DNA from: Chloropicon primus
Lineage: Eukaryota
DNA length: 64,000 nucleotides
Reading direction: 5' to 3'
Assembly (NCBI GenBank): GCA_023205875.1
Contig: CP060755.1
Span: 310,001-374,000 of the forward strand
How positions within the stretch are numbered: the first letter of the stretch is position 1; each line of letters starts with the position of its first letter. Under the pieces are notes generated by a model. That model made no database searches. It had not been told where the DNA came from and worked only from the letters and a program-made list of their open reading frames with translations. The position numbers and the translations under genes were made by a program. Shown piece after piece: positions 1 to 64,000 of this stretch.

Positions 1-14
1 CCACCGCCGTCCTG

Positions 15-1046
15 ATGGACTTGGACGTGGAGCAGGAGGGCGTGGTGGACGGGAGGCCTCTGGGCGGCACCGCGATCGACGAGGATCTCGTTTTGGGCTC
101 CCGGGGCGAGGAGGATTCGAGGATCGCGGAGAGCTTGTGCTTCTCCGGGGGCGCCCTGAAGCTGAACGCCGGCTCGTTCCAGACCATCGGGGGAAGGGAC
201 TCGCAGGAGGACAGGATCGTTCAGAGCAGCCCGTCCCCCTACTTTGAGGGCCTTGGGGTCCACCTGCTCGCCGTCTTCGACGGCCACAGGGGCAGCGAGG
301 CGTCCGAGTACTGCGCGAGGCACGTGGAAAAGGTTTTGACGCGGTGTCTGAGGGAGGCGGCGCTGGGCAAGTCAGGGGACTCGCTGGACTCGAAGAAGGG
401 CCTGCCGAGGCAGGCGCTGGAGAGGGCGTTCCAGGTGCTGGACGAGTCCTTCTTCGAGGCCCACGAGGGCTGCAATGCGGGGGCGACCTCTTTGGTCTGC
501 CTCGTCTGCGAATCCAAGGTCTTTGTCGCGAACTGCGGGGACTGCAGGTGCATCGTGGGCGGGCCAGCCGGCGTCAGGGAGCTCAGCCGGGACCACACCA
601 CGGCGAGCGAGGGGGAGAGGGAGAGGGTCATGGCATCCAAGGGGGGGGCGCTGAGGTTCCAAGTGGACGCCTGGCGGATCGGATCTTGCGGCCTGCAAGT
701 GACCCGGTCCATCGGCGACGCGGACGTCAAGCCTTTGGGGGTGATCAGCGTTCCCGAAGTCGTGGAGCACGACCTGCGAGAGGGGGACGACTTCATTTGC
801 CTAGCGAGCGACGGCCTGTGGGACGTGGTCTCGAGCGAGGAAGTTGCGGGCATGGTTCGGGACACCGTGAAGAACCCCTCGATGGTGGCCCAGAGGTTGG
901 GGCTCGAGGCGTGCTCGAGGGGGTCCAGAGACAACATCAGCGTCCTCGTGGCGTTCACGAAGCAGGGTCTCGGCTCCCACGAGAAGATCTTCGAAGGGGG
1001 GCGCGAGAAGCACGGGTTCACCCAGACGTTCTACGGGTCGAGGTGA
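15..1046 (+). CDS. PP2C-family protein phosphatase (may be the 3' part of a longer gene starting before the window)
   Basis: PP2C motifs GGRDSQEDR, VFDGHRG, VANCGDCR, LSRDH, TRSIGD, LASDGLWD, SRDNIS. Confidence 0.9.
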   Translation: MDLDVEQEGVVDGRPLGGTAIDEDLVLGSRGEEDSRIAESLCFSGGALKLNAGSFQTIGGRDSQEDRIVQSSPSPYFEGLGVHLLAVFDGHRGSEASEYCARHVEKVLTRCLREAALGKSGDSLDSKKGLPRQALERAFQVLDESFFEAHEGCNAGATSLVCLVCESKVFVANCGDCRCIVGGPAGVRELSRDHTTASEGERERVMASKGGALRFQVDAWRIGSCGLQVTRSIGDADVKPLGVISVPEVVEHDLREGDDFICLASDGLWDVVSSEEVAGMVRDTVKNPSMVAQRLGLEACSRGSRDNISVLVAFTKQGLGSHEKIFEGGREKHGFTQTFYGSR

Positions 1047-1138
1047 TATGAGCAAAAAAGAAGAGCAGATGACAGATGACGCGTCAAAGAATCCTGGGGG
1101 GTGGTGGTCTTTCTTCGTTTACCCTTAATTTTATTCCA

Positions 1139-2825
1139 TCACCCACTGTTCTTCAGCACAACGAACTTCTTCGTCCCCTCGTTCTCGAGCTTCGCGACCT
1201 TCTTCACCCTCTTCAGGAACGCGGAGCGCTCCTCCTTGGTCTTGAGCCTCTTCTTGAAGTGGGTGATCAGCTCCGTGCTGAGCATCTTCCCCCTCGTCTG
1301 GAGGTACATCTCGATTTCAGCCTCGGTCGGCACGCCCGTCGCGCCAGCTCCGGCAGCAGTCTTCTTCTTCTTCGTCGCCGTCGTCGTCGCCCTCGGGGCC
1401 TCCACCTTGACCTTCTTGGCCGCGGCTGGCTGCGACCCGCCGGGCGAGGCGCCGTTGCCCTTCTCCGGGGAGATCGGCCTCTTCTTCTTATTCCTCTGGG
1501 CCTGCGCGGGGTCCACGACGTTGGGCATGTCCTCGGACTCGTCGCTCGCGGGTTTGTCGGGGGCCTTCCCCCCCAGGTGGGACAGGTCGATGCCCTCGAG
1601 CTCCTCCTCGGCCAGCTCGTCGTAGTCCAGCCCCTCCTCCTCCTCCCCGCCGCTCTCCAGGCCCTCCGCGTCGTCGTGGAGCCCGATCTTGCTCAGGGCC
1701 TTCTGCATCTCCCTCTTCTTCTTCGCGATCTCCTCGATTTTGCTGTTGCCGCGCTCCCCCCGCGTCTCCAGGTCCATCTCCAGGTCCCCCAAGTCCCCCC
1801 TCCTCGAGTCGTCCAGGCCCTTCTCCTGCATCTCCTTGGCCTTGATCTCCTCCTCCACCTCGCTCTTCTTCTCCACCGGGTCGTCCCCCTGCGTCTCCAG
1901 GTCGGCGTTGTCCACCTCCACCCTCTCGTCGTCGTCGTCGTAAGCGTGCTCGTGCTCCCAGTCCTCCCCGATGGCGGGCTCGTCCTCCTCGTCCCCCTCG
2001 TCCCCCTTCCCGCCCTCCCTGTTGGACCTGTTGAACGTCTTCCTCAGCTGCCTCCTGAGGTTCTCGTCCTCGGCGTCCTTCACCTCGATGATGTCCTCCT
2101 CGTCCTGGGGCTGCTGCTTCTGGGGGCGCGCCGGCTCGGGCTCGGGCTCGGGCTTCGCCGACGGCGCCGCGGCGGCCTTGGCGAGGGCCAAGCTCCTCAC
2201 GGCGCTCTGGCCCTCGTCTATCCTTCTCGAGAACTGGGGGTGGGCCCTCGCCCCGGGCTGGAAGCTCCCCCTCTTCTCCATCAGCTTCTCCACCTCGTCC
2301 AGGTCCTTGGCGCCGACGCCGCCGCTCTGCTGGGACACGCTCGGCTTGAAGTTGAGCCACTCGTCCACCGGCACGGCGTGGAAGCCGTCCCCCACCTTGA
2401 GGAAGAAGTAGTACGACGAGTGGAGCGTCGCCCCCTTGTCCACCTTGCCCTCGAAGGCGTCGTCCCCAAGCCTGAGCTTCACGACGTCCGCCCCCGGGGC
2501 ATCCGCCGTCTCCAGCGTCCAGCCCCCCGCCTGCGAGGAGGGGGTCTCCGAGGGGGTCTCCGAGGGGGTCTCCTCGAAGTCCGGCGCGCGCTGCAATCGC
2601 AATGGGACAGAAGAGAGAGAGAGAGACAGAGAGAGAGAGAGGGTGTGGGTGGGTGGGTGTGGGGAAGCGTTTCGTTTCGCGCGCGTCTCAGGTCAGGAAA
2701 AGGTTTCGAGGACCGGACCGGAAAGGGACCGCGGAATGCGGACTCACCAGAGGGAACCGCGCCAGGTTCATGCCTCCCGCGTGCGCCGACGCCCCGCCCA
2801 CCTTGAGCTTGTACTTCTTCGCCAT
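1139..2825 (-). CDS. Transcription factor TFIIF large subunit (RAP74-like); 2 exons (2825-2748, 2590-1139)
   Basis: In-frame splice via GTGAGT donor and CAG acceptor; FHAVPVDEWLNFKP motif, acidic/charged middle, C-terminal winged-helix-like PTEAEIEMYL..ELITHFKKRL. Confidence 0.75.
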
Positions 2826-3177
2826 CCTCCCGCCGATCCGATCGACTGCCTCGCTCGTGAAGAACGAAGCGAGCGGGGGGGGGAGAAAAAGGGTATATAT
2901 ACGCAAAATTCGCACCTTCCTTTATCATACGTTCATACCTACGTGAAAATACCCGATCCCATCAGAACTCGGAAGTCAAGCGCGTGTGGGCGAGATCAGT
3001 ACTGTGGTTGGTGACAACACGGGAATCTCTCGTGGCGTATGTTCTTTTTTTTTTTTATCTCCAGAGCCCGGATCGACTCTCGCGCCCCGCAATCCATCCA
3101 TCTCCTCGCGAGCGCTCGCGAAGAAACCCACCCAGCCAAGGCCAAAGCCAAAGAGAGATGATGATTCCTTTATTACA

Positions 3178-4359
3178 TCAGACGTCATCAGTGTAGTCGT
3201 CGTCCTCGTCCTCCTCCACGCTGCTTCGTCCGGAGCTCGCGTTCAACTCCTGCTGAAGCCACTGCAAGATGTGAAGGTGGCCTTCTTCATCTGCCGTGTC
3301 ATAAATCTCCTCAGGGTCCCAGGGGCAAGGCGGATCCTGGCTTCGAAGCCACTGCAGAACGTGAAGGTGACCTCCTAGAGCTGCCCCAGAACAAGTCCCC
3401 TCGTCCCAATCACAAGGCGGGTCCTGGCTTCGAGCCCACTTGAGAACATCAAGGTGGCCTCCTTCAGCTGCCCATCCACAAGTCATTTCGTCCCAATCCC
3501 AAGGCGGGTCCTGGCTTCGAGCCCACTTGAGAACATCAAGGTGGCCTCTCAAAGCTGCAGCGTCACGAGTCTCCTCGTTCCAATCACAAGGCGGGTCCTG
3601 GCTTCGGAGCCACTGCAGAACGTGAAGGTGACCTTCTCGAGCTGCAAATTTACAAGTCCACTCGTCCCAATCACAAGGCGGGTCCTGGCTTCGAGCCCAC
3701 TGCAGAACATCAAGGTGACCTCCTTCAGCTGCACCAGCACAAGTCCTCCAGTTCCAATCACAAGGCGGGTCCTGGCTTCGAAGCCACTGCAGAACGTGAA
3801 GGTGACCTCCTAGAGCTGCCCAAGAACAAGTCTCCTCGCCCCAATCGCAAGGCGGGTCCTGGCTCCGAAGCCACTGCAGAACGTGAAGGTGGCCTCCTTT
3901 AGCTGCCTCATAGCCAGTCCACACGTCCCAATCGCAAGGCGGGTCCTGGCTCACCAACCACTCCATCACCTTGATGCTGCCCTGGAAAGCAGCGAGGTAC
4001 ATCAGGTCAGAGTCGTACAAGAAGCTGGAAGACTCGCCATTTCTCCACTTTTTCGATTCTCCCTTCTTCCTTTCGAACGAGCGAAACACCCACTCGAACC
4101 AACCCAAACTGAAGCAAGGCATCTGCTCGAACAACCTCTCTCTCGTCAGGTCCGTCTTCAGAGCAACCCTCGTCAGATCAGAGTTCGCCTCCGTCGCCGT
4201 CACCGCCTCGAGGAACGCCCTGCAGGTCAAGGCGAAGGCGATATGCTCGTAGTCGGGCAGCTGCCTCAAGACCAGGAGCCACAAGACCTCTGGCAGCACC
4301 TCCAACGCATCCCTCCCCTCCACCCTCTGCATCTTGCTCTCCATCGTCTCCTCCATCAT
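3178..4359 (-). CDS. F-box-like plus ankyrin-like repeat protein (about 9 27-aa repeats, WD.xTC.xAA.GGHLxVLQWxRSQDPPC)
   Basis: N-terminal LEVLPEVLWLLVLRQL..FALTCRAF (F-box-like); 81-bp tandem repeats at ~3250-3960; likely start MM at 4359. Confidence 0.85.
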   Translation of the reverse strand: MMEETMESKMQRVEGRDALEVLPEVLWLLVLRQLPDYEHIAFALTCRAFLEAVTATEANSDLTRVALKTDLTRERLFEQMPCFSLGWFEWVFRSFERKKGESKKWRNGESSSFLYDSDLMYLAAFQGSIKVMEWLVSQDPPCDWDVWTGYEAAKGGHLHVLQWLRSQDPPCDWGEETCSWAALGGHLHVLQWLRSQDPPCDWNWRTCAGAAEGGHLDVLQWARSQDPPCDWDEWTCKFAAREGHLHVLQWLRSQDPPCDWNEETRDAAALRGHLDVLKWARSQDPPWDWDEMTCGWAAEGGHLDVLKWARSQDPPCDWDEGTCSGAALGGHLHVLQWLRSQDPPCPWDPEEIYDTADEEGHLHILQWLQQELNASSGRSSVEEDEDDDYTDDV

Positions 4360-4578
4360 GATCGCCCCCAAGCCCCCTCCCTCTCCCGACGCAGCTGCTG
4401 GAAAGCAAGGAGGAGGAGTCTCCTGGTTGCAGGAACCAGGCCTCCTCGCCTCCTGCTTGGCTTCCTCGCCTCCTCCTGCTTGGCTTGCGCTGGGCGTGCT
4501 GTATATAGTATACATGTTTTCCGCCTTTAGCGATGTCGTTCCACGTAGAAATTACGTCTAGGAACGACTAACGTCTCT

Positions 4579-4701
4579 GGGGCTATGGTCTAGTGGTATG
4601 ATTCTCGCTTAGGGCGATTCGATCCTAAGATTCGATCCTAAGAAGTTCATCAACGAGCTATAATCTGCGAGCGGTCCCGGGTTCGATTCTCGGTAGCCCC
4701 C
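4579..4701 (+). tRNA. trnP-AGG: tRNA-Pro(AGG) with 51-nt intron (4615-4665) at canonical position 37/38
   Basis: Acceptor stem GGGGCTA/TAGCCCC, D-arm TGGTCTAGTGGTATGATT, anticodon arm CTCGC-TTAGGG..TGCGAG, T-loop GGTTCGATTC. Confidence 0.92.
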
Positions 4702-4790
4702 TCCCCGTTGAACAACCAAGACGGAAACAACACCGCGGCGAAACAACAGCCGCCTTACCTCTTGCTCCGTGAGACAAGGGTTCTATGAGA

Positions 4791-4896
4791 GACGTTAGTT
4801 ATACAAGGGTCACAACGAGATCGTAACGGCGGAGGACGGCGACTGACGTTAGTTATACAAGGATCACAACGAGATCGTAACGGCGGAGGACGGCGA
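4791..4896. repeat. 54-bp-period tandem duplication upstream of the recombinase ORF
   Basis: gacgttagttatacaagg(g/a)tcacaacgagatcgtaacggcggaggacggcga starts at 4791 and again at 4845 (1 mismatch). Confidence 0.95.
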
Positions 4897-5023
4897 GGAG
4901 GACGGCGAGGAGGTGTGTGACCTGGCGGGAGCTGGAGAGAGAAAGAGAGCCGCCGTAACGCCAGAGCCGCGAACGAGGCGGCCGACGAGTGGGGACGAGA
5001 AGACCACGACCAGAGAGAAAGCG

Positions 5024-7873
5024 ATGAGTTACCTCCTGGAATACTTCGGCTGCTGGTTGCCGACGAAGAAGAGGAGACTGACGAATACTGGGTCGTCATG
5101 TGAAGAAGGGGCTGGTGGCGCCACCCCGGCCGCGGTTCTCCAGGTGGGTGGCACCCAAGGATGGCGGGTGGCGCCCAAGGATTGTGGTGCCAATGTCTCT
5201 GTCTTCACCCACTTGCAGGGCAGCGGGCAGCCGTGCGGCGCGGTGGCACTCGGAACAAGCCTGGACACCAACGCTTGCACAGTGGCCCTGGCGATCTCCG
5301 CGGGACCTCATAGGGAGCGGGAGATGGCCGCCTTCGAGGAGAACGTGGATCCGACGACGCTTCTCAATGCGGATGGACTTATTGCCACTCTTGGCTTCGT
5401 AGACGAATTAGCTGGCCCGCGGCCCACCCTTGCACGCGAGGGTACACGGGCGGAGCGAACTCGCGAGCCTGAGGAGCTGACCCTGGTCCGCGTGGTCCGA
5501 GGCCGTGGCGGAGTCCACCTGGAGCGCGTTGAGGGCTTGAAAGAACTGACCCACTGCATCGTCTTCCTCCGCGAGTCCCTTGCGCAGGAGGGGCTTGGGA
5601 ACAGGCTCGCTGGTCAGGCGGCCACGATCTCAAGCGCGTTGCTCGGCAAAGATCTTCCTAAACAGGTGAAAGCATTTCGTTTCGTGGAGCTTGGGACCGC
5701 CAGCCGCTCGCGATGCCTCAAGGACCGCAAAGTTCTTACGAAAGCTCTTGCCCTTGCGAAGGAGAAGGGCGAGCCTTGCGCGCTTCTTGTAGCTGCCTTG
5801 TCGCGATTGTCGAGACGGTCACAAGCTGACGAGGACCTCGACTACCTTGCTGAGCGCGCAGGGCAGGCCTCTATACTGGCGTGTATCCCGACGTCCCATG
5901 CAGCAGCTTTGATTGGGGAGGAAAAGAAAGAGGAGCTCAAAAAGTACATGAGCAAGGCTGCAAGCACCTCGGACGGGCACGCCGTGTACTCGGCGTCGCA
6001 CTGCATGCTCAAGTCCGGCGCCACCCGTTGTTCTGTAGCATCGGGCCAACACACTTCTGAGGAACTTTGTCTCCTCGTCGAACACGTCGAGCACGTCCTG
6101 AGGCACAAGCTGGAGAATCTGGAGAAGCCGGGGGAGCAGAAGCACGGGAAACCCCTTCTCCTCGTAGGTATTGCCCGTACGTCGCCTGGAACTGACGTCG
6201 CCAAGTCTACTTCGATATATGTCCAACGGTGCCTACTCCTCCACGTCCTCCTCAAGGTGCGCGACAACCTTCAGAAGGATGTTGCGCTAAGCGGGAAACT
6301 GCCGGTGATTGAAATCACAATTGGGACCTTTGCAGAGAAGTGTGGAGGCTCGACCTCGGAGGAGGCTGCCGTCCAAGAATGGGTGAAGAAGGTCTGCGAC
6401 GAGGGCAAATACGCAGGGGGCGTTCTACTCTGCACCCGTGCAGATCGGCTTACAAGGGAGCTTGCGACACTCGGGACGCTCTTGGAAAGGTGCTGTAAGG
6501 CGAACATAGCAACGGTTGCGTGCTTGACAGAAGTGGATGCCGTCGTCACCGAGGAGAGACACGTTCAAGAGGCCGTAGCCCAGGTTCTCGCTGGAGATGA
6601 GGAGTATCTTCTTGGAAAGCGCTTTGTGGAGCAACGGGCGAGTGATCTCGTCCGCGCATGGAAGAACCAACCCACAGTTCGTGTGCTCGTCGCTGCTTGT
6701 TCCATCACGGAAGCGAACTACGACATCATTCTTCGCGAGGAGCACATGGAGTTCCTGGAGACCTACAGGCAATACTGCCACGTTCACTCCGTGAGGGACG
6801 AGTTGTTTGAAAACCGTGATGGACACGGCTTGGATGAAGACGCATTGAGCAGAGTCTTTGAGTACTTTGCGGATGCACTAAAGGGAGAACATGTCGATGT
6901 CGTGTTTGAGAATGAATGTTTCCCAGAAACCGCGATCTCTGTGACTCAAAAAGATTTCTTCGAATGCCCCTGCGCTGGTAAATGCTCTCGCAAGTCGTCC
7001 AGGACAACAGGCACCGCGAACACCGCTCCAGCACATACTCGATGCCTTTGTGCTTGTGACATGTGCAAGAGGAGTCGTCCTTGCATTCTGGTGGACAGCG
7101 ACGCCGAGGACGGCGGGGAGAGGGAGAGAGAGCTTCGCAAATTTGATGCCGCTGCATGTCCCTGTGGACCTTGCAGCAGCAGCCCCTCGAGCACTGGTAC
7201 GACAAGGAAGACACAGGCCAAGACCAACACGAAAGGGAAGAGGAAGGCCAAAGCAAGGAAGCCGATGAAGGAGTTTCCTCGACTTCCTACTACAGACGGT
7301 ACTCAAACCCTGCGCTGCATCTGCTGTGATGCTTTTCGTCGCCCTGAGTGCCCCTTGGTCAAAACAGGAGCTCTGACCCCGGTTCCTGGGGAGGAACGTG
7401 ATCGAGGTGGGCACAAACCCAATTACCTCTTGTCGAACTGGTGCTGGTACTGCCATCGTTTCATATTCAAAAGCGGCTTTAACCAGTGGTGTTCGTTCGG
7501 TTGCTTCTTGAAAGCCACGAAGTTCGTGGACAAGAAGGAGCTTTGGGACATGAGCAAGGAAATTGGCATGACACAACTGAAGAACACGATTGGCTTCTGG
7601 TTTTGTGTTCCGTGTACAAAGAAACCTGAGTCCGAGGAAGCCTTGATCGAGAAGATCCCCTCGATCCCCTTGATCCCAACCAAGGGTTCAAGGGGCTTGA
7701 GGTGCTTGTCCTGCAGTCATAACGATTGCAAAATCGGCAAGGGGTACAAGGAGAACGCAGAAGGAGGCGGCGTGAACGTTGGCTCCGGCCGGCAGAAGTC
7801 CGAGAACAGAAAGGCCAAAGAGGTAGTGATCCCGCATCCAATGCTCGTCAACATGATGCTACAGGACTCCTAA
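5024..7873 (+). CDS. Large protein with two tandem serine-recombinase (resolvase/invertase) catalytic domains and a Cys-rich C-terminus
   Basis: Domain 1: CIVFLRES..GLGNRLAGQAATI..FVELGTAS..DRKVLTKALALAK..LLVAALSRLSR. Domain 2: VGIARTS..STSIYVQ..FAEKCGG..VLLCTRADRLTRE. Many CxxC/CxC clusters follow. Intronless; first ATG 5024. Confidence 0.75.
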   Translation: MSYLLEYFGCWLPTKKRRLTNTGSSCEEGAGGATPAAVLQVGGTQGWRVAPKDCGANVSVFTHLQGSGQPCGAVALGTSLDTNACTVALAISAGPHREREMAAFEENVDPTTLLNADGLIATLGFVDELAGPRPTLAREGTRAERTREPEELTLVRVVRGRGGVHLERVEGLKELTHCIVFLRESLAQEGLGNRLAGQAATISSALLGKDLPKQVKAFRFVELGTASRSRCLKDRKVLTKALALAKEKGEPCALLVAALSRLSRRSQADEDLDYLAERAGQASILACIPTSHAAALIGEEKKEELKKYMSKAASTSDGHAVYSASHCMLKSGATRCSVASGQHTSEELCLLVEHVEHVLRHKLENLEKPGEQKHGKPLLLVGIARTSPGTDVAKSTSIYVQRCLLLHVLLKVRDNLQKDVALSGKLPVIEITIGTFAEKCGGSTSEEAAVQEWVKKVCDEGKYAGGVLLCTRADRLTRELATLGTLLERCCKANIATVACLTEVDAVVTEERHVQEAVAQVLAGDEEYLLGKRFVEQRASDLVRAWKNQPTVRVLVAACSITEANYDIILREEHMEFLETYRQYCHVHSVRDELFENRDGHGLDEDALSRVFEYFADALKGEHVDVVFENECFPETAISVTQKDFFECPCAGKCSRKSSRTTGTANTAPAHTRCLCACDMCKRSRPCILVDSDAEDGGERERELRKFDAAACPCGPCSSSPSSTGTTRKTQAKTNTKGKRKAKARKPMKEFPRLPTTDGTQTLRCICCDAFRRPECPLVKTGALTPVPGEERDRGGHKPNYLLSNWCWYCHRFIFKSGFNQWCSFGCFLKATKFVDKKELWDMSKEIGMTQLKNTIGFWFCVPCTKKPESEEALIEKIPSIPLIPTKGSRGLRCLSCSHNDCKIGKGYKENAEGGGVNVGSGRQKSENRKAKEVVIPHPMLVNMMLQDS

Positions 7874-7920
7874 GCCGATCCTAAAGACTATCCTAATCCT
7901 AATCCCCAAAAAGCAATCCT

Positions 7921-8230
7921 AAAGCTGAAATATTCTATCCTCCTCCACCACACTATGTATGTCTCCGTTGACCGCCGGCACATCGTTCGTTCGTTCGTTC
8001 GTTCCATCCTCAGCCAATCCTGGCTGGCGGTCCTGGCTTCGAAGCCACTGCAGAATTTCGAGGTGACCTCCTTCAGCTGCCCAAGAACAAGTATCCTTGT
8101 CCCAATCACAAGGCGGGTCCTGGCTTCGAGCCCACTGCAGAACATCAAGGTGACCTCCTTCAGCTGCACCAGCACAAGTCCTCCAGTTCCAATCACAAGG
8201 CGGGTCCTGACTTCGAGCCCACTGCAGAAC
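7921..8230 (-). pseudogene. 5'-truncated ankyrin-repeat gene fragment (~2.5 repeats plus tail), paralogous to 3178-4359
   Basis: 8101-8209 is identical to 3666-3774; reads VLQWARSQDPPCDWNWRTCAGAAEGGHLDV...LRSQD; no in-frame start upstream. Confidence 0.85.
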
Positions 8231-8777
8231 CTATAATAGGGAACCTATAATAGGTTACGTGATCTTCAACACATCCTCAGGCTCCTCAGCTCGCACCTCA
8301 GCAGCAGCAGGACCTTCCCTTGCCCAAGCGTCCAGCCCATCCTTGATGGATGGATGACCACGAGCCACGGCACTAGCCAGACAACCTTGTGACCTTAAGG
8401 TGGTCCAACCTTGTCCCTCTCCCTCTTCCCGGGGAACAATAATAATAATAATAATAAGACGTTACGCCACGTCTTCTTCTTCTTAGGACACGACGACGAT
8501 CCCCAAAGCAGCCAGCACTTTGCGCTTCGTCGGTCGTCGGGGTTCGGTTCATCCAAGGTGCTGGTGCTGCAGCTGTCCTCTCGTCAATCCGCCACCGCGA
8601 AACCTCAGCCACAAACGCCCCAAGAATCTCCCACCAAATTTCATCATTGATCTCGTAACGGGGGGGGGGTTCAGGCGCTCCTGCTGCCAAGGCGCGAGCG
8701 AGCGAGAGTCGGCCGTCTCCGTCGGCCACAGTCAGTCAGTCAGTCCTCCTCCTCCCTCCTCTTTCTCCGTCGTCGTC

Positions 8778-9245
8778 ATGTTGCTGGCGACGGCGAGGAC
8801 GAGGTTGCAGCAGCAGCACGACGACGCGCTTGTTGTCAGGCCTGGCTCCATCGAGGGGGTTTGGGTCCCGCCGGACGAGGAGTCGAGGGTGACGATCCGC
8901 AGGGACGGGAGCGGGCGGTTCTTCGGGCACATCTCGTGGCTGAAGGACACGTCCCGCGCCGGCCAGCTCGACTTCAGGAACCCGAGGAGGGAGCTCCGGG
9001 ACCGGAAGCTCCTCGGCCTGCCGATTCTCGTGGACTTTCGCGAGGACGCCGGGCGTCGCGGTCGGGCCAAGTCCCTGGAGAGCGGGAAGATCTACGACCC
9101 CGCGAGGGGCTGGAGCGTGAGGGGGAAGCTCCTTCTGAACGAGGAGACGGACGAGCTCCGGGTGGAGGGCTGGGTCGGGCTCGGCCCGCTCCGGGTCTCC
9201 AGGTCCTACACCTGGTCGAGGTTCAAGAGGACGACGAAAGACTGA
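8778..9245 (+). CDS. DUF2147-like protein
   Basis: IEGVW..GHISWL..DFRNP..LRDRKLLGLPIL..GKIYDP..G..LRVEGWVG..SYTWSR matches the DUF2147 pattern. Confidence 0.75.
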   Translation: MLLATARTRLQQQHDDALVVRPGSIEGVWVPPDEESRVTIRRDGSGRFFGHISWLKDTSRAGQLDFRNPRRELRDRKLLGLPILVDFREDAGRRGRAKSLESGKIYDPARGWSVRGKLLLNEETDELRVEGWVGLGPLRVSRSYTWSRFKRTTKD

Positions 9246-9445
9246 GCGACAACAGGGACAACGACGACGACGTATTCTTTCTTTTTTTTCGTTTCCTTTC
9301 TCCTCGCAAGGGAGGAGGCCGATTGTTGTGGGGTGCGCGCGCGCGCGTGTGTTTTAATTTTTCTTCATATACATATTATACTCCCTTTTCTCTTAAAAGT
9401 CGTCGTCGTCTTCTTCTTCATCCACTCACAACAGCCTCCTCCTCC

Positions 9446-10696
9446 TCACAACTTGGACCGCCCCTGGGAGCTCCTCTTCGCCAGCTGCTTCATGATCTGC
9501 TCCTTCTTCAGCAGAGCGGTGTTCCACACCGCGACGTAGTTCAGCCCGCTGTCCGTGGAGTTCTCCCTCGAGTGGAGCAAGACGTGCTTCGTTCCCTGGA
9601 CGGCGTACTCGTCCTTCCGCGCCAAGCTGATGGCGAGCTCGTGGCAGCCCCGCAGCAGGGACTGGTGGTCCGGGAAGGTGCGAGTCACGAGGTGCATCTG
9701 CCTGGCCTCCGTGCCACTGAAGTCCCTCGCGGTGAGGGCAAGGTCCGCAGCGATGCCGTGGCCCGTGATGTGGGGCAACCTGCAACAAACTCTCGACGGT
9801 CAGTTCACATCGCAATAATTCGTCTCCTTCTCTCTCCTTCTCTCTCTCCCCTTACCTCTGGAGAGTCCCCAAGTCTGCGGCGAGGCCCACGTCCACTTCC
9901 TTGACCGAGAAGACGGCGTCCTCCGTGGAGTAACGGACGTCGCAGGCCGTGATGATGTCGATGCCAGCGCCGTAGCAGCACCCGTGAACAGCGGCGACGA
10001 CGGGAACTGGACCGCGTGTGAAGGGCAAACGCGAAGGCATTTTTAGTCAGCACGCCAGCAAGAACTCCCGCGGCACCGCACCGAGAAACTCACCTCTGCA
10101 CTTCTCCAGCGAAGTGATGCTTTCCTGCATCATCAACACGAGCTCTCTGAACTTGAGCGCATCGTCCACCTTGTTTCCTAGAAGTTTTTTTTTTTTAGCC
10201 AAGAAGACGACGAGCGGAGAGCAAAGAGGGGGGCAAACGTCAGGCACCGCGCGATCCACCTGTCTCTCTTCCCCGATCATCCTCCCCAGCGTGCCTGCTT
10301 ACCATCCAGGTCGAGTATCGCGTTCAGGACGCCCAGGTCGATGCCCGTGCAAAAGTGCTTCCCGAGACCACGGAGGACGATCACCTTGACGTCCTTCTCG
10401 AGCTGGCAGACGACCTCGGGGAGCTGCCGCCACATGTCGAGATTCTTCGTTTCCCGACCCCACACCCGCGCGAAGAAGAAGGAGAGAGAGAGAGAGAGAG
10501 AAAAAGAGGGTTTGTTGTGTTGGTTGGGTCAGTTTCTGGCTGGATTGTGCTCGCTCGCTTGCTTGGGCACACGCGTTGGGCGACGACGACGAGAGATCGT
10601 GGCACGTACCACCGCGTTCCCGCGCTTGGGCCTGTTAAAGGCGATGAAACCCACGAGGTTGTCCTCATCCCTCGTCACCTCGAAGTTGGCCTCCAT
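9446..10696 (-). CDS. Delta(3,5),delta(2,4)-dienoyl-CoA isomerase / enoyl-CoA hydratase family, 5 exons, peroxisomal
   Basis: FNRPKRGNA, GKHFCTGIDL, PVVAAVHGCCYGAGIDIITACDVR, KEVDVGLAADLGTLQR; C-terminal SKL (PTS1). Confidence 0.88.
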
Positions 10697-10802
10697 CGCG
10701 ATAATTATGTTCCCCCCTTTCCCGGGAAATCAAGGAGCGGAGGGCTGCGCAGGAGTCCGGTCTGGAGCGTACGGCGGACGAGGACGGCGAGGACGAGGAC
10801 AA

Positions 10803-11218
10803 GCGGGGTGATGGGTTGTGGACGATGAAAGGAGCAGCCTTGCGTGCCTACACGTTTCAAGACTCCAGATTCTGACACAGCCCACCAACCAAGCCTCGCC
10901 ACCGCCGGGGTGAGCTCCGACACGCCTGCATGAAAGTGTTTTACACTCGGCGCGGCTCCTCCCTCTTCGGGTAGGGGAGTAGCGCGGACGGTTTCGATTC
11001 GCATGGGGGAGGGCCGCAGATTACAATCGAAGGTACTTGATGGGGGTTACCCCTGCGTGATGGTATCGTATTAATCACAATGATGTTACAGCACGCAGAC
11101 GCAGCGCAGGCCGTAGCTCTGGCGAAGTCCTGCGGGTGCGTCCATGAGTGTGAGCGCTCTCACCAGCGATCACACGAGGATTCTAAATTTGCAATTTGCT
11201 AAACTGATATGTGTATGT
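10803..11218 (+). repeat. Structured non-coding dispersed repeat, copy A
   Basis: Colinear with 50657-51135; its 3' half matches the reverse complement of 45076-45318. Confidence 0.9.
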
Positions 11219-11267
11219 GACGAGTCTCTTCGTCGGTCAAATTAAGAAGGCCGGACGGCCGGCCGTC

Positions 11268-12722
11268 TCACGCCCCCAGCTCGATCTTTGGCCTCAAAGC
11301 GCCCTTCCCGTCCTTCATCATCTGTACAAACTGGTCGAAAGCGACGTCGGCGTCGTGGGGCCCCGGGCTCGACTCGGGGTGGTACTGGATGGTCAGCACA
11401 TTCATCTCCTCGGAGACCATTCCCGCGACGGTTCCGTCGTTCAGGTTCACGTGGGTGACCTTGACGGATTCCGGGAGGGTCGCCGGGTCGACGGCAAAGT
11501 TGTGGTTCTGGGCGCTGATCTCGATGGCGTCCGTCAACGAGTTCTTGATCGGGTGGTTGCCGCCGTGGTGGCCGAACTTGAGCTTGAAGGTCGTTCCGCC
11601 GAACGCCTGCCCCAGGATCTGGTGCCCCATGCAGATGCCGAAGCACGGGAGCTTGCCGATGATGTTCTTGGCGTTCTCGACGGCGTAGGGGGCGGCGCTA
11701 GGGTCGCCCGGGCCGTTGCTGAAGAAGACCCCGTCCGGGTTCATCGCCATGACGTCCTCCCAGGGGTGGTCCGCCGGGACCACCGTGATCTTGCAGCCCC
11801 TGGACGACAGCCTCTTCAAGATGTTGCTCTTGATTCCGTAGTCGTACGCGACGACTCTGAGGGGAGCGCCCTCGCCTCCGGAGGCCGCCTCGCCTCCCAT
11901 GCCCATGATCCCTTGGAACTCCCACTCCTCCTCCGTCTGCTCGCTCCACTCGTAGGGCTCCTCGCAGGTGACCTCCTTGAGGAGGTCCTTGCCCAGGATG
12001 CTCCACTCGGCGGCCATGCTCTTGAGCTCCTCGTCCGGGACGGAGGAGTCCGTGCAGACCACTCCGACCAGCGACCCGGTGTCCCTCAGCTGCCTCGTCA
12101 GCTGCCTCGTGTCCACCCCCGCGATTCCGACCACCTCCTGCCTCTTGAGGTACTCGTCCAAGGTCTCCTTGGACCTGTAGTTGCTCACCGTCTCGGACAG
12201 GTGCCTCACCACCACCCCCTTCAGGTGGCACCCCGCGGAGCACTCCATGTCTCCCTCGTTGATCCCAACGTTTCCGATGTGAGGCTGGGTGAAGCACACC
12301 ATCTGCCCGTGGTAGCTGGGGTCCGTGAGAATCTCCTGGTACCCCGTGAGCGACGTGTTGAACACGACCTCCGCGAGGTAGACCTTGGACTCGGTGTGGC
12401 CGAACGCGTACCCGGGGAACACCTCGCCGTTCTCCAAAACGAGCCTCGCGTCGTTCTCCCTCCACGGCTTGTCCCCGCTCGCCGTCGCCGCGCACGCGTT
12501 CGAGTTGTTCCTCCCAAGCCCCGACGCCGATGGAATCGCCACAGGGCACAACCCCCTTCCAACAACCTTCGACCCTCCTGACCTCTGCCCTATCCTCCTA
12601 ATCCTCCTCCCGACCTCCCCCTTTTTCGCAAACGAACCCGCGGCCGCGCTCCTCCTCTTACCAACCTCCTTGGACGGAGTCGTCCCCTTCCACGCCATCG
12701 TCTCAGAACGTCCCAACGCCAT
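11268..12722 (-). CDS. carA: Carbamoyl-phosphate synthase small subunit with N-terminal targeting-like extension
   Basis: EVVFNTSLTGYQEILTDPSY, SNGPGDP, FGICMGHQ, QYHPESSPGPHD. Confidence 0.97.
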   Translation of the reverse strand: MALGRSETMAWKGTTPSKEVGKRRSAAAGSFAKKGEVGRRIRRIGQRSGGSKVVGRGLCPVAIPSASGLGRNNSNACAATASGDKPWRENDARLVLENGEVFPGYAFGHTESKVYLAEVVFNTSLTGYQEILTDPSYHGQMVCFTQPHIGNVGINEGDMECSAGCHLKGVVVRHLSETVSNYRSKETLDEYLKRQEVVGIAGVDTRQLTRQLRDTGSLVGVVCTDSSVPDEELKSMAAEWSILGKDLLKEVTCEEPYEWSEQTEEEWEFQGIMGMGGEAASGGEGAPLRVVAYDYGIKSNILKRLSSRGCKITVVPADHPWEDVMAMNPDGVFFSNGPGDPSAAPYAVENAKNIIGKLPCFGICMGHQILGQAFGGTTFKLKFGHHGGNHPIKNSLTDAIEISAQNHNFAVDPATLPESVKVTHVNLNDGTVAGMVSEEMNVLTIQYHPESSPGPHDADVAFDQFVQMMKDGKGALRPKIELGA

Positions 12723-13196
12723 CCCTCACCCCCCCCTCTCTCACACACAGGCCAGGCCTCTCTCTCTCTTCTCGCGCACGCCTCTCCAAACGGCGGCCCT
12801 CAGCGGAGTTCCGAGTTCGTCTCTCGCTCTCCCGCCTCTCGCCTAACGCCTCGCACAGAACACACCCCTCCACGATCCACCCTTCGCTTCGCGCCCAGCA
12901 TTGCGGATCAAGGGTGATCGGTGCGAGGCGATGGGCGTCGTTCGAGAGGCGACCCTCGATCCAACCCCTTGAGCTCGTCCCCCCCTCCTCCCCGTCGTCC
13001 TCGTCCCCACCACCGCCTCTATCGCCTCGCGCCTGGAACCTCCATCTCGCCCTTCAATCCAGAAGAAGAAGAAGACGAGAAGATCCGACGGCTGAGACAA
13101 GATCTAACGAATTTTGAAAGCGACCCGGCGCCTCGCCTTGGGAAGCGACCAGGGACTGACGGTTTGGAGTCGAGGGCGAAAGGCACGAGGGTCAAG

Positions 13197-14831
13197 ATGG
13201 CGGCGGTGGAGTCCGTGGGAGCCTTGTGGTACTACGTGCTGGGCACGGTGTTCGTGGCGGCGTTCGTTTGCGCGCAGTTCCTCACGGGGAAGCCCAAGTA
13301 CGCGATACCGAGTAAGGACAGGAAGAAGAGGCTCCCGCCTCTGATGGACTGCGGGGTGGTTCCGGGGCTCGGGGGGCTCGTCAAATTCGTCAAAGGTACG
13401 AGGAAATGGGCGACATTGACGCATTCGGCAAGATTCTGACAAGATCTTCTTCTCTCGTCTCGTCTCATCTCTCTCTTCATCGTCGTCGTCATATTCATAT
13501 CAAAAGGTCCCCTCTCCGTGATGAAGGAGGCGTACGGCAAGTACGGAGAGGTCTTCACCGTCCCGGTGGGCAGCAAGAGGATGACCTTCCTCATCGGCCC
13601 CTGGGCGAGCGTCCACTTCTTCAGGGGGAGCGACGAGGTCATCTCCCAGAAGGAGGTGTACGAGTTCAACGTGCCAACTTTCGGCAAGGGCGTCGTCTTC
13701 GACGTGGACCACAGGCTGAGGAGGGAGCAGTTCAAGTTCTTCGCGGAGGCTCTGAGGCCCGCCAAGATGAGGAGCTACGTGAACCAGATGGTCATGGAGG
13801 CGGAGTTGTTCTTCGACAAGTGGGGCGAGACCGGCGAGATCGACATCCTCCACGAGCTGAGCAGCCTGATCATCAACACGGCCTCCAGGTGCCTCCTCGG
13901 CAGGGAGGTGAGGGAGAACCTCTTCGAGGAGGTCTACCGCCAGTTCCACTTCCTCGACATGGGAATGCAGCCCATCTCCGTGCTCTTCCCTTACCTTCCC
14001 ATCAAGGCCCACAGGGACAGGGACAGGGCGAGGAAGGAGATGAGCGACATCTTCATGAAGATCATCAAGGCGAGGAGGGCGCAGCCCGCCGACGCCGCCA
14101 AGGAGGACGACGTGCTGCAGACCTTCGTGGAGGCAAGGTACAGCGAGACTTACGGAGGGAGGGAGATGACCCCGGACGAGATCACGGGAATGCTGATCGC
14201 CGCCCTGTTCGCGGGGCAGCACACCTCGAGCATCACTTCCACCTGGACGGCGCTTTACCTGTTCTCAGAAAAGTACAGGCACAAGTTCTTGCCCCAGCTC
14301 TTGCAGGAGCAGAGGGACATCATTAAGGAGCACGGGGAGGAGCTGAATTACGACATCCTTTCCAAGATGGACTACCTCCACAGAGCCATGAAGGAGGCTT
14401 TGAGACTGCACCCGCCTTTGATTATGCTGATGCGGTACGTTCATGAGGGCTTTGACGCGGAGACGTCCAAGGGCGAGAAGATTCACGTTCCAAAGGGGGA
14501 CATCATCTGCACTTCCCCAACTTTTGCGCACAGACTCGAGTCGGTCTACAGCAACAGCCTGGAGTATGATCCACACAGGTTCGGACCCGGGCGGGAGGAG
14601 GACAAGAAGAGGCCCTTCTCCTTCATCGGCTTTGGGGGCGGAAGGCACAGCTGCATGGGAGAGACTTTTGCCTACATGCAGGTCAAGGTCCTCATGAGCG
14701 TCTTGCTGAGGAAGTTCGACTTCGAGCTGCTCTCCAACAACGGCGCGATCCCAGAGCCAAACTACGACGCGATGGTTGTCGGACCCAGGCAGCCCTGCAA
14801 GGTCAGGTTCACCAAGAAGAAAAGCCTGTAG
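13197..14831 (+). CDS. CYP51: Sterol 14-alpha-demethylase (cytochrome P450 CYP51); intron 13396-13506
   Basis: YEFNVPTFGKGVVFD, FAGQHTS, EALRLHPP, FGGGRHSCMGE; N-terminal TM anchor. Confidence 0.96.
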
Positions 14832-14964
14832 AGATCCTGTCCTTGCTCGAAGTCGAGGAGAAAAGCGGGAAAGGCTACGGCGTTGTTCTATTAAAAAAAA
14901 TGTGTTGTACTGGTTGTAAATCCAATGACAGTTTTTGTTCTTGCCACACACCACACACACTCTC

Positions 14965-16501
14965 TCACGTGTTTTGCAGGGAGTTTCTGAGGCCTCTCCT
15001 CGACAGAGATCCTCCTGAACCCACCGACGCGGCCGCGGCAGTGAAGTCGTAATATGCGTTGCGCCGGGCAGAGGATGGGGTGAAGCTCGTGGCAATCGCT
15101 TGAGGCTCGGTGGCGCCAACTCCGATGTCCACGGCTTGAGTCGATTCCCCCGGCGTGTAGAAGACTTCGTCGACCTCCAAGTCAGAAGAATCCTCCTGAG
15201 ACTTCTCATCACCCCTTCCGTAAGTGATTGTGCCCATGACCAGCACCACGAAACCAGCGGCTTGAAGGTAGCTGTAACTCGTCCACGCCTCTCCAAGAGG
15301 CTCGCCGTAGAGCTTGACGTTAGCGTAGTACATCACCAAGCCCACCATCCAAGCAAGCAGAGTTCGAGTGGTTTCCAGAATGCTTCGAAAGAGGGCGCCG
15401 AGGTGGCCCGTCACTTGCATCCCCAGGACGTTGTAAAACAGCATCACAAAAGCGGTGAACACCAGCGTGACGGCGATGAGGTGGTCGGGCGTTTTGAAGA
15501 TCATGTGAAGGGAGTCTTCCGTGTTCTCCAGCTTCCCCCCCACGTCGCTGCCAGGGAGTTTCTGGGCCGCAGGCAGAACGATCAGGCACTGGAGCAGGGT
15601 CCCGTAGAGTCCCTCCAACCCCACGACGAGCGTCGGTTTCATGAAATCCAGATTCTTCATGAAGTGCTCCTCGAAGCAGATCTGGCCCGCTTGGATGGCC
15701 TGGGAGAGGATGATCAAGCCTATCCCAAGAACCTGCTGTGCTTTCGTCCCCGTGTCGTTCTGCTGTGGCGCCAAGACGCTGGCGATCCCGACCATCGTGA
15801 TCCCGGCTAACGCGAGGCAGATCCCGATGTAGTGGAGCTTGTACAGCTTCTTGCCGAGGAACAGGACGGAGAAGATGGCCGCAAAGATAAGCTCCGCCCC
15901 CCTCATCATCTGGTAGATCGAGACCGTGACGTAGAGCAGGCCGATGGACATGAGCACTGTCGCGACCAGGTCAAAGCACGACGGGATCATGATCATCAGC
16001 ATGCCAAGGACTTGACTGCAGTTGTACGGCCCCTCCTCGTCGTCCTCCTCGCATCCTTCGTCCTCCCCCTTGTTCTCGATCAGCGCCTTGAGGTACGCAT
16101 TGTCCTCCCCGCCCAAGGAGGGGTCGTCCATGTACCGCCTGTACCCCTCTCTCTTGTCGCTGCTGCCCCTCTTGGCTCTCGCTCGCTTCAAGCAGCTCGA
16201 AGCGAGGTTCCCGGCGTAAAGGAACAGGCAGCCCGACATTCCAACGAACATCACGAGGACGCAGAACCACGGCTTGTGGAACGGCACAAGCTCGCCCTTG
16301 AGGTTCAAACCCCTCACCTCGAAATTCACCTTGCGTGCGAAGAGAGGACGGGAGAGAGAGAGAGAGAGAAAAGCCGTTTCAGTTCAGATACTCCGTCAAC
16401 ACGAGCACGTGGAGACTTACCTTGGACATGATGCTCGACACGGTCCCAAAAGTCAGCATTCCAAGCACCGCCACCCACTTGGACGCCCCTGCTGCTGCCA
16501 T
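14965..16501 (-). CDS. SLC35F6-like / DMT-family transporter; intron 16330-16420
   Basis: FHKPWFCVLVMFVGM, PSCFDLVAT, SIYQMMRG, VGLEGLYG; multiple TM helices. Confidence 0.85.
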
Positions 16502-17022
16502 CGTGACAAGAGACTCTGTCACAAGAGACTCTCTCTCTCTCTCTCTCTCTCTCTCGATCCCACACCTCTTTTCGCGGCCTCAAATCCTCACCAGATCGTC
16601 GTCTCTTTCGAGCGAGAGCTCTTTTGAAAGAGCGAGAGATGACGCGTCCGCTAGGCTTTCTTGCGCTCCCTTCCTTCCCGACACCCGTCCACGCCTCTCC
16701 CCCTCCCTCTCCTCCTTGACAAGGACTCCTCCTTGTGTAACGCGCAGAGGAAGCTGAATGAAGTGTTCGTGTTTTGCATCGGCCAAAAGCCAGAGAGCGC
16801 TCAGCCACACAAAAGCCGCGCAGATCGTCCTCGTCGTGGTCGCGCTCATCGCTCATCTTTGGTTGACGATAACGTAGCGAGAGGAGAGGGAGCGAGGAGT
16901 AGGATTGGTTCGTCCTCTCGTCCTCTTCCTCTTTACGCTGCCTCAAATCCTCCTGAATGAGAAGCTTGGCGTTGTCTTGTTTCTCTTTCGATTGAGGCCT
17001 CGTCGCTCAGGTTTTTGCCAGT

Positions 17023-17820
17023 ATGGCGCCTCGCGAGAGGGAGGAGAAGGTGTCCTCGAAGCGGTGCCTTGGAACGCTGCTGGCGCACTACGTGAAGCAC
17101 AGCCACACCAAGGATGGGAAGGAGCAGGTGATAGCGAAAGGGCCCAATTGTTACGGGGTGAGTTGGAAAACGGAGGGACGGGTCGTGCGGGAGAAGAACG
17201 CCGTGACGCTGGACGCTGTGGAGAAGGAGCTTGGGAAGACTGGAGTTCCCTTGAAGCTGGACTGGGGTTGCATGGGGATAAGCTCGTATAACACTCGCGC
17301 GACTTCGAGGGGCGGGGGAAAGGTCGAGCTCCCCCAGTGCGGAGGAATAGAACTGATAATGTCGAACGAACTGGAGTTCGTGCCCGATAGGAGGTAAGCA
17401 AAGGAAAACGTTCGTTCGTTCTGCGCTCTCGTCGTTGAGGGCTCTCGGTCTTGGAGTGGCGCGAAAAAGTCGCTGACACGCCGCCTCTCGTTGCTTTTTC
17501 ACGTCTCTTCGCGTCGCAGAGAGGGGCAGCAGCAGCGCCAGCAGCCTGGTAACAGGGGGAAGCCAAAAGGGTCTGCGGTGGCGCAAGACAGGGGGAAGGG
17601 GGTGGACAAGGAGCGGCTTCCGAACCCGCAATCTGTGAATGTCGACGAGCAGTTCGAGGAGCTCAAGAGCTTCTGCGTCTCTTTCGTCAAGGTGCAGAAA
17701 AAGATCATTTTCAAGATGGGTGAGAACGTTGGTTTGGTGGCGGGGGTGTTCAAGAAAACGCTTCAGACCGCGAACGAAGAAGTTAGGAAGGCTGTATTCG
17801 GGGACGAGAAGAAGAGCTGA
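17023..17820 (+). CDS. Hypothetical protein, 2 exons (intron ~17394-17519)
   Basis: GTAAG donor and GCAG acceptor join two ORFs in frame; coding-like composition. Confidence 0.55.
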
Positions 17821-17870
17821 GAACCGCTCTCTGTCCGTCTGTTATTATCTTAAGTTTGTATGTCATATAG

Positions 17871-18960
17871 TTAGCTTTTTCTTGGTGAGGGCCGTGCCTT
17901 CTGCAGCACGCGAGGAAAGATCCCCTTGGACCGCACCTCCACCAGGCGGTCGGAGCAAATCGAAAGGGCGCAGAGGATCGTTTTTCTGTCGACGGCCCCT
18001 AGGCTTGTGCACAGAATCACTATCTTTGGAGCTCTCAGGTCGACCGTGGCGTTCTTGAAGCGCTCTTGAAACGTGCTCGCCAATACCGACCTCACATCGA
18101 CCTTTTTGTGTTCCGGGTCCCCGCTGATACCGGCGACTTTGTGGGCCTTGTACGCCACAGCAAAGGTGAGGCCCGCCTCGCTATCGAGGTTGGTCCCGGA
18201 GACGATGCCCTCGAACGCTGCCTTGATCTCGCTGTCCCCATACGTGCACAGCGCTTGAACGGGAAAGAAGCGTTGGCAAAACTTCGGCGCTGGTTCAGAA
18301 CTCGCCAGCTTGTCGAGAATCTTCTCGAGCAGCAACGGGGCGTCTAGCCCGTCACTCTTCCCTCCCCCCGACTTCCCCTTCAATCTCAACAGGCAGTTTC
18401 CAAGGGTGTGAACCTTCACACATTGGTATGTGAAACTGCCTCTCTCAAGGACTTTCTCGATAATCTTCTGAGCCTCGACCGTCGCGCTCTTCTCCCTCTT
18501 GAAGGGGCAAGTGACAAGGAACCCGCACGTTGGCCCCACCACGTCCCTGACTAGCGAAGCGGGGACCCGCGGCAAGGTGAACAAGCACCACGCAACAAAA
18601 CCGTTAGCGAAGGAGGTGGCCACCCGCTGCTGAGACACAGGAGACAGACCTGTCTCTGGCCGACATACCGTTGTACTCGAAGCGAGAGAGGGGCTCATCG
18701 AAGCCATCGCCGCGGTCCACAGCCCCATCCGCAAAAGTACTTTGCGACGCCTTCGCTTCGAAATAAGCGTGACCCTTGCGAGACAACACCATCTTCATGG
18801 CCCCCTGTGGTGTCGTCGTCGTTGATTCCCCTCCCTCCACCTTCCGCCTCTTCATCGCACCCGATTCCTTCTCCGTCCCCTCGACGCCATCCCCTCGTCC
18901 TCGTCCACCTTCCTGCACCTCCGCCTCCTCCACACCAACCCCTCCCTCCACCGCCACCAT
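17871..18960 (-). CDS. THUMP-domain protein; intron ~18551-18668
   Basis: GFLVTC..REKSATVEA, KFCQRFFPVQ, TFAVAYK, VDLRAPKIVI. Confidence 0.75.
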
Positions 18961-19306
18961 CGATACCGTCCTCTCCTCAGCAGCGAGCGCACCCCCGGGT
19001 CTTAATCTTCTTCGCTCCCTCGCTCCGCTCTCGTGCCGGTTCTGTGAGCGATTGGAGGTCCGCCGAGGAGTGGGTGGACGCGAAGACGAATCGAAGCATT
19101 GAGGGGGAGGGCTGGTTCCTTGATTGAGTCTGTGTCTGTGCCGAGGAGTTCCCTCTTTCTCGTCCTGGACCTTGTTATCGACCAGTCCAAGGCGTTTGCT
19201 TTTCATTCGTTTACCTCCTCTTCTTCTTCTTCTTCTTCTTCTTCTTCTTCTTCTTCCTCATCTTGGGTTTGGTGTTGAAGGGAGGGAAGAGGGGGGTACG
19301 GTAGGC

Positions 19307-20809
19307 ATGGTGGGGGGAGACAGTGAGTACGGCTACCACAATACGCGGACTCGGGCGGCCCACGCCCAGAACGACGCCATAATACACAAGACGTTCGAGG
19401 AGTACACGCGTCTTCGCGAGGGGATAAGAGAGGCCGAGCTCGCAGAACAGAGGAGGGACAAGCTCGGGGGGAGCTTGACGAGTACAAGTTCGGGCGCATA
19501 CGGTTCTGGTTCCTCCCCGCTTTCTCTGAGAGACAGGGAATACGTTAGTTCTTCTCCTCCCGAGGCCAGGCGGGTGCAGACACGCACCTCCAGCCAGGGA
19601 CTCTCGGGCCTCCGGAGCAGGAGCACGTACACGACGAGCGACTTGAAAACAACAAGCAGCGCCTATGGAAACTTCCCGAAAACCAGGGAGGTGTACTCCT
19701 CCCTGACCTCGGCAGCGCGAAGGAGCAGTTCGGATAGGACCAAAGGCACCGCCACCAGCAGCGCGTCGTCGCAGAAAGAATTGGACAAGAAGGCTTGTGT
19801 TGGCCTTTCCAACTTGGGCAACACGTGCTTCATGAATAGCATTCTCCAGTGCCTCTTCGGGGTGAAGGAGTTGGGAGAATTTTTTAGCGACGACGTGGAG
19901 ACAGGCCAGATCGTCAGGAACAGGGAGAACAAGGTGGCCAAGGCATTCCAAGAGCTTGTCAGGAAAGTGCTTGGGAGCGACATTGGCTCCGTGGTGAGCC
20001 CGAGCGGTTTCCACGAGAAGGTGAAGATGAAAGACCGAAAGTGGGGGGGAATGAGGCAGCACGATTCTCAAGAATTTTTGCAGTTCTTGCTCAACGTTCT
20101 GCGCGAGCAGTGCAACAGGATTGCCGAGAAGAAGCCAAAGTACAAGGAGTTGGATGGCAAGGGAAGCCAGGAAGACCAAGCGCACGAGGCCCTGAAGTAC
20201 TACAAGAGCTGGCACGACAGCGTGATTGATGACATCTTCGGCGGTTTGCTCGAGTCAAGCATCACTTGCGACAATTGCAACCACATAAGCTACTGCTTTG
20301 ACCCTTTCCTAGATCTCTCTGTCCCCGTCCCCGGGAGCGGAATGAACAGCAGCAGCGTGAACCTCCACGACTGCTTATCCAAGTTCACTGAGAAGGAGAA
20401 ATTGGAGGACATCGAGGGATACAAGTGCGAGAAGTGCAAGAAGCAGAGCACTGCTTGCAAGAAGCTGACAGTGTACAAGATGCCGCGAGTCGTCATCCTT
20501 CACTTGAAGCGTTTCTCGGGGGGAGGCTTCTCCAGGTTTTCAAGGTTCTCGAAAAACTCTGCGAGAGTTTCTTTCCAAATGGAGCTCGATTTCGGGAGGT
20601 ATTGCTACTCCAGCAGCGAGCCGTCGAGGTACAGGCTTTTTGCCATCTCCCACCATTCTGGTAGCCTGACTGGAGGACACTACTATGCTGAAGTTGAGAA
20701 CGCCTACGACGGGTGTTGGTACAACTTCAACGACTCCATGGTGACCAACTGCCGACAACCGGACACGAGCTCGTCCACGGCTTATGTTCTGTTCTATCGA
20801 AGAATCTAA
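19307..20809 (+). CDS. Ubiquitin-specific protease (USP/UBP)
   Basis: Cys box GLSNLGNTCFMNSILQCL, QHDSQEFL, LHLKRF, His box HHSGSLTGGHY, WYNFNDS. Confidence 0.95.
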   Translation: MVGGDSEYGYHNTRTRAAHAQNDAIIHKTFEEYTRLREGIREAELAEQRRDKLGGSLTSTSSGAYGSGSSPLSLRDREYVSSSPPEARRVQTRTSSQGLSGLRSRSTYTTSDLKTTSSAYGNFPKTREVYSSLTSAARRSSSDRTKGTATSSASSQKELDKKACVGLSNLGNTCFMNSILQCLFGVKELGEFFSDDVETGQIVRNRENKVAKAFQELVRKVLGSDIGSVVSPSGFHEKVKMKDRKWGGMRQHDSQEFLQFLLNVLREQCNRIAEKKPKYKELDGKGSQEDQAHEALKYYKSWHDSVIDDIFGGLLESSITCDNCNHISYCFDPFLDLSVPVPGSGMNSSSVNLHDCLSKFTEKEKLEDIEGYKCEKCKKQSTACKKLTVYKMPRVVILHLKRFSGGGFSRFSRFSKNSARVSFQMELDFGRYCYSSSEPSRYRLFAISHHSGSLTGGHYYAEVENAYDGCWYNFNDSMVTNCRQPDTSSSTAYVLFYRRI

Positions 20810-21160
20810 GCGAGCCAGGCATCGGACAGGCTTTGTTCTTGTCCATAACTTATGGTTATTCCATCTATATTTTATTTGTTACGAACTTGGGAGAGACAGA
20901 CAAAGCAGAGCAGAGAGGGACAAGGCGAAGCACTGGACGAGAGGCTGTGGGTGCGACTCGAATGGCTGCTGGTTGGACGCGTGGCTTTCACATGAAGACG
21001 ACGTCCTTGTCATGCTCTTCAGGCAAGGGTGACAAAGTGGACTACACCCTTGGTAGCCATAACCTTGCGAAGAAGAGCCTAAGCAGTTCAGTTGGGTGGG
21101 TCGAGAGGAAAGTGTGAAGAAACTCAGAGGGGCTTCCTTCGGGGGCTAGCCACCGGGGCG

Positions 21161-22624
21161 ATGGGTGGCAAAGACGAGACGCCGCCTTTCAAGGCTCCGA
21201 ACTATTTTTCGGAGAACAGCCAGTGCGACGGAAGTGAGAAGAAGCTCAGCTTCTCGGCTGCGTGGACATCTCATCGCACTGCTTGGAAGGAGAAGAGAAG
21301 GAAAGAGTTTCAAGCACCTCTCACAAGCGTCCCCAAAGAGAAAGCCAAGGTGGAAGAGAAGCGGTATGCCCTCGAATCGATCGATAACATCAACGTCCTT
21401 TTGACGAGGTTTCGGTCCGCCATGGGCGAGCTGGGCCTGCCTGAGCGACCAGAAGCTGCTCGGGAAAGGACTCCTTCCAGTGAGGTGGCTTCAAGCCCAG
21501 AGAGGCAAAGCAATCTGTGCAAGGAAACTCTGAGCACGCTCGAGGAGCTTGGGAGCGCCCTGGAGGCCGTCGAAGAGAAGGCGGTTGCATTAGACACGCC
21601 AAAGCCAGAGCCCGCGATGGATGATGAGGTGTCACGAGAGACCCTGGAGGCAGCAGGGGAGGGAGTCCACGAGAAGACCGAAGTGCACCTCGAGCAACCA
21701 GGGACTTTGACGCGGAATCAAAAGGAGAGACTGAAGGAGCTGCGACGGAAGCAGCAGCAAAATGCCCAGCAGCAAGCAGAGCCGGAGAACAAAGTCGAGG
21801 AGGAGGAGGGGATGTTGGCGTCCTCTGGCAGGCAAGCAGAGAAGGAGGAGGAGGAGGGTTGCAATGGCACGGAAAGCTTTCCTGCAATGGATGTAGCGAT
21901 GTGGATAGAGAGAAGACGGCGGTATCATCTACGGAAGCAGAGGTTCAAGAGGTGGAAGGAGGCCACTGAGCTGGCCAAGGAATCGAAAAGCCTCTCCAGG
22001 GCAAGCACCCCCGATCCAGAGATCTTCATGCTTCGGAATCAACTCGAAGCGCTGATGGTGGACAAGACTACGCTCAAGGAAGCGAATGCCCAGCTCGTCC
22101 GGCAGAATGACAACCTGCACGAGATCGTCTCTTACATCTCCGCAGCGAACTCCCCCTTCCTGATCCAGCAAAGAAATGGGCAGCTCCAGGTGCAGGTCTG
22201 CTCCTCCAAGGAAGGACCTCAACGGGGCAGGTCGTGGAGTGGAGTCGCTTCCCCGAGGGCGAGGATCGATCCCGGGTCGCCAGGGACGCCGGGGACGCCA
22301 AAGACTCCCAGGACCCCGGCCAAGCTGGCCATCTCCACGCCCGGGACCGCGAGCGAGTTCTACACTCCCTTGCAGACACCGTACCGGTCTCCCTCGCAGG
22401 CGAGTACAACAACAAAGCACACAAAAAACCAGACGGCTGAGAAGTTCTACAAGGCGATGACCCAGACAGCCTCCACAGGCAAGTCAAGGCGTGCTCTCCG
22501 CTTCCCTGTCGAAGACAACCCCCCGCAACAGCAACAGCAACAGCAACAACAGAATCATCAGGAGGACCTCCCGCTCAAAGGAAAAAAGGCAATCGACTTC
22601 TATCGACGAAGCCAATTTGGATAA
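21161..22624 (+). CDS. Hypothetical coiled-coil protein
   Basis: Long ORF with heptad segment LRNQLEALMVDKTTLKEANAQLVRQNDNLHEIV and Pro/Thr-rich tail. Confidence 0.6.
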   Translation: MGGKDETPPFKAPNYFSENSQCDGSEKKLSFSAAWTSHRTAWKEKRRKEFQAPLTSVPKEKAKVEEKRYALESIDNINVLLTRFRSAMGELGLPERPEAARERTPSSEVASSPERQSNLCKETLSTLEELGSALEAVEEKAVALDTPKPEPAMDDEVSRETLEAAGEGVHEKTEVHLEQPGTLTRNQKERLKELRRKQQQNAQQQAEPENKVEEEEGMLASSGRQAEKEEEEGCNGTESFPAMDVAMWIERRRRYHLRKQRFKRWKEATELAKESKSLSRASTPDPEIFMLRNQLEALMVDKTTLKEANAQLVRQNDNLHEIVSYISAANSPFLIQQRNGQLQVQVCSSKEGPQRGRSWSGVASPRARIDPGSPGTPGTPKTPRTPAKLAISTPGTASEFYTPLQTPYRSPSQASTTTKHTKNQTAEKFYKAMTQTASTGKSRRALRFPVEDNPPQQQQQQQQQNHQEDLPLKGKKAIDFYRRSQFG

Positions 22625-22669
22625 GCTCGGGGGTCCAGATCGAAAAAGGTCCAGTGACGACGGTTTGGG

Positions 22670-23185
22670 ATGGAGACGAGGCTAGAGTACGACAACAAGA
22701 GGCGTTCGTTGAGCCTGGTCGCCAAGGAGCGGTTCGTTAGCGACGACAGCGTCGTGCTCACGGTGCAGGGGAGGCTGAATACGAAGACGGGGGCATGCGA
22801 GGGAAAACTTGCTTTGAAGAAAAAGTTCTTCCCGGAGGCAACGAATAAGTGGTACACTCGCGCAGACTTGGGGGCGTCGTACCAGACGAAGACGGATGAG
22901 ATAGAGTATGGCGTCGAGGCCAAGAAGTCTTTCGAGCTGACGGATGACGGCCTTCTCAAGCTCGACGTCAATGGCGGCCTCCACATGTCCGCAGCGAGGA
23001 GGCGGACCTGGACGGGAAAGGTGGAGGTCAGCCAAAAGATCTTCAACTTCACGGAAGACCAGGACCTTAAGATAAGCGTTGGGTACGACGTGGCTGGGCT
23101 CAAGCCGTACGGGCAAGTGAGGGAAAACAATTGGACGCTGGACACGGACTTCAGGCGGAACTGGTCCCTGAAGTACGACCTGTGA
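22670..23185 (+). CDS. OEP21: Chloroplast outer envelope pore protein OEP21-like
   Basis: Begins METRLEY..AKE; ends PYGQVRENNWTL..WSLKYDL, typical of OEP21. Confidence 0.8.
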   Translation: METRLEYDNKRRSLSLVAKERFVSDDSVVLTVQGRLNTKTGACEGKLALKKKFFPEATNKWYTRADLGASYQTKTDEIEYGVEAKKSFELTDDGLLKLDVNGGLHMSAARRRTWTGKVEVSQKIFNFTEDQDLKISVGYDVAGLKPYGQVRENNWTLDTDFRRNWSLKYDL

Positions 23186-23346
23186 CAGCAGCCCGAGGTC
23201 GTCGTCGTCGTTGGCGGCAACACGGCTTGAAAGTAAAGAAAACATAAATACACCCGAAGTAAACAGATCATACCTCCCCCTTAGCCTCATAAACCAAAAC
23301 TGAGCCCCAAACTTATTTGGTTCGCCATTATTCAAACCACCATAAC

Positions 23347-25835
23347 TTATCTCTGCTTGGTTTCTTCGTCTGCAATATCCTCGGAAATGAAGTAGCTCGA
23401 CCTCCAAAAGTTCGCAGAGTTGAATTGGGGGTCAATCGCAGAAGCTTGGCCTGCCGTTCCATAAGGAGTGTCCGCTCTCTTCAGCTGCTGCTTTTCCTGA
23501 ATCAGTTTCAAGTCCACCTCTGCCCCTTGGCCTCCCGTGTCATCACCCTCCTCGAGCTCTTGGGAGGAGATCAACACCATGTTATCGTCCTCTTCAGTCT
23601 GCTCTTCTGTCGGACCGAGGCCGAGGCCTTGGAAAGAGCCCACTACCTCCACAGTATCATACACGTCGTCGTCGTCGTCGTCGTCGTCGTCGAGACCGTT
23701 CATGTCATCGAAATCATCATTGTTGTCGTCGTACCTGTCGTTATCGTTGCTTGAGACACCCACACTCAATCCCGAGTAGAGAGAAAGGTCCACCGTGCTG
23801 CTACTTCCCATATCGCCCAAGATGTCGTTGACCCTGGAAGGCCTTCCGCATTCCCAAGAAGTCGGGTCCTCCAGCTTGTTCTGCACCACCAGGACATCAA
23901 CGACCCAAGAAGTCCACTGAAGATCATCCTCAAGCTTTTTCTCTATCTGGGTATCTGTAGCAGACAGGCTCAAGATCTGATTTGCGATCGTGGTGACCAG
24001 CCCAAAGTAGCCTGCCCTCAGGGGCTTGCTTTTCTTTGTCAACTCCACCATCGAGGAGTCTATTTCTGCGGGTGCGGCGGACAGCAGGTGGTGTATCTTG
24101 CAGCTGTCAATCAAAGCCATGATGACCTCCTTGTTCTCGGTCACCAGGAGACTGAAAACGATGTTCTGCACGACGTTGTGCAGAATGCTGTTGAAGGGCA
24201 TCTCGTACACGAGACTGAAGCAGGTCTGGATGAGATTGGTCTCCTGGACGATTCTGACACACCTTTCTGGCTCTACAATGTTCACAACCTTGGAGATGAG
24301 GTCCAAGATCTTCCACCGTCTCATACCCAGGCGGCTTGGGATCTTTCCATAGCTTGACTCAAAGGAATCTTCGCCCTGCACTGGCTTCAGCATCAAGCAC
24401 AACTCTGCCACCTTGTCCAAAAGCAGGTGGGCACAATCGACCATGCCCTGATCAACAGTCTCCTCCACTGCGACGGGCGAGAACCCGCCGTAGCTGATCA
24501 TAACATCTGGGGAGAGGCTGTGCTTCGCAGGCCTCGGCTGCAGCATCGCTGTAAGAATGTCCATCACGGCGATGAGAGAGGGGGGCGCGGAATCCTTGCT
24601 TATCACTCTGAGAAGTTGTTGAACAACTTTTTCCTCCTGGAGCATAGCGGCAATTGCACTCGGGCCCGTGCTCGCCACCCCGACCACGCAGCTCACAGCG
24701 TTCGTCAGGACGTGATGGTGAAGGGAATCCTTGCTCTCCCCCTCGCCCGTCGCTGTCACTTTCTCGACCAGGTAGTCGAGCAGGCTCGTGTTGACAAGCC
24801 ATTCGTTGCCCTGCTCCTTCTGGTACAAGGCGTTCTGTTCATCACCGTTAATAAGCCTCAGCACGAACTCTGTGACAGAGTAGCTGTACAGGTGCCTCAC
24901 CAGCTTCACCAAGACATCGGGGTGGGCCTGTATGAAATCGCTGACCTCGGTGGGCCGTCTTTGGTAGATGCTCACCATCACCCGGGAGTAGTAACCTGCA
25001 AGGACGCTTTCCAAGGGCGCTTCTTGGTCCAAAAAGGAGAAAAGATAGCCCAAGAAGGCCGATCCTTCTTCGTCCGAGACGAGCGACCCGATGATATCCT
25101 CCACCTCGCAACAGAATATCTCGCAGACTCTCTGGGAGGACTGCAAAGCGTAGTGCTGAAGCTCCTCTTCGCTCAAGGGCTCGATCTTCGGAGGTTCTGG
25201 GGTCGCATCCTGCCCAGCGCCTGCGGACGCCGCCGCGCCTTCCTCGGTCTTCCCCAAGGACAGCTCGCCCAGCTCCTCGCCCTGGCCGTTATCTCCACCG
25301 TCGCCGTTCGCGTCGCTGTCCTTGTCGTTTCCCGAGTGCTCCTCCTCCCACTCCCGCATCTGCTTCACCTGCATCTGCTTCTCCAGCTTCACGACGGCGC
25401 TGAACGGCTCGACCACGTACTTCATGAGCTCCCTCACCGTTTCCGGCTGCTTCAGGTAGTCTATCAACCTGTCGTTCATGGCCTTAACCTAATAGTTCCC
25501 GCGGACGGCAAAAGAAAGGGCAAAAGAGTCAGGATCTGTGTGTCCAACGCGAGGGTCTGGGCAGTTGCCCTTGGTCCTAACGACCGCCAAGCGGCAGCGG
25601 GGGAGGCAAGCGGAACCCATCGGGTGGCGCCCGAACAGCCCCGAAACAAGAACGAAGGACTCCCCCAAAGAAAGAAAGAAAAAACACCGACCGCCGAGGT
25701 CGTGGCCTCGGCCGTCAAGCGTACCTCCTGAATGACGTCTTCCTCCAGCAGGAGGTCCTCCAGGGTAAAATCATCCCTGTCAAGCAACTTCTCTATCGGA
25801 GACGCTTGCTCCTCCCCTTGCACGCGCCAGAACAT
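23347..25835 (-). CDS. SIT4-phosphatase-associated (SAPS) / PP6 regulatory subunit; intron 25489-25724
   Basis: MFWR..SPIEKLLD..FTLEDLLLEEDVIQE|VKAMNDRLIDYL, FNSILH, RAGYFG, FNSANFWR. Confidence 0.92.
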
Positions 25836-26670
25836 GGTGGCACGACTCGTCTCCTTCTGTCTGGGCCCTCGCTCCTTCACCCGCCGCTTCCCTCGCTGTT
25901 TTTTTGAAGAGAGAGAAGAGAAAGCTTGGGCGAGTCGGGAATTGAAAGTGAACAGTGAATGAAAGTGGGGATGGGTCTGCGAGGGACAAGGCAGATTGGC
26001 AGGACAGATTGTGTGAGCATGTCCCGCTGTCTATCCCAGTGCGCATCGTGTGGACCACAACGTTACGTTACAATGACTACACCTACACTTTACGATGGAT
26101 GACCGTGTTGGACTTTGGGGACAAATCGAGGGAAAGGTCTTTCAAGCTTCGAACTCCTCGGCGACGGCCAGCTTCACCTTGTGAGACCAGCGCTGCATTC
26201 TCTTGGCCCGATCCGAGGACGAGCTTTTTCCTGCGCTGCTCCCTCCAGGGGTACCGTTAAATCTCACGAGGTCCGAGTGGTTGGAACTTGAGAGGGGAGG
26301 GCCCAGCAACAACATAGTTACGCCGTGTCAGCGGTTGGTGGTCGAGTTTGTTGACGGCGAGACTTCTTACCTGTCGCTGTCGGAGACGCTCATCATCTCA
26401 GCGGAAGAGGAGCTCTGTTGAGGCGAGGCTCTTGAGTGCACCGGCTTTCCACGAGACTTTTTGTGCGGGCGGCGCGGCAAACAATCGCAGCGAGTCAGAG
26501 AATTTCAAAGGCAATCACAGTCACAAGCACGAAGCCTTACCTCAATTGGATGCAGAAGCTTGGAGATGGCGCTGAGAGTTCCGAAAACCTGCTCGTCCTC
26601 CCTGGCAAGCGGCAAATCAGACAAAAGTCAGGACAAGAGTCAGGAGTAAAAACGGGTCGGCGGGTTCAAC

Positions 26671-27674
26671 TCACCAAGAGGATCCGATCACGCCAAAGTG
26701 CTTGATCCTGGTCATGAGCTCCTCTTCCTCGTAGAAAACGACATCCTCGGTGCACTGGTCCAAGCTCTCGTTGCCAGAAAAGGACAGCTTCAGTGTGTTG
26801 AGGCCCGAGGCCAGGTCGGCGAGCAGGCCCTGCTTGTCCATGTGCGGCATGCCGATGATCTCCGCGTGGACAGTGGGGTCGATGAGAGTCAGCGCGGCCT
26901 TCTTCCCCGAGAACAAGTGGACCGCCGACTGCCCTTTTGCCTCCTCGATCTCGCTGATAAGCTCCTCTTCCCTCTCCCTCAGCTTTTCTCGCATCAAAGC
27001 GAACATTTGCTTGATCTTGATCTTCCTGCGCTCAAAGGCCACTTGAGTCTGCCCCCCCTCGTGGTCGATCTTGTCACGGATCGCCTTCTCCGCGTTCTGA
27101 AGGAAGGGGAGAGCGTCCCTCTCGCTTCCCCCGCTCACCCTGTTGCTGCCTGGCCTGGTGCCTCTTCCGGTGAGCCTTGTGCCCAAGTCGACGGCCCTCT
27201 GCGCCGCCTGGTTCGTCGCCGTGCCCCTCGTTTTGTTCCACGGGCTCTGCTTGCCGCTGCTCTTCGTGGTGGTCGCAAGGTCGCTCCAAAGCTCTGCGAT
27301 GGCCTTCTTTCCAGCCTTCTTCTTCGCGCCGGCTTTGCCCTCGCCGGGTCCCTTCTTTCTCGGCGATGGGACCGGAGCCTGAGAAGCCTGAGGAGAGGAG
27401 AGGAGAAGAAAGAGGGAGGGAGGGAGTCAGTCAAGGCCGCGAACGGGGGTCTCGAGATCGCTCGAACGAAGCGGCACGGCGCCAGTCCTCGCTCAGAAAA
27501 GGGGAAGAATCTCACTCGTTTGCTCCTTCTTACCTCGGCCTTCTTCTTGCCCCCGCCGTCCTCCCTCGACTTTCCCTTCGCGACGTCCTTGCGCCTTCCC
27601 TCCGCACCCCGCTTCGGGCCAGGCCCATCCACGCCCCCCCCGTTCCTCTTCGCTTCCCCGTCTCCTCTCGCCAT
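26671..27674 (-). CDS. Hypothetical basic / coiled-coil protein; intron ~27379-27533; 3' end uncertain
   Basis: Lys/Gly-rich N-terminus, then coiled coil IKQMFALMREKLREREEELISEIEE. Confidence 0.5.
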
Positions 27675-27955
27675 CACCTCGTACCACTCGTCAAGCCGCA
27701 TGCGCCAGCCGTTACCCCAGGGACCGAGCCAAACCCCGCGAAGCCTTACCTCTTCTCTTCCTCTTCTCCCCTCGAACTCGAACCGCGATGGCGTCTTGGT
27801 CAACGCGCGTCGTCAAGCCAATGCCAATCCAACCGGCGGGTTGGGCAGACCCTCCTCGTCGCGCTCGTCCTCAAGGACAAGGACCTCCTCTCCTCTTCGA
27901 TCGATCGACGGCAGTCTGAAAGAAGCCAAGTTCGCGCGTTTCGTTTTTCCTCGAG

Positions 27956-27991
27956 TTTTTAGGGTTTTAGGGTTTTAGGTTTTTAGGTTTT
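27956..27991 (+). repeat. Short interstitial telomere-like repeat (TTTTAGGG / TTTTTAGG x4)
   Basis: tttttagggttttagggttttaggtttttaggtttt. Confidence 0.7.
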
Positions 27992-28271
27992 AAATGGGAA
28001 TTTTTGTTCTGGCCTTATCAGATATTTAATATTACTGGAATTGTCATTGGTCAGTCAGCGGGGAGGGACGACCCCAGAAGCGACGAGGAAGGAAGCGACG
28101 CGGAGAGTGGGAAGCAAGAGTGTTGCGAGTGGGGGATGGGATTGTTCTGCTTTGAGGTTCTCACCGCACCTTGGAGGGGCGACGTTTCTTCGAGGGGAGG
28201 GGAAGAAATCTAGAAATCTTTTGCAGAGCAAGGGCGTGACCCTGCCGGTGGTTGGGCTTCGGGTGGCCACG

Positions 28272-31200
28272 ATGGTTGGGCTTCGGGTGGCCACGAGGGT
28301 GGCCTTCGTCATGGCCCTGACCCTGTTTTTGGCCCATGGTCCGACCTTTGGTGCGTGCAGCTCTTGGTCCTACTTCACGATAATAGGGAAGGACAACTCG
28401 CCCCTCAAAGTGGGATGTCAGGGTCAGGCATATCAAAGCTTACGGCCGTGGGGGAAGGGAGAAAAGATAGTCCAACTGGAAATAAACACGATCTGCAAAC
28501 AGCAAGAATGGCATAACTACTTCCACGACCTTGACAAGGAAACGGTAAGGCTGACTTTGCGACCACGACGGCCGCAGCGGTTTTTTTTTGTGTGTGTGCC
28601 CTTCACCCGTACTCACACCCTCACCCGCGCACGACTCTTCTTTGTTTTCTGAACGACACCAGGTGAAAGACAAGATCGTGCTTGTTCAGTTCTCAGACTG
28701 CCTCGAGACTTGGTTTCAGTACGAGCAGACCTTCTTCCACGTCACTGCGTACTTGTCGCTACAAACCCAAGCCCGTGGAATAATCATTGCAGAGCGCTAT
28801 CGTGGGAAGCTACCAGATAGCGTTGTGATAGAGGAAAAACTTCACGATTTCATGGATCCCGTTTGCATCATAACGGGCGAGTCGTATGAACAGATGATCG
28901 ACGCTTTCAGTACGAGCAAAAGTTTTGACGGCACTTTGGAAGCAGACATGTCCTCTGTCCTTTTTTTTAGTTCTGATACGAGCGACGAGGAGGAAGTGTC
29001 TGCATACGAGTCTTCTATACGCCAAGCGCTCAAGATGTGGGAGGCCATGTCGGGTTCAAATGCCGAGGCATTGCAAACTTTCACGGAGGCCTTTGAGTTT
29101 TACTATCCTCTCAAGCACTACCATAACGGCAGCTTGTTCGAGATGCCCCTGCGAAGAGCGGAAACCTTGGGGCCTCGCACTAGCCCTGAAATATCAGCGG
29201 AGCTCGTTGTGGCAGAGCTGACCGACGCCTGCTTCCAGGACAGTTACTCTGCGTGTTCTAGCTGTTTTCAGGCGAACAGTTCGGAGAGGTTCCAAAACGC
29301 GGAAGCGCTGGATGGAAAGGTTGCTCTTGTTCTTGTAGACGCCCCGTGGCTAGGTGTGCAAGGGTGTTTTCGCAACTATGAAGATTATCCCATCCTGCTG
29401 CAGGAACTAGGAGTGCGTGGGGTGATTCTCACAAGCACAAGCTTCAGCCTGCCACAGGAAGCGTGGCCTATGGTGGATGTGAAAATTCCCGTGTTTTCCA
29501 TACCATACAATTATGGTGTTTACTTGCGGAAAGGTTTTTTTGATGCAAGGCCCACGGACATGCTTGATGATGTCAGCGTTTTTCCTTTCCCCGAAGGAAA
29601 CACTGAGGTTGTCCTTCCAGAATACGGCGAGGAACTGGACTTGCAGAAAGCAATGATGATGAAGCTCCTGAACGAGTATCGCCACCTGCCACTTGGATGC
29701 ATGCCTACGACTGAAATTTGGCATACCAGAGAGAAAGGGTGGGACAATAACCAATGGACAGAAATGGCCAGGGTCGCGTTCGATGTGGGGGATGCTTTCG
29801 GGCATCTTTACTGCCAAGACAGTTCCTTTACAATCTGGGAAACAGCTCCTGAAAATCTTGACGACCAACGTACTCAGGGTGATGCAGGTGGTGTCCAGCC
29901 CCCCATTTTACACTACTCAACGTTTGTCGGCTCATTGGATTCTTTTTATTCGTCAGCTTACACCGGCAATTCCATAGAGAACCAAAGCTGTTTTGATTTT
30001 CCTGAGTCCGTGAGTGTGGGCAACGATGGTGTTGCGAAATGGGTGGGAATGAGGGTACTCCGCATGGAGCCCGCAGATCACTGCGTGCCTACGCCATATC
30101 ATTTGGAAAAACTCTCAAGAAAGATAGCTTTTTGCAGACAAGATTGTGGCACGAAAGGCTTCTTGAAACCACTTGAGAATGCCACGACGTTCGAAGATGT
30201 GGCTCTGTATATGGACGTTTCAGATCACCCGTGCTTGCCCACTGCAACCATGTACCTTGAACTTATTGAGGGACTTATCACAAAGGGTCAGACAAACGTC
30301 CGGGTGTTGCTCATTGCTCATGATTCCAAGATCATGACCTTTGACAACTCCACAAAGCCTAGCTTTCCAATCATCAATTTGGGAAAGAAGGCTATTTTGG
30401 GATTCAGGCAGTTTTTCTCTCAGCCAGACAGCAACAAAAAGGAAGTCTACATATCTCGAAACGCAGTGGAACGGGAATCTATTCCCTTTTTCAACTTGGA
30501 CTACATGAGGAACCTCCTGCTTTCCAATGCGTTGGTTGAAACGACGGCAGAAGGAAACGATCAAAGTCATGCTTACAAGCTCTTGTCAACTCCCTTGCGT
30601 GATTATTATGACACATTCGTAGACAAGTTGTGCAGTACAGGCAAGCTTAAAGCAGCAAGGATCATTCATCCACAGAGTTCTGAAAATTTTAGCGAACTTC
30701 ACGAGGAAACGTACCGTAGAACACCCATCGAGTTAGCCGGAGCAGCGAAGGAGAATGCCCCTGACGCTTTTGTTTCTGGCGAGGTGGTCCTTGTTGAAGC
30801 ACACATCAATTGCTCGATGTTGGATTGTAAAGATTGCCACGAGACGTTCAGTGACTATGATCTTAGGGGGAAGATTGCTTTCTTTCCATTCAGTGCTGCT
30901 GACGAGGGCTTCCTCGAAACTCTTAGTCCTTTTTTCAATGCAATCGATCAAAATGAAACGGTCCGAGAACTTTTGAGGCCACAGGAGGAATTTTTGGAAA
31001 GTTTCACCGAAGGAATGTTTGACGCATACCGTAGCTCTTGTCTCCGCCCTGTGTACAAATTGGTTGAGTTGTTGAAAGCCAGGGGAGCGAAAGCTGTTGT
31101 CTTCGGAAACTTCAAGTACCAGATTTTTGAAACGACTCTCCTCGGGAGTCAACAACAAGTTGGGACAAAAATCCCGGTGTTCAATATCAACAACATGGCA

Positions 31201-31710
31201 AGTGCTGAGTGGTACAGGATTTTGAAGCACACAAACGGGCGTCTCGTCGTGGACATTGGTAGCTGCACCCGCATTTCTGCGTTGACTCTAGGACACGACA
31301 TTCAACAGATCCGAAATCCTCACCCTCACCATACGAGTGAAGCACTTCACAGGACGGAGCGAGTTGGTGGAGCACTGCCTGGACAGGGAATGATTATCGC
31401 AACAAGTGAGGCCGAGGGCAACAAGGAAAAGGGAGGGGAGGACAGCGAGTGGGCTTACAAGCTTGCGCTTTGGTGCGGAGTTGCACTTGTGTGTGTTGCC
31501 GCCTTTGTCGTAGGCATGTTGATTAAGCACTACCGGGGAAGGCTCTCGCTGACCAGGGCAAGGGGGCAGACGGTCGATCTGTCAACGTTGCCAGCGGCCC
31601 AGAGGAATCAGAACACTCAGCAACGTAGTCCTTACGTCATCTACGAGCAAGGCACATACGGGTGGGGACCTTTCAGAGACAGAAGCCGAAGAAGTCGATC
31701 GTACCTATAG
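28272..31710 (+). CDS. Large type-I membrane protein with several PA (protease-associated)-like domains; intron 28545-28662
   Basis: Signal-like N-terminus; repeated PA-like motifs (LDGKVALV..GVRGVIL..IPVFSI; LRGKIAF..GAKAVVF..IPVFNI); TM LALWCGVALVCVAAFVVGMLI. Confidence 0.65.
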
Positions 31711-31816
31711 TGTAAAATAGAGTAAACTTTTTCATAATGTAGTTTGACAGTTTAAGGTTGACTGCGCCGGGATAGACATCAGCGGTAGTATGGCAAGTGG
31801 AGACAAAACCCGCTTT

Positions 31817-32599
31817 CTAGTCGCACTCCAGGTCCTCGGGATAGATAGGGTGACCCAGCGGGATCATGGACTTCTTGTCCTTATCCCTCGCCATTGCTTT
31901 CCTCATGTCGTACGCATCCTCTTCTGATCCATAATACCCAATGACATGGCGGTAAATGACGTACCCGAACTTCTTGTACATGTTTATGGCAAGCAAGTTC
32001 GATATTCTCACAAAGAGGTCTACAAAATACCCGTCGTGGACCTCCTCTGTCATGTCCTCCAGGTACTGTATAAGCATGGCGGCAAGGCCAAGCCTTCTGT
32101 ACCTTGGAGCCACCGTCACTGCGGAGATATGCCCGTGCCAATTCTCTCCGACTCCCTCCGCTTTTCCCATGATGTATCCCATGCACTCCCTGTTGGGAGA
32201 CTGTGCCCCGAGAAAGTACTCGGGCCATTGCGAAAGGTATTTGAGGTAAAAGCTCAGGTTGTACTGTTTTGCCCAAAGAGCAGAGCATGAAAGAAGAAAC
32301 GCGAGGTGTGAGCAAGGACTGAGCAAGGACCGTGCCGCGAATCGAGCGGGGCGAGTGGTAAGCCACCGAGCAAAGCCAGATCTGTTGCTCCCGGTTCGTC
32401 CAAGAAACGGGCTAAGACACGCGGTTGCCCCAAAGACCACCAGACGACCCTTAGGTGTATCATTCTGTGCACAAAACAACACACCCACCCAGGGCGAAGC
32501 CAGGTTCTAACTCCTACTTACCGTCTCCGTCAGCATATCAAGGTTGACATGGTTGAAGTTGAAGAGGTCATCCGTCACGAAACTCCTCACGGAACACAT
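31817..32599 (-). CDS. NAA20: N-terminal acetyltransferase NatB catalytic subunit; intron 32264-32521
   Basis: DDLFNFNHVNLD.LTET|YNLSFYL.YL..WPEY, WHGHISAVTVAPRYRRLGLA, FVDLFVR.SN, EDAYDMRK. Confidence 0.93.
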
Positions 32600-33091
32600 C
32601 CTGCCCCCCACTTGCTCCCTCCCTCGTCCCTTTGTCACAACAAAGTACAAGTTCCTCCTCCGCTCCTTCGAGGCAAGCGGGAGCGGTCTCCTTCGAAAGA
32701 CAAAATAGAGAGAAAGAGAGAGAGATGCCCCTTCCCCTTCGCCCTACCCTGCGCCGCTCCCTCCTGTCCCAACCTCCCTTCCCTTCCCTTCCTCCCCCTG
32801 TCCTCGCTCCTTTACACTTTGAACCCCGCGAGAGAGAGAGAGGGCAAACGAAACGAAAGCGGAGCGGAGCGGAGAGAGAGAAGACGTGGAGACGGACCTT
32901 GTGGACGAGCTGGTGCGGTGTTGTGCTTGTTTGTTTCTCTTGAAGAGGAGCGTGTTCTTGTCTTTGCGGGAGACGAAGCGTAACGGTGGCGAGCGAGAGT
33001 TTGGCGAGTTTCTGGACAGACTACGCGGGCTTTGGAGTGTGTGGTGTGTGTGGTGTGTGTGTGTGTGTGGTGTGTGTGAAGAGTCTATACT

Positions 33092-33866
33092 ATGGCGAAC
33101 CAAGGTATTCAGCCTGCGAAGCTCGTCCTTCTTGGGGACATGGGTGCAGGAAAGAGTTCCCTCGTGCTGAGGTTTGTCAAGGGGCAGTTCACGGACTATC
33201 AGGTACGGCGTTTTGTTGCGAAAGTTTCTTCCCTCACCCCCTTCCTTCTTGCCTGCCTCTCGCCCCGTCGAGGTTTTTTCTTAGCGGCTCGCGCCGCAGA
33301 AAGGGCCGCGGCCTCGCGCGAAGGCGTTCGTGACCTGACCACCTCGCTTCTGGTATTGGCTGTTCTCGTTCGTCCGTGCGCAGGAGTCGACCATAGGAGC
33401 GGCCTTCCTTACCAAGACGGTTCCAGAGTTTAAAGTGAAGTTCGAGATATGGGACACCGCGGGGCAAGAGCGGTACCACTCGCTCGCGCCCATGTACTAC
33501 AGGGGAGCCGCTGCTGCGATTATTGTATACGATATCACCTCGACGGACTCGTTCAATCGGGCGAAGAACTGGGTGAGAGAGCTTCAGAGGCAAGGCAACC
33601 CTGAGCTCATAGTGGCGCTGGCTGGCAACAAGGCGGATCTCGCTGGGCAGAGGGCGGTGGAGCCCGGCGAGGCTCAAGGTTACGCGGACGAAAACGGCCT
33701 GTACTTCATCGAGACCAGTGCCAAGACAAGCGTTAACGTTGGGGAGCTCTTCAACGAGATCGCCAAGAGGCTGCCCAAGCCAAAGCAGGTGGCAAAGGAG
33801 CCGGGAAGCGGCAACGTGGTGCTGACAAGAGACGCGCCGCCAAAGAAGAAACAGCAGTGCTGCTGA
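33092..33866 (+). CDS. Rab5/RabF2 small GTPase; intron 33203-33383
   Basis: [47 protein letters not shown]-terminal CC. Confidence 0.95.
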
Positions 33867-34074
33867 GCGGACCTGCTACTTGCATTGTTCCCCCTCGCGC
33901 GCCTTTTCTCTTCGACTTACGGTCTGGCTGTACATCACCAAAAAGATATCATAAAACACTGTGTTTCTGTTTCGGGGAGGGAGAGGACGTAGGGAAGAAT
34001 AACTTTACAATCTTGTTTACTATGACATTCTTACTGCCCAAAGAGTCTTTGCTTTCTTTGTGCCGACACGGCAC

Positions 34075-36939
34075 TCACATCAAGAGGCTCTGAAAGAGCT
34101 GGGACATGGGGGGCAAGTCATGCGAAGGCGTGGCCTGGTACTTCAATAGGAGGCCAGGGACGCCCGCCCCGGCGTCAAGCAAAGCCTTCCCAGTCCCCGA
34201 CGAGCGAGCCTCCTCCGATGGCTGCTCTCCGCCCCCTGGCGTTGTCCCATTCTCAGCGCCCAAAGCCACCTCCCTCAGCTTTTCCTCATCAGGCCTCGTC
34301 ACCTGAGTCACTTGCTGGGCTTTCGTGGCAAAGCTCCGGGAAATAAAGTCGCCCTCCTTGGTGGCGATCACCACCTCGTCCCCAATAGAGAAAAGGTTGG
34401 TCCCGTAGGCGCTCACATGCCACACCCCCTCTGGCCTTGCACTCTTTGGGGAAAAGAACAGGACCTTGGTGCCGTCTTCCGCCTTCTTAGAGCCGGCTTT
34501 GGTGGCAACCGAGACAGCAAACTTGTGCAATGTGCCCGCCGTTCCAAGGGATGTGCAACACACCTGGCAGTTCCCCTCGAACCTGAAGGACCATAGGTGT
34601 TTCAAGGTCAGCAGGTTCCACACCGAGATACCCTTGCAGTTGCCCTTCTTGGAAACCCAGTTTCCCACCACGAAGGCAGGCTTCGCCTCAGAAATGAGAG
34701 CGATGTCTTGGAAGCTCTCCACGAGGAGAGATGGCGGACACTTGAGGACAGCTAGCAGGTCAAGGTTGCTGGTATCCCAGAACCCGATGTTGTCAGCAAA
34801 AGATGCGACAAACACATCGCCAGTCCCACTGAATCTGCAAGAGTTAATGTGTGATGTAGGAACAGATGACTGGCAGGAGCAGACCCAGTCGTTGTCCACT
34901 CGTGCCCAGAGCTTGAACTTCCCGTCCTGGGAGCAAGTTATCGCCAAGCTCCTCTGCTGGTGTCCCAATACGCAAGTCACTTTCTTCTCGTGCGGGTTCA
35001 AGACCGTCTTCTCAACCTCATACTTCTTATGTGGAGTGCGGGACCAAAACTTCAACCAAATGTTCATCCCCTCTGTTTGCTGCTCCACGGTGCACAGGTG
35101 CTGCTCCTCGGCACAGTAAGACAGGAGAGTCCCTCCATCTCCGCCTTTGCCTCTGCTCTTAAAGGTCGCGAAAGATTTTCCTTTGCTCTTCGAGTGGGGT
35201 GTCTGATCTTCGTTGTAACTGACGCTGAGCTTACTGATCTGGCAGTCATGGTCCAAGTCGTATTTCTGGAGGAGGCCCCTGTTAGACTTGAAGAGAGAGA
35301 CCTCTGCATGGCCGTCCTGATTCCTTCTGAGCGACACAACCTTGTTGTAGGGCACTTGGAGACCCGCAACTGTGCACACTCTGGATTTTGTGACGACGTT
35401 CACCACTACGATCGAGTTGTCTGCACAGCCCACAGCAAGGTAGGATTCCATTCCTACCTCTTCCCTCTGCGAGTGGCAAACCTTCATCGAGAGCAGGGGG
35501 GCGGGGAACCTGGGAAGGTACGACCTCTTCCCCTGTGGAAGTTCCCAGATCACCAAGGTACACTCAGAACCTCCAGAATAGAGGTAGTGCACATCAGGGG
35601 CAAGGCCGGTCTCGTCCTTTACTCCCCACTCCAAGGCCAGAACCGAGCTCGAGTGCCAGTGGAATGTTGCAGGCAAAACAGCGGGCTGGTTTCCCCTTTG
35701 CTGCTTGTCCATCTTCCAAAGCGGGCTCACTTCATGGAGGTTGTAGACCAGAACTTGGCCTACCATGTCCCCGACAGCAAGCATGTCTTCTCCAGAACTA
35801 ATGGCCAGGCTTGTCACACTCTTTGTGTGGTAGAGGGGAATTTCTTCCTCGGGTTTTCTTGACGGCTTCCACAGGAAAACGGTGTTCTGATCCGCTGCGG
35901 CGACGAGGCCTCCCGTGTAAGAGGCCTTGAACGCCTGTGGTTGCCCACTCTGCATTTTCCTGGCGGCACCCTTCGACAGAACCAGGGACTTGCTCTTCCT
36001 GCGCCCGCCAGGAGCTCCGCCGCTCAACCGAAGCATGTCCTTGAATTGAAGCGGGAAGGATCTCACCGACGACATCTTGTTGCCAGTCTTGTTGCTTTCC
36101 GTCTGCATGCAGAGCCAGCCAATGGTGTACGGCAAGTCATCCTTCCTGCCGACCCCAAGCGCGAGGCCCAGGGGAACGGGATTCGAGCCGGGCTGCACCT
36201 CCACGAGGTTTTCTATCCTCAGCTTGGCCAAGGGGATAGTTCTGGCCACATCCCACACCACGATGGTCATGCACTTGGCGCAAGTCATGGCCTGGAGCCT
36301 GTTCACGGCAGCTGGCACCGCCACGAGCGAGACGATGGTTCCCTCGTGCGCCCTGCTCTTGTCCCCTGGACCGCACTTTCCTTCCGGAAGCTTGTACACG
36401 CGGAGCACCGGCCCCGACGTCGTCACGAGGTACGACCCCAGACCCTCGTAGGACACAACAATGGGCTCAACCTTTGGCAACGCGGGCAGGGAAGAAGACG
36501 AAGTGGTAGGCTCCTTCGCGGTCCTCCTTTCATTCCTGTCCCCCAAAATCGGCTCCTTCCCCGGCCTCTGCCGCCCTTTCACCTTCTCCCCCTCGCTCAG
36601 GTTCCACGTACCTCCGGCGACACCAACTGCGTCTTTGCCCATGCGTCTCCACGAGTCTGATCCATCTTTCCCGCTCTCCTCGACGTCCACTCTGGAGCGT
36701 GGCGAGGTTGGTTCCGAGGTTGCATTGCCATCTTTCTTGAACGAACCGCTTCGGCGCTTCTTGTTCCTCCTGCTTCTCGTCCGACCCCCTACTGCATTCC
36801 CCGTGGCTGCAGGCTTCTCCGCAGGTCCACCCTTTCCTCGTTCTCCCACCTCTTCCATCACCACATCCCCTTCCTTCTCCTCCTCCCCCTTCCCCTTCAC
36901 CCCTCCTCCACCTTTTCCCCTTCCTGACCTCCTCGCCAT
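34075..36939 (-). CDS. WDR75: WD40 protein WDR75/Utp17-like (SSU processome)
   Basis: HWHSSSVLAL, YLYSGGSECTLVIW..KRSYLPR, LKFW, TCSQDGKFKLW. Confidence 0.75.
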   Translation of the reverse strand: MARRSGRGKGGGGVKGKGEEEKEGDVVMEEVGERGKGGPAEKPAATGNAVGGRTRSRRNKKRRSGSFKKDGNATSEPTSPRSRVDVEESGKDGSDSWRRMGKDAVGVAGGTWNLSEGEKVKGRQRPGKEPILGDRNERRTAKEPTTSSSSLPALPKVEPIVVSYEGLGSYLVTTSGPVLRVYKLPEGKCGPGDKSRAHEGTIVSLVAVPAAVNRLQAMTCAKCMTIVVWDVARTIPLAKLRIENLVEVQPGSNPVPLGLALGVGRKDDLPYTIGWLCMQTESNKTGNKMSSVRSFPLQFKDMLRLSGGAPGGRRKSKSLVLSKGAARKMQSGQPQAFKASYTGGLVAAADQNTVFLWKPSRKPEEEIPLYHTKSVTSLAISSGEDMLAVGDMVGQVLVYNLHEVSPLWKMDKQQRGNQPAVLPATFHWHSSSVLALEWGVKDETGLAPDVHYLYSGGSECTLVIWELPQGKRSYLPRFPAPLLSMKVCHSQREEVGMESYLAVGCADNSIVVVNVVTKSRVCTVAGLQVPYNKVVSLRRNQDGHAEVSLFKSNRGLLQKYDLDHDCQISKLSVSYNEDQTPHSKSKGKSFATFKSRGKGGDGGTLLSYCAEEQHLCTVEQQTEGMNIWLKFWSRTPHKKYEVEKTVLNPHEKKVTCVLGHQQRSLAITCSQDGKFKLWARVDNDWVCSCQSSVPTSHINSCRFSGTGDVFVASFADNIGFWDTSNLDLLAVLKCPPSLLVESFQDIALISEAKPAFVVGNWVSKKGNCKGISVWNLLTLKHLWSFRFEGNCQVCCTSLGTAGTLHKFAVSVATKAGSKKAEDGTKVLFFSPKSARPEGVWHVSAYGTNLFSIGDEVVIATKEGDFISRSFATKAQQVTQVTRPDEEKLREVALGAENGTTPGGGEQPSEEARSSGTGKALLDAGAGVPGLLLKYQATPSHDLPPMSQLFQSLLM

Positions 36940-37486
36940 TTCCTCTTCCTCTCTGTCTGTCTCTGTTCCAACCCACTTTCCTTTTCCTCCTGGGCTTGTG
37001 CAACCCACTCGGACGACCGGCGGCACTTCTTTCCCCTCGCAGCAGCGCCGTCAGATACCACCAGGGGGTAGGTATTCCACAAAGCAAGCAAGGACACCTT
37101 CCCTCCTCTGTCAAGGCACACACTCCCTTCGTTCTCTTGTTCCCGTTCGCGCACCTCCTGGGTCCCTCTCCTCTCCTCTCTTCTCCTGGGATCGCCGCCG
37201 ATCTCTCTCTCTTTCCAGCAGCCAAGCAGCAGCCTTTGTCAAAACGCATGGGGACGAGCCAGGGGATCATCGATCGAGGGAGAACAAGAACGAGGAACCG
37301 AGGTGAGCGCGCGAACGAGGGAGAGGGAGAGGTTGTGTTTGTGGTTGTCGTCCGGAAGGCGAGGTCCTGTGGAGTGGAGGGGACGAGGCATCGCTGGAGG
37401 GAAGGAGGAAGAGGACCAGACGCAACTGCAAGCTGTTCACGCCACTTGTCAGGAGGAAGGAGCTAACGGAAGGAGACAAACCAACT

Positions 37487-37880
37487 ATGGTGAGTTTGAG
37501 TGGCGGGTCTCTTTAAGTGTTAAGGGAAAGGTTTTCATCGAGGACGTCAAGCGTGGCAGTCGTGAACGGAGTGGGAACTCCTCTCTCTGCCCCAAACTCT
37601 CTCTGTCTTGCTTTGTCTGCCTCTCGATCTTGCACGCACGCTCGCTGTGTGCTTACACCTCTGTTTTTTGTACTGATCAAATCCTTCTGTTTTTTTGTCT
37701 TTCTACGCTTCCACGTTGCTTGATCGAGCAGAACCGCCTGAATAAGGGTCAGAGGGAGAAAGTGAGGCACTTTCAAGCCATAACCGATTGCAAGTGAGTT
37801 CAAAGAGTGGCTGGTTTGAGAGGGAACGCCCAATCACTGACGACTTGTCCTTCCACCTTCCTTTTTCCTCCTCGATCACC

Positions 37881-37912
<32 letters not shown>

Positions 37913-38787
37913 GCGTGAACACAGTGAGAGCTTCGCAGCCCAGATTCTGCGCTCGAATAACTGGAACCTGGAGGCGGCGATCGAGTATGTGTTTGCGGAA
38001 GGGGTGGAGATTAGCTCCATAAAGCCATCAGTGTTAGAGAAGATATACAAGGTGTACAAGGACAAGGATGAGGACCTAATCATGGCGGAAGGCATTGGTC
38101 AGTTTTGCGAAGACCTGGGAGTTGACCCAAGCGATCCAATAACGCTTGTGATATCGAGGTGCGTGAAGATCATGACGGAGTAGTTGCGGGAAACGCCGAC
38201 CGGAGGAAACGGGGGTCTGACTCATCGTTCCGTGTTTCTTTGCCCGTTGCTTCGTAGATACATGGGGGCAGATGTGATGGGGGAGTTCACGAAAGAAGAG
38301 TTCTTCAGGGGCTTTCAAAGGCTGAATTGTGACTCGGTGAAGGCTTTGAAGAAGAAGCTTCCTGCTCTCAGAAAGGAGTTGAAAGACAGCCATAAGTTCA
38401 AGGACACGTACGAATATGCGTTTAGCTTCTCAAGGGAGAAAGGGCAGAAGTCTCTGGTGCTAGACACGGCGATTGGAATGTGGAAGTTGCTGTTTGGAAT
38501 CTACAGTTGGCCCCTCTGTGACCAGTGGTGTGAATTCGTGGAGGTCAACCACAAAAAGGTGAGGCAACTTTTCCCTTCCTGCTGCTCTTGTTGGCTCGTC
38601 CGCAAGCGATTCCTAACCCCTGCTTTCCGTCTCCCTCAAGGCAATCACGAAGGACACTTGGTTCCAGCTCTTACCATTCGCAAAGCAGTTTCCGGCGGAC
38701 CTCTCGGGCTACGACGAGAACGGCGCTTGGCCTTACCTGATCGACGAGTTTGTGGAGTGGCATGAAGAGAAAAACATGAAAGAGTAG
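37487..38787 (+). CDS. DCN1: DCN1-like neddylation E3, multi-exon
   Basis: UBA-like QREKVRHFQAIT..WNLEAA; FCEDLGVDP, MGEFTKEEF, REKGQKSL.LDTAI.MW.L, GAWPYLIDEFVE. Confidence 0.9.
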
Positions 38788-38857
38788 CGTTTTGTTTACA
38801 AGGTGGAGGGTTACGTAATTATGTGCGAGGTTTGCACAATTGCATGTAAAATCAATC

Positions 38858-39442
38858 TCAGTAATAATAGGCAGCAAAGGCAACCGCTACACAGAATATC
38901 GTTTCCTGCAACAGGGGTCAAGAAACAACGAAAAGAACAAACATTTCAAGTCAGTCTCTGCCCCGATTCGAGAATTCTTCGAACACGAAAGCTGTCGGCG
39001 AGCTCCTCCTTACGTTTTGGAAAGTCTTCTGAACGTAGTGATCCCTTTTGTGGTCCCAGAAACACCTTGCACTCATGGAGACGCCCTCGCCCCTTTGCTC
39101 TCCGATCATGACCTGAACCACATACTTGTATCTGTCCATGTCTTGCAGCTTCAGACTTTGCTTGATCTCATCCGCTATCTCCCGTGTCCACTGACTTGTG
39201 TTGTCCGGATGGTACGTGGCGCCCGTCAACTTCTCTCGAAGGACTTCTTCCATGATGTTTTTCACCTTGGTCTGGCGAAAGTTACTTATGGTTCTGTGGG
39301 GGAGAGTGACACGCAAACAGACGCGAAAAAGGAAAGGACTTGGTTAGGACAACACACGCAACGCACGCGAGCCTTCCATCTTTTCTTGTTCATGCTCCGC
39401 AAGGCACGCGGGGACTCACCTGTTTGGCTCTGAAACCTCCAT
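38858..39442 (-). CDS. Tctex-1 family dynein light chain (TCTEX1D2-like), 3 exons
   Basis: RYKYVVQVMIGEQRGEGV..RCFWD; last exon ETIFCVAVAFAAYYY. Confidence 0.85.
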
Positions 39443-39947
39443 CTTTGTCTCTCTCCTATTCCTTTTCACTGTGCCTGGCTTGGCTTCCCACTCTCAAGTC
39501 GTCAAGCACTCGGGACGGAAACGTTTTGGGGCAAAGGAACCCGCGAGTGACCCCTTCACGTCACGTCGTCGCCCACCTCCGTCGGCACCCTGTGTTATTC
39601 AATCGAAGCACGGCCAAGGGCGCTCCTCCCCTCACTCTCTGACAAGTCAAGATTATTGACTTCATTTGAACGAGAACGAGCGATGGCGGATGGGGCGAAG
39701 AGAGGACAGGAGGGAGGAGAGGGAGGGTGATCCCGGGAGGGGGCCAAGGCGAGGCAATGGGCGAAAGGCACGAACGAGGAAGAGCATCCGCCGGACATGG
39801 TTGTGTCTTTGAACTCCTTTCAGAAAATGTTTTTTCATGAGGACGAGGAAGGTTGTCGTGGTGGAGGATGGATCAAACTGGTAACATATAACAATTTTAG
39901 ATATTTTATATACATTCAGCGAGGGCCATTGCAGCCGACTCCGTCGT

Positions 39948-41114
39948 TTACACTTCTTCAACTTCAACAACACGAGGTTCTTCCTCGGCCTGTAGTGTGA
40001 TGTCTTGCTCTAGCTCATCCGCGGTAGGGACTGGAGGAACGTCCTCGTCGACGCTTCCCCGGTTTTGCCGCCTCTCCCTCCGGCTCCTGTTCGTCTGCAG
40101 CAAGTTGCGCATGAAGTTCATGATCCTCGAGGACGAGTTGTCGTTCCTGTTGTACATGAAGTACACTTCCGCGTGCTGGTCCAAGGTGTCTCGGATCAAT
40201 CGGGAAAGGGAAGGCCGCCTCGAGTTCGAGCGCCGGCTATTGTTTGAAGTGCCCGAATCCCCACTCTCGTCAATCGCATCGATGGGAAGGACCACGTCAC
40301 TGTATGGCCTCTCAATCGCAATTTCCTTGCAAAGCGGGCAAGTTACGTCCCTGTTGAACCACTTTTCTATGCACTCGGAGTGCATCCAGTGTTTGCAAGG
40401 CAGTCTCGTCAGTTTTGACGTACTGTCGTACTCCTCCTGCAATCCCAAAGCAAGTCAGGGTCAGCGGCGAGCGTGCGAGCGTGTCAGCAAGGGTGTGTGA
40501 TGAGGAGGGTGGTCGCCACGAGCAAAGAAGTCCTTTCTCGACACGCGGACTGGGGACTTACCAAACAGATGCAGCAGGTGGTGTCGCAGGCCCCATCAAG
40601 GTCCCCGAAACAGCACCTCTCGAACTCCGAGGTATCAGGGGGATACTTCATTGAGTTCAAGCTCCTTCGCCTCGGGGTGACCGTCCCCGGCTCCCTCACA
40701 CCCGAAAACAAGGACCGCCCATCTCTCGCGTTCACTGTTGTTGTTGTTGTTGTTGTTGTTGATGACGATGATGATGATGATGATGACGATGATGATGACG
40801 ATGGATACGAGAGAAAGAAAAAGTCGAGTCAACAAGGCTTGCGCGTGGACGACGTGGCGGCGAATACCCGGACAAACAAATCGGAGGACGCGAACGCGTG
40901 TGCGTTCTCCTCGTCAACGACAGGGCGAGTCCGAACAAGACAACCCCTTGATCATCTACCTAGACTCACCTCTAAACCATATCACGTCGTCCCAGTCAGC
41001 AGATCCCTCTTCCTGCGTCCTTGCTCGGCACTTCTGATACACGAGGTATACCAAGATGCACCCGAAGTTCAGAACGACAGGCAGCAGGGTGGCCAAAAGA
41101 AGTAAGCTGCTCAT
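39948..41114 (-). CDS. RING-H2 E3 ligase with N-terminal TM segment (ATL-like), 3 exons
   Basis: CCICL|EEYD..LPCKHWMHSECIEKW..TCPLCK; hydrophobic first exon. Confidence 0.8.
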
Positions 41115-41988
41115 CTTCTCGTTCCTCCCTTGAAGAAAGCGAGAGCCCCTCTACTTTGCGCCCTTTCGCGAAGAGTTCCCCTTCCCTGGCGCTCTCGTCG
41201 TCCCGTCGTCCCGTCCTCTCTCTCTTCGGGGCTCAAGGAGTAGGCTCAAGCCCTGGAGGCAGAGCTTGGCCCGGGTCGCCCGGTTCTGTCCACAGAGTGG
41301 GTGTTGCTCTCGAGTGGGTGTTGCTCTCGAGTGGGTGTTGCTGTGCTCCTCGGAGGAGGGCGTTCTCGACAGTCCCCAACGCTTCCCACTTTATGTAGTA
41401 TGGTAACAAAACCTTTTGTACGATCAAAGATCGTGCTATCTTCCTCCACAGCGAGAAGCGAGAAGCCCAAAGGAAGGGAAAGGAAAGGAAAGGAAAGGAA
41501 AGGAAGAAACAGAGAGGGGAACAGAAAGAGGAGGAGAGGAGAGGGGAGGGGAGGGGAGCAACGAAAGGAAAGTCCAATCAATCAATCTCTTAATCCTCTC
41601 TGAAAAGGATGGATTCTGATTTCTGATTGGGGTGGAATAGTGTAATCCGATGGACACCCAAAAAGCGAAGAGCGAAGAGCGGCGCGCGCAGACAGAGAGC
41701 GAGGAGCGGCAGGCCTGCCGGAGGAAGGAGGAGTTTGTGTCTTGTGTCCGTGTCTGTGTGTCTGTCCCCTACCGTAGTGGCGAGCACGACAAGGGTTCAC
41801 GAAGGCATGGCGAGCTTTGGAGGAAGTTTGGGTGAATAAGCGAGGAAGGGAGCGAGGAAGAGTGAGGAATAAGGGAAGACGAGGGTGGACCAGGAGAGCA
41901 TGGGGCCAGCGAGAAGGGAGACGGCGGGGGAATACTAAAAGGTGGGAGAGGCATTTGGACGTGGGGTGGTCGGGTCGGGTGTAGTACC

Positions 41989-43278
41989 ATGGAGGGCGAC
42001 GCTGCGGAGAGGGGGAACGGGAAGGCGAGCGTGAGCGGCGCGGAGGCGTCCAACGTCGTCCAGACCGGGCCTGCGGAGGGCAAGCGCAGGATAAGCATAC
42101 AGGGTCGGGGGAAGCTTTTCGATATCCCGTGCGGCGTGTACGAAATTCCCGGCCGTCCCCACGTGATCTTCAAGATCCAGGACTACAAGAGCGCGGAGAG
42201 GCCAAGGAGAGAGATCCCCTTTCTTTTCCAGGCTTTCGAGGCCGGGCAGGAGCCCCCGCCGGAGATGAAAGGCTTGTACTCGAAGAAGCACAGGAACAGG
42301 TCCAGGGACTCCCTACTAGACGCGTCCACGTCGAAGCGCCAGAAGGTGGCCGCCCCGAGCGGCTCTGTCTCAACGACGCACCACCACCAGGGGGGAGGGG
42401 GAACTGTTGCGGAAGATAGCCAAGGTCCTCTTGGGAACGGAAACAGCAACCAAGAGAACGGCGGTCTGAGCGTGCCCCCCGTCACGCCCGTGGTCCCATC
42501 GAGCGGCGCTTCGAATGAGCGTCCCGCGACAATCCACGAGTACCTGGACTGGACGGTCACCGCCAACTGCACCCGCCCAGAGAGCGAGCAAGACTCTGAG
42601 CTTGACTTTGAGGGTTTCCGAGTGGTCACGGTGTGCGGAAGGCACAGGCCCGCTTGGCCGCGGCCGGGGGATCACCTGGTGAAGAAAGGGAACTGGGCCA
42701 AGGAGAACGAGCAGATCAAGCTTCCGTGGATGGGTGAGACGCTTCCTCCATTGAGTGTGAGCGGCAGTGCCTACAGTGCTGCAACCTTGAGGTCCGGATA
42801 CGGCAGCAAACCCGGTGAGAAAGGGAAACACTGGATAGAGGTTCCTTTCTTTGCGACCGCATCGACGAAGAGGGGCCGGGGGTATGGGAGGTGCCTCCTG
42901 GACGCCATAGAACACATCTGCCAAGTGCTGGACGTCAGCGCCCTCCACTTGTGCAGCACGAATGACCCAACGACCACGTGCATCTGGAGGAAGCTTGGCT
43001 TCACGGATAACGAGACTGACGTGAACGAGAACCTTGCCGCTTGTGGACTAACTCTCAAAGGCCCGGGGCTGCTCCATATGGACAACACCGTGCAGATGTT
43101 CAAGTCAGTGCCAAAGCATACGGGCAAAGACTTCAGGAGGATCCGAATTTCTCACCAGAGTCTGGTCCAGGTGCTGTACTTCAAGCCTCTGAGTAGCAGC
43201 AGCTCCCAGGCGGGGGACGAGAGGGCGGAAGGGTGCGAAGGGAAGGAACGGGTCAAGTCGGTAGAGGACACCTCTTAG
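41989..43278 (+). CDS. GNAT acetyltransferase-domain protein
   Basis: EVPFFAT..RGRGYGRCLLDAIE..IWRKLGF (GNAT motif A/B). Confidence 0.7.
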   Translation: MEGDAAERGNGKASVSGAEASNVVQTGPAEGKRRISIQGRGKLFDIPCGVYEIPGRPHVIFKIQDYKSAERPRREIPFLFQAFEAGQEPPPEMKGLYSKKHRNRSRDSLLDASTSKRQKVAAPSGSVSTTHHHQGGGGTVAEDSQGPLGNGNSNQENGGLSVPPVTPVVPSSGASNERPATIHEYLDWTVTANCTRPESEQDSELDFEGFRVVTVCGRHRPAWPRPGDHLVKKGNWAKENEQIKLPWMGETLPPLSVSGSAYSAATLRSGYGSKPGEKGKHWIEVPFFATASTKRGRGYGRCLLDAIEHICQVLDVSALHLCSTNDPTTTCIWRKLGFTDNETDVNENLAACGLTLKGPGLLHMDNTVQMFKSVPKHTGKDFRRIRISHQSLVQVLYFKPLSSSSSQAGDERAEGCEGKERVKSVEDTS

Positions 43279-43553
43279 AAGCAATTGGCGCGCGTTCTGC
43301 ACCGACCCAGAATACTGTAATATAGCGAAATATCCTAAAGAGCTTCAGGATATCCTCGGCTCGTTCCAGTTGGCAAATGAAACAAAAAAGATGTTTTACA
43401 ATGGCTACACAATCACAACGCCCCCCACCTCCTCTTCTTTCTTCTTTCTTCGTTTTACAACGAGGTCTGAACAAGTTCTCCCTTCTCTTCTCTGCCCCTG
43501 CAGTTACATTCGCTCGGTCCAAACACTTCCTTTGGCGCGCAACCTGCCAGGCG

Positions 43554-44789
43554 CTACTGGAAGTGCTCAGGGTGGTGCTGCATGATGTCCTCGAATATCA
43601 GGTCCCGGATGTAAACGCCGTTGATGTGGCCGTCATCCAATGGAAAGTAGAAGGGCTCTGAACAGCACGGTTCGTCGCTCGGGTCGTGGAGAGATGCCAT
43701 GTAAGGGTGAGCGAGGGCCTCCTCCACGGTTATCCTCTTGTGGGGGTTGAACTGGAGCATCTTGTCAATCAAGTCCAGGGCTTGGGGGTTCGAGTGAGGG
43801 TAGTACTTGCCCAAGACAACCCTCTGGCAATGCGGCAGGCTCCTCATGTACCTCTTGGCCTTCTCACTGTCGATGAAGTCCAAATCGGACTCGCTCGGCG
43901 ACCCCAAGACCCTCGTGATCAAGTTGAGCTGATGGACGTAATCCTTCCCCGGGAACAGCGGCTTTCTTCCGAGGAGCTCGGCGAAGATGCACCCCACAGA
44001 CCATATGTCTATCGCCGCGGTGTATTCGGCGCAAGACAGGAGCAGCTCGGGCGCCCTGTACCACCTCGTTACCACGTATTCCGTCATGTACTCCTTCTCG
44101 CTGTTCGTCCGGGCGAGGCCAAAGTCGCAGATCTTCAGATCGCAGTTCGCGTTCAGCAGCAAGTTGGACGGCTTCAGGTCCCTGTGTAGAACGTTGGCGC
44201 TGTGGATGTACTTCAGGCCCCTGAAGAGGGGATGAAAAGAAAAAGAAAAAGAGAAAAGTTCGGTTGCGGAAAGTCTGTCAGCGTCAAGGCGTCGAATTTC
44301 GAGGCAGCACCCCCACCCCCCCCGCACTCACCTCAGGAGCTGGTAGATGAAGTACTGGCAGTGCTCGTCACTCAGCGGCTGCGAGCTGCGGATGATTTGG
44401 TGCAGATCCGTGTCCATGAGCTCGTAAAGGATGTACATGTCCTTGAAGACCTCCCTCGTGGGCGGGGGAAGGATGTCCTTGATCTTCACGATGTTCTCAT
44501 GCTGCAAGTGCCTCAGCAGCTTGATCTCCCTCAGCATCCGCTTCGCATCAACGACGTTCTCAAACGCGTTGCTTATCTTCTTTATCGCGAGCCTCTCGCT
44601 CGTTACGGAGTTACTCGCCGAGCAAACCACGCCATAAGCCCCCTTCCCAATCGGTTTTATCGGCTTGTACTTCGCGTCCACCTCGAACAGCTGCCCGCAA
44701 ACCAGGAAGTGGTTGTACCTCTTCCCCCCCTCCTGCTGCTGCACCGTCACCCCCTCGTTCCCTTCCTCCTTGGCCTGCTCCACATCCAT
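43554..44789 (-). CDS. MAP kinase (TEY type); intron 44221-44331
   Basis: [38 protein letters not shown] domain LHDPSDEP. Confidence 0.96.
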
Positions 44790-45075
44790 CGCGTCCCCTC
44801 GAAACGACCGACGACAACGACGACGACGACGACTCAAGAAACACGACACGTCCGTTCCCCCGCGCAACTGACCGCCTGACGCGCGAAACCTCTCCGCCAA
44901 GTCCTCGCAAAGCTTGGGCCTCGCACCCTCGGCGTCCCTCTCCTCCCCTCGCGCGATCCGATCGACCACCAACGACAACCACTGTGCGCGTCCGTTCGCT
45001 TTCCCACCACTCAAGAACAAACTCCCCGTCTCGAATTAGCCGGGGAAGGTGAAGCCCAGATAGGTGAGGCATATG

Positions 45076-45318
45076 ACATATTACATCAGATTTAGCAAAT
45101 GAATCCTCGTGTGATCGCTGGTGAGAGCGATCACACTCATGACGCTACCCGCAGGGCTTCACCAGGGCTTCGCCCTAGCTTCGGCCTGCGCTGCGTCTAC
45201 GTTGCTTCTCATCATTTGATTACACGATACCATCACGCAAAAGTTACCCCGGAGGGTTACTCCCATCAGGTACCTTCGATTGTATTCTATGCGGCCCTCC
45301 ACCAGCGAATCGAAACGC
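45076..45318 (-). repeat. Structured non-coding dispersed repeat, copy B (5'-truncated, inverted)
   Basis: Reverse complement is nearly identical to 50884-51135. Confidence 0.92.
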
Positions 45319-45554
45319 ATCCACGGGTGGTGCTGTTTGGAGGGTCGGTGATCCCGCTCGCCATGGCGAGGCCGGGGCCACTTCGCGCACGAGGGGAAGG
45401 TCGAAACGCCGAGAGACGCTCCAAGCGAAGAAAGAGAGAGAGCCAGCCAGCCAAACAGACAGAGAAAGAAACGATGGATGGGTGAACATTACGATGCGAG
45501 GGACCCTTCGCCCCTCTGCATTTGTTATACTTGTTCTGCCACCTCCAAAGCGGC

Positions 45555-46034
45555 CTACTCTAACACCGCAAGCACTTCTCCAGTCCTCACGAAGTACACG
45601 TTCCTGTCGTCGAGCATCGTCTCCGTAGCTCCGTACTTTGCGAAAAGGATGCTGTCTCCAACCTTGACGTCCAAGCTAGACTCCTCCGGCACACCCTGCA
45701 CTGTTCCCACCAGTAGCTTCTCTCCTTGAGCCTGGTTCTCGGCTGCTTGGGCGGAGAGGAGGATGCCGCCGTCCGTCTTGGCCTCGCGCTCGAGCAGGGT
45801 CACCAAGTAGCGGTCGCCCACAGTCTGGTACTTGGACAAGTCCGCCTCCGTCGCGGTAGCGGAGGACACGAAGCTCCCGGCCCTTCTCCTGGACTTGGCT
45901 GCAGCTGCAGCAGCCCCCTCTCTCCTCGACGCTCCGAGGTTAGCGCACCCGTTCCCCCTGGCCACGCCGGCCTGGGCGCTCGCCTTCACCTTGAGCTCCG
46001 CCCTCGTCCTCATCTGAGTCCTCCCCCACTGCAT
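45555..46034 (-). CDS. Chaperonin-10 (GroES-like) with transit-peptide-like N-terminus
   Basis: VGDRYLV..KTDGGILL..VKVGDSILFAKYGATE..EVLAVLE. Confidence 0.88.
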   Translation of the reverse strand: MQWGRTQMRTRAELKVKASAQAGVARGNGCANLGASRREGAAAAAAKSRRRAGSFVSSATATEADLSKYQTVGDRYLVTLLEREAKTDGGILLSAQAAENQAQGEKLLVGTVQGVPEESSLDVKVGDSILFAKYGATETMLDDRNVYFVRTGEVLAVLE

Positions 46035-46550
46035 CCTCGCGCTCTCTGCGAAAGAAAAAACAAACAGACACAAACCTCGTTCAGCTTCAGAGTCCCAATC
46101 GAACCAAACCAAACCGAACCGAACCGAACCGTCTCTCCCTCCTCGTTTCCTTCGCGGTTGGGCTCGAACAAAAGCGTAACGACGGCAGGAAGCGTGGCGT
46201 GGACCATGCCTCTCGGTCCCCCCCCCCGCCTCCCCCACCGACACCTTACCTCCTTCAAGTACTCGCGAACGAAACACGAACAACCTCCGACTCTCTCCGT
46301 CGTCGGCTCTCAAGTGAAGTGGATAAGGCAAATCGAAAGCCTAAAGCCAAAGCCTTGAGGAGGAGGAGGAGGAGGAGGACCGAAGAGGAGGAGAGAGGGA
46401 GGGTGTGGGTGTGGGGCCACAGCAATACACTTCGACTCGGTTCGGTTCGGTTCTCAGGCTATGATCGCCTGGCGGGCGACCGGCTGGATCGGTTCGGCGG
46501 CCCAGCTGTGGGGGTTGGAGTGATTCGGGTTTGCACGAGTGCTCGAAGGG

Positions 46551-47459
46551 ATGAGACCCCGCGTCACGTCCCTGGTGGGAAACGAGGGGCGGTACGGCCT
46601 GGTGCACTGTTGTGCAATCTGCCTGATTTACGTGGGAAGCGTGCAGGGGTGTCGGACTCTCGTCAGGCCGTCGTCCAGAAACGCGCCGAGGCAGATCGCT
46701 GCGAGGGCGGTCGCCCTGGTCCTGGTGTGCTCCGTGTCGTGGCTCCCCCTCTGGGTGACTCTGCGAAGAGCGAAGAGGGCTGATGGGGACTCGCTGGCGA
46801 GCGAGACTCTGCTTCGCCTGGGGATCAAGTCCAGCGGAATCTTGCGCGGGGTTGCGTTCGCGGAGCTTTCGGCCGTCGCACTTCTCCTTGCTCCCGCAAT
46901 CGAGAGGGTCGGCGAGGCCCTGCAGCGCTGCCGGGGGCGGCAGCGCGCCGGTGCCGGCTGGCCCGCGCTCTGGGAAGGCGGTTCGGCTCTGGAGTTCGCG
47001 AGGGACGTCGTTTTCTCCCCCATCACGGAGGAGTTCTGCTTCAGGGGGTGCATGTGCTCGCTCCTCGTGGCGGAAGGCTACGGCGTGTTCGCGGTGTTCG
47101 CCGTCACCTCTCTCCTCTTCGGCCTCGCTCACACCCACCACCTCATCGAATTCCTTTCGCCGGGTCGGCTGGAGCGCGGCGCGTCTCACCGCCAGCGCAG
47201 GGGCGCGCTCGGGAAAGCGGTGGCCGAAACGGGGGTCCAGGTCGGCTTCACCACCCTCTTTGGACTCTACGCCTGCAGAATCTTCTTGCACACGGGGAGT
47301 CTGGCGGCTTGCATCCTGGCGCACATGACAGCCAACTTTCTGGGTCCTCCCGACTTCGAATCGATCGCGAGCAGCCCAAGGTACGCCGCGTCCACGTTCC
47401 TGGGCCTCCTCCTCTTCGGCTTGCTCGTATTCCAAGGCGTGCCCGAGCCCCTCCCGTGA
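46551..47459 (+). CDS. RCE1: CAAX prenyl protease 2 (RCE1/Abi family)
   Basis: SPITEEFCFR, FGLAHTHH, TTLFG.Y, H...NFLGPPDF. Confidence 0.88.
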   Translation: MRPRVTSLVGNEGRYGLVHCCAICLIYVGSVQGCRTLVRPSSRNAPRQIAARAVALVLVCSVSWLPLWVTLRRAKRADGDSLASETLLRLGIKSSGILRGVAFAELSAVALLLAPAIERVGEALQRCRGRQRAGAGWPALWEGGSALEFARDVVFSPITEEFCFRGCMCSLLVAEGYGVFAVFAVTSLLFGLAHTHHLIEFLSPGRLERGASHRQRRGALGKAVAETGVQVGFTTLFGLYACRIFLHTGSLAACILAHMTANFLGPPDFESIASSPRYAASTFLGLLLFGLLVFQGVPEPLP

Positions 47460-47614
47460 GTCGGTCGTGCGGAGCCGAACAACAAGTCGAGAGACGGAAT
47501 GGTCACCGAGAGTGACAAGAGCGCGCGTGTGGTCGGCCATTGTCAATTGCCTTTGGACAACCACGGGACCCAAGCTCCCTATTTGTAATGTAATCCAAAT
47601 ATCTTATCCATAAG

Positions 47615-48060
47615 ATGGGTGGAGGAGGAGGGTATCGTCGTTCCCGGGAGGGTTGTTGGACGTTCAGGGGGTCCGCGCACTATCAGTTCCACCTCGTCAA
47701 GTCCTCTGTCGCTCGCCAATACGTCCCTCCGGTAAGTTCCCAACAAGCAAACCTTCCTGTCGCACTCACCATGGACTGAACTGAACTGACTCCCCCCCAC
47801 ACACACACACACGCACGCACACGCACGCACTCTCTCACTCTGTGTACGGACGCTTGGATGATGGGATGGGATGGGACGCGCTTGCCGTCGTCGTGCAGGA
47901 GATGCCTCTGGTGGAGTTGAACGGGTACACACTGGGAGGCTTCTACTACGCGAACTACGAGGATAGCCCTGCCGGTCCGATGGATGAGCTCGTGGTGCTG
48001 TCCGGACTCGTTTGGAATGCCCCGACGTCCTGTGCTTGGGCCTCCCACGTCCTCCTCGAT
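47615..48060 (+). pseudogene. NXD1: NEOXANTHIN-DEFICIENT 1-like gene, 3'-truncated at the Fanzor element; intron 47732-47898
   Basis: WTFRGSAHYQFHLVK|..LVELNGYTLGGFYYANYEDSPAGPMDELVVLSGLVWNAPTSCAWASHVL; similarity then ends and no C-terminal half was found in the window. Confidence 0.75.
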
Positions 48061-48061
48061 C

Positions 48062-48165
48062 TCAAGAAAGATCTTATCCAGTGTCCTGCTTGGTTTCAAC
48101 CTGGATCCATAGCCCTTGCCGCTACAGAGGGCGTCGCAGCGCTGGCGGCCAAATCTCGCGTGGGA
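48062..48165 (-). ncRNA. Putative Fanzor omega-RNA scaffold / element right end (boundaries approximate)
   Basis: Overlaps the Fanzor stop; minus-strand stems CGCTGCG/TGTAGCG and ATCCAG/CTGGAT enclosing GGT-TGAA-ACC; position is typical for TnpB/Fanzor. Confidence 0.45.
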
Positions 48166-50171
48166 CAGACCAATTTTGTGCATGGAGGAAAGCACTGGCG
48201 ATGGCGAGGATGTTGTCCGAGCCGTTATCGTCGCGGGGCACTTCCATACTGCATTTGGGGCAGGACAAAACTCCGTACTGGGGACGTCCCTTCTTTGATG
48301 GTGGTCCGTTTCCTCGGCTTCTATCACTCTTGTGCACTCTCCGCAGCGCAGTGGAGATGTTCTTCTGAGAGCATGCTGCGCACATCTTGGAGGTGTTGTA
48401 TTCATCGACGAAGAAGAATCTCCCTGGTGTGGTCTTCGTCACCAAAAACCTTTTGAGCCCGATGCAAGGCCCGGGAGGGCGTCCCCTGATGCCAGAGGGG
48501 AAGTTTGCGGCTCCGCAGAAGACGATGTGTGACGCCGTCGGGAAGAGTTTGCTTGCTATGAACTCCATAGTTCGCTGCTTTCGCCCAAAAGTCTCCAACC
48601 CTTTTCGACGCCAGCGCCGTTGCCCCAAAAAAATCGATGGCGTTGGAGAGGAAGGTGAGCCGGGTCCCAATCGCCGCCTGGAGGCGATCTACACTTGTGA
48701 GCTTCAGAGAAATGGCGCGGTCGTTCAATCTCTGTTGGAGATTGTTGGGGGCTCTGCTCAGCCACTGGTGTGCCAAAATATTCCTCTTCGTGAAACCACA
48801 GCGGTCGCGGTAAGCGGAGAGGTGAAGAGAAAAGGTCCTCTTCCTCCCCCTCTCCAGAATGTTCGCGTAGACGACAAAAATTCGGCCGGGATCAACGCCC
48901 ACGGTGTTCCGGGGATCGAACTGAGAAGGCTTGGTGGCACACCGCTCCCCTTGGCCTATATAGTTGTTGTCGGGACGAGCGAGGATCACCTCTTCGACAA
49001 CGACCACGACGCTGAGGCCATCGGTTCGAAAGTGCCTAGCGAATGCCTTGGTACGTCCATTCGTGTGGCCCTTCTTGGCGATGTTGTTCACCTTCTTGGT
49101 GAAAATCTTCTCCCACCCACGGCCACCATCATAGCCCCAGAGTTCCAGGCAAGATCGCGAGACATTGATCATTGGATACTGCACCCGGCAGACAGGCACC
49201 AGAGTGAAACGCTTGATCGGAAGGTCCGAGGCCTCTACCGTTTTGAGCATCATATACCTGAACACGACCATGTTTCTCTCTTGCTCCGCGGGGTCGAGAA
49301 CGTTGTCGGTGCCGTGCATAAAGTCTGCAACGCCAAAGCCCTGAACGAGGGCCAGCTCGTTGTGGTAGTGTTGAACGAGGTCGGGGCTCCGGGGCTGCGA
49401 CTCGCTCAAAAGGGCTGCTCGGAGAGCGGCAGCCTCGGATTTGTTCAGTTGGTACTTTGCTCTCAGGTATTGCTTCATGTGATTGAAGGTCCCGTACTTG
49501 AGGAAGTTTGACCAATTCGTCCTGAGAACTTGTGCAGCTTCCGTGATGACATGCGACAGGAGCGCCCGCGATGGCAGACGCAGAGAGGTCTCGGCAGCTG
49601 TGGCGGCCTGAACCAACGCCGCCATGGATGCCTGGAGCAATGTCCACTCCTGTGACGTTGGTTCCCTCGAATTGGGCGTGTGGGAGACGGTGCGGAGGTA
49701 GTGACCTATCGAAACCCGATCCATCGCTGGAACACACCTCCAAAACCTCCTCTTGAGGAGTTGGATGTCCGCCACCGGCCCCCCCTCCCGCTCAGCCCTG
49801 AGTTGATTGAGCTCAGTCACCATCTCTCCGCACCGACGGTGAAAGGTTTCGAGATCAGCAGAAGCCCCGGGCAGTTCCCCAAGCCGACGAGCATGGTGGA
49901 GGGCCATCAACACCGTGCCGAGATGGGTTATCAACCCCATTCTTCTTGAGGCATCCTCCAATTCGACCCCAAGGCTGTCCCGCAACCTGGGCTGGAGAGC
50001 TGAATGGAGACCGATCTTATACGTCCTAAAAATTTTTTTCTTCTTCCCCTTCTTCTCCTTCTCCTTCTCCTTCTTCCCCTTCCTCCTCTTTGAATGGGAT
50101 CGGCGAGGAGAACGCGAACCACGTAGACGCTTGGCAGTAGGACGTGAGGTCGAAGGGCCGTCGGAGGTCAT
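48122..50171 (-). mobile_element. Fanzor (eukaryotic TnpB-like RuvC nuclease, Fanzor1-like) gene with one frameshift near 48623-48633
   Basis: FRTDGLSV, RuvC-I VGVDPG, bridge-helix-like WRRKGLETFGRKQR, RuvC-II VDEYNTSKMC, CxxC..CxxC, RuvC-III RDDNGSDNI; basic NLS-like N-terminus. Confidence 0.88.
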
Positions 50172-50262
50172 GGTGTCGAAGTAGAGTTAATGTGGAAGTG
50201 CCCAGCCCCCCTCCCTCCCCCCCTCTCTCCTCTCCTCTCCTCTCCTCTCTTTTTTTGATGTT

Positions 50263-50325
50263 GTGGCTGTGGCTGTGGCTGTGGCTGTGGCTGTGGCTGT
50301 GGCTGTGGTTGTGGCTGTGGTCGTG
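50263..50325 (+). repeat. (GTGGCT)n microsatellite
   Basis: About 10 hexamer units upstream of the Fanzor ATG. Confidence 0.9.
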
Positions 50326-50656
50326 GAAATTTTGAAAGTGTCATCGGAGACCACGACCCTCACCCTCAGTTGTGAACGTCCGTCGTCGCACCAGGCCGGT
50401 CGCTTGCCCGAGCGACCGGCCTGCCCGAGCGACCGGCCTGCCCGAGCGACCAGCACTTCCCTTGGCGACGCCGTGTGCCCATCACCATGGTGTGCCCAGC
50501 CATGATGAAGCTGGGCTTCATTAGTCGAGACTGAGAGGGGCTTGCGTTCTCGTTTTTTGTTTCCTTGTGTTTCTTTTTTAAGTGAACGCGCCCCCATAGT
50601 CGAGGCCACAGCTCGAAGACTCAAAGAGCGTGCGAACTCGACAGTCCCTGGCATCG

Positions 50657-51135
50657 GCGGGGTGATTGGTTGTGGACGATGAAAGGAGCAGCCTTGCGTG
50701 CCTACATGTTTCAAGACTCTTGATTCTGAAACAGCCAACCAACCAAGCCTCGCCACCGCCGGGGTGAGCTCCGACACGCCTGCATGAAAGTGTTTTACAC
50801 TCGGGGCAGCTCCTTCCTCTTCGGAGTGAGAGTAGTCCGGATGGCTCTCTACATTGGATGGAAGTGTCACCTTCCATTCTAAGGCGTTTCGATTCGCTGG
50901 TGGAGGGCCGCATAGAATACAATCGAAGGTACCTGATGGGAGTAACCCTCCGGGGTAACTTTTGCGTGATGGTATCGTGTAATCAAATGATGAGAAGCAA
51001 CGTAGACGCAGCGCAGGCCGAAGCTAGGGCGAAGCCCTGGTGGAGCCCTGGTGGAGCCCTGCGGGTGCGTCATGAGTGTGATCGCTCTCACCAGCGATCA
51101 CACAAGGATTCATTTGCTAATCTGATGTACTATGT
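50657..51135 (+). repeat. Structured non-coding dispersed repeat, copy C (longest)
   Basis: Homologous to copies A and B; perfect 11-bp hairpin at 51076-51103. Confidence 0.92.
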
Positions 51136-51348
51136 AATCGTAATCCCTAATCCCACGGGAGGAAATTCCTAGAAGCCATTTCAGCCAAGAGATTGTCGGA
51201 GGAGCAGGGAGGCACGGAAGAGTCACTCGGAGAGAGAGGCCGTAGGGACGAGGAGGTGCGAGGGGGGGGACCATGGTGTGAGGACGGAGGGAACGCAAGG
51301 ACTGTGATTTTGCTTGCTTGTTTGCGCGGGAAGACCCTTGCGGAGGAC

Positions 51349-53126
51349 ATGGAGGGGGGAGGCGAGAGCCAGTTCCTGCAGTTTGAGCTCGAGCACGAGC
51401 TCAAGTGCCCGCTGTGTGGGGACTTTTTGAACGATGCGACGGCTACGGCGTGCTCCCACTCCTTCTGCAGGAAGTGCATACGGGCTAACTTGGACCAACA
51501 GGAGGGGGACACGAAGGTTTGCCCAGTTTGCAAGGTAAGGAGAGGGAAAGAGAGAAAGAGATGACGTGTGCGTCCGCGTGCGTTTCGTTCAAGTTCGGTG
51601 CTGACCCTTTGCCTTTCCGTTCTCCTTTGCTGCAGACTCACGTAGAGGTCGAAAGCCTGGCGAGCAACGAGAAGCTCAACAAGATTGCGTCGATATTCAG
51701 GGCGAAGCGGAGCTTGCAGAACAGGAGCACAGCGGCCGCGAAGAACGAGTTGGGCTACGAGATGTTCTACTACTTTCTGCAGTACACGAAGGCGAAGCAA
51801 GTTCAGCTTCTCCGTGAGGTGAAGAGCAACATTTTGTCCCTGGACCAGGACCTCAGCACCGTGAGGAGGCGGCTGGAAGCGAGCACCGGCATAGGACTCC
51901 GGGACCCCACCACCACGGGGGCGCCCGACCCGAGGCAGCTCGAGGTGATCAACCAGCGGGTGAGGGAGGACCTGCGGCACTACCCGCACTTGACAAGCAT
52001 TCTCCCGAGGCTCGATAACTTTTACGTGTACAACAAGAACGTCTCGGTCCTAGCGGGCTCGAAAAGGAAGGGTTGGGACGCCAGCAACTCGGTGAACGAG
52101 AACATCCAGGTGAAGCGGAGGGAGCAGTATGTCGACGGGGTAGCGGAGACCCTTTTGAACATATCGAAGCACCACAGGCTCAAGTTCGAGGTCGAGATTC
52201 CGTATGGCGACATGATGCAAAAGTCCGCAATTATTTCTAGCATTGGGTTTAACTCAAACCATGAGTGCTTTGCGACCGCTGGGGTCTCCAAGAGGATCAA
52301 AATATACGACTTCAAGAACGTGATGGAGGACAGGTTCAGAATTCCGTGCCCCATCCTGGAGCTCACGTGGCGGTCCAAGCTGAGCGACCTGGACTGGAAC
52401 AAGCAGGAGAAGTCTCTCCTCGCCACGAGTGACTACGACGGGATGATCTCTGTTTGGGACGTTGATTCGGGGGAAAACATACTGGAGTACGACGAGCACG
52501 AGAAGCGGGCGTGGAGCGTGAACTTTAGCAAGACGGACGCGAGCCTCCTGGCCTCAGGGAGCGACGACGGGACAGTCAAGGTGTACTCCACAAAGCAAAA
52601 CAGGAGTGTGCTGACTGTGGAGACTATGGCGAATGTCTGTTCCGTGCAGTACCACCCAACAAATTTTCACTACATGGCGATTGGGTGCAGCGACCACCAG
52701 GCGTATGTCTACGACCTGCGGAATCCAAACGAGCCCGTGGTGACCTTGTCTGGCCACAAGAGGGCCATCTCGTACGCGGCCTACAGCAAGGACAACGAGA
52801 TTATCACGGCGTCAACGGACAACACGCTGAGGCTGTGGAACGTGAACAATGGGGAGACGAAGAGGGTTCTGAGTGGGCACGAGAATCAGAAGCACTTTGT
52901 CGGCCTGGCCCTCAAGGATGACTGGGTGGCGGTCGGGAGTGAGACAAACGAGCTCTTTGTGTACAACAAGGCGCTGGATTCGCCCATACACCGGTACAGT
53001 TTCGACGAATCCAGCGAGATGCACAACTCCAACCATTTCATTAGCGCCACCTGCTGGAAGCCTCGGTCTGACATTATTCTGTGCGCCAGCAGTGACGGGA
53101 ACTTGAGGGTATTAAGGTTAGAGTAG
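51349..53126 (+). CDS. COP1: COP1-like E3 ligase (RING, coiled coil, WD40); intron 51534-51634
   Basis: CPLC..ATATACSHSFC..CI..CPVC; FATAGVSKRIK, EYDEHEKRAWSV, ASGSDDG, ASTDNTLRLW, GSETNE. Confidence 0.92.
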
Positions 53127-53259
53127 TCTTGTAATTTTATGTCTGTGTACTTTCACTCTCTTGGTGGCGAAGGGCCCAGCTCCCCGCGTGGGTCGAAATC
53201 CTATTCCAAAAATGACAATGTTGTTGCGTATACAATTACAGTGGAGTAAATTAGCTGCT

Positions 53260-54033
53260 CTACTCTTCAGAGCTGTAGATGGGGAGCGACACACTCGCGG
53301 TTGTTTTGACGTATATCCTTCGGACGTTCTTCCACTCTCCTATGGACTCCATGCTGGACAGCTTCTCCACCACCTCCAGCAGGTTCTCCAGTATCTGATC
53401 CGGGCTGTGCTCCTGGGGCCGGCCGATCCTCACCGTGAAGCAAGAGCCCCCGGAAAGGTAGACGTAAGTGCTCTTGATCGCGTCCTCGATGTTCTGCTTC
53501 CATTTTGCGTTGCTCCCCCTGAGATCGACCGGCAAAGGCTGCTTCTTCTTCTTGAAAAAGGTCTTGCCGAGGAGTTTGGGCAGGAGCGGCAGAATTCTCG
53601 TGTCCGCGAGGAACAGCGCGTAGTCCTTACAAAGCTGCCTCTTCTGCTCGTGCGTGGCAAACTTCTTCTTCAGGTTGCTCACCCTGAGAACTTTCGACAC
53701 GCCAAGGATGTTCCCCTCCTGAATGTTGGCCTTCGCTTTCTTCTTTCCTTCTCCGGCAACGTCCTTGACGATGAGGCACGACTCCGCTTCCTCAAGGCTG
53801 TAGATCGGGTGGGATATTTTGATCCTCACCGGTTTGTCCTTCCTCACCGGGTTCGACTTCTTCAGGGTCACCGTCAAGTGCAAGAAGTCGTCGCCGTTGG
53901 AGTCCCCGCTGTCGAACAAGCTCTGCTTCGAGGATGCCCCCTTCCCCCCCTCCTTCCTCTCCTTCTTCAGCCAGGCGTACAGAGCCTTTATGGCCTTCTT
54001 CGCCTGCGCGGAGTCCACACTCGCGTCACCCAT
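53260..54033 (-). CDS. RSL1D1: Ribosomal L1 domain-containing protein (RSL1D1/Utp30-like)
   Basis: KPVRIKISHP, CLIVKD, YALFLADTRILPLLPKLLGKTFFKKKKQPLPV, KTTASVSLPIY. Confidence 0.9.
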   Translation of the reverse strand: MGDASVDSAQAKKAIKALYAWLKKERKEGGKGASSKQSLFDSGDSNGDDFLHLTVTLKKSNPVRKDKPVRIKISHPIYSLEEAESCLIVKDVAGEGKKKAKANIQEGNILGVSKVLRVSNLKKKFATHEQKRQLCKDYALFLADTRILPLLPKLLGKTFFKKKKQPLPVDLRGSNAKWKQNIEDAIKSTYVYLSGGSCFTVRIGRPQEHSPDQILENLLEVVEKLSSMESIGEWKNVRRIYVKTTASVSLPIYSSEE

Positions 54034-54552
54034 CGTCGCACCTCGAGACAGCCCACTCGCGAACTCTCTCTCTCTCTTTCCACCCTCTCGCAATCCTGCA
54101 CGTCCTTCGCTTCAGGCGAATACGTCGTCAAAATCGTCGAATGACCCACCAACCGAAAGCTCGTGACTCGTACTCTCGTTCTGACAAACTTCCACGACAA
54201 CTCCACGGCTCACCTCTCTTCCAACCCTCGTCAAACTCTCCAGGTTCCCCCTCCTCGTTCCCACTCCAGCGCCTCCTGGTCTTGCAGACTCTGGCGGCTC
54301 AAGTCATCCTCATCCAGTGTAAACAATCGTACACCTTGTTTTGCTTGTCTGGCAAAGCAAAGCAAAGCAAAGCAAAGCAGAGGAGAGAGGAGAGGAGCAG
54401 CTTGGTTTGGAGAGGCTTCCGGGGGTTGGAGCTTGAGGGTGTCGTGACACGAAAGTCAGTCGTCTCGAGATCTTTCGTACCGTGGGTCGGTCGACGGATT
54501 TGGTGCATTTTAGCGGGAGGTGGAGGGGCGGGCTTGAGATCACTTCTGGGTA

Positions 54553-55788
54553 ATGGGGGGCTGGTTGCTTGATAGTCTGGTGGGGACGTCGACGTCAGGG
54601 GACGGGAGGAAGGTGTACGAGCGATTCGTGGACAGTTTTGTGGCCTCTTCGATCAATGGTGGAACGCCTCAGCTGGTTGGCGAGGTGGTTAAGCCACCTC
54701 AGAGCGTGGAGAAGGACGAGAGGAACGGCAGGAGCAGTTTCTCGTTCGCGTCTTCGTTGTGGCAGAAGGGGGGTCGAGGGGGCCCCGTGAGCTTCTACCC
54801 CGCGGCGAAGAGGCTCGTCGCGATCGGAGACCTCCACGGAGACTTCCAAAAGGCGGTGAAAGCGTTCAGGGTGGCCGGGTTAATTGACGAGAGCACCAAC
54901 TGGGTGGGTGGGGAGACCGTGGCGGTGCAGGTGGGCGACGTGCTCGACAGGGGTGGCGCGGAGATCCGGATCTTTCACTTTCTGGAGAAGCTCAAGAGGC
55001 AGGCCGCGAGCCAGGGGGGGGCTCTCCACGTCCTGAATGGGAACCACGAGATCATGAACGTCGCGGGGAGGTTCAGGTACGCCACCGCGGAGGGGCTGGA
55101 GGAATTCCACCGGTGGGAGAAGGTGCTCCGGTTTGGTGAAAAGCTCAAGTGCATGTGCCACAAAGACGGTGAGAAGTGCAGGGCAGGTATCCCTGAACTG
55201 AGCGCCACTGGCCTGGAAGCGAGGAGGGAGGCCCTGAAGCCAGGGGGCCACCTGTCCAAGCACTTCCTGGCGCACTATCCGGTGGCTCTCGTCGTGGGGT
55301 CTAGCGTCTTTGTCCACGGAGGCCTGCACCCCAAGCACGCAGATTATGGGATCGAACGAATGAACAGCGAGGCGAGTGAGTGGATAAGGGGGGAGAGCAA
55401 GGAATCGGCGGTCCCGTGGTTTCTGAGTGGGAGAAACGCCATCGTGTGGTCGAGAATGTACTCCATGCCGCAGGAGGAGAAGTGTGACTGTGGCATGCTT
55501 TTCGAGGCACTGGGCAAGCTGCCGAGGAAACGAGGAAACGAGGAAACGAGGAGGATGGTCGTTGGCCACACGATTCAATATCCCATGGGAATCAACGCAG
55601 TTTGCGATGGCAGCGTGTTCAGAGTGGACGTCGGCGCTTCCAAGGGGTGTGCTGACGCCGAACCAGAGGTGCTGGAGATCATCGAGGACAGGGAGGTGAG
55701 GAGACTTCGAGCCCACGTGGCCCCTCAAATTTTAGTGGGCGCAACAGAAGCAGTGAAAAAGTACAAGCGATCACTGGTTAAAGGGTGA
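54553..55788 (+). CDS. Shewanella-like protein phosphatase (SLP2-like)
   Basis: GDLHGD, GDVLDRG, GNHE, FVHGG, MVVGHTIQ, RVDVG.S. Confidence 0.9.
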   Translation: MGGWLLDSLVGTSTSGDGRKVYERFVDSFVASSINGGTPQLVGEVVKPPQSVEKDERNGRSSFSFASSLWQKGGRGGPVSFYPAAKRLVAIGDLHGDFQKAVKAFRVAGLIDESTNWVGGETVAVQVGDVLDRGGAEIRIFHFLEKLKRQAASQGGALHVLNGNHEIMNVAGRFRYATAEGLEEFHRWEKVLRFGEKLKCMCHKDGEKCRAGIPELSATGLEARREALKPGGHLSKHFLAHYPVALVVGSSVFVHGGLHPKHADYGIERMNSEASEWIRGESKESAVPWFLSGRNAIVWSRMYSMPQEEKCDCGMLFEALGKLPRKRGNEETRRMVVGHTIQYPMGINAVCDGSVFRVDVGASKGCADAEPEVLEIIEDREVRRLRAHVAPQILVGATEAVKKYKRSLVKG

Positions 55789-55833
55789 GCTCTGAATATA
55801 CCACATGATAATTACTCAACGGTGCTTACTGCC

Positions 55834-58178
55834 CTAGTCGAAAAGGCCGCCACCGCTCTTCCCTTTGTCGTCGTCGAGAAAGTCATCAAAAAGCCCCTTT
55901 GATACTCTCCTTTCCTTTTCTGTGGTGCTGAACAAGTCGGACGAGGACGAGAACAGGTCGCTGCCTCCAAATGGAGACTTCTGAGCTGGTGCTTGCTGGC
56001 TCTTGCTCGGGGCAGGCCCTGAGAAGGGCTCGTCAAAGAGATTGGATGATTGCGCGGGCTTGCTCTCACCGAAGAGGCTATCGAACGACGATTCGCCCTT
56101 CTCCTTGTCTCCGAACAAGTCGCTAGCTCCGGTGGCGAAGGGATTGTCACTCTCTTTCCTTGCTGGTGCAGGCTTTGGCTTTGGCTGCTCCTGTGGCAGC
56201 TTTTGTGGCGTCTCACTCGGAGTGTCCCCAGAGACCTTTGTGGTGAACATGAACGGATTCTCCTCCGCAGCTTTTTCTGCCCGCACCTCTTCTTGTGCTA
56301 CTGGTACGTCACCTTTCTTTGTTTCGCCGGCGAGGACAGGCGAAGTAAAGGGTGTTGGCTCCGCCTTTGCCTCTGGCTTGGGCGGAGCTTCACTTTCTGA
56401 CTCCGAATCAAAGTCATCATCGGAGCTGAAGGAGCCGTCAGACTCATCAGGCTCGTTCTGCTTCTTGAGGGCCATCGCCATAGCAAAAGGATCTCGAACC
56501 CCGCCGACAGGGACTTTCACCCTTTTCTCTAAGGGCTCCGAAGTGTTCAGAACCTTGTCTAGGCTGGCACGAGATGCTCGGATGCTGCTTTCTGATAGTG
56601 CTGAAGGAGGCTGGACCTGCATCGAGTCTTCTTGCTGTTTTTCTTGCACCTTATTTACCACCGCATCTTCCTCAAAGAGTCCTACGGATGGGCTCTCTGA
56701 CAGTATGCTGTCTATGATATCCCCGCTGACCCCTTTCTTCGTCGCCGCGATGTCCTTGGCGAACGTGGATCCGCCTACCGCGTGGGGTTGAGCGGTCGAC
56801 TCTAGGGGAACCACCGCGTCCTCAGCACCTCCCCACTCTTTCGGTTGCTTCGTGGCCTCCCCCCTGACCGCTTCTGCCGCGGGCGAAACACCCACCTTCT
56901 TTGGCTTCTCTCCAGCCACCCCTGCCTCCTCAAAGAGTCCTACGGATGGACTCTCCGTCAGAATCTTCGCCAGAGAAGCTTGCAAATTGCCGGCCTGTCT
57001 GGGGGGCATCTCCATCGCTTCTCTGGGGGCGGCGGGCTCGGTATCGAACAGGGAATCTGCGGCCAGGACTTCTCCTGCCTTGTCACCCGTGTCATCCCCA
57101 AAGATATCATCAAAGGAGAGGGCGTAGGAAGCCTTGGGTTTGCTGTCCTCCGCCTTTTCGCTTCCAAAAAGGGCGTCCACATCAGAAAGAAGGGCATCGT
57201 CTGCGTCCAGGGGGAGGAAGGAGGGCTGATCCATCGCAGGCTCGCTTGCAACGTTGCTCGCTTTGTTCTCCTTGGCAGCTGCCAGTTTTGACGACGTTCT
57301 CCTCCTGGGGTTTCTGTTCACCAGCGAGGATTCGAGGCCTTGGCTGAAATCGAGCGGGTTGCCGGCCTCTGGAATCGAAGTGCCTTTCTGCGACGAATCC
57401 TTCCTGGAGAACGCAGTGTCCAAGGAGGGCTCGCTCGTGCCATCCTGCTCGTCCACCATGCTGCCATAGTGCGAGCCCGCCCTGGAGCTTACACTCACCC
57501 CATCTAGCTCCCCAGCAGCGGCACTCTGCTGCATGAACTTCGATGGCCCCTCCTCATCTTGATCTCCATGGCCGTACAAGGCCTCCAATCCGCAGTACTT
57601 GCTCGTGACGTACTCCTCTGTCCCAATGATGCTCGGCAGCACGAAGACTTGCTTTCCCTCTTCGCCCCACTCTCTCTCTCTCTCTTCTTCCGCCTCCGTG
57701 AAACTCGAGCAAGCGATTTTCAAGCTCTCTTGGACCTTCTCAAACAAACCCGGAGTCGGTCCTCCCGCTTCTTGCTGCTTTCCTCCGTCCTCTGCTGGGG
57801 TGTCCACCGAGGGCTCGTCCTCGGAGACTCTCTGTCATGTACGGGCACGGAGAAAGAGTAAGGTGGGAAAAGCAAGTAAGTCAACAACATCCGACTCTTG
57901 TGCAAAGATCGATCCCATCGCCCCTGACTTACGTTCTCCACAAACTGCACCGTGGATATCCTTTCGAAGCTATTGATAAGCAGGTCCACCTCGATGAGTT
58001 TGGTGTCCACACTCTCGGACGCCGTTTTGCACTTTTGGCTCACGTCCGCTGCCCTCGCGAGTATTTTCTCCGAAAGCCTTTGGAGCTCCTTCCTCAGGAG
58101 CTTGTCCTTCGAAAGGGACCACGTCTGGTTCGCCTCCACAGCCTTCTCCAGAGCCTTCCTCTGCTGTGTAGACTCCAT
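55834..58178 (-). CDS. WASHC2: WASH complex subunit FAM21/WASHC2-like; intron 57832-57932
   Basis: Head WSLSKDKLL..INSFERISTVQFVEN|RVSED, LPSIIGT; disordered tail with many LF-acidic motifs ending GGLFD. Confidence 0.75.
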
Positions 58179-58396
58179 GGCGACTCGTCTGGGCCTTTTC
58201 CTCGCCTTGCCCTTGGGACCACCCCATGCATCGATCGAGAGGTATACCCCTGAAAACAAGAGTAAGGGGAGGAGGCCGTGGACTGGTGGGGACAACCACG
58301 CGATGCGAGCATGGGTGACACGAGCATTGATGAGAGCAAAACGAAAAGAAAAAATGATCCGGTATGCCGTAATATAATTAGTCCCATCCGCTTTTC

Positions 58397-61032
58397 TTAT
58401 TGCAGGGTCCACGAGGAAGGACAAGATTTGAGCGGCGCCGTGTTTTTCACGGTCGTCGAGGTTGAGAGGTGCTGGGACAACTTCGCGAGGGGCTGCCCGT
58501 TTCCAACGTGAATGAGGCGCATCCCCTTCTCAACAACACGCGTGGAGTTAAATGCGGTGTCGAATGGCCCCTGGTCAACAACATAGTGAGAATGAGGGAG
58601 GACAGTCATTGTGACTTCAACTTTAGATCCGGATGGCACATGGACACGTTTGAAAGCAGCAAGTTGCACCCTTGGTGCTGGTACAGTGCTCTCAGGCAGA
58701 CCGATGTAAACCTGGACTATTTCATCACCGCTGAACTCTCCATAATTGCTGAGCGTCACCGTCACGTTGAATGGATCGCAGGCTCCAATCACGGCCGGAG
58801 GCGCGATCAAGTTGGAATACAAATACTTTGTGTAAGAGAGACCGTACCCAAAAGGCAGGAAGGGCTCCCCGGTGAAGTACTTGTATGTGAGACCCATGGA
58901 ATAGTTTGGCGCCTCGGTCCCAGGGTATGGGTCCTGCTGCTGTATGTGCTGTGGGAGCTGCGTGTCATCGGTGTAGACGGTGACTGGCAGCTTTCCTGAC
59001 GGGTTAATCTTTCCGAACAAGGCTTCCCCAACCACTTGGCCACCGTAGATGCCGGGGTAGAAGACGTCAAAGACAGCATCAAGCATGTCCCAGACAGGAG
59101 GCAAGGTTACAACGCCACCGTGCATAAGAACCCCAATCATTGGTACGCCGAACGACACGGCGTCACGCAATCTGTTTACAAGCTGCACTTGTCCATAAGG
59201 CAAGTCCATCGTAAGGCGGTCATGGCCTTCGCTCTCGATACTCCCGTCCAAGTTCAGCACAACCACCACAGCTGTAGCAGAGTATGCCGCCATCACGGCA
59301 TCCTCGATGCCAGAAGTGTCCTGGCACGAGGTATCCAAACACCCGGGAACATAAGTGACATTCCCCGCCTTACCAACCATGTTCTGAATCCCTTCGAGGA
59401 TGTTCACGACGTACTTCTGCTGATATTCGTTGGATCCCGCGTCTCCCTCGGCGTATGGCCCCAAGGGAATGGACTTGGACACAGCGGCAGAGCCAACAAC
59501 AAGCAAACGCTTCGCAGTCGTCATCGGCATTGGCAAGAATTTCTTCTCATTCTTCGTCAAGATAATGCCTTGCCTGGCCGCCGTGAGGGCGAGGTCCAAG
59601 TTCTCTTCGCTTGCTACGTCCTTAGGCCCGAGGTTGTTGTAAGCCACCGTCTTTGGCGGGTCCAGAGTACCCAAATTGATACGCGCTTTCATCACCCTCT
59701 CGAAAGCACGGTTCAGCAAGGACTCGTCCACGAGGCCATCTTTGATCGCCTGAGGGATGGCGCGAGCGACCTCCTGACCCCCGCCTTCCATGTCCATACC
59801 CGCGTGCAAACCAACGGCAGCCGCGCACTCGTTGGTCTGACAGATTCCATAGGTCGTCCTGAAATCGAGCCAGGCATCGTAATCAGACACAACGAAGCCA
59901 TCAAACCCGGAGTTGTTTCTCAGTGCACCCTCAAGAAGACGAGGCTCTGCGCAAGCAGGGACGCCGTTGATCGCATTGTAACTGCACATCGCTTGTCCGG
60001 CCCCGGCGGAGCAAGCCTCAAGGGTTGGGAGATAAAACTCTTGCATTGCTCGGCCGCCCACTTCTGCGCTGTAGTGCTGACGGGAGAACTCGACATCATA
60101 AACCGCAGCATGCTTGCAGGTAGCCAGGGAAAGTGACTGCGGGTTGCCATCCCCGTCACCCTGAAGCCCGTTGACAAAGGCAGTGGAGAGCGAGTTCATC
60201 AGCAAGACATCCTCGGTGAAGACCTCAGCAATCCTGCCCCACCTCGGATCTCTCGCAAGGTTCACGTTTGGGGAGTAGATGCTGATTCCTGCACCGTTAA
60301 TCGTCTGAATGACGTCTCCGTTCAGGTCTGGCCTCTGAAAGGTGGACAAAGAACCGAGAACGCCCATACAGGAAAAAAGCGCGCACGAGGAGTCAGCAAT
60401 ACGTCTTTTGGGGAGAAGGCAGGATTGTCGTAGAAGCAAAGACTTACCCATCCGCGTCGTCCACTGTTGGACTCCAGATTGTACAAGGCACGAGACTCGG
60501 TGGCGACGGTGTTGCCTATGGCCTGCAACAACTCAGGATTCCAGGTGGCTCCGAGCGCTGGACCCGCAGGGAACATCGTTCCATTCGCAGGGTACACCAA
60601 GACGTCTTCTTGCGGCTTCCCCCTTTCCCCTCGGACTCCGTGGAGGTTGTCCGCGAGCCACTGGAACCTCGGGATGCCGTGATGAGGAAGAGCGACCGCG
60701 AAATTCGTGAGCTGGGACGCGCGCTCCTCCACAGTGAAGTTGGCAGACATGAGCTTGGCACGCGCTCCCGCATCCAGAGTCCAGTCCAGCCAGGTTCCAC
60801 TGAGGCCCGGGCACTTTTCATACGAGTCCGTCCCCCCATCGAGGCACGTGTTCGTGAGAGGGCACACCAGCTGTCCTTTCTTGCAACTTCCACAGAGCGC
60901 GTCGTCGAGTGCGCAGTCCCCCAAGGGACACACCTGAAACTGCCCTTCGCAAACGGCCTTTTTGTCGTGTGCTTGAACCGCGGAGGCCCAAAGCAAGGAC
61001 AAGACGGTGAGTCTCAAGGCAAGCCTCCACAT
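58397..61032 (-). CDS. Secreted glycoside hydrolase family 3 (beta-xylosidase-like); intron ~60336-60448
   Basis: Signal peptide; SPNVNLARDPRWGR, CKH, MCSYNAING, VVSD, ESEGHDR, NPSGKLPVT, PFGYGLSYT. Confidence 0.93.
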
Positions 61033-61418
61033 CCTCCTCTGTCTCCTTCCAATGCGTCGCCAGTCCAGCTACTCCAGCTCTCAGGAATCTTAACGAGATG
61101 CTGCTTTGCGGCGGACACGTGGTTTTTTTCTTCTTTTTTTTCCTTTATATATAATATAATATATATATAATATAATATTCCATGATCTTGCTTGCACGGG
61201 ACAAGAACCGAAAGAAGAAAGCATGACGTGCATTGAACTCGAACCAACGCCAGGACGACACGCTGGCGCTGGACACTCCCCTCCGTGAGTGGTGCTTCTC
61301 CTCATGTGTGCGTCTCTCCCTCCCTCCCTCCCTCTCTCTCTCTCTTGGCCAACTTTTTCGAGGAAAAAGGCGAGGGGGATACGATTATCTTGGCGAGAGA
61401 GAGAGAGAGAGAGAGAGG

Positions 61419-62851
61419 ATGAGTGGCGAGGAAGTGGAGCTGAGCGAGGTGCCCTACGGGGAGCCGTATTGGTACGGGAGCGCCCCCGGAGGAGGCGGGT
61501 CTTCGTCTCCGTACTACACGAAGAAGCACGAGGAGTTCCGCGCCAAAGTTCGCGCCTTTGTCGAGGCGGAGCTCTTGCCTTACGTCCACGAGTGGGACGA
61601 GAGAGGGTCTTTCCCGGACGAGCTTCACAGGAAGGCGTATGCTGCGGGGATTTACGGGGCGGCGTGGCCGGCGGAGCACGGGGGGACGCCACCTCCAGGG
61701 GGGTTCGACGCCTTTCATGACTTGATCCTGGTGGACGAGCTCGCCCGCTGCGGTTGCGGTGGAGTGCTCTGGTCCTGCTTCCAGTCCTTTGGCATCTCCT
61801 TGCCCCCCGTGTTGGCCGCCGGCAGGCCAGAGGTGATTCAGAGAGTTGCAAGGTAAGCAAGGGAATGCGAGGACGATCCCTTCGACGGCGGGGGTCGCGC
61901 TTCTGCTGGGCTGGCCCCCTCGTGGCGGTCAAAAAGAAAACCCGACTTGGTTTCGTTCGAGACCGCACGCACGCACCCCACGACGGACTGACGGACTGAC
62001 GCGCCGACCGACTCGTTCCCCCCACCCCCAGGCCAGTGATCACGGGCGAGGCTGTGATGTCCCTCGCGGTGAGCGAGCCTTACGCTGGCAGCGACGTCGC
62101 AAACTTGAGAACCACTGCGGTCCGCCAAGGTGACCACTACGTCGTCAACGGCGAGAAGAAATGGATCACCGGAGGGTGCAAGGCCGACTTCTTCACGGTA
62201 GCCGTGAGGACAGGAGGCCCCGGCTTCAAGGGAGTGAGCCTTCTCCTGATCGAGGGGAACAGAAAGGGCGTCTCCACCAGGAGGATGAAGACTCAGGGTT
62301 GGTGGTGCAGCACGACGGCGTACATTACCTTCGACGAGGTGAGGGTTCCGGTTGGCAATCTCATCGGAGAGGAGAACAACGGCTTCAAGTACATCATGAA
62401 CAACTTCAACCACGAGAGGTTCGTCTTGGGTGCCCAGGCCAACCGTTTCGCGAGAGTGTGCCTGGAGGAGAGCATCAAGTGGGCCAGGCAGAGGAAGACC
62501 TTCAACAAGTCTCACATTGAGCACCAGGTGATCAGGCACAAAATTGCTGAGATGGCAAGGAGGGTGGAAAGCACCCACGCCTGGATCGAGCAGCTGGCTT
62601 ACCAGTACCAGACAGGGCAGTCCGATAGCAAGTCTCTCGGAGGAGCGATCGCGTTGATGAAGGTTCACTCGACGAAGAACTTCGAGTTTTGCGCGCGAGA
62701 GGCGAGCCAGATCCTCGGGGGCTCGAGCTACGTGAGAGAAGGAAAGGGCCAGATGATCGAGAGGCTTTACAGAGAGGTCAGGGTCAGCGCAATTGGCGGC
62801 GGGTCGGAGGAAGTCCTCATCGACATGGCTGTCAGGCAGGCCAAGCTTTAA
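61419..62851 (+). CDS. Acyl-CoA dehydrogenase (peroxisomal-type AKL end); intron 61853-62031
   Basis: SEPYAGSDVA, VNGEKKWITGG, NFNHER, QILGG, IGGGSEE. Confidence 0.93.
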
Positions 62852-63017
62852 GAGAGACCGGTCTTTCTCCAGCTATTTTATGACCTGGCGACGGCCGACG
62901 AAGCCACTCGTCGTCATATTGAAACCAGAAGAAAACTGATAGGTGATGGTGATTATCTAATACAATTTAGGAGGGATTTTCTTATTAAAATTGCCATGGG
63001 CAACAACTGTTTCTCGT

Positions 63018-63749
63018 CTATTCCTCTGGGTTGTAGATGTGTCCCTTGCCGTTGACATAGACGCCATCCAAGAACTTTCTAATGTCCTTGGCCCTCACGA
63101 GGCAGCACGAGTGAATCTGAGCAGCGGATCTAGAGACATTCTCGATGTCGTTTCCTTCCAGGACGAGCTGGTCCTTGACGCCCTTGTCCTTGGCGATGGT
63201 GACTCCATCAAGCATCTTCACAATCCTGACCCTCTTCTCACCCAAAAAGTTTCTGATTTCGATGGTCTTTCCCGCGTCCTCGATGGTCACGTTGATGGGG
63301 AAATGAGCGTAAACAAGCCTCATGGTGTATCTGTAACCCCTAGTCACTCCCAAGAACAGGTTGTTGACATGGGAGACAACAGTTCTAGTTCCAGCGATCC
63401 TCTTGCTAGTTCCGTGCCAGACCTCGACCTTGACGTGTGGCTTGCCGTCGACCTCGGTCTTGAACAAGTCGACCTGCAAGTGGCTCAAGTCCTTCGTGAG
63501 CGTTCCTGCAAACGTGGGAGTCGGAGAGAAAGGAAAACCAAAGTGTGAGTCCCTCATGCATCTCTTATAGCACAGGAATAGGAAGGAGAAACGACAAGAG
63601 AAAGAACGAGGCGTTGGGTTCCTTGGCAGCTCTTGGTGCGAACGGCAGTGCCCACCCCTCGGCGGACCCCCCCCCCCCCAAGGAAGCGCCGCCCCTCCCC
63701 CACGGTCCCCAACCCTCTCCCTCCGTGTCCTGGCCCAAAGCGAAGGAGG

Positions 63750-63784
<35 letters not shown>

Positions 63785-63890
63785 AAAAAGACGTACCTCT
63801 TGGTCCCTTGACAGTGACGACCTTGGACTTGATGTCACACTCGACATCCTCAGGGATCTCGATCTCCCTCGTGTTGTAGATCTGCTTCAT
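63018..63890 (-). CDS. RPL9: 60S ribosomal protein L9 (uL6); intron ~63506-63795
   Basis: VKGPRG|TL, VYAHFPIN, IRNFLGEK, KDIRKFLDGVYV. Confidence 0.96.
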
Positions 63891-64000
63891 GGTTGCCTTA
63901 AGTCTCTTAAGTCGTAGCCGCGACCCTTGTCTCTCTCTCCTCTCTTGCCTTTTCCTTCCCCGGCGCTTCTCGCCTCTTTCCAGCCGCCGACAAAATTCCC

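Follow-up and report, generated by a model that had tools for sequence, protein, structure and literature searches.

In the serine recombinases characterised so far, four separate subunits of one domain each assemble, and strands are exchanged by rotation. An open reading frame (ORF) of the tiny marine green alga Chloropicon primus raises the question of what a eukaryotic protein with two such catalytic domains in one chain would do, and to what kind of gene it belongs. The ORF lies in a 64,000-nucleotide stretch of contig CP060755.1 (positions 310,001 to 374,000, forward strand), hereafter the window, whose own numbering is used throughout. From the letters of this DNA, the original prediction had described an intronless gene for two apparently intact resolvase-type domains and a Cys-rich tail, and had suggested that it may encode either the transposase or integrase of a eukaryotic mobile element not yet described or a domesticated recombinase.

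Results

The ORF and its gene model

The ORF at 5024..7873 (+ strand) runs for 949 aa free of stops and matches the resolvase family PF00239 in two stretches, as had been described. All seven matches of the first sequence search were C. primus proteins. The description as intronless holds for the stop-free frame but not for the public model P0016 (HOP50_02g11860), which equals the window protein less 57 aa, fitting a GT-AG pair at 7197-7367; a spliced joint at this position is absent among the joints listed from sequencing-run contigs. Three runs, by our guess RNA, extend over most of the ORF but not over 8242-8575, where a DNA run continues, and this coverage weakly hints at transcription. 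Small shares of the stretch are present in the seawater metagenome runs X8-X17.

Two catalytic domains in tandem

Profile comparison confirmed two predicted serine-recombinase (resolvase-type, PF00239) catalytic domains in tandem, here termed D1 (5549..5998, +) and D2 (6155..6793, +). The whole protein scores 40.5 bits in total against PF00239 over the two stretches (E 3.7e-10; cut-off 23.3). Scanned separately, D2 passes the cut-off with 24.7 bits (E 2.8e-5), and D1 falls below it with 20.3 bits (E 6.5e-4). In hhalign comparisons with canonical serine recombinases, for which the alignment was built from viral contigs, D1 scored 30.9 and D2 28.3, with 13.9 and 15.6, respectively, for the best of 30 column shuffles. 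By ESM Atlas features, aa 150-630 are closest to resolvase clusters (0.92; 27 of 30 matches), with which 158-164 of 256 features are shared; matches within one family typically share 170. Compared with each other, D1 and D2 give a profile score of 10.8, which is inside the shuffle range, so a recent internal duplication is unsupported.

The signature motifs all stand where they had been placed: in D1, FLRES with Ser185 at 5576 and LSRLSR with Arg261 at 5804, followed by Arg264; in D2, GIARTS with Ser387 at 6182 and ADRLTR with Asp474 at 6443. The residues assigned to the active sites are R183, S185, Q198, E222, R235, R261, and R264 in D1 and R385, S387, Q401, E438, D474, R475, and R478 in D2. 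According to PMC2794168, six residues are crucial in Tn3 resolvase, namely Y6, R8, S10, D36, R68, and R71. Their equivalents are F181, R183, S185, E222, R261, and R264 in D1 and I383, R385, S387, E438, R475, and R478 in D2. The domains are thus intact for five of the six residues each, with D36 represented by Glu, but not throughout: the Y6 position is changed in both, Ser260 occupies the D67 position of D1, and D2 is missing the equivalent of R45. At the Y6 position, the Phe of D1 is Tyr in the relative P0023 and His in P0024, P0026, and P0031. The same source reports that Y6F lowers cleavage by Tn3 resolvase to 0.0002 of the control, that Bxb1 has Val at this position, and that losses of D67 and R45 have milder effects in Tn3. 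D1 also has an E-helix candidate bearing a conserved TS.G motif. The RxS and RxxR motifs are kept in distant relatives, for example in P0031 at 26% identity. Judged from these residues, both domains are probably catalytic.

The structural models are informative mainly for D1. In the AlphaFold model made with a 6-sequence alignment, both domains show the strand-helix order of resolvases, with pLDDT of ≈57-84 in the core of D1. The pLDDT of D2 is below 50, where this order is the only feature that matches resolvase, and the fold assignment of D2 therefore rests on sequence. A Foldseek search with the model returned Sin recombinase as the best match (prob 1.00, E 4e-3), with none at E 0.001. The top 20 rows from VIA were all serine recombinases and covered D1 alone, the best having Z 7.0, an rmsd of 3.8, and 111 aligned residues, a Z that the tool rates as common. 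Sin and integrases are the best structural matches of the D1 model. D1 is thus predicted to adopt a resolvase fold, with a moderate Z. PDB sequence searches with the window protein gave chance matches only.

N-terminal region and Cys-rich tail

Upstream of D1, a region of approximately aa 55-175 (5186..5548, +) can be aligned to P0023 and, weakly, to P0031, P0024, and P0026; it finishes in a β-hairpin with pLDDT of ≈75-82. Pfam searches at E up to 1 found no family in aa 1-179 and none in the last 437 aa (513-949). The tail that follows D2 (6917..7729, +) holds 25 Cys within aa 632-902, in eight clusters, in agreement with the approximately eight that had been counted, and is a candidate DNA-binding region. 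Its CxCxxC motif (aa 676-681) is kept in P0031, in which the remainder is replaced by an AP2 match. The basic patch KGKRKAKARK, likewise found as described (7232..7261, +), appears NLS-like and lies inside the 57 aa that are spliced out in some public models.

Copies of a 3.3-kb segment in C. primus

The ORF belongs to a segment of ≈3.3 kb (approximately 4731..8010, +), of which C. primus has about 8-10 copies on many chromosomes; the search for genome copies that had been suggested thus found dispersed, near-identical ones. The contigs of the copies diverge before 4735 and behind 7996/8010, and read depth is single-copy outside the segment and about 8-10x inside. A cluster look-up and a profile search identified 18 annotated family proteins in two C. 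primus strains, which their locus tags or names place on chromosomes 2, 3, 4, 5, 6, 9, 15, 16, and 17. The family corresponds to orthogroups OG0000040 and OG0000045, which are C. primus-specific and absent from the C. roscoffensis orthogroups in the available part of supplementary file S1 of PMC12301720; in the available part of that paper, all members except one are annotated as hypothetical. By locus-tag order, in the portion of the annotation available, eight loci are seemingly common to both strains, 02p16300 is annotated in CCMP1205 only, and 03g27050, 14g72430, and 16g76820 are annotated in RCC138 only; these differences are of gene annotation and locus-tag order, not of compared DNA. 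In P0006 and P0007, pieces of the element are joined into unrelated host gene models (FAD-oxidoreductase and ferrochelatase).

Four whole copies in CCMP1205 encode proteins with 93-99% identity to the window protein. Differences among whole copies are rare in D2 (1 of 896 sites) and more frequent in D1 (17 of 600) and the tail (52 of 1396). Of the 44 listed nucleotide variants of the ORF, a selection in which intact and broken copies are pooled, 33 alter an amino acid, and clear purifying selection is not apparent.

Several copies are broken in the same way. Relative to the flanking contigs of DNA run X1, whose depth is 137, D1 stands at 10.1x, D2 at 4.2x, the part after a deletion at 7.8x, and the deletion joint itself (6163-6604) at 4.0x. 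These depths, a rough guide to copy number only, suggest approximately four whole copies, two 5' fragments, and four copies that have lost the same 440 bp. The deleted interval (6164..6603, +), whose joint is found in runs X1 and X5, has a 3-nt GTA microhomology; its loss causes a frameshift and removes most of D2. The C termini of P0008, P0010, P0011, and P0030 are the read-through peptide predicted from this deletion. This read-through occurs at three loci, two on chromosome 5 and one on chromosome 6, which indicates that deleted copies multiplied after the deletion arose. An intron was ruled out as the explanation of the 440-bp skip, as no register offers GT-AG and the skip is present in a DNA run.

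Element ends and flanks

Alignment of the flanks, which had been proposed as a way to define the ends, showed that similarity stops at defined positions beyond which the copies differ, as read from 30-nt loose ends. At the left, the last 9 letters before the end are common to the copies and the sequence before them differs; at the right, 10 further letters are common and the sequence then differs. The window copy is short of these final ≈10 nt. A joint leading from the right end back into the left, as a circle would give, is absent among the joints listed from the contigs, in which rare forms are dropped. Consensuses, drawn from the 30 nt only, are ..ACCGAGG.. at the left and ..ACGTCG at the right. 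Dispersed copies with the same ends and unrelated flanks are a hallmark of DNA transposons, and we regard the segment as very probably a mobile element.

The two ends are unrelated to each other in sequence and have no terminal inverted repeats, and their hairpins are not above chance (z -1.0, -1.9, and +0.6). Both have direct repeats. Those at the left (4724..4896, +) comprise two copies of GAAACAACA (4724 and 4740) and a 54-nt tandem duplication (4791-4896); those at the right (7878..7922, +) are four ATCCTAA, with another at the terminus of other copies. ATCCTAA has 7 matches in the window, compared with 2.6 expected by chance, and 6 of the 7 lie at the element (4) or in the intron of an adjacent tRNA gene (2), making it a candidate binding motif of the recombinase. 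The tRNA-Pro(AGG) gene (4579..4701, +), which has a 51-nt intron, belongs to the flank and ends ≈30 nt left of the element. A T-loop-like stretch occurs in the left flank of one other copy, but it spans 30 nt and could be telobox-like, and we do not claim tRNA targeting.

The element extends ≈290 nt ahead of the ORF and ≈140 nt behind it, which leaves no room for a second gene such as TnpB/Fanzor2. Rfam found no RNA families inside the element.

Distant relatives

A phmmer search of 1.84 billion representatives with aa 153-622 returned five proteins at E up to 0.001, one of them a C. primus copy and the others P0023-P0026 (ENA, Logan/JGI). P0031 (JGI, marine, 1,139 aa) came from a further profile search, made among longer proteins. 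The search beyond C. primus thus produced a few distant homologues, but none was confirmed among the viral contigs, metagenome and prokaryotic genome contigs, plasmids, and phages searched. P0024 and P0026 keep D1 and the beginning of D2. P0031 keeps LRSS..Q..ELSS..DR..ALSRATR, the TS.G linker, GRTSP..SITLQ..TRADRVTR, and CxCxxC, with equivalents of R8, S10, D36 (as Glu), R68, and R71 in both domains. Its C terminus matches AP2 (E 0.0018, below the Pfam cut-off). Since P0031 keeps both domains but ends in AP2, the tandem design appears to be old and the tail exchangeable. PF00239 gave no match to P0024, P0026, or P0031 at E up to 1, and the ESM Atlas returned only unrelated leads for P0031 (0.76).

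A tree of 55 catalytic domains was built from up to 18 per class, drawn from 39, 60, and 13, with ORF length used to define the classes. In it, D1 and D2 fall into two separate, long-branched groups outside the IS607 clade (17 IS607-like rows, support 100/100). P0023, P0025, and the partial D2 of P0024 were too short and were left out of it. As reconstructed, both domains fall outside the IS607 clade, with their deeper placement uncertain on the long branches.

Discussion

Comparison with known systems

The nearest parallel in way of life is IS607 and its eukaryotic form IS607EU, which also have a serine recombinase as the likely transposase and also occur in eukaryotes, according to PMC6188088, PMC3673617, and PMC13565253. 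The absence of terminal inverted repeats, the unrelated ends, and the short direct repeats at the ends are further points of likeness. IS607 TnpA, however, has ≈200 aa, in which a MerR-type HTH at the N terminus precedes a single catalytic domain, and is accompanied by TnpB/Fanzor2, whereas the C. primus element encodes 949 aa with two catalytic domains and a C-terminal Cys-rich region (AP2 in P0031), without TnpB. The window protein has no NCBIfam IS607 match, and of three classes IS607 gives the weakest profile match to the domains. Judged by its lack of an N-terminal HTH and of TnpB and by its position outside the clade, the C. primus element is not IS607.

Small resolvases and invertases (Tn3/γδ, Sin, Hin/Gin) share the catalytic fold and residues; they are the best class for D1 by profile, and Sin tops both Foldseek and VIA. 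They are proteins of ≈190 aa with one domain and a C-terminal HTH that act on res or inversion sites, whereas the window protein has two domains, long insertions, and no HTH_7 match. Large serine recombinases resemble it in the large region with Cys residues behind the catalytic domain, but the window protein differs in its second catalytic domain and eukaryotic host, and aa 513-949 contain neither PF07508 (Recombinase) nor a zinc-ribbon. Among such enzymes, the Tn4451 transposase TnpX reportedly carries out transposition via circles. Some large serine recombinases promote translocation, according to PMC6188088. Cryptons are likewise single-gene eukaryotic elements thought to move via a circle (PMC13565253), but with tyrosine chemistry and an unrelated fold, where the C. 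primus element is predicted to use serine.

Proposed mechanism

We consider it moderately probable that the element represents an undescribed family of eukaryotic serine-recombinase DNA transposons, with the tandem-domain protein as its predicted transposase. Its multiple copies, shared ends, deletion subfamily, and strain-specific annotated loci all agree with the first of the two proposals made originally. The defined ends on different flanks, and a family without members in C. roscoffensis orthogroups, speak against the second, a domesticated recombinase.

As described in PMC4058570, a serine recombinase tetramer can be divided into cutting dimers, which share a duplex, or rotating dimers, whose subunits lie on different duplexes and turn together. 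For IS607, excision yields a circle, and insertion shows little preference for particular targets (PMC4058570 and PMC6188088). By analogy, the ends of the C. primus element would recombine to release a circle, which would be inserted elsewhere through 2-bp staggered cuts and a 180-degree rotation of subunits. The geometry suggests that the four active sites would come from two chains. The element junction would be cleaved by D2, which has the putative DNA-binding tail behind it, and the target by D1, whose E helix is not followed by a DNA-binding domain; this division is favoured because the candidate DNA-binding tail follows D2, not D1. The linked D1 and D2 would form a "rotating pair", an arrangement we prefer since the covalent link would be unstrained in a rotating dimer and strained in a cutting dimer. 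If both domains are catalytic, we give this geometry about an even chance. Excision needs cuts at both ends, for which the same complex may serve.

A wider reading, which we put forward tentatively and regard as somewhat doubtful, is that the element belongs to a new DNA transposon superfamily distributed among marine eukaryotes that are not related to one another. Both domains would be active, one on the junction and one on the target, and Cys clusters and AP2 would be interchangeable as tails. A September 2026 review (PMC13565253) recognises no eukaryotic DNA transposon with a serine recombinase other than IS607EU, and the eukaryotic enzymes described in PMC3627910, PMC3673617, and PMC10711439 are of IS607 type only. 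Because the C. primus family is not IS607, the superfamily, if real, would add a second type of serine-recombinase transposon in eukaryotes, and its enzyme would be the first natural serine recombinase with two active sites, a single-chain half of a synapse. A literature search, which did not cover Repbase and most subscription journals, found no description of the C. primus family. A natural chain with two non-identical active sites lends itself to direct tests of rotation during strand exchange and of how work on donor and target is divided, and a tandem recombinase could be a scaffold for integrases working in the eukaryotic nucleus.

Alternative explanations

Two alternatives keep the transposon and assign its domains differently. 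In line with the fused pseudo-dimer suggested originally, the pair might be a cutting dimer that acts on one asymmetric site, each domain cutting one strand. The unrelated element ends would suit such a site, and a similarity between D1 and D2 no better than chance would be expected of specialised half-site partners; however, a covalent link across the rotation interface would have to bear the 180-degree turn, as we infer from PMC4058570, and a candidate DNA-binding region lies behind D2 only, so that we think this arrangement unlikely. It is decidedly unlikely, in our view, that D2 alone is catalytic, within an ordinary four-chain tetramer in which D1 is a regulatory or synapsis module. D2 does have the full DRLxR, the higher Pfam score, and near-invariance among copies, and D1 lacks D67 and is more variable, but the D1 domains of P0024, P0026, and P0031 keep the equivalents of R8, S10, D36 (as Glu), R45, R68, and R71 at about 26-29% identity, which a non-catalytic D1 would hardly explain.

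Other readings dispute that the recombinase moves its own element. The protein could be a resolvase or passenger that a different element mobilises, such as a Fanzor-type or viral one, or it could be a far-diverged IS607. C. primus does carry elements with terminal inverted repeats and Fanzor2 (PMC10711439), but the segment has no such repeats and a second gene would not fit; the domains lie outside the IS607 clade with no NCBIfam IS607 match, and no relatives were confirmed in the viral contigs, phages, and plasmids searched, making this reading highly improbable. Compared with a transposon that moves by its own enzyme, a domesticated or host gene family spread through segmental duplication or gene conversion is also very unlikely. 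It would accommodate the eight loci that seem common to both strains in the annotation available, the location of copies among ankyrin repeat genes, themselves highly repeated, and the weak hint of transcription. Against it, similarity ends at defined borders on differing flanks, one inactivating deletion is common to half of the copies, and the family is missing from C. roscoffensis orthogroups in the available part of their listing. The base composition also sets the ORF apart from host genes, with a GC3 of 0.65 compared with 0.79-0.96 in six neighbouring host ORFs; an ankyrin gene nearby has a similarly low GC3 of 0.64.

Genomic surroundings of the element copies

The element, a likely serine-recombinase DNA transposon, has repeats of one type on either side. 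An F-box/ankyrin gene with 87-nt repeats occupies 3178–4515 on the minus strand, and a piece of these repeats, also on the minus strand, is found directly to the right of the element at 8029–8230. In one contig of the C. primus DNA run X1, the left part of the element is joined (at 4923) to repeats of the F-box/ankyrin type, and one right flank among the element copies resembles them as well. The copies may cluster with this repeat family.

Two Pol III genes lie less than 1.8 kb from the left end of the element: an isolated 5S rRNA gene (2925–3043, plus strand; Rfam, 101 bits) and a tRNA-Pro(AGG) gene (4579–4701, plus strand), the latter overlooked unless the tRNA search allows introns. Its 51-nt intron contains a 13-nt tandem duplication carrying ATCCTAA, the motif of the element's right end.

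In other copies, the right terminus includes telomere-like CCTAAAAA, the complement of the telomere unit TTTTTAGG given in PMC12301720, and one left-end variant contains telomere-like TTTAGGTTTAG. Separately, about five telomere-like TTTTAGG(G) units make up a short interstitial tract at 27956–27993.

A GT-AG interval in the predicted transposase ORF

Within the element ORF, an in-frame GT-AG interval of 171 nt (7197–7367) codes for one of the Cys clusters as well as for the NLS-like basic patch. It is removed as an intron in four gene models of strain RCC138 and retained in the models of strain CCMP1205.

An ORF bounded by inverted repeats

A 14-nt inverted repeat (48233–48246 and 50193–50206) flanks a 589-aa ORF (48402–50171, minus strand) that matched nothing in Pfam and PHROGs searches. 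It contains FRTDG and GVDPG motifs, which we take to be Fanzor/TnpB-like. TIR-bounded Fanzor elements are reported from C. primus in PMC10711439, and 48233–50206 may be one of them.

Follow-up and report, generated by a model that had tools for sequence, protein, structure and literature searches.

A non-autonomous Fanzor1 element of Chloropicon primus with an over-represented promoter-side end and a fragment of the host gene NXD1 at its predicted guide

The DNA analyzed here is a 64,000-nt stretch of the Chloropicon primus contig CP060755.1, hereafter the window, and all coordinates are positions within it. Its minus strand carries a Fanzor1 gene without an intron (48122..50171), which reads through as 682 codons and is broken by one extra base at 48623-48633. 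The gene occupies two minus-strand frames. Frame A runs from an ATG at 50171 to a stop at 48402 and holds the basic stretches PTAKRLR (50141) and KRRKGKK..KKKK (50090-50031, lysine or arginine at 14 of 20 residues), the motif TDG (49025) and the aspartate of DPG (48893). In frame B (48688-48122) are found DE (E at 48403), CAAC (48382), CPKC (48262) and RDDN (first D at 48232). All motifs named by a first-pass annotation, which had called the gene a Fanzor nuclease, are present within two bases of the positions it gave, and its estimate of about 680 residues for the repaired protein agrees with the 682 read through with an X at the frameshift. It also described an NLS-like N-terminus; the basic motifs (50031..50141, minus strand) are indeed there, while nuclear localization is a prediction at the level of motifs. 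The database gene models of the family start at Met117 and thus do not include these stretches. As had been noted, no transposase ORF is adjacent; the neighbors are an Rce1-like protease and a RING-WD40 gene, presumably COP1, which flank the element interval. The first pass overlooked two features described below, a truncated piece of a host gene on the 3' side and the recurrence, elsewhere in the window, of the non-coding DNA upstream.

The assignment to Fanzor was borne out and could be narrowed to Fanzor1. A match to Pfam PF07282 (E 1.2e-7, above the Pfam cut-off) speaks against chance similarity. A HMMER scan yielded 306 relatives at E<=0.001, and those outside the C. primus cluster were 22-38% identical over the matched stretches. 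We built a 96-row profile from the intact family member P0002 and 95 of the best 150 relatives, picked mostly by length. Its top three matches were SpuFz1 (E 1.4e-72), PpFz1 and GtFz1, with E-values from 1e-72 to 2e-58, and it matched Fanzor2 and TnpB over the zinc finger only. The three proteins also accounted for the top seven fold matches of the P0002 model (pLDDT 84.8), with TM-scores of 0.55-0.69 (SpuFz1, 0.64-0.69) and E-values of 6e-14 to 6e-11, versus 1e-4 for Fanzor2 and 1.5e-4 for TnpB. The TDG motif of the WED domain (49017..49025, minus strand), typical of Fanzor1, is well conserved in the profile (T in 90, D in 86 and G in 91 of the 96 rows), as are the RuvC-I aspartate in DPG (48891..48893, minus strand; D in all 96 rows, P and G in 94 each) and, within the stretch that comprises RuvC-II, the zinc finger CAAC..CPKC and RuvC-III (48230..48403, minus strand), the RuvC-II glutamate (95 of 96) and the RuvC-III aspartate (88 of 96). 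The glutamate stands six residues ahead of CxxC (DEYNTSKMCAAC..CPKC..RD), in frame in records P0002-P0005 and out of frame in the window copy. DPG, the shifted glutamate and TDG are described as Fanzor1 fingerprints in PMC10711439. Taken together, the profile, the fold model and these residues confirm the protein as Fanzor1. Other searches returned little: a single-sequence PDB search with the protein found nothing, the NCBIfam guided_TnpB model gave 16-18 bits only against a cut-off of 100, and two word-index searches recovered the C. primus cluster alone (one of 7995 and one of 5411 candidates). In scans of viral and metagenome sequences, 4 of 5 and 7 of 106 stretches, respectively, matched the protein, all at 23-37% identity, and the matched stretches bore no DNA likeness to the element ends.

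Within C. primus, the window protein is 96% identical (546/566) to a cluster of relatives, with mismatches mostly in the 15 off-frame residues before the X. The family is multi-copy: six Fanzor records belong to one assembly, under A3770 locus tags or QDZ accessions, and four records are intact (P0002-P0005). The protein family is already catalogued, and the protein alone is ordinary. The tree-table supplement of PMC10432273 labels the C. primus protein QDZ21418.1 as FZ1 (node300). This protein falls in the same 90% cluster and has the lineage-marking residues 171, 174, 185, 213, 246 and 481 in common with the window copy; its table row is a 572-aa ORF alone, whereas the gene in the window extends 116 codons further at the N-terminus and contains the frameshift. 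Among the 25 C. primus "IS605" genes in the PMC6731263 supplement, none carries the locus tags of the Fanzor1 family, and most of them probably represent another family. The two supplements of PMC10530073 contained no Chloropicon row, and PMC12633428 only mentions C. primus Fanzors. Searches of Creative Commons literature and bioRxiv returned no description of the element's ends. What we report is thus a broken copy of a known protein family, within an element whose anatomy is undescribed in the literature searched.

The break lies in a T7G4 run (48623..48633, minus strand) that is one base longer than in intact copies and pushes RuvC-II, the zinc finger and RuvC-III out of frame. At this point the protein sequence of intact records is FFGQRR (P0002, P0004, P0005) or FLGQRR (P0003), which corresponds to two alleles, one base shorter in each case. 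Contigs from all four of the sequencing runs compared lack one letter at 48623; however, they carry the majority letter at other differences too and are therefore not informative on the window copy. The truncated product is on record as an annotated protein. Record P0018, whose locus tag neighbors that of the chimeric protein P0016 described below, has the shorter run, yet is modeled as broken elsewhere. A real mutation and a consensus error are about equally probable origins of the extra base, and as it reads, the window copy probably makes no active nuclease. Of eight differences between the window copy and the majority contig, seven alter the amino acid. Recent copies thus give no sign of purifying selection, a pattern that is uninformative as to activity.

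Upstream of the gene, three 17-nt direct repeats that form a strong hairpin (50392..50454, plus strand; z -5.15) are followed by an element end that is over-represented and also found without Fanzor (50657..51144, plus strand). Two further copies of this end lie in the window, a short one at 45073..45318 (minus strand; 93% over 257 columns) and an older short one at 10803..11192 (plus strand; 75% in a gapped alignment of 471 columns, but 95% within the first 168 nt). The three copies have the outer end after an 11-bp hairpin (51076-51103 in the Fanzor-bearing copy) in common, and their start points differ. The hairpin lies 23-41 nt from the end in all three, in one case with a mismatch; among 63 pairs in the three copies no compensatory change was seen, and the oldest copy has lost one pair of the stem. 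Agreement among the window copies is lost at about 51126-51144, and a second copy in the run contigs agrees up to 51144. Contig depth is a rough copy count, and no contig spans the whole element. In run X1 the depth across the gene was 804, compared with 135 and 167 to either side, and on single contigs it climbed toward the promoter side (804, 929, 1144, 1133). Of 55 loose ends and 319 pieces, 24 and 32 were listed, and among these, loose ends on the inner side fell at 49782, 50880, 50907, 51044 and 51071. In contigs of the RNA-like runs X3 and X4, the 5' part of the Fanzor gene continues from 49782 into other sequence, probably reflecting a derivative with an internal truncation. Published indels include a 78-bp deletion within one copy of the end repeat and, among the entries listed, no whole-element indel; the hairpin pattern had no match in viral contigs.

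Conventional marks of transposition were sought at this copy as well. None of the 19 inverted pairs within 46500-52000 joins the two element ends, and thus the window copy shows no terminal inverted repeat. A 13/14 repeat occurs at both outer edges, but it lies 16 nt outside the branch point and partly within sequence common to another copy. At the outer edges of the other two end copies, only 8-bp or gapped matches could serve as candidate target-site duplications. Neither an empty site nor a TAM was seen for the element, nor were Replitron-type direct repeats. A plus-strand omega-RNA in the upstream end repeat (local z -3.3 to -4.4) was considered and set aside, because it showed no covariation and the hairpins are accounted for as element ends.

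The opposite side of the element adjoins a duplicated 5' fragment of the host pigment gene NXD1 (47613..48051, plus strand; exon 47615-47731, intron 47732-47898, exon 47899-48051). The 435 bp past 48046 correspond to the beginning of NXD1: they start close to the ATG, include the intron and extend to the codons for His-Val. Since the intron is kept and the transcript contig of the upstream gene ends 16 nt before the ATG, the window locus is not native NXD1. Native NXD1 reads ASHVFVDKRS, whereas the window and the database proteins P0016 and P0006 read ASHVLLDLKK. In addition, spliced full-length NXD1 contigs (X3, X4) diverge from the window at 48060, with two other letters. These observations place the junction at 48046..48060 (plus strand), where 13 of 15 positions match native NXD1, the two differing positions having been placed by protein sequence comparison, and the crossover inside a 6-bp microhomology (48046-48051). 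The outer edge of the fragment is marked by two branch points (47613 and 47639) and, at 47597..47610 (plus strand), by a 13/14 copy of the element sequence 48067-48080, likely a templated insert or target homology; none of 252 AT-matched windows reaches 12/14, although this match was noticed after the fact. The ORF of the fragment (47899-48456, plus strand) continues in frame, antisense to the Fanzor 3' end, and P0016 and P0006, which databases annotate as an NXD1 protein, are chimeras of NXD1 and this antisense sequence.

The chimera occurs on two contigs of different length, 1.76 Mb for P0016 and 1.11 Mb for P0006, and native NXD1 is intact on a contig of 1.48-1.50 Mb. The fragment has a depth of 547-584; relative to the flanks, its depth is 3-4-fold in X1 and 2.5-3-fold in X2. 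The two locations and the raised depth together indicate that the captured flank was copied along with the element.

Between the Fanzor stop and the junction lies a block of 76 nt (48046..48121, minus strand). Contig X2-12 starts at 48046 at full depth and runs unbroken to 48890, indicating that the copies represented have all sequence in common down to 48046, 76 nt past the stop. In SpuFz1, a 75-nt scaffold separates the stop from the element end and is followed by a 14-15-nt guide. By analogy in length, the shared block is likely the omega-RNA scaffold. Its predicted fold has two main stem-loops, of which the second extends to 48050, with a stability that does not differ significantly from shuffled sequences (z -0.3 to -1.1; 28 of 200 shuffles fold as well). 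Rfam gave five matches, all far below the gathering score, and no omega-RNA or hammerhead match. Fanzor contigs are present in X4, which we guess to be RNA, and in X3, where a spliced intron was seen. As the element tail is fused to a piece of NXD1, the predicted guide would point at NXD1: it would consist of the last 15 nt of the fragment on the minus strand, antisense to NXD1. Native NXD1 is unchanged over this predicted target.

Beyond 48046, the listed pieces show two types of flank, a 142-nt tail (DNA run X2, as well as X3 and X4) and the NXD1 fragment (window). This raises the alternative that the true right end lies at least 142 nt further on, and that in the window copy a template switch into NXD1 removed this end together with some of the omega-RNA, leaving a doubly dead fossil without a guide. 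The tail is the sole alternative flank listed before 48046 and must be common to several copies. Moreover, Fz1 RNAs span 75-150 nt according to PMC11423790, and the 13/15 homeology together with the templated 14-mer is typical of repair. However, two contigs carry the NXD1 flank as well, and a tail common to several copies therefore does not have to be internal to the element; 76 nt fits the SpuFz1 length; and the 30 visible letters of the 142-nt tail resemble, by inspection, the end of a coding sequence. We consider this alternative unlikely, though the strongest of those weighed here.

The likeness between element and NXD1 across the junction also admits a reading in which the scaffold ends at 48061-48063 in a 4-bp second stem like that of PpFz1, and the 15 nt at 48060-48046 serve as a fixed guide. 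On this view, Fanzor would have cut NXD1 at a near-match of 13/15 positions that includes all 5 nt of the seed, and the chimera would have arisen when the break was repaired from the element, as a guide-directed rearrangement. When the last 15 nt are left out, the fold does end in a 4-bp stem at 48064, at most 3 nt from the start of the NXD1 likeness, and the PpFz1 RNA is given as 75 nt with a 4-bp SL2 in PMC11423790; the longer fold is, however, more stable. At least seven of nine further matches after a shared 6-mer occurred in just 433 of 103152 random pairs. Against this, one of the 41 other places where this 6-mer occurs also attains 7/9, and the 15-mer is codon-like and has four other sites with at most two mismatches in the 64 kb, which makes the 13/15 likeness uncommon, not rare. 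Given, in addition, that there is no known TAM, we regard a fixed guide of this kind as distinctly improbable.

A further possibility is that a plus-strand RNA was copied by a non-LTR or Penelope-type reverse transcriptase, with 5' truncation and a switch to NXD1 pre-mRNA. Such a process would account for the one-sidedness of the truncation and for a captured piece that begins beside the NXD1 ATG. It also accords with a TGTAA motif at 51133, which we take to be the green-algal poly(A) signal, with a variant in the length of TAATCCC at 51140 and with the occurrence of TGTAAT(C)GTAATCC at either outer edge. Yet the NXD1 intron is retained, the three window copies have no poly(A) tail, Rfam gave no hammerhead, and telomerase is the sole reverse transcriptase in the roughly three quarters of the annotation searched. 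Reverse transcription is, on balance, a very unlikely origin.

The first-pass annotation had also named a distant serine recombinase as a candidate mobilizer by analogy to IS607. The ORF (5024-7873, plus strand) encodes 949 aa. A Pfam Resolvase domain (E 4e-10) sits in the middle of the protein, which also has a Cys-rich C-terminus and possibly a second stretch resembling a recombinase; the protein had no exact match in the protein collection and no PDB or NCBIfam match. Apart from the domain, the proposal can draw on the short copy of the element end 2.9 kb from the ORF. The comparison did not support it: ORF and element have no ends in common, only four matches of 13-34 nt (E 0.14-0.5), host genes stand between the ORF and the nearest short copy of the element end, and variable ends with captured flanks are unlike precise recombination. 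In addition, according to PMC10711439, IS607 elements contain no Fanzor1. That this recombinase mobilizes the element is scarcely credible. The ORF has parts of an ankyrin-repeat array on both sides and could be a mobile element in its own right. The array, with 87-bp units, belongs to an F-box/ankyrin gene (3229-4050, minus strand), and a second block of these repeats is present beyond the ORF, at 8012-8230 (minus strand). Just upstream of the ORF is a 54-bp tandem duplication (4791-4896, plus strand), and 320 bp upstream is a tRNA-Pro(AGG) (4579-4701, plus strand), detected only with the intron option on, whose 51-nt intron contains a short tandem repeat. Elsewhere in the window, a 1051-aa ORF (28555-31710, plus strand) lies in a low-GC stretch (46-52%) and has no Pfam match at E<=0.01.

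We favor, at about an even chance of being right, a 3.5-kb non-autonomous Fanzor1 element that is copied in a one-ended, Helitron2-like manner from its promoter-side end, with a duplicated piece of a host gene at the predicted guide. The rolling-circle mechanism is one that we infer from the pattern of the copies. An enzyme acting in trans would start at the hairpin end, near 51144, and halt at variable points. Early stops would produce the many short, end-only copies, while a few late stops would run past the end of the omega-RNA at 48046 into the adjoining flank. Non-autonomy had been proposed at first pass and fits this account; as for a RepHel or other partner enzyme, "helitron" and "resolvase" gave no hits in about three quarters of the published annotation.

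If copying proceeds in this one-ended fashion, copies would inherit a guide from an earlier site rather than gain one at each new site. In the lineage of the window copy, the inherited guide would be antisense to NXD1; other copies have a different tail of at least 142 nt in common. An intact sister protein loaded with the NXD1-guide RNA would be expected to bind native NXD1, and to cut it only if a suitable TAM is present; since native NXD1 is unaltered, regular or frequent cutting is unlikely. A stronger version, in which polarity is reversed, the promoter end is the anchor, heritable guides are aimed at host genes, the omega-RNA sends sister nucleases to NXD1 to cut or repress it, and the chimera itself perhaps arose from a guide-directed break, strikes us as quite doubtful.

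In the Fanzor and TnpB systems characterized so far, the newly acquired flank serves as guide, and each copy thereby targets its own empty site. If the family described here carries flanks along, the guide no longer fits the site of insertion, and retention of the nuclease is then beyond what the usual model can explain. With its small, sequenced genome, several intact paralogs and two natural guides, C. primus lends itself to tests of whether Fanzor naturally targets a host gene.

The window element differs from the C. primus Fanzor2* element, which comes from the same species, is likewise non-autonomous and likewise has no known partner, but is a cut-and-paste element with TIRs and a 5-nt TSD, according to PMC10711439. 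The proteins of Fanzor2* are also others: all nine Chloropicon rows in the supplement of that paper are UPR03652, UPR02811, UPR04245 or QDZ25014. As for Fanzor1 nucleases of known structure, SpuFz1, PpFz1 and GtFz1 (PDB 8GKH, 9CEx, 9CFx) have TDG, DPG and the glutamate before the zinc finger, as in the window Fanzor, at only 11-16% identity to its family. SpuFz1 has about 75 nt from stop to end, like the 76 nt of the window family. The Spu-1 element has 30-nt inverted repeats and a new guide per site, whereas in the window element no terminal inverted repeat was found and flanks are common to copies.

A precedent is provided by CRe-1/2/3, the Helitron2-Fanzor1 elements of Chlamydomonas. According to PMC3627910, they too belong to a green alga and are non-autonomous, with one end over-represented, the other side truncated, a hairpin near the fixed end and extra sequence captured at the variable end, and this pattern was interpreted there as one-ended rolling-circle copying. 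Elements of the CRe-1 type are marked by asymmetric terminal inverted repeats (ATIRs) with a 5' hairpin, by a TSD of variable length (7-19 bp) after a T-rich tetranucleotide, and by ends in common with a RepHel-encoding element. For the window element, neither a TTTT target nor an ATIR was seen within the window, the Fanzor gene is intronless, and a partner Helitron was not found in the annotation searched. Furthermore, the fixed end of CRe-1 is the 3' end that holds the RNA (PMC3627910, PMC10530073), and that of the window element is the promoter side; the analogy is thus inverted, the omega-RNA lying at the fixed end in CRe-1 and at the variable, flank-capturing end in the C. primus element.

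Follow-up and report, generated by a model that had tools for sequence, protein, structure and literature searches.

An undescribed structured repeat at the end of a Fanzor1 element in Chloropicon primus

What is the repeat that lies head-to-head with a Fanzor gene in Chloropicon primus, and by what route could such a sequence spread? The initial annotation of this 64,000-nucleotide stretch (hereafter the window) described about 480 nt of densely paired sequence, read it as a selected structure in a mobile noncoding RNA, and offered three identities: a SINE or ribozyme-bearing element, a Helitron-like end of the Fanzor element, or a stand-alone guide scaffold. We conclude that the repeat is genuine, has not been described before and forms the structured end of a Fanzor1 element. 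No published description of the repeat family was found, although bioRxiv supplements and Repbase/Dfam, which lay outside the search, may contain one.

Copies of the repeat and the unit that carries it

Self-BLAST and nhmmer identified three copies of the repeat, A, B and C (Table 1), and nhmmer found no fourth copy in the window. All of the motifs originally named are in copy C as placed. Block indels aside, copies A and C share the same base in 336 of 376 aligned columns (89%), and self-BLAST and alignment showed that copy B covers C only from position 50884 onward. The atggaag/cttccat hairpin is missing from A, which does contain ggggttacccc, and the number of 11-bp units differs by copy as reported, with 2.6 units in C, one fewer in B and two fewer in A. 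Two other stems were as described in C but not throughout: the terminal 11-bp hairpin (51076-51103) is perfect in C and has an uncompensated mismatch in A, and the nested gacgca/tgcgtc stem is present in C, with tgcgtc interrupted by one extra base in B. The statement that there is no convincing ORF needs qualification in that C contains a 96-codon ATG frame on the + strand, but this frame is not preserved by the indels of A. Beyond the terminal hairpin the tails are AT-rich and differ from copy to copy. The common start of the short copies is supported by loose contig ends at 50881 and 50883, where different flanks are attached, and three contigs end at the equivalent position of B.

Table 1. 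Features of the Fanzor1 unit and of the repeat copies (positions are those of the window).
Feature	Position	Strand	Evidence
Copy A, solo and diverged, begins at the base of the first stem	10803-11192, reaching about 11212	+	Self-BLAST
Copy B, short solo copy with unique DNA on both sides	45076-45318, from 45073 by self-BLAST	-	93% identity to C
Whole multicopy unit, oriented by its structured end	47613-51144	+	Contig depth, DNA run X1
5' fragment of host NXD1-like gene, start codon at 47615	47613-48045	+	Protein matches, depth 547-584
Predicted Fanzor omega-RNA scaffold, far end of element	48046-48121	-	76 nt past stop codon
Fanzor1 gene	48122-50171	-	Protein matches, domain, model fold
Spacer, includes microsatellites and a tandem repeat of 17 bp	50172-50656	.	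Multicopy in X1, depth 613-1144
Structured repeat, copy C	50657-51138, to 51144 with tail	+	Self-BLAST, alignment, contig depth
5' domain with box C/D-type kink-turn pattern	50657-50759	+	Pattern scan, A/C comparison
Common start point of the ~260-nt short copies, foot of ttcgatt/aatcgaa stem	50881-50884	+	Copy B, loose ends
Terminal 11-bp hairpin and fuzzy AT-rich tail, TGTAA at 51133	51076-51144	+	Copy comparison

Whole hairpins also vary between alleles. Heterozygous indels were taken from the available part of Supplementary Data 8 of Lemieux 2019. A 37-bp insertion in this set matches, by eye, the hairpin missing in A, and its coordinates indicate that the site is likely copy A itself. Similarly, a 78-bp deletion on chromosome 16 matches by eye a tandem module of a diverged copy, and the junction of this module is also present among the contig loose ends. 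The same part of the data set, with entries searched to 400 letters, contains no heterozygous insertion of a whole element.

Contig depth in DNA run X1 placed the repeat within a larger multicopy unit. Unique contigs flank this unit, one ending at 47642 (depth 135) and the other beginning at 51115 (depth 167), and depth between them was 547-1820; contig depth is not equal to copy number, and the edges given for the unit are inferred, allowing for a 31-base word overlap of contigs. From the captured NXD1 piece, depth rose to 804 over the Fanzor gene (~5 times single-copy), 929 at 49965-50200, 1144 at 50465-50622, 1133 at 50697-50804 and 1820 at 50905-51000 (the 3' half of the repeat, ~12 times single-copy), the climb being interrupted by a dip to 613 at 50331-50428, and then fell to single-copy at 51145. 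One annotation lists six Fanzor accessions, in line with the depth ratio near 5, and bases of the A type had a depth of 110-213, about single-copy. Among the matches listed, copies begin at 49782, 50657 (A), 50881-50884 (B and copies with other flanks), 50907 and 51071, whereas all of the copies listed end soon after the terminal hairpin. The stepwise depth and the drop at 51145 indicate that the repeat is very probably the fixed end of the Fanzor unit. It is not a separate neighbor of the Fanzor gene but physically part of a unit of 3.1-3.5 kb, and an extent of ~480 nt is too small. The suggested linkage to Fanzor was thereby borne out, and self-BLAST found no stretch of DNA shared by the repeat with either the recombinase (resolvase) locus of the window or positions 48046-48121.

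No terminal inverted repeats (TIRs) were found bracketing the unit. Neither a target-site duplication (TSD) nor poly(A) was present at A, B or C, where shared flank words reached at most 5-8 nt and none abutted both ends of a copy. We rejected an arrangement in which B and C are the arms of one 6-kb TIR element, as the intervening DNA is single-copy and there is no TSD. Internal deletion of two-ended elements was likewise rejected as the origin of solo copies B and A. The spacer between the repeat and the Fanzor gene likely houses divergent promoters; RNA contigs of runs X3 and X6 start at 50422, a weak hint of a promoter, and positions 50400-50660 fold no better than shuffles (z -0.9).

The Fanzor gene matches C. 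primus proteins at 98-99%, and gene order in the window is that of rows 02p12200-02p12240 of the published C. primus gene table. This copy contains a one-base frameshift at 48623 that is absent in contigs of three runs and in four database proteins. The chromosome 2 locus also has a second, differently broken Fanzor protein record, P0004. An unbroken relative, P0003, contains a Pfam Cas12f1-like TNB domain (E 5e-7) and has only distant homologues elsewhere (23 matches at E <=1e-10 among 1.8 billion). Its structural model (pLDDT 81) best matched SpuFz, PpFz and GtFz, and the top seven fold matches were all Fanzor1 structures; a single-sequence Fanzor model reached a pLDDT of only 34. The DPG, E, RD and two CxxC motifs are conserved in a 40-sequence alignment. 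As judged from the modeled fold, the nuclease belongs to Fanzor1.

Available descriptions give the SpuFz1 scaffold as 75 nt plus a 14-15-nt guide. By analogy, the 76 nt past the stop codon of the gene are predicted to be the omega-RNA scaffold. Other copies change flank at 48046, with two flank types seen, and two stems are predicted in 48046-48121, with a z of only -0.66 relative to shuffles.

On the far side of this putative scaffold is the captured host sequence, which matches proteins named NEOXANTHIN-DEFICIENT 1 and retains an intron (47732-47898) between exons that are in frame. Intact NXD1 is on chromosome 3, and partial copies adjoin Fanzor genes on chromosomes 2 and 5 (at least three rows of the gene table), indicating that the NXD1 piece moved along with the unit. 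Over 47900-48060 there are two differences from the intact NXD1 transcript, and two residues there are not those of the intact protein, from which we infer that 13 of the last 15 bases of the element (48046-48060) match intact NXD1 at the junction. This match is most simply read as homology-assisted joining, and these 15 bases could conceivably be an NXD1-derived guide. Both the spliced NXD1 protein and one whose sequence starts in the intron are recorded under transcriptome accessions, so intron-containing transcripts seem to exist.

Structure, candidate RNA classes and transcription

Copy C folded with a z of -3.5 on the + strand and -1.6 on the - strand relative to shuffles. Copy A by itself did not beat its shuffles in a global fold (z -0.66), and copy B folded slightly better on the - strand. 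With DNA folding parameters the values for C were -3.2 and -3.3, alike on both strands, and a local fold of C gave -2.4 on both strands, a level reached by 4 of 80 background window-strands. The structure is real and exceeds chance moderately. Energy alone settles neither the strand nor the type of molecule. UNCG loops had also been taken to favor the + strand; this argument is weak, as the - strand has a UNCG loop that is kept in C and A (by eye).

On the + strand the consensus fold of A and C contained 112 pairs with an energy of -120 and was accompanied by three double and eight single compatible changes, as compared to 94 pairs and an energy of -103 on the - strand; one-sided changes that preserve pairs numbered eight on + versus two on -. 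As nulls, the same 40 substitutions were scattered randomly (n=110) or the pattern was slid (n=124), each in two variants. The + strand consensus energy was reached by 0/110 and 0/110 scattered nulls and by 0/124 and 3/124 slid nulls. The corresponding values for the - strand were 0/110 and 4/110 scattered and 0/124 and 45/124 slid, the last being the slid null with A kept, which was not beaten. Double changes were not above the null, as the three observed were matched by 16-18 of 110 nulls and 70 of 500 shuffles, and under each copy's own fold only 4/14 and 10/20 of the changed pairs were kept. Thus, substitutions between A and C spare the common + strand fold, whereas covariation between these two copies was not significant. 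These comparisons lend moderate support to selection on a + strand structure, as first proposed.

The 5' domain of the repeat contains a kink-turn pattern in which GAUGA at 50678 faces CUGA at 50726, with a 3-nt bulge and an 8-9-bp flanking stem that carries one U-A to G-C double change. The pattern is complete in copy A, where 9 of 9 stem pairs form. The scan, which used the box C/D consensus, was set up after the motif had been noticed and several other RNA classes tried. Over both strands of the window it gave only two matches, namely C and A, as compared to 13 of 5000 shuffles with the pattern and 4 matches in 554,222 strand-bases of unrelated loci. The geometry used for the scan follows the available portion of PMC5579392. 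The frequency of the pattern is suggestive of a kink-turn in the repeat.

In Rfam the repeat had no match reaching the gathering score. When E values as high as 10 were allowed, the window and copies C and A returned only 5S rRNA, all else being chance matches, and a match to the catalytic core of a group I or II intron (IStron-like) was not among the results. The SINE option fared poorly, with no tRNA, 5S or 7SL RNA head and no TSD, poly(A) or simple-repeat tail, as did the ribozyme option, for which pattern scans for hammerhead and HDV yielded no credible fold. U3, SRP, MRP and telomerase RNA were also rejected, with no Rfam match and no 18S duplex of at least 11; by eye, a telomerase template for the CCTAAAAA telomere is not present. 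In a search for rRNA-antisense guides of 10-21 nt that end at a D or D' box, made with foreign eukaryotic 18S, 5.8S and positions 1-2260 of the 3401 of the LSU model, the one hit was an 11-nt LSU antisense match 8 nt from a D box, which is at chance level (43 of 130 windows, 0.33). Exact-pattern scans for the repeat gave zero matches in viral contigs and zero in metagenome contigs, a distant blastn search gave no phage match and two 31-nt plasmid matches (E 0.5), and four viral Fanzor loci (23-27% identity) had nothing in common with the repeat.

Part of the stretch was found in 17 runs of 12 studies, six of which are recorded as RNA. RNA contigs (X3, X6 and X7) cover 50422-51109, and in metatranscriptome X7 depth was present in only 6 of 30 bins, all within 50389-51174; these runs were picked by this same query, the contigs are strandless, and uncovered bins in RNA contigs were not counted. 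As several of the RNA contigs, including some of X6, continue into other, host-like sequence, a transcript of the repeat's own is not established. Words of the stretch were missing in three DNA runs from samples of two metatranscriptomes that contain them; one same-sample RNA run lacked them equally, so absence from the DNA runs is no evidence of expression.

Possible routes of movement

Our leading reading, which we hold tentatively, is that the repeat is the folded 3' RNA end from which a non-autonomous, retroposon-like unit is copied. One fixed end, staggered starts, the + strand fold, the kink-turn pattern, the UGUAA and the NXD1 start would all fit copying from a + strand RNA, and a captured piece that begins at the NXD1 start resembles what a transcript would give. 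According to this model, a + strand transcript would end after the UGUAA in the tail, the poly(A) signal of green algae, and the copying machinery would take hold of this RNA by its folded, kink-turn-bearing 480 nt. From there it would be copied into new sites by a reverse transcriptase whose gene lies elsewhere. Copying would begin at the fixed end and often halt at the foot of a stem, resulting in solo copies such as A and B, while rare long transcripts, for example by read-through from an NXD1 promoter, would give full copies with Fanzor, the scaffold and the NXD1 5' end. Fanzor itself would be a passenger: it would be expressed from the opposite strand, and its guide scaffold would lie at the other end of the unit. 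It is doubtful whether, in addition, the kink-turn recruits host Snu13 to the 3' RNA of a retroposon carrying an intact antisense Fanzor and captured gene starts.

Several observations count against RNA copying: the NXD1 intron is kept, neither a TSD nor poly(A) was found at A, B or C, and a reverse transcriptase partner was not found. The double changes that do not exceed the null, the few changed pairs kept under each copy's own fold, the similar z values of both strands with DNA parameters, the strandless RNA contigs and the dip in depth at 50331-50428 also weigh against it. There is no mobilizing reverse transcriptase in the window, and the mobility-related rows among those listed from the gene table are the telomerase reverse transcriptase, the only one of its kind, one PIF1 and IS605-type rows. 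Penelope-like elements, for their part, retain introns. As described in the available sections of PMC8557442 (Craig et al. 2021), non-autonomous Chlamys elements of this group such as MRC1 share with our unit 5' truncation, a kept 3' end, the lack of a canonical hammerhead and internal tandem duplications; another copy of our repeat has a 78-bp internal tandem module. In contrast to these elements, the C. primus unit showed no pseudo-LTR within the window, no (CA)n/(C)n target and no partner reverse transcriptase that we could find. Fanzor cargo has 0 occurrences in that paper.

Alternatively, the repeat could be the origin end of a one-ended rolling-circle DNA element of the Helitron2/IS91 type, with stems that act in single-stranded DNA and copying that stops early or reads through into flanking host DNA. 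We consider this possible but unlikely. The fold of C with DNA parameters, a hairpin 27-41 nt from the end, the lack of TSD and poly(A), and the retained intron in the captured piece would all be accounted for. In addition, the Fanzor1 elements CRe-1, -2 and -3 of Chlamydomonas reinhardtii, as reported in the available text of PMC3627910, likewise represent green-algal elements with a Fanzor1 passenger, an over-represented end and truncation or flank capture at the other. The Helitron2 features present in our unit are the subterminal 3' hairpin and the one-ended over-representation. However, asymmetric terminal inverted repeats (ATIRs) were not found between its ends, either as 8-15-bp repeats in the 25 longest of 111 inverted pairs or by eye between 48046-48075 and 51060-51110. 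A TTTT-like, T-rich insertion site is absent from the 5' flanks of A, B and the unit, and the gene-table rows listed include one PIF1 gene and no helitron that could supply RepHel. Thus, relative to CRe Helitron2 as described there, the C. primus unit showed no ATIRs, TTTT target or TSDs. In C. reinhardtii the 3' end is over-represented and the guide RNA maps within the element, to the 3' UTR of its Fanzor transcript (PMC10530073, available part), whereas the over-represented, fixed end of our unit is upstream of Fanzor, away from the guide side. A conserved structure of 480 nt with a kink-turn is also larger than the short hairpins in the descriptions of HUH elements that we drew on. The initial proposal of a Helitron-like end was therefore upheld as to the end of a Fanzor element but not as to the Helitron2 hallmarks.

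It is improbable that the repeat is instead a host structured noncoding RNA gene, of a long or clustered box C/D type, and that the Fanzor element picked up one of its copies. Copy A, which has the complete kink-turn and is diverged and about single-copy, would then be the likely resident gene and the short copies pseudogenes. Ostreococcus has long, stable polycistronic and orphan snoRNAs (PMC7671301, available part), and in box C/D snoRNAs as presented in the available parts of PMC5579392 and PMC7671301, C and D boxes likewise face each other within the terminal stem. Unlike these RNAs, the repeat has no guide beside the D box, the chance-level LSU match lying away from it, and sits in a 480-nt mobile end. 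The Rfam result, the metagenome and viral scans without a match, the polymorphism of entire hairpins, even between alleles in the available indel data, and the termination of the unit exactly at the tail of the RNA also argue against a host gene.

Movement of the unit by the multicopy serine recombinases of this genome (IS607-like), or by repair of Fanzor cuts alone, with an incidental or regulatory structure, is quite improbable. Resolvase-domain genes form the only abundant family of mobile enzymes that we observed, neither TIRs nor TSDs occur in IS607-type elements according to the available text of PMC3627910, and the junction match to intact NXD1 suggests homology-assisted joining; yet the repeat and the resolvase locus have no sequence in common and their gene numbers are not adjacent, staggered one-ended copies do not fit recombinase ends, and the opposite end should be the more abundant one if repair were primed from the guide side. 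Least of all do we expect the repeat to be a stand-alone guide scaffold, used by this nuclease or a different RNA-guided one and taking its guide from the 3' flank: a fixed 3' end followed by a variable flank and the ghost guide loci known in fungi from partial accounts would suit this very unlikely reading, but the repeat is six times the length of the SpuFz1 scaffold, is unlike 48046-48121 and has a fuzzy rather than sharp end, and a scaffold-sized, two-stem segment is already present at the other end of Fanzor.

Related elements and other features of the window

The closest layout, matched by description in the available text of PMC3627910, is that of CMe-1A/TE-N2_CMe of Cyanidioschyzon merolae. 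CMe-1A is an unclassified Fanzor1 element of ~3 kb without TIRs, the 5' 635 bp of which also occur as a separate repeat, TE-N2_CMe. Both it and the C. primus unit reside in a compact algal genome, lack TIRs and have a Fanzor-upstream end that is also a solo repeat. They differ in that the C. primus unit has ~6 Fanzor copies at 98-99% identity, as compared to ~150 at 80% for CMe-1A, and in that it contains a structured end with a kink-turn pattern and captured host NXD1, unlike CMe-1A as described. A second non-autonomous Fanzor element of the same species, the Fanzor2* element of Yoon 2023, has TIRs and 5-nt TSDs in the available part of PMC10711439, whereas the Fanzor1 unit has neither, and by eye the Fanzor1 protein differs from all nine Chloropicon rows there.

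Movement of TIR-less Fanzor1 elements such as CMe-1A has been an open question since 2013. The C. primus family is young, small (full copies number ~6) and for the most part intact, and its host is an alga that is kept in culture and has complete chromosomes, which makes the mechanism testable. If movement were RNA-mediated, the unit would be a curated case of a retroposon-carried Fanzor, that is, of Fanzor spreading via an RNA intermediate; in the available part of their report, Jiang et al. describe Fanzor only in proximity to LINEs (PMC10530073). The family also provides an intact Fanzor1 that is divergent and has a 76-nt predicted scaffold, along with a new structured sequence in which a kink-turn pattern occurs.

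Several other features were noted in the course of this analysis. Some rRNA matches concerned other records: contigs L023, L040, L044, L063 and L066 are eukaryotic rDNA within prokaryotic genome records, apparently contamination, and 13 viral contigs (L001-L013) match an 18-nt 18S primer stretch exactly, with rRNA in 0 of the 10 scanned. Within the window, a solitary 5S rRNA gene is present at 2925-3043 (+), preceded by a TATA-like motif and followed by a run of T, and base composition shifts at an interstitial telomere-like array (TTTTAGGG, 4.6 copies) at 27957-27992. By eye, 4581-4700 (+) resembles a tRNA-Pro gene whose long intron contains a 13-bp tandem repeat; ARAGORN and Rfam missed it. 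Finally, positions 5024-7873 (+), together with 4581-4900 and 8026-8254, contain an ORF of 949 aa in which Pfam recognizes a resolvase domain (E 3.7e-10) and a further resolvase-like domain is visible by eye. This ORF adjoins a tRNA-like gene, a tandem repeat of 54 bp and 200 bp duplicated from the neighboring ankyrin gene, and its family is multicopy in C. primus, with 77-100% identity on many chromosomes and often in fragments. The locus looks like an undescribed serine-recombinase mobile element.
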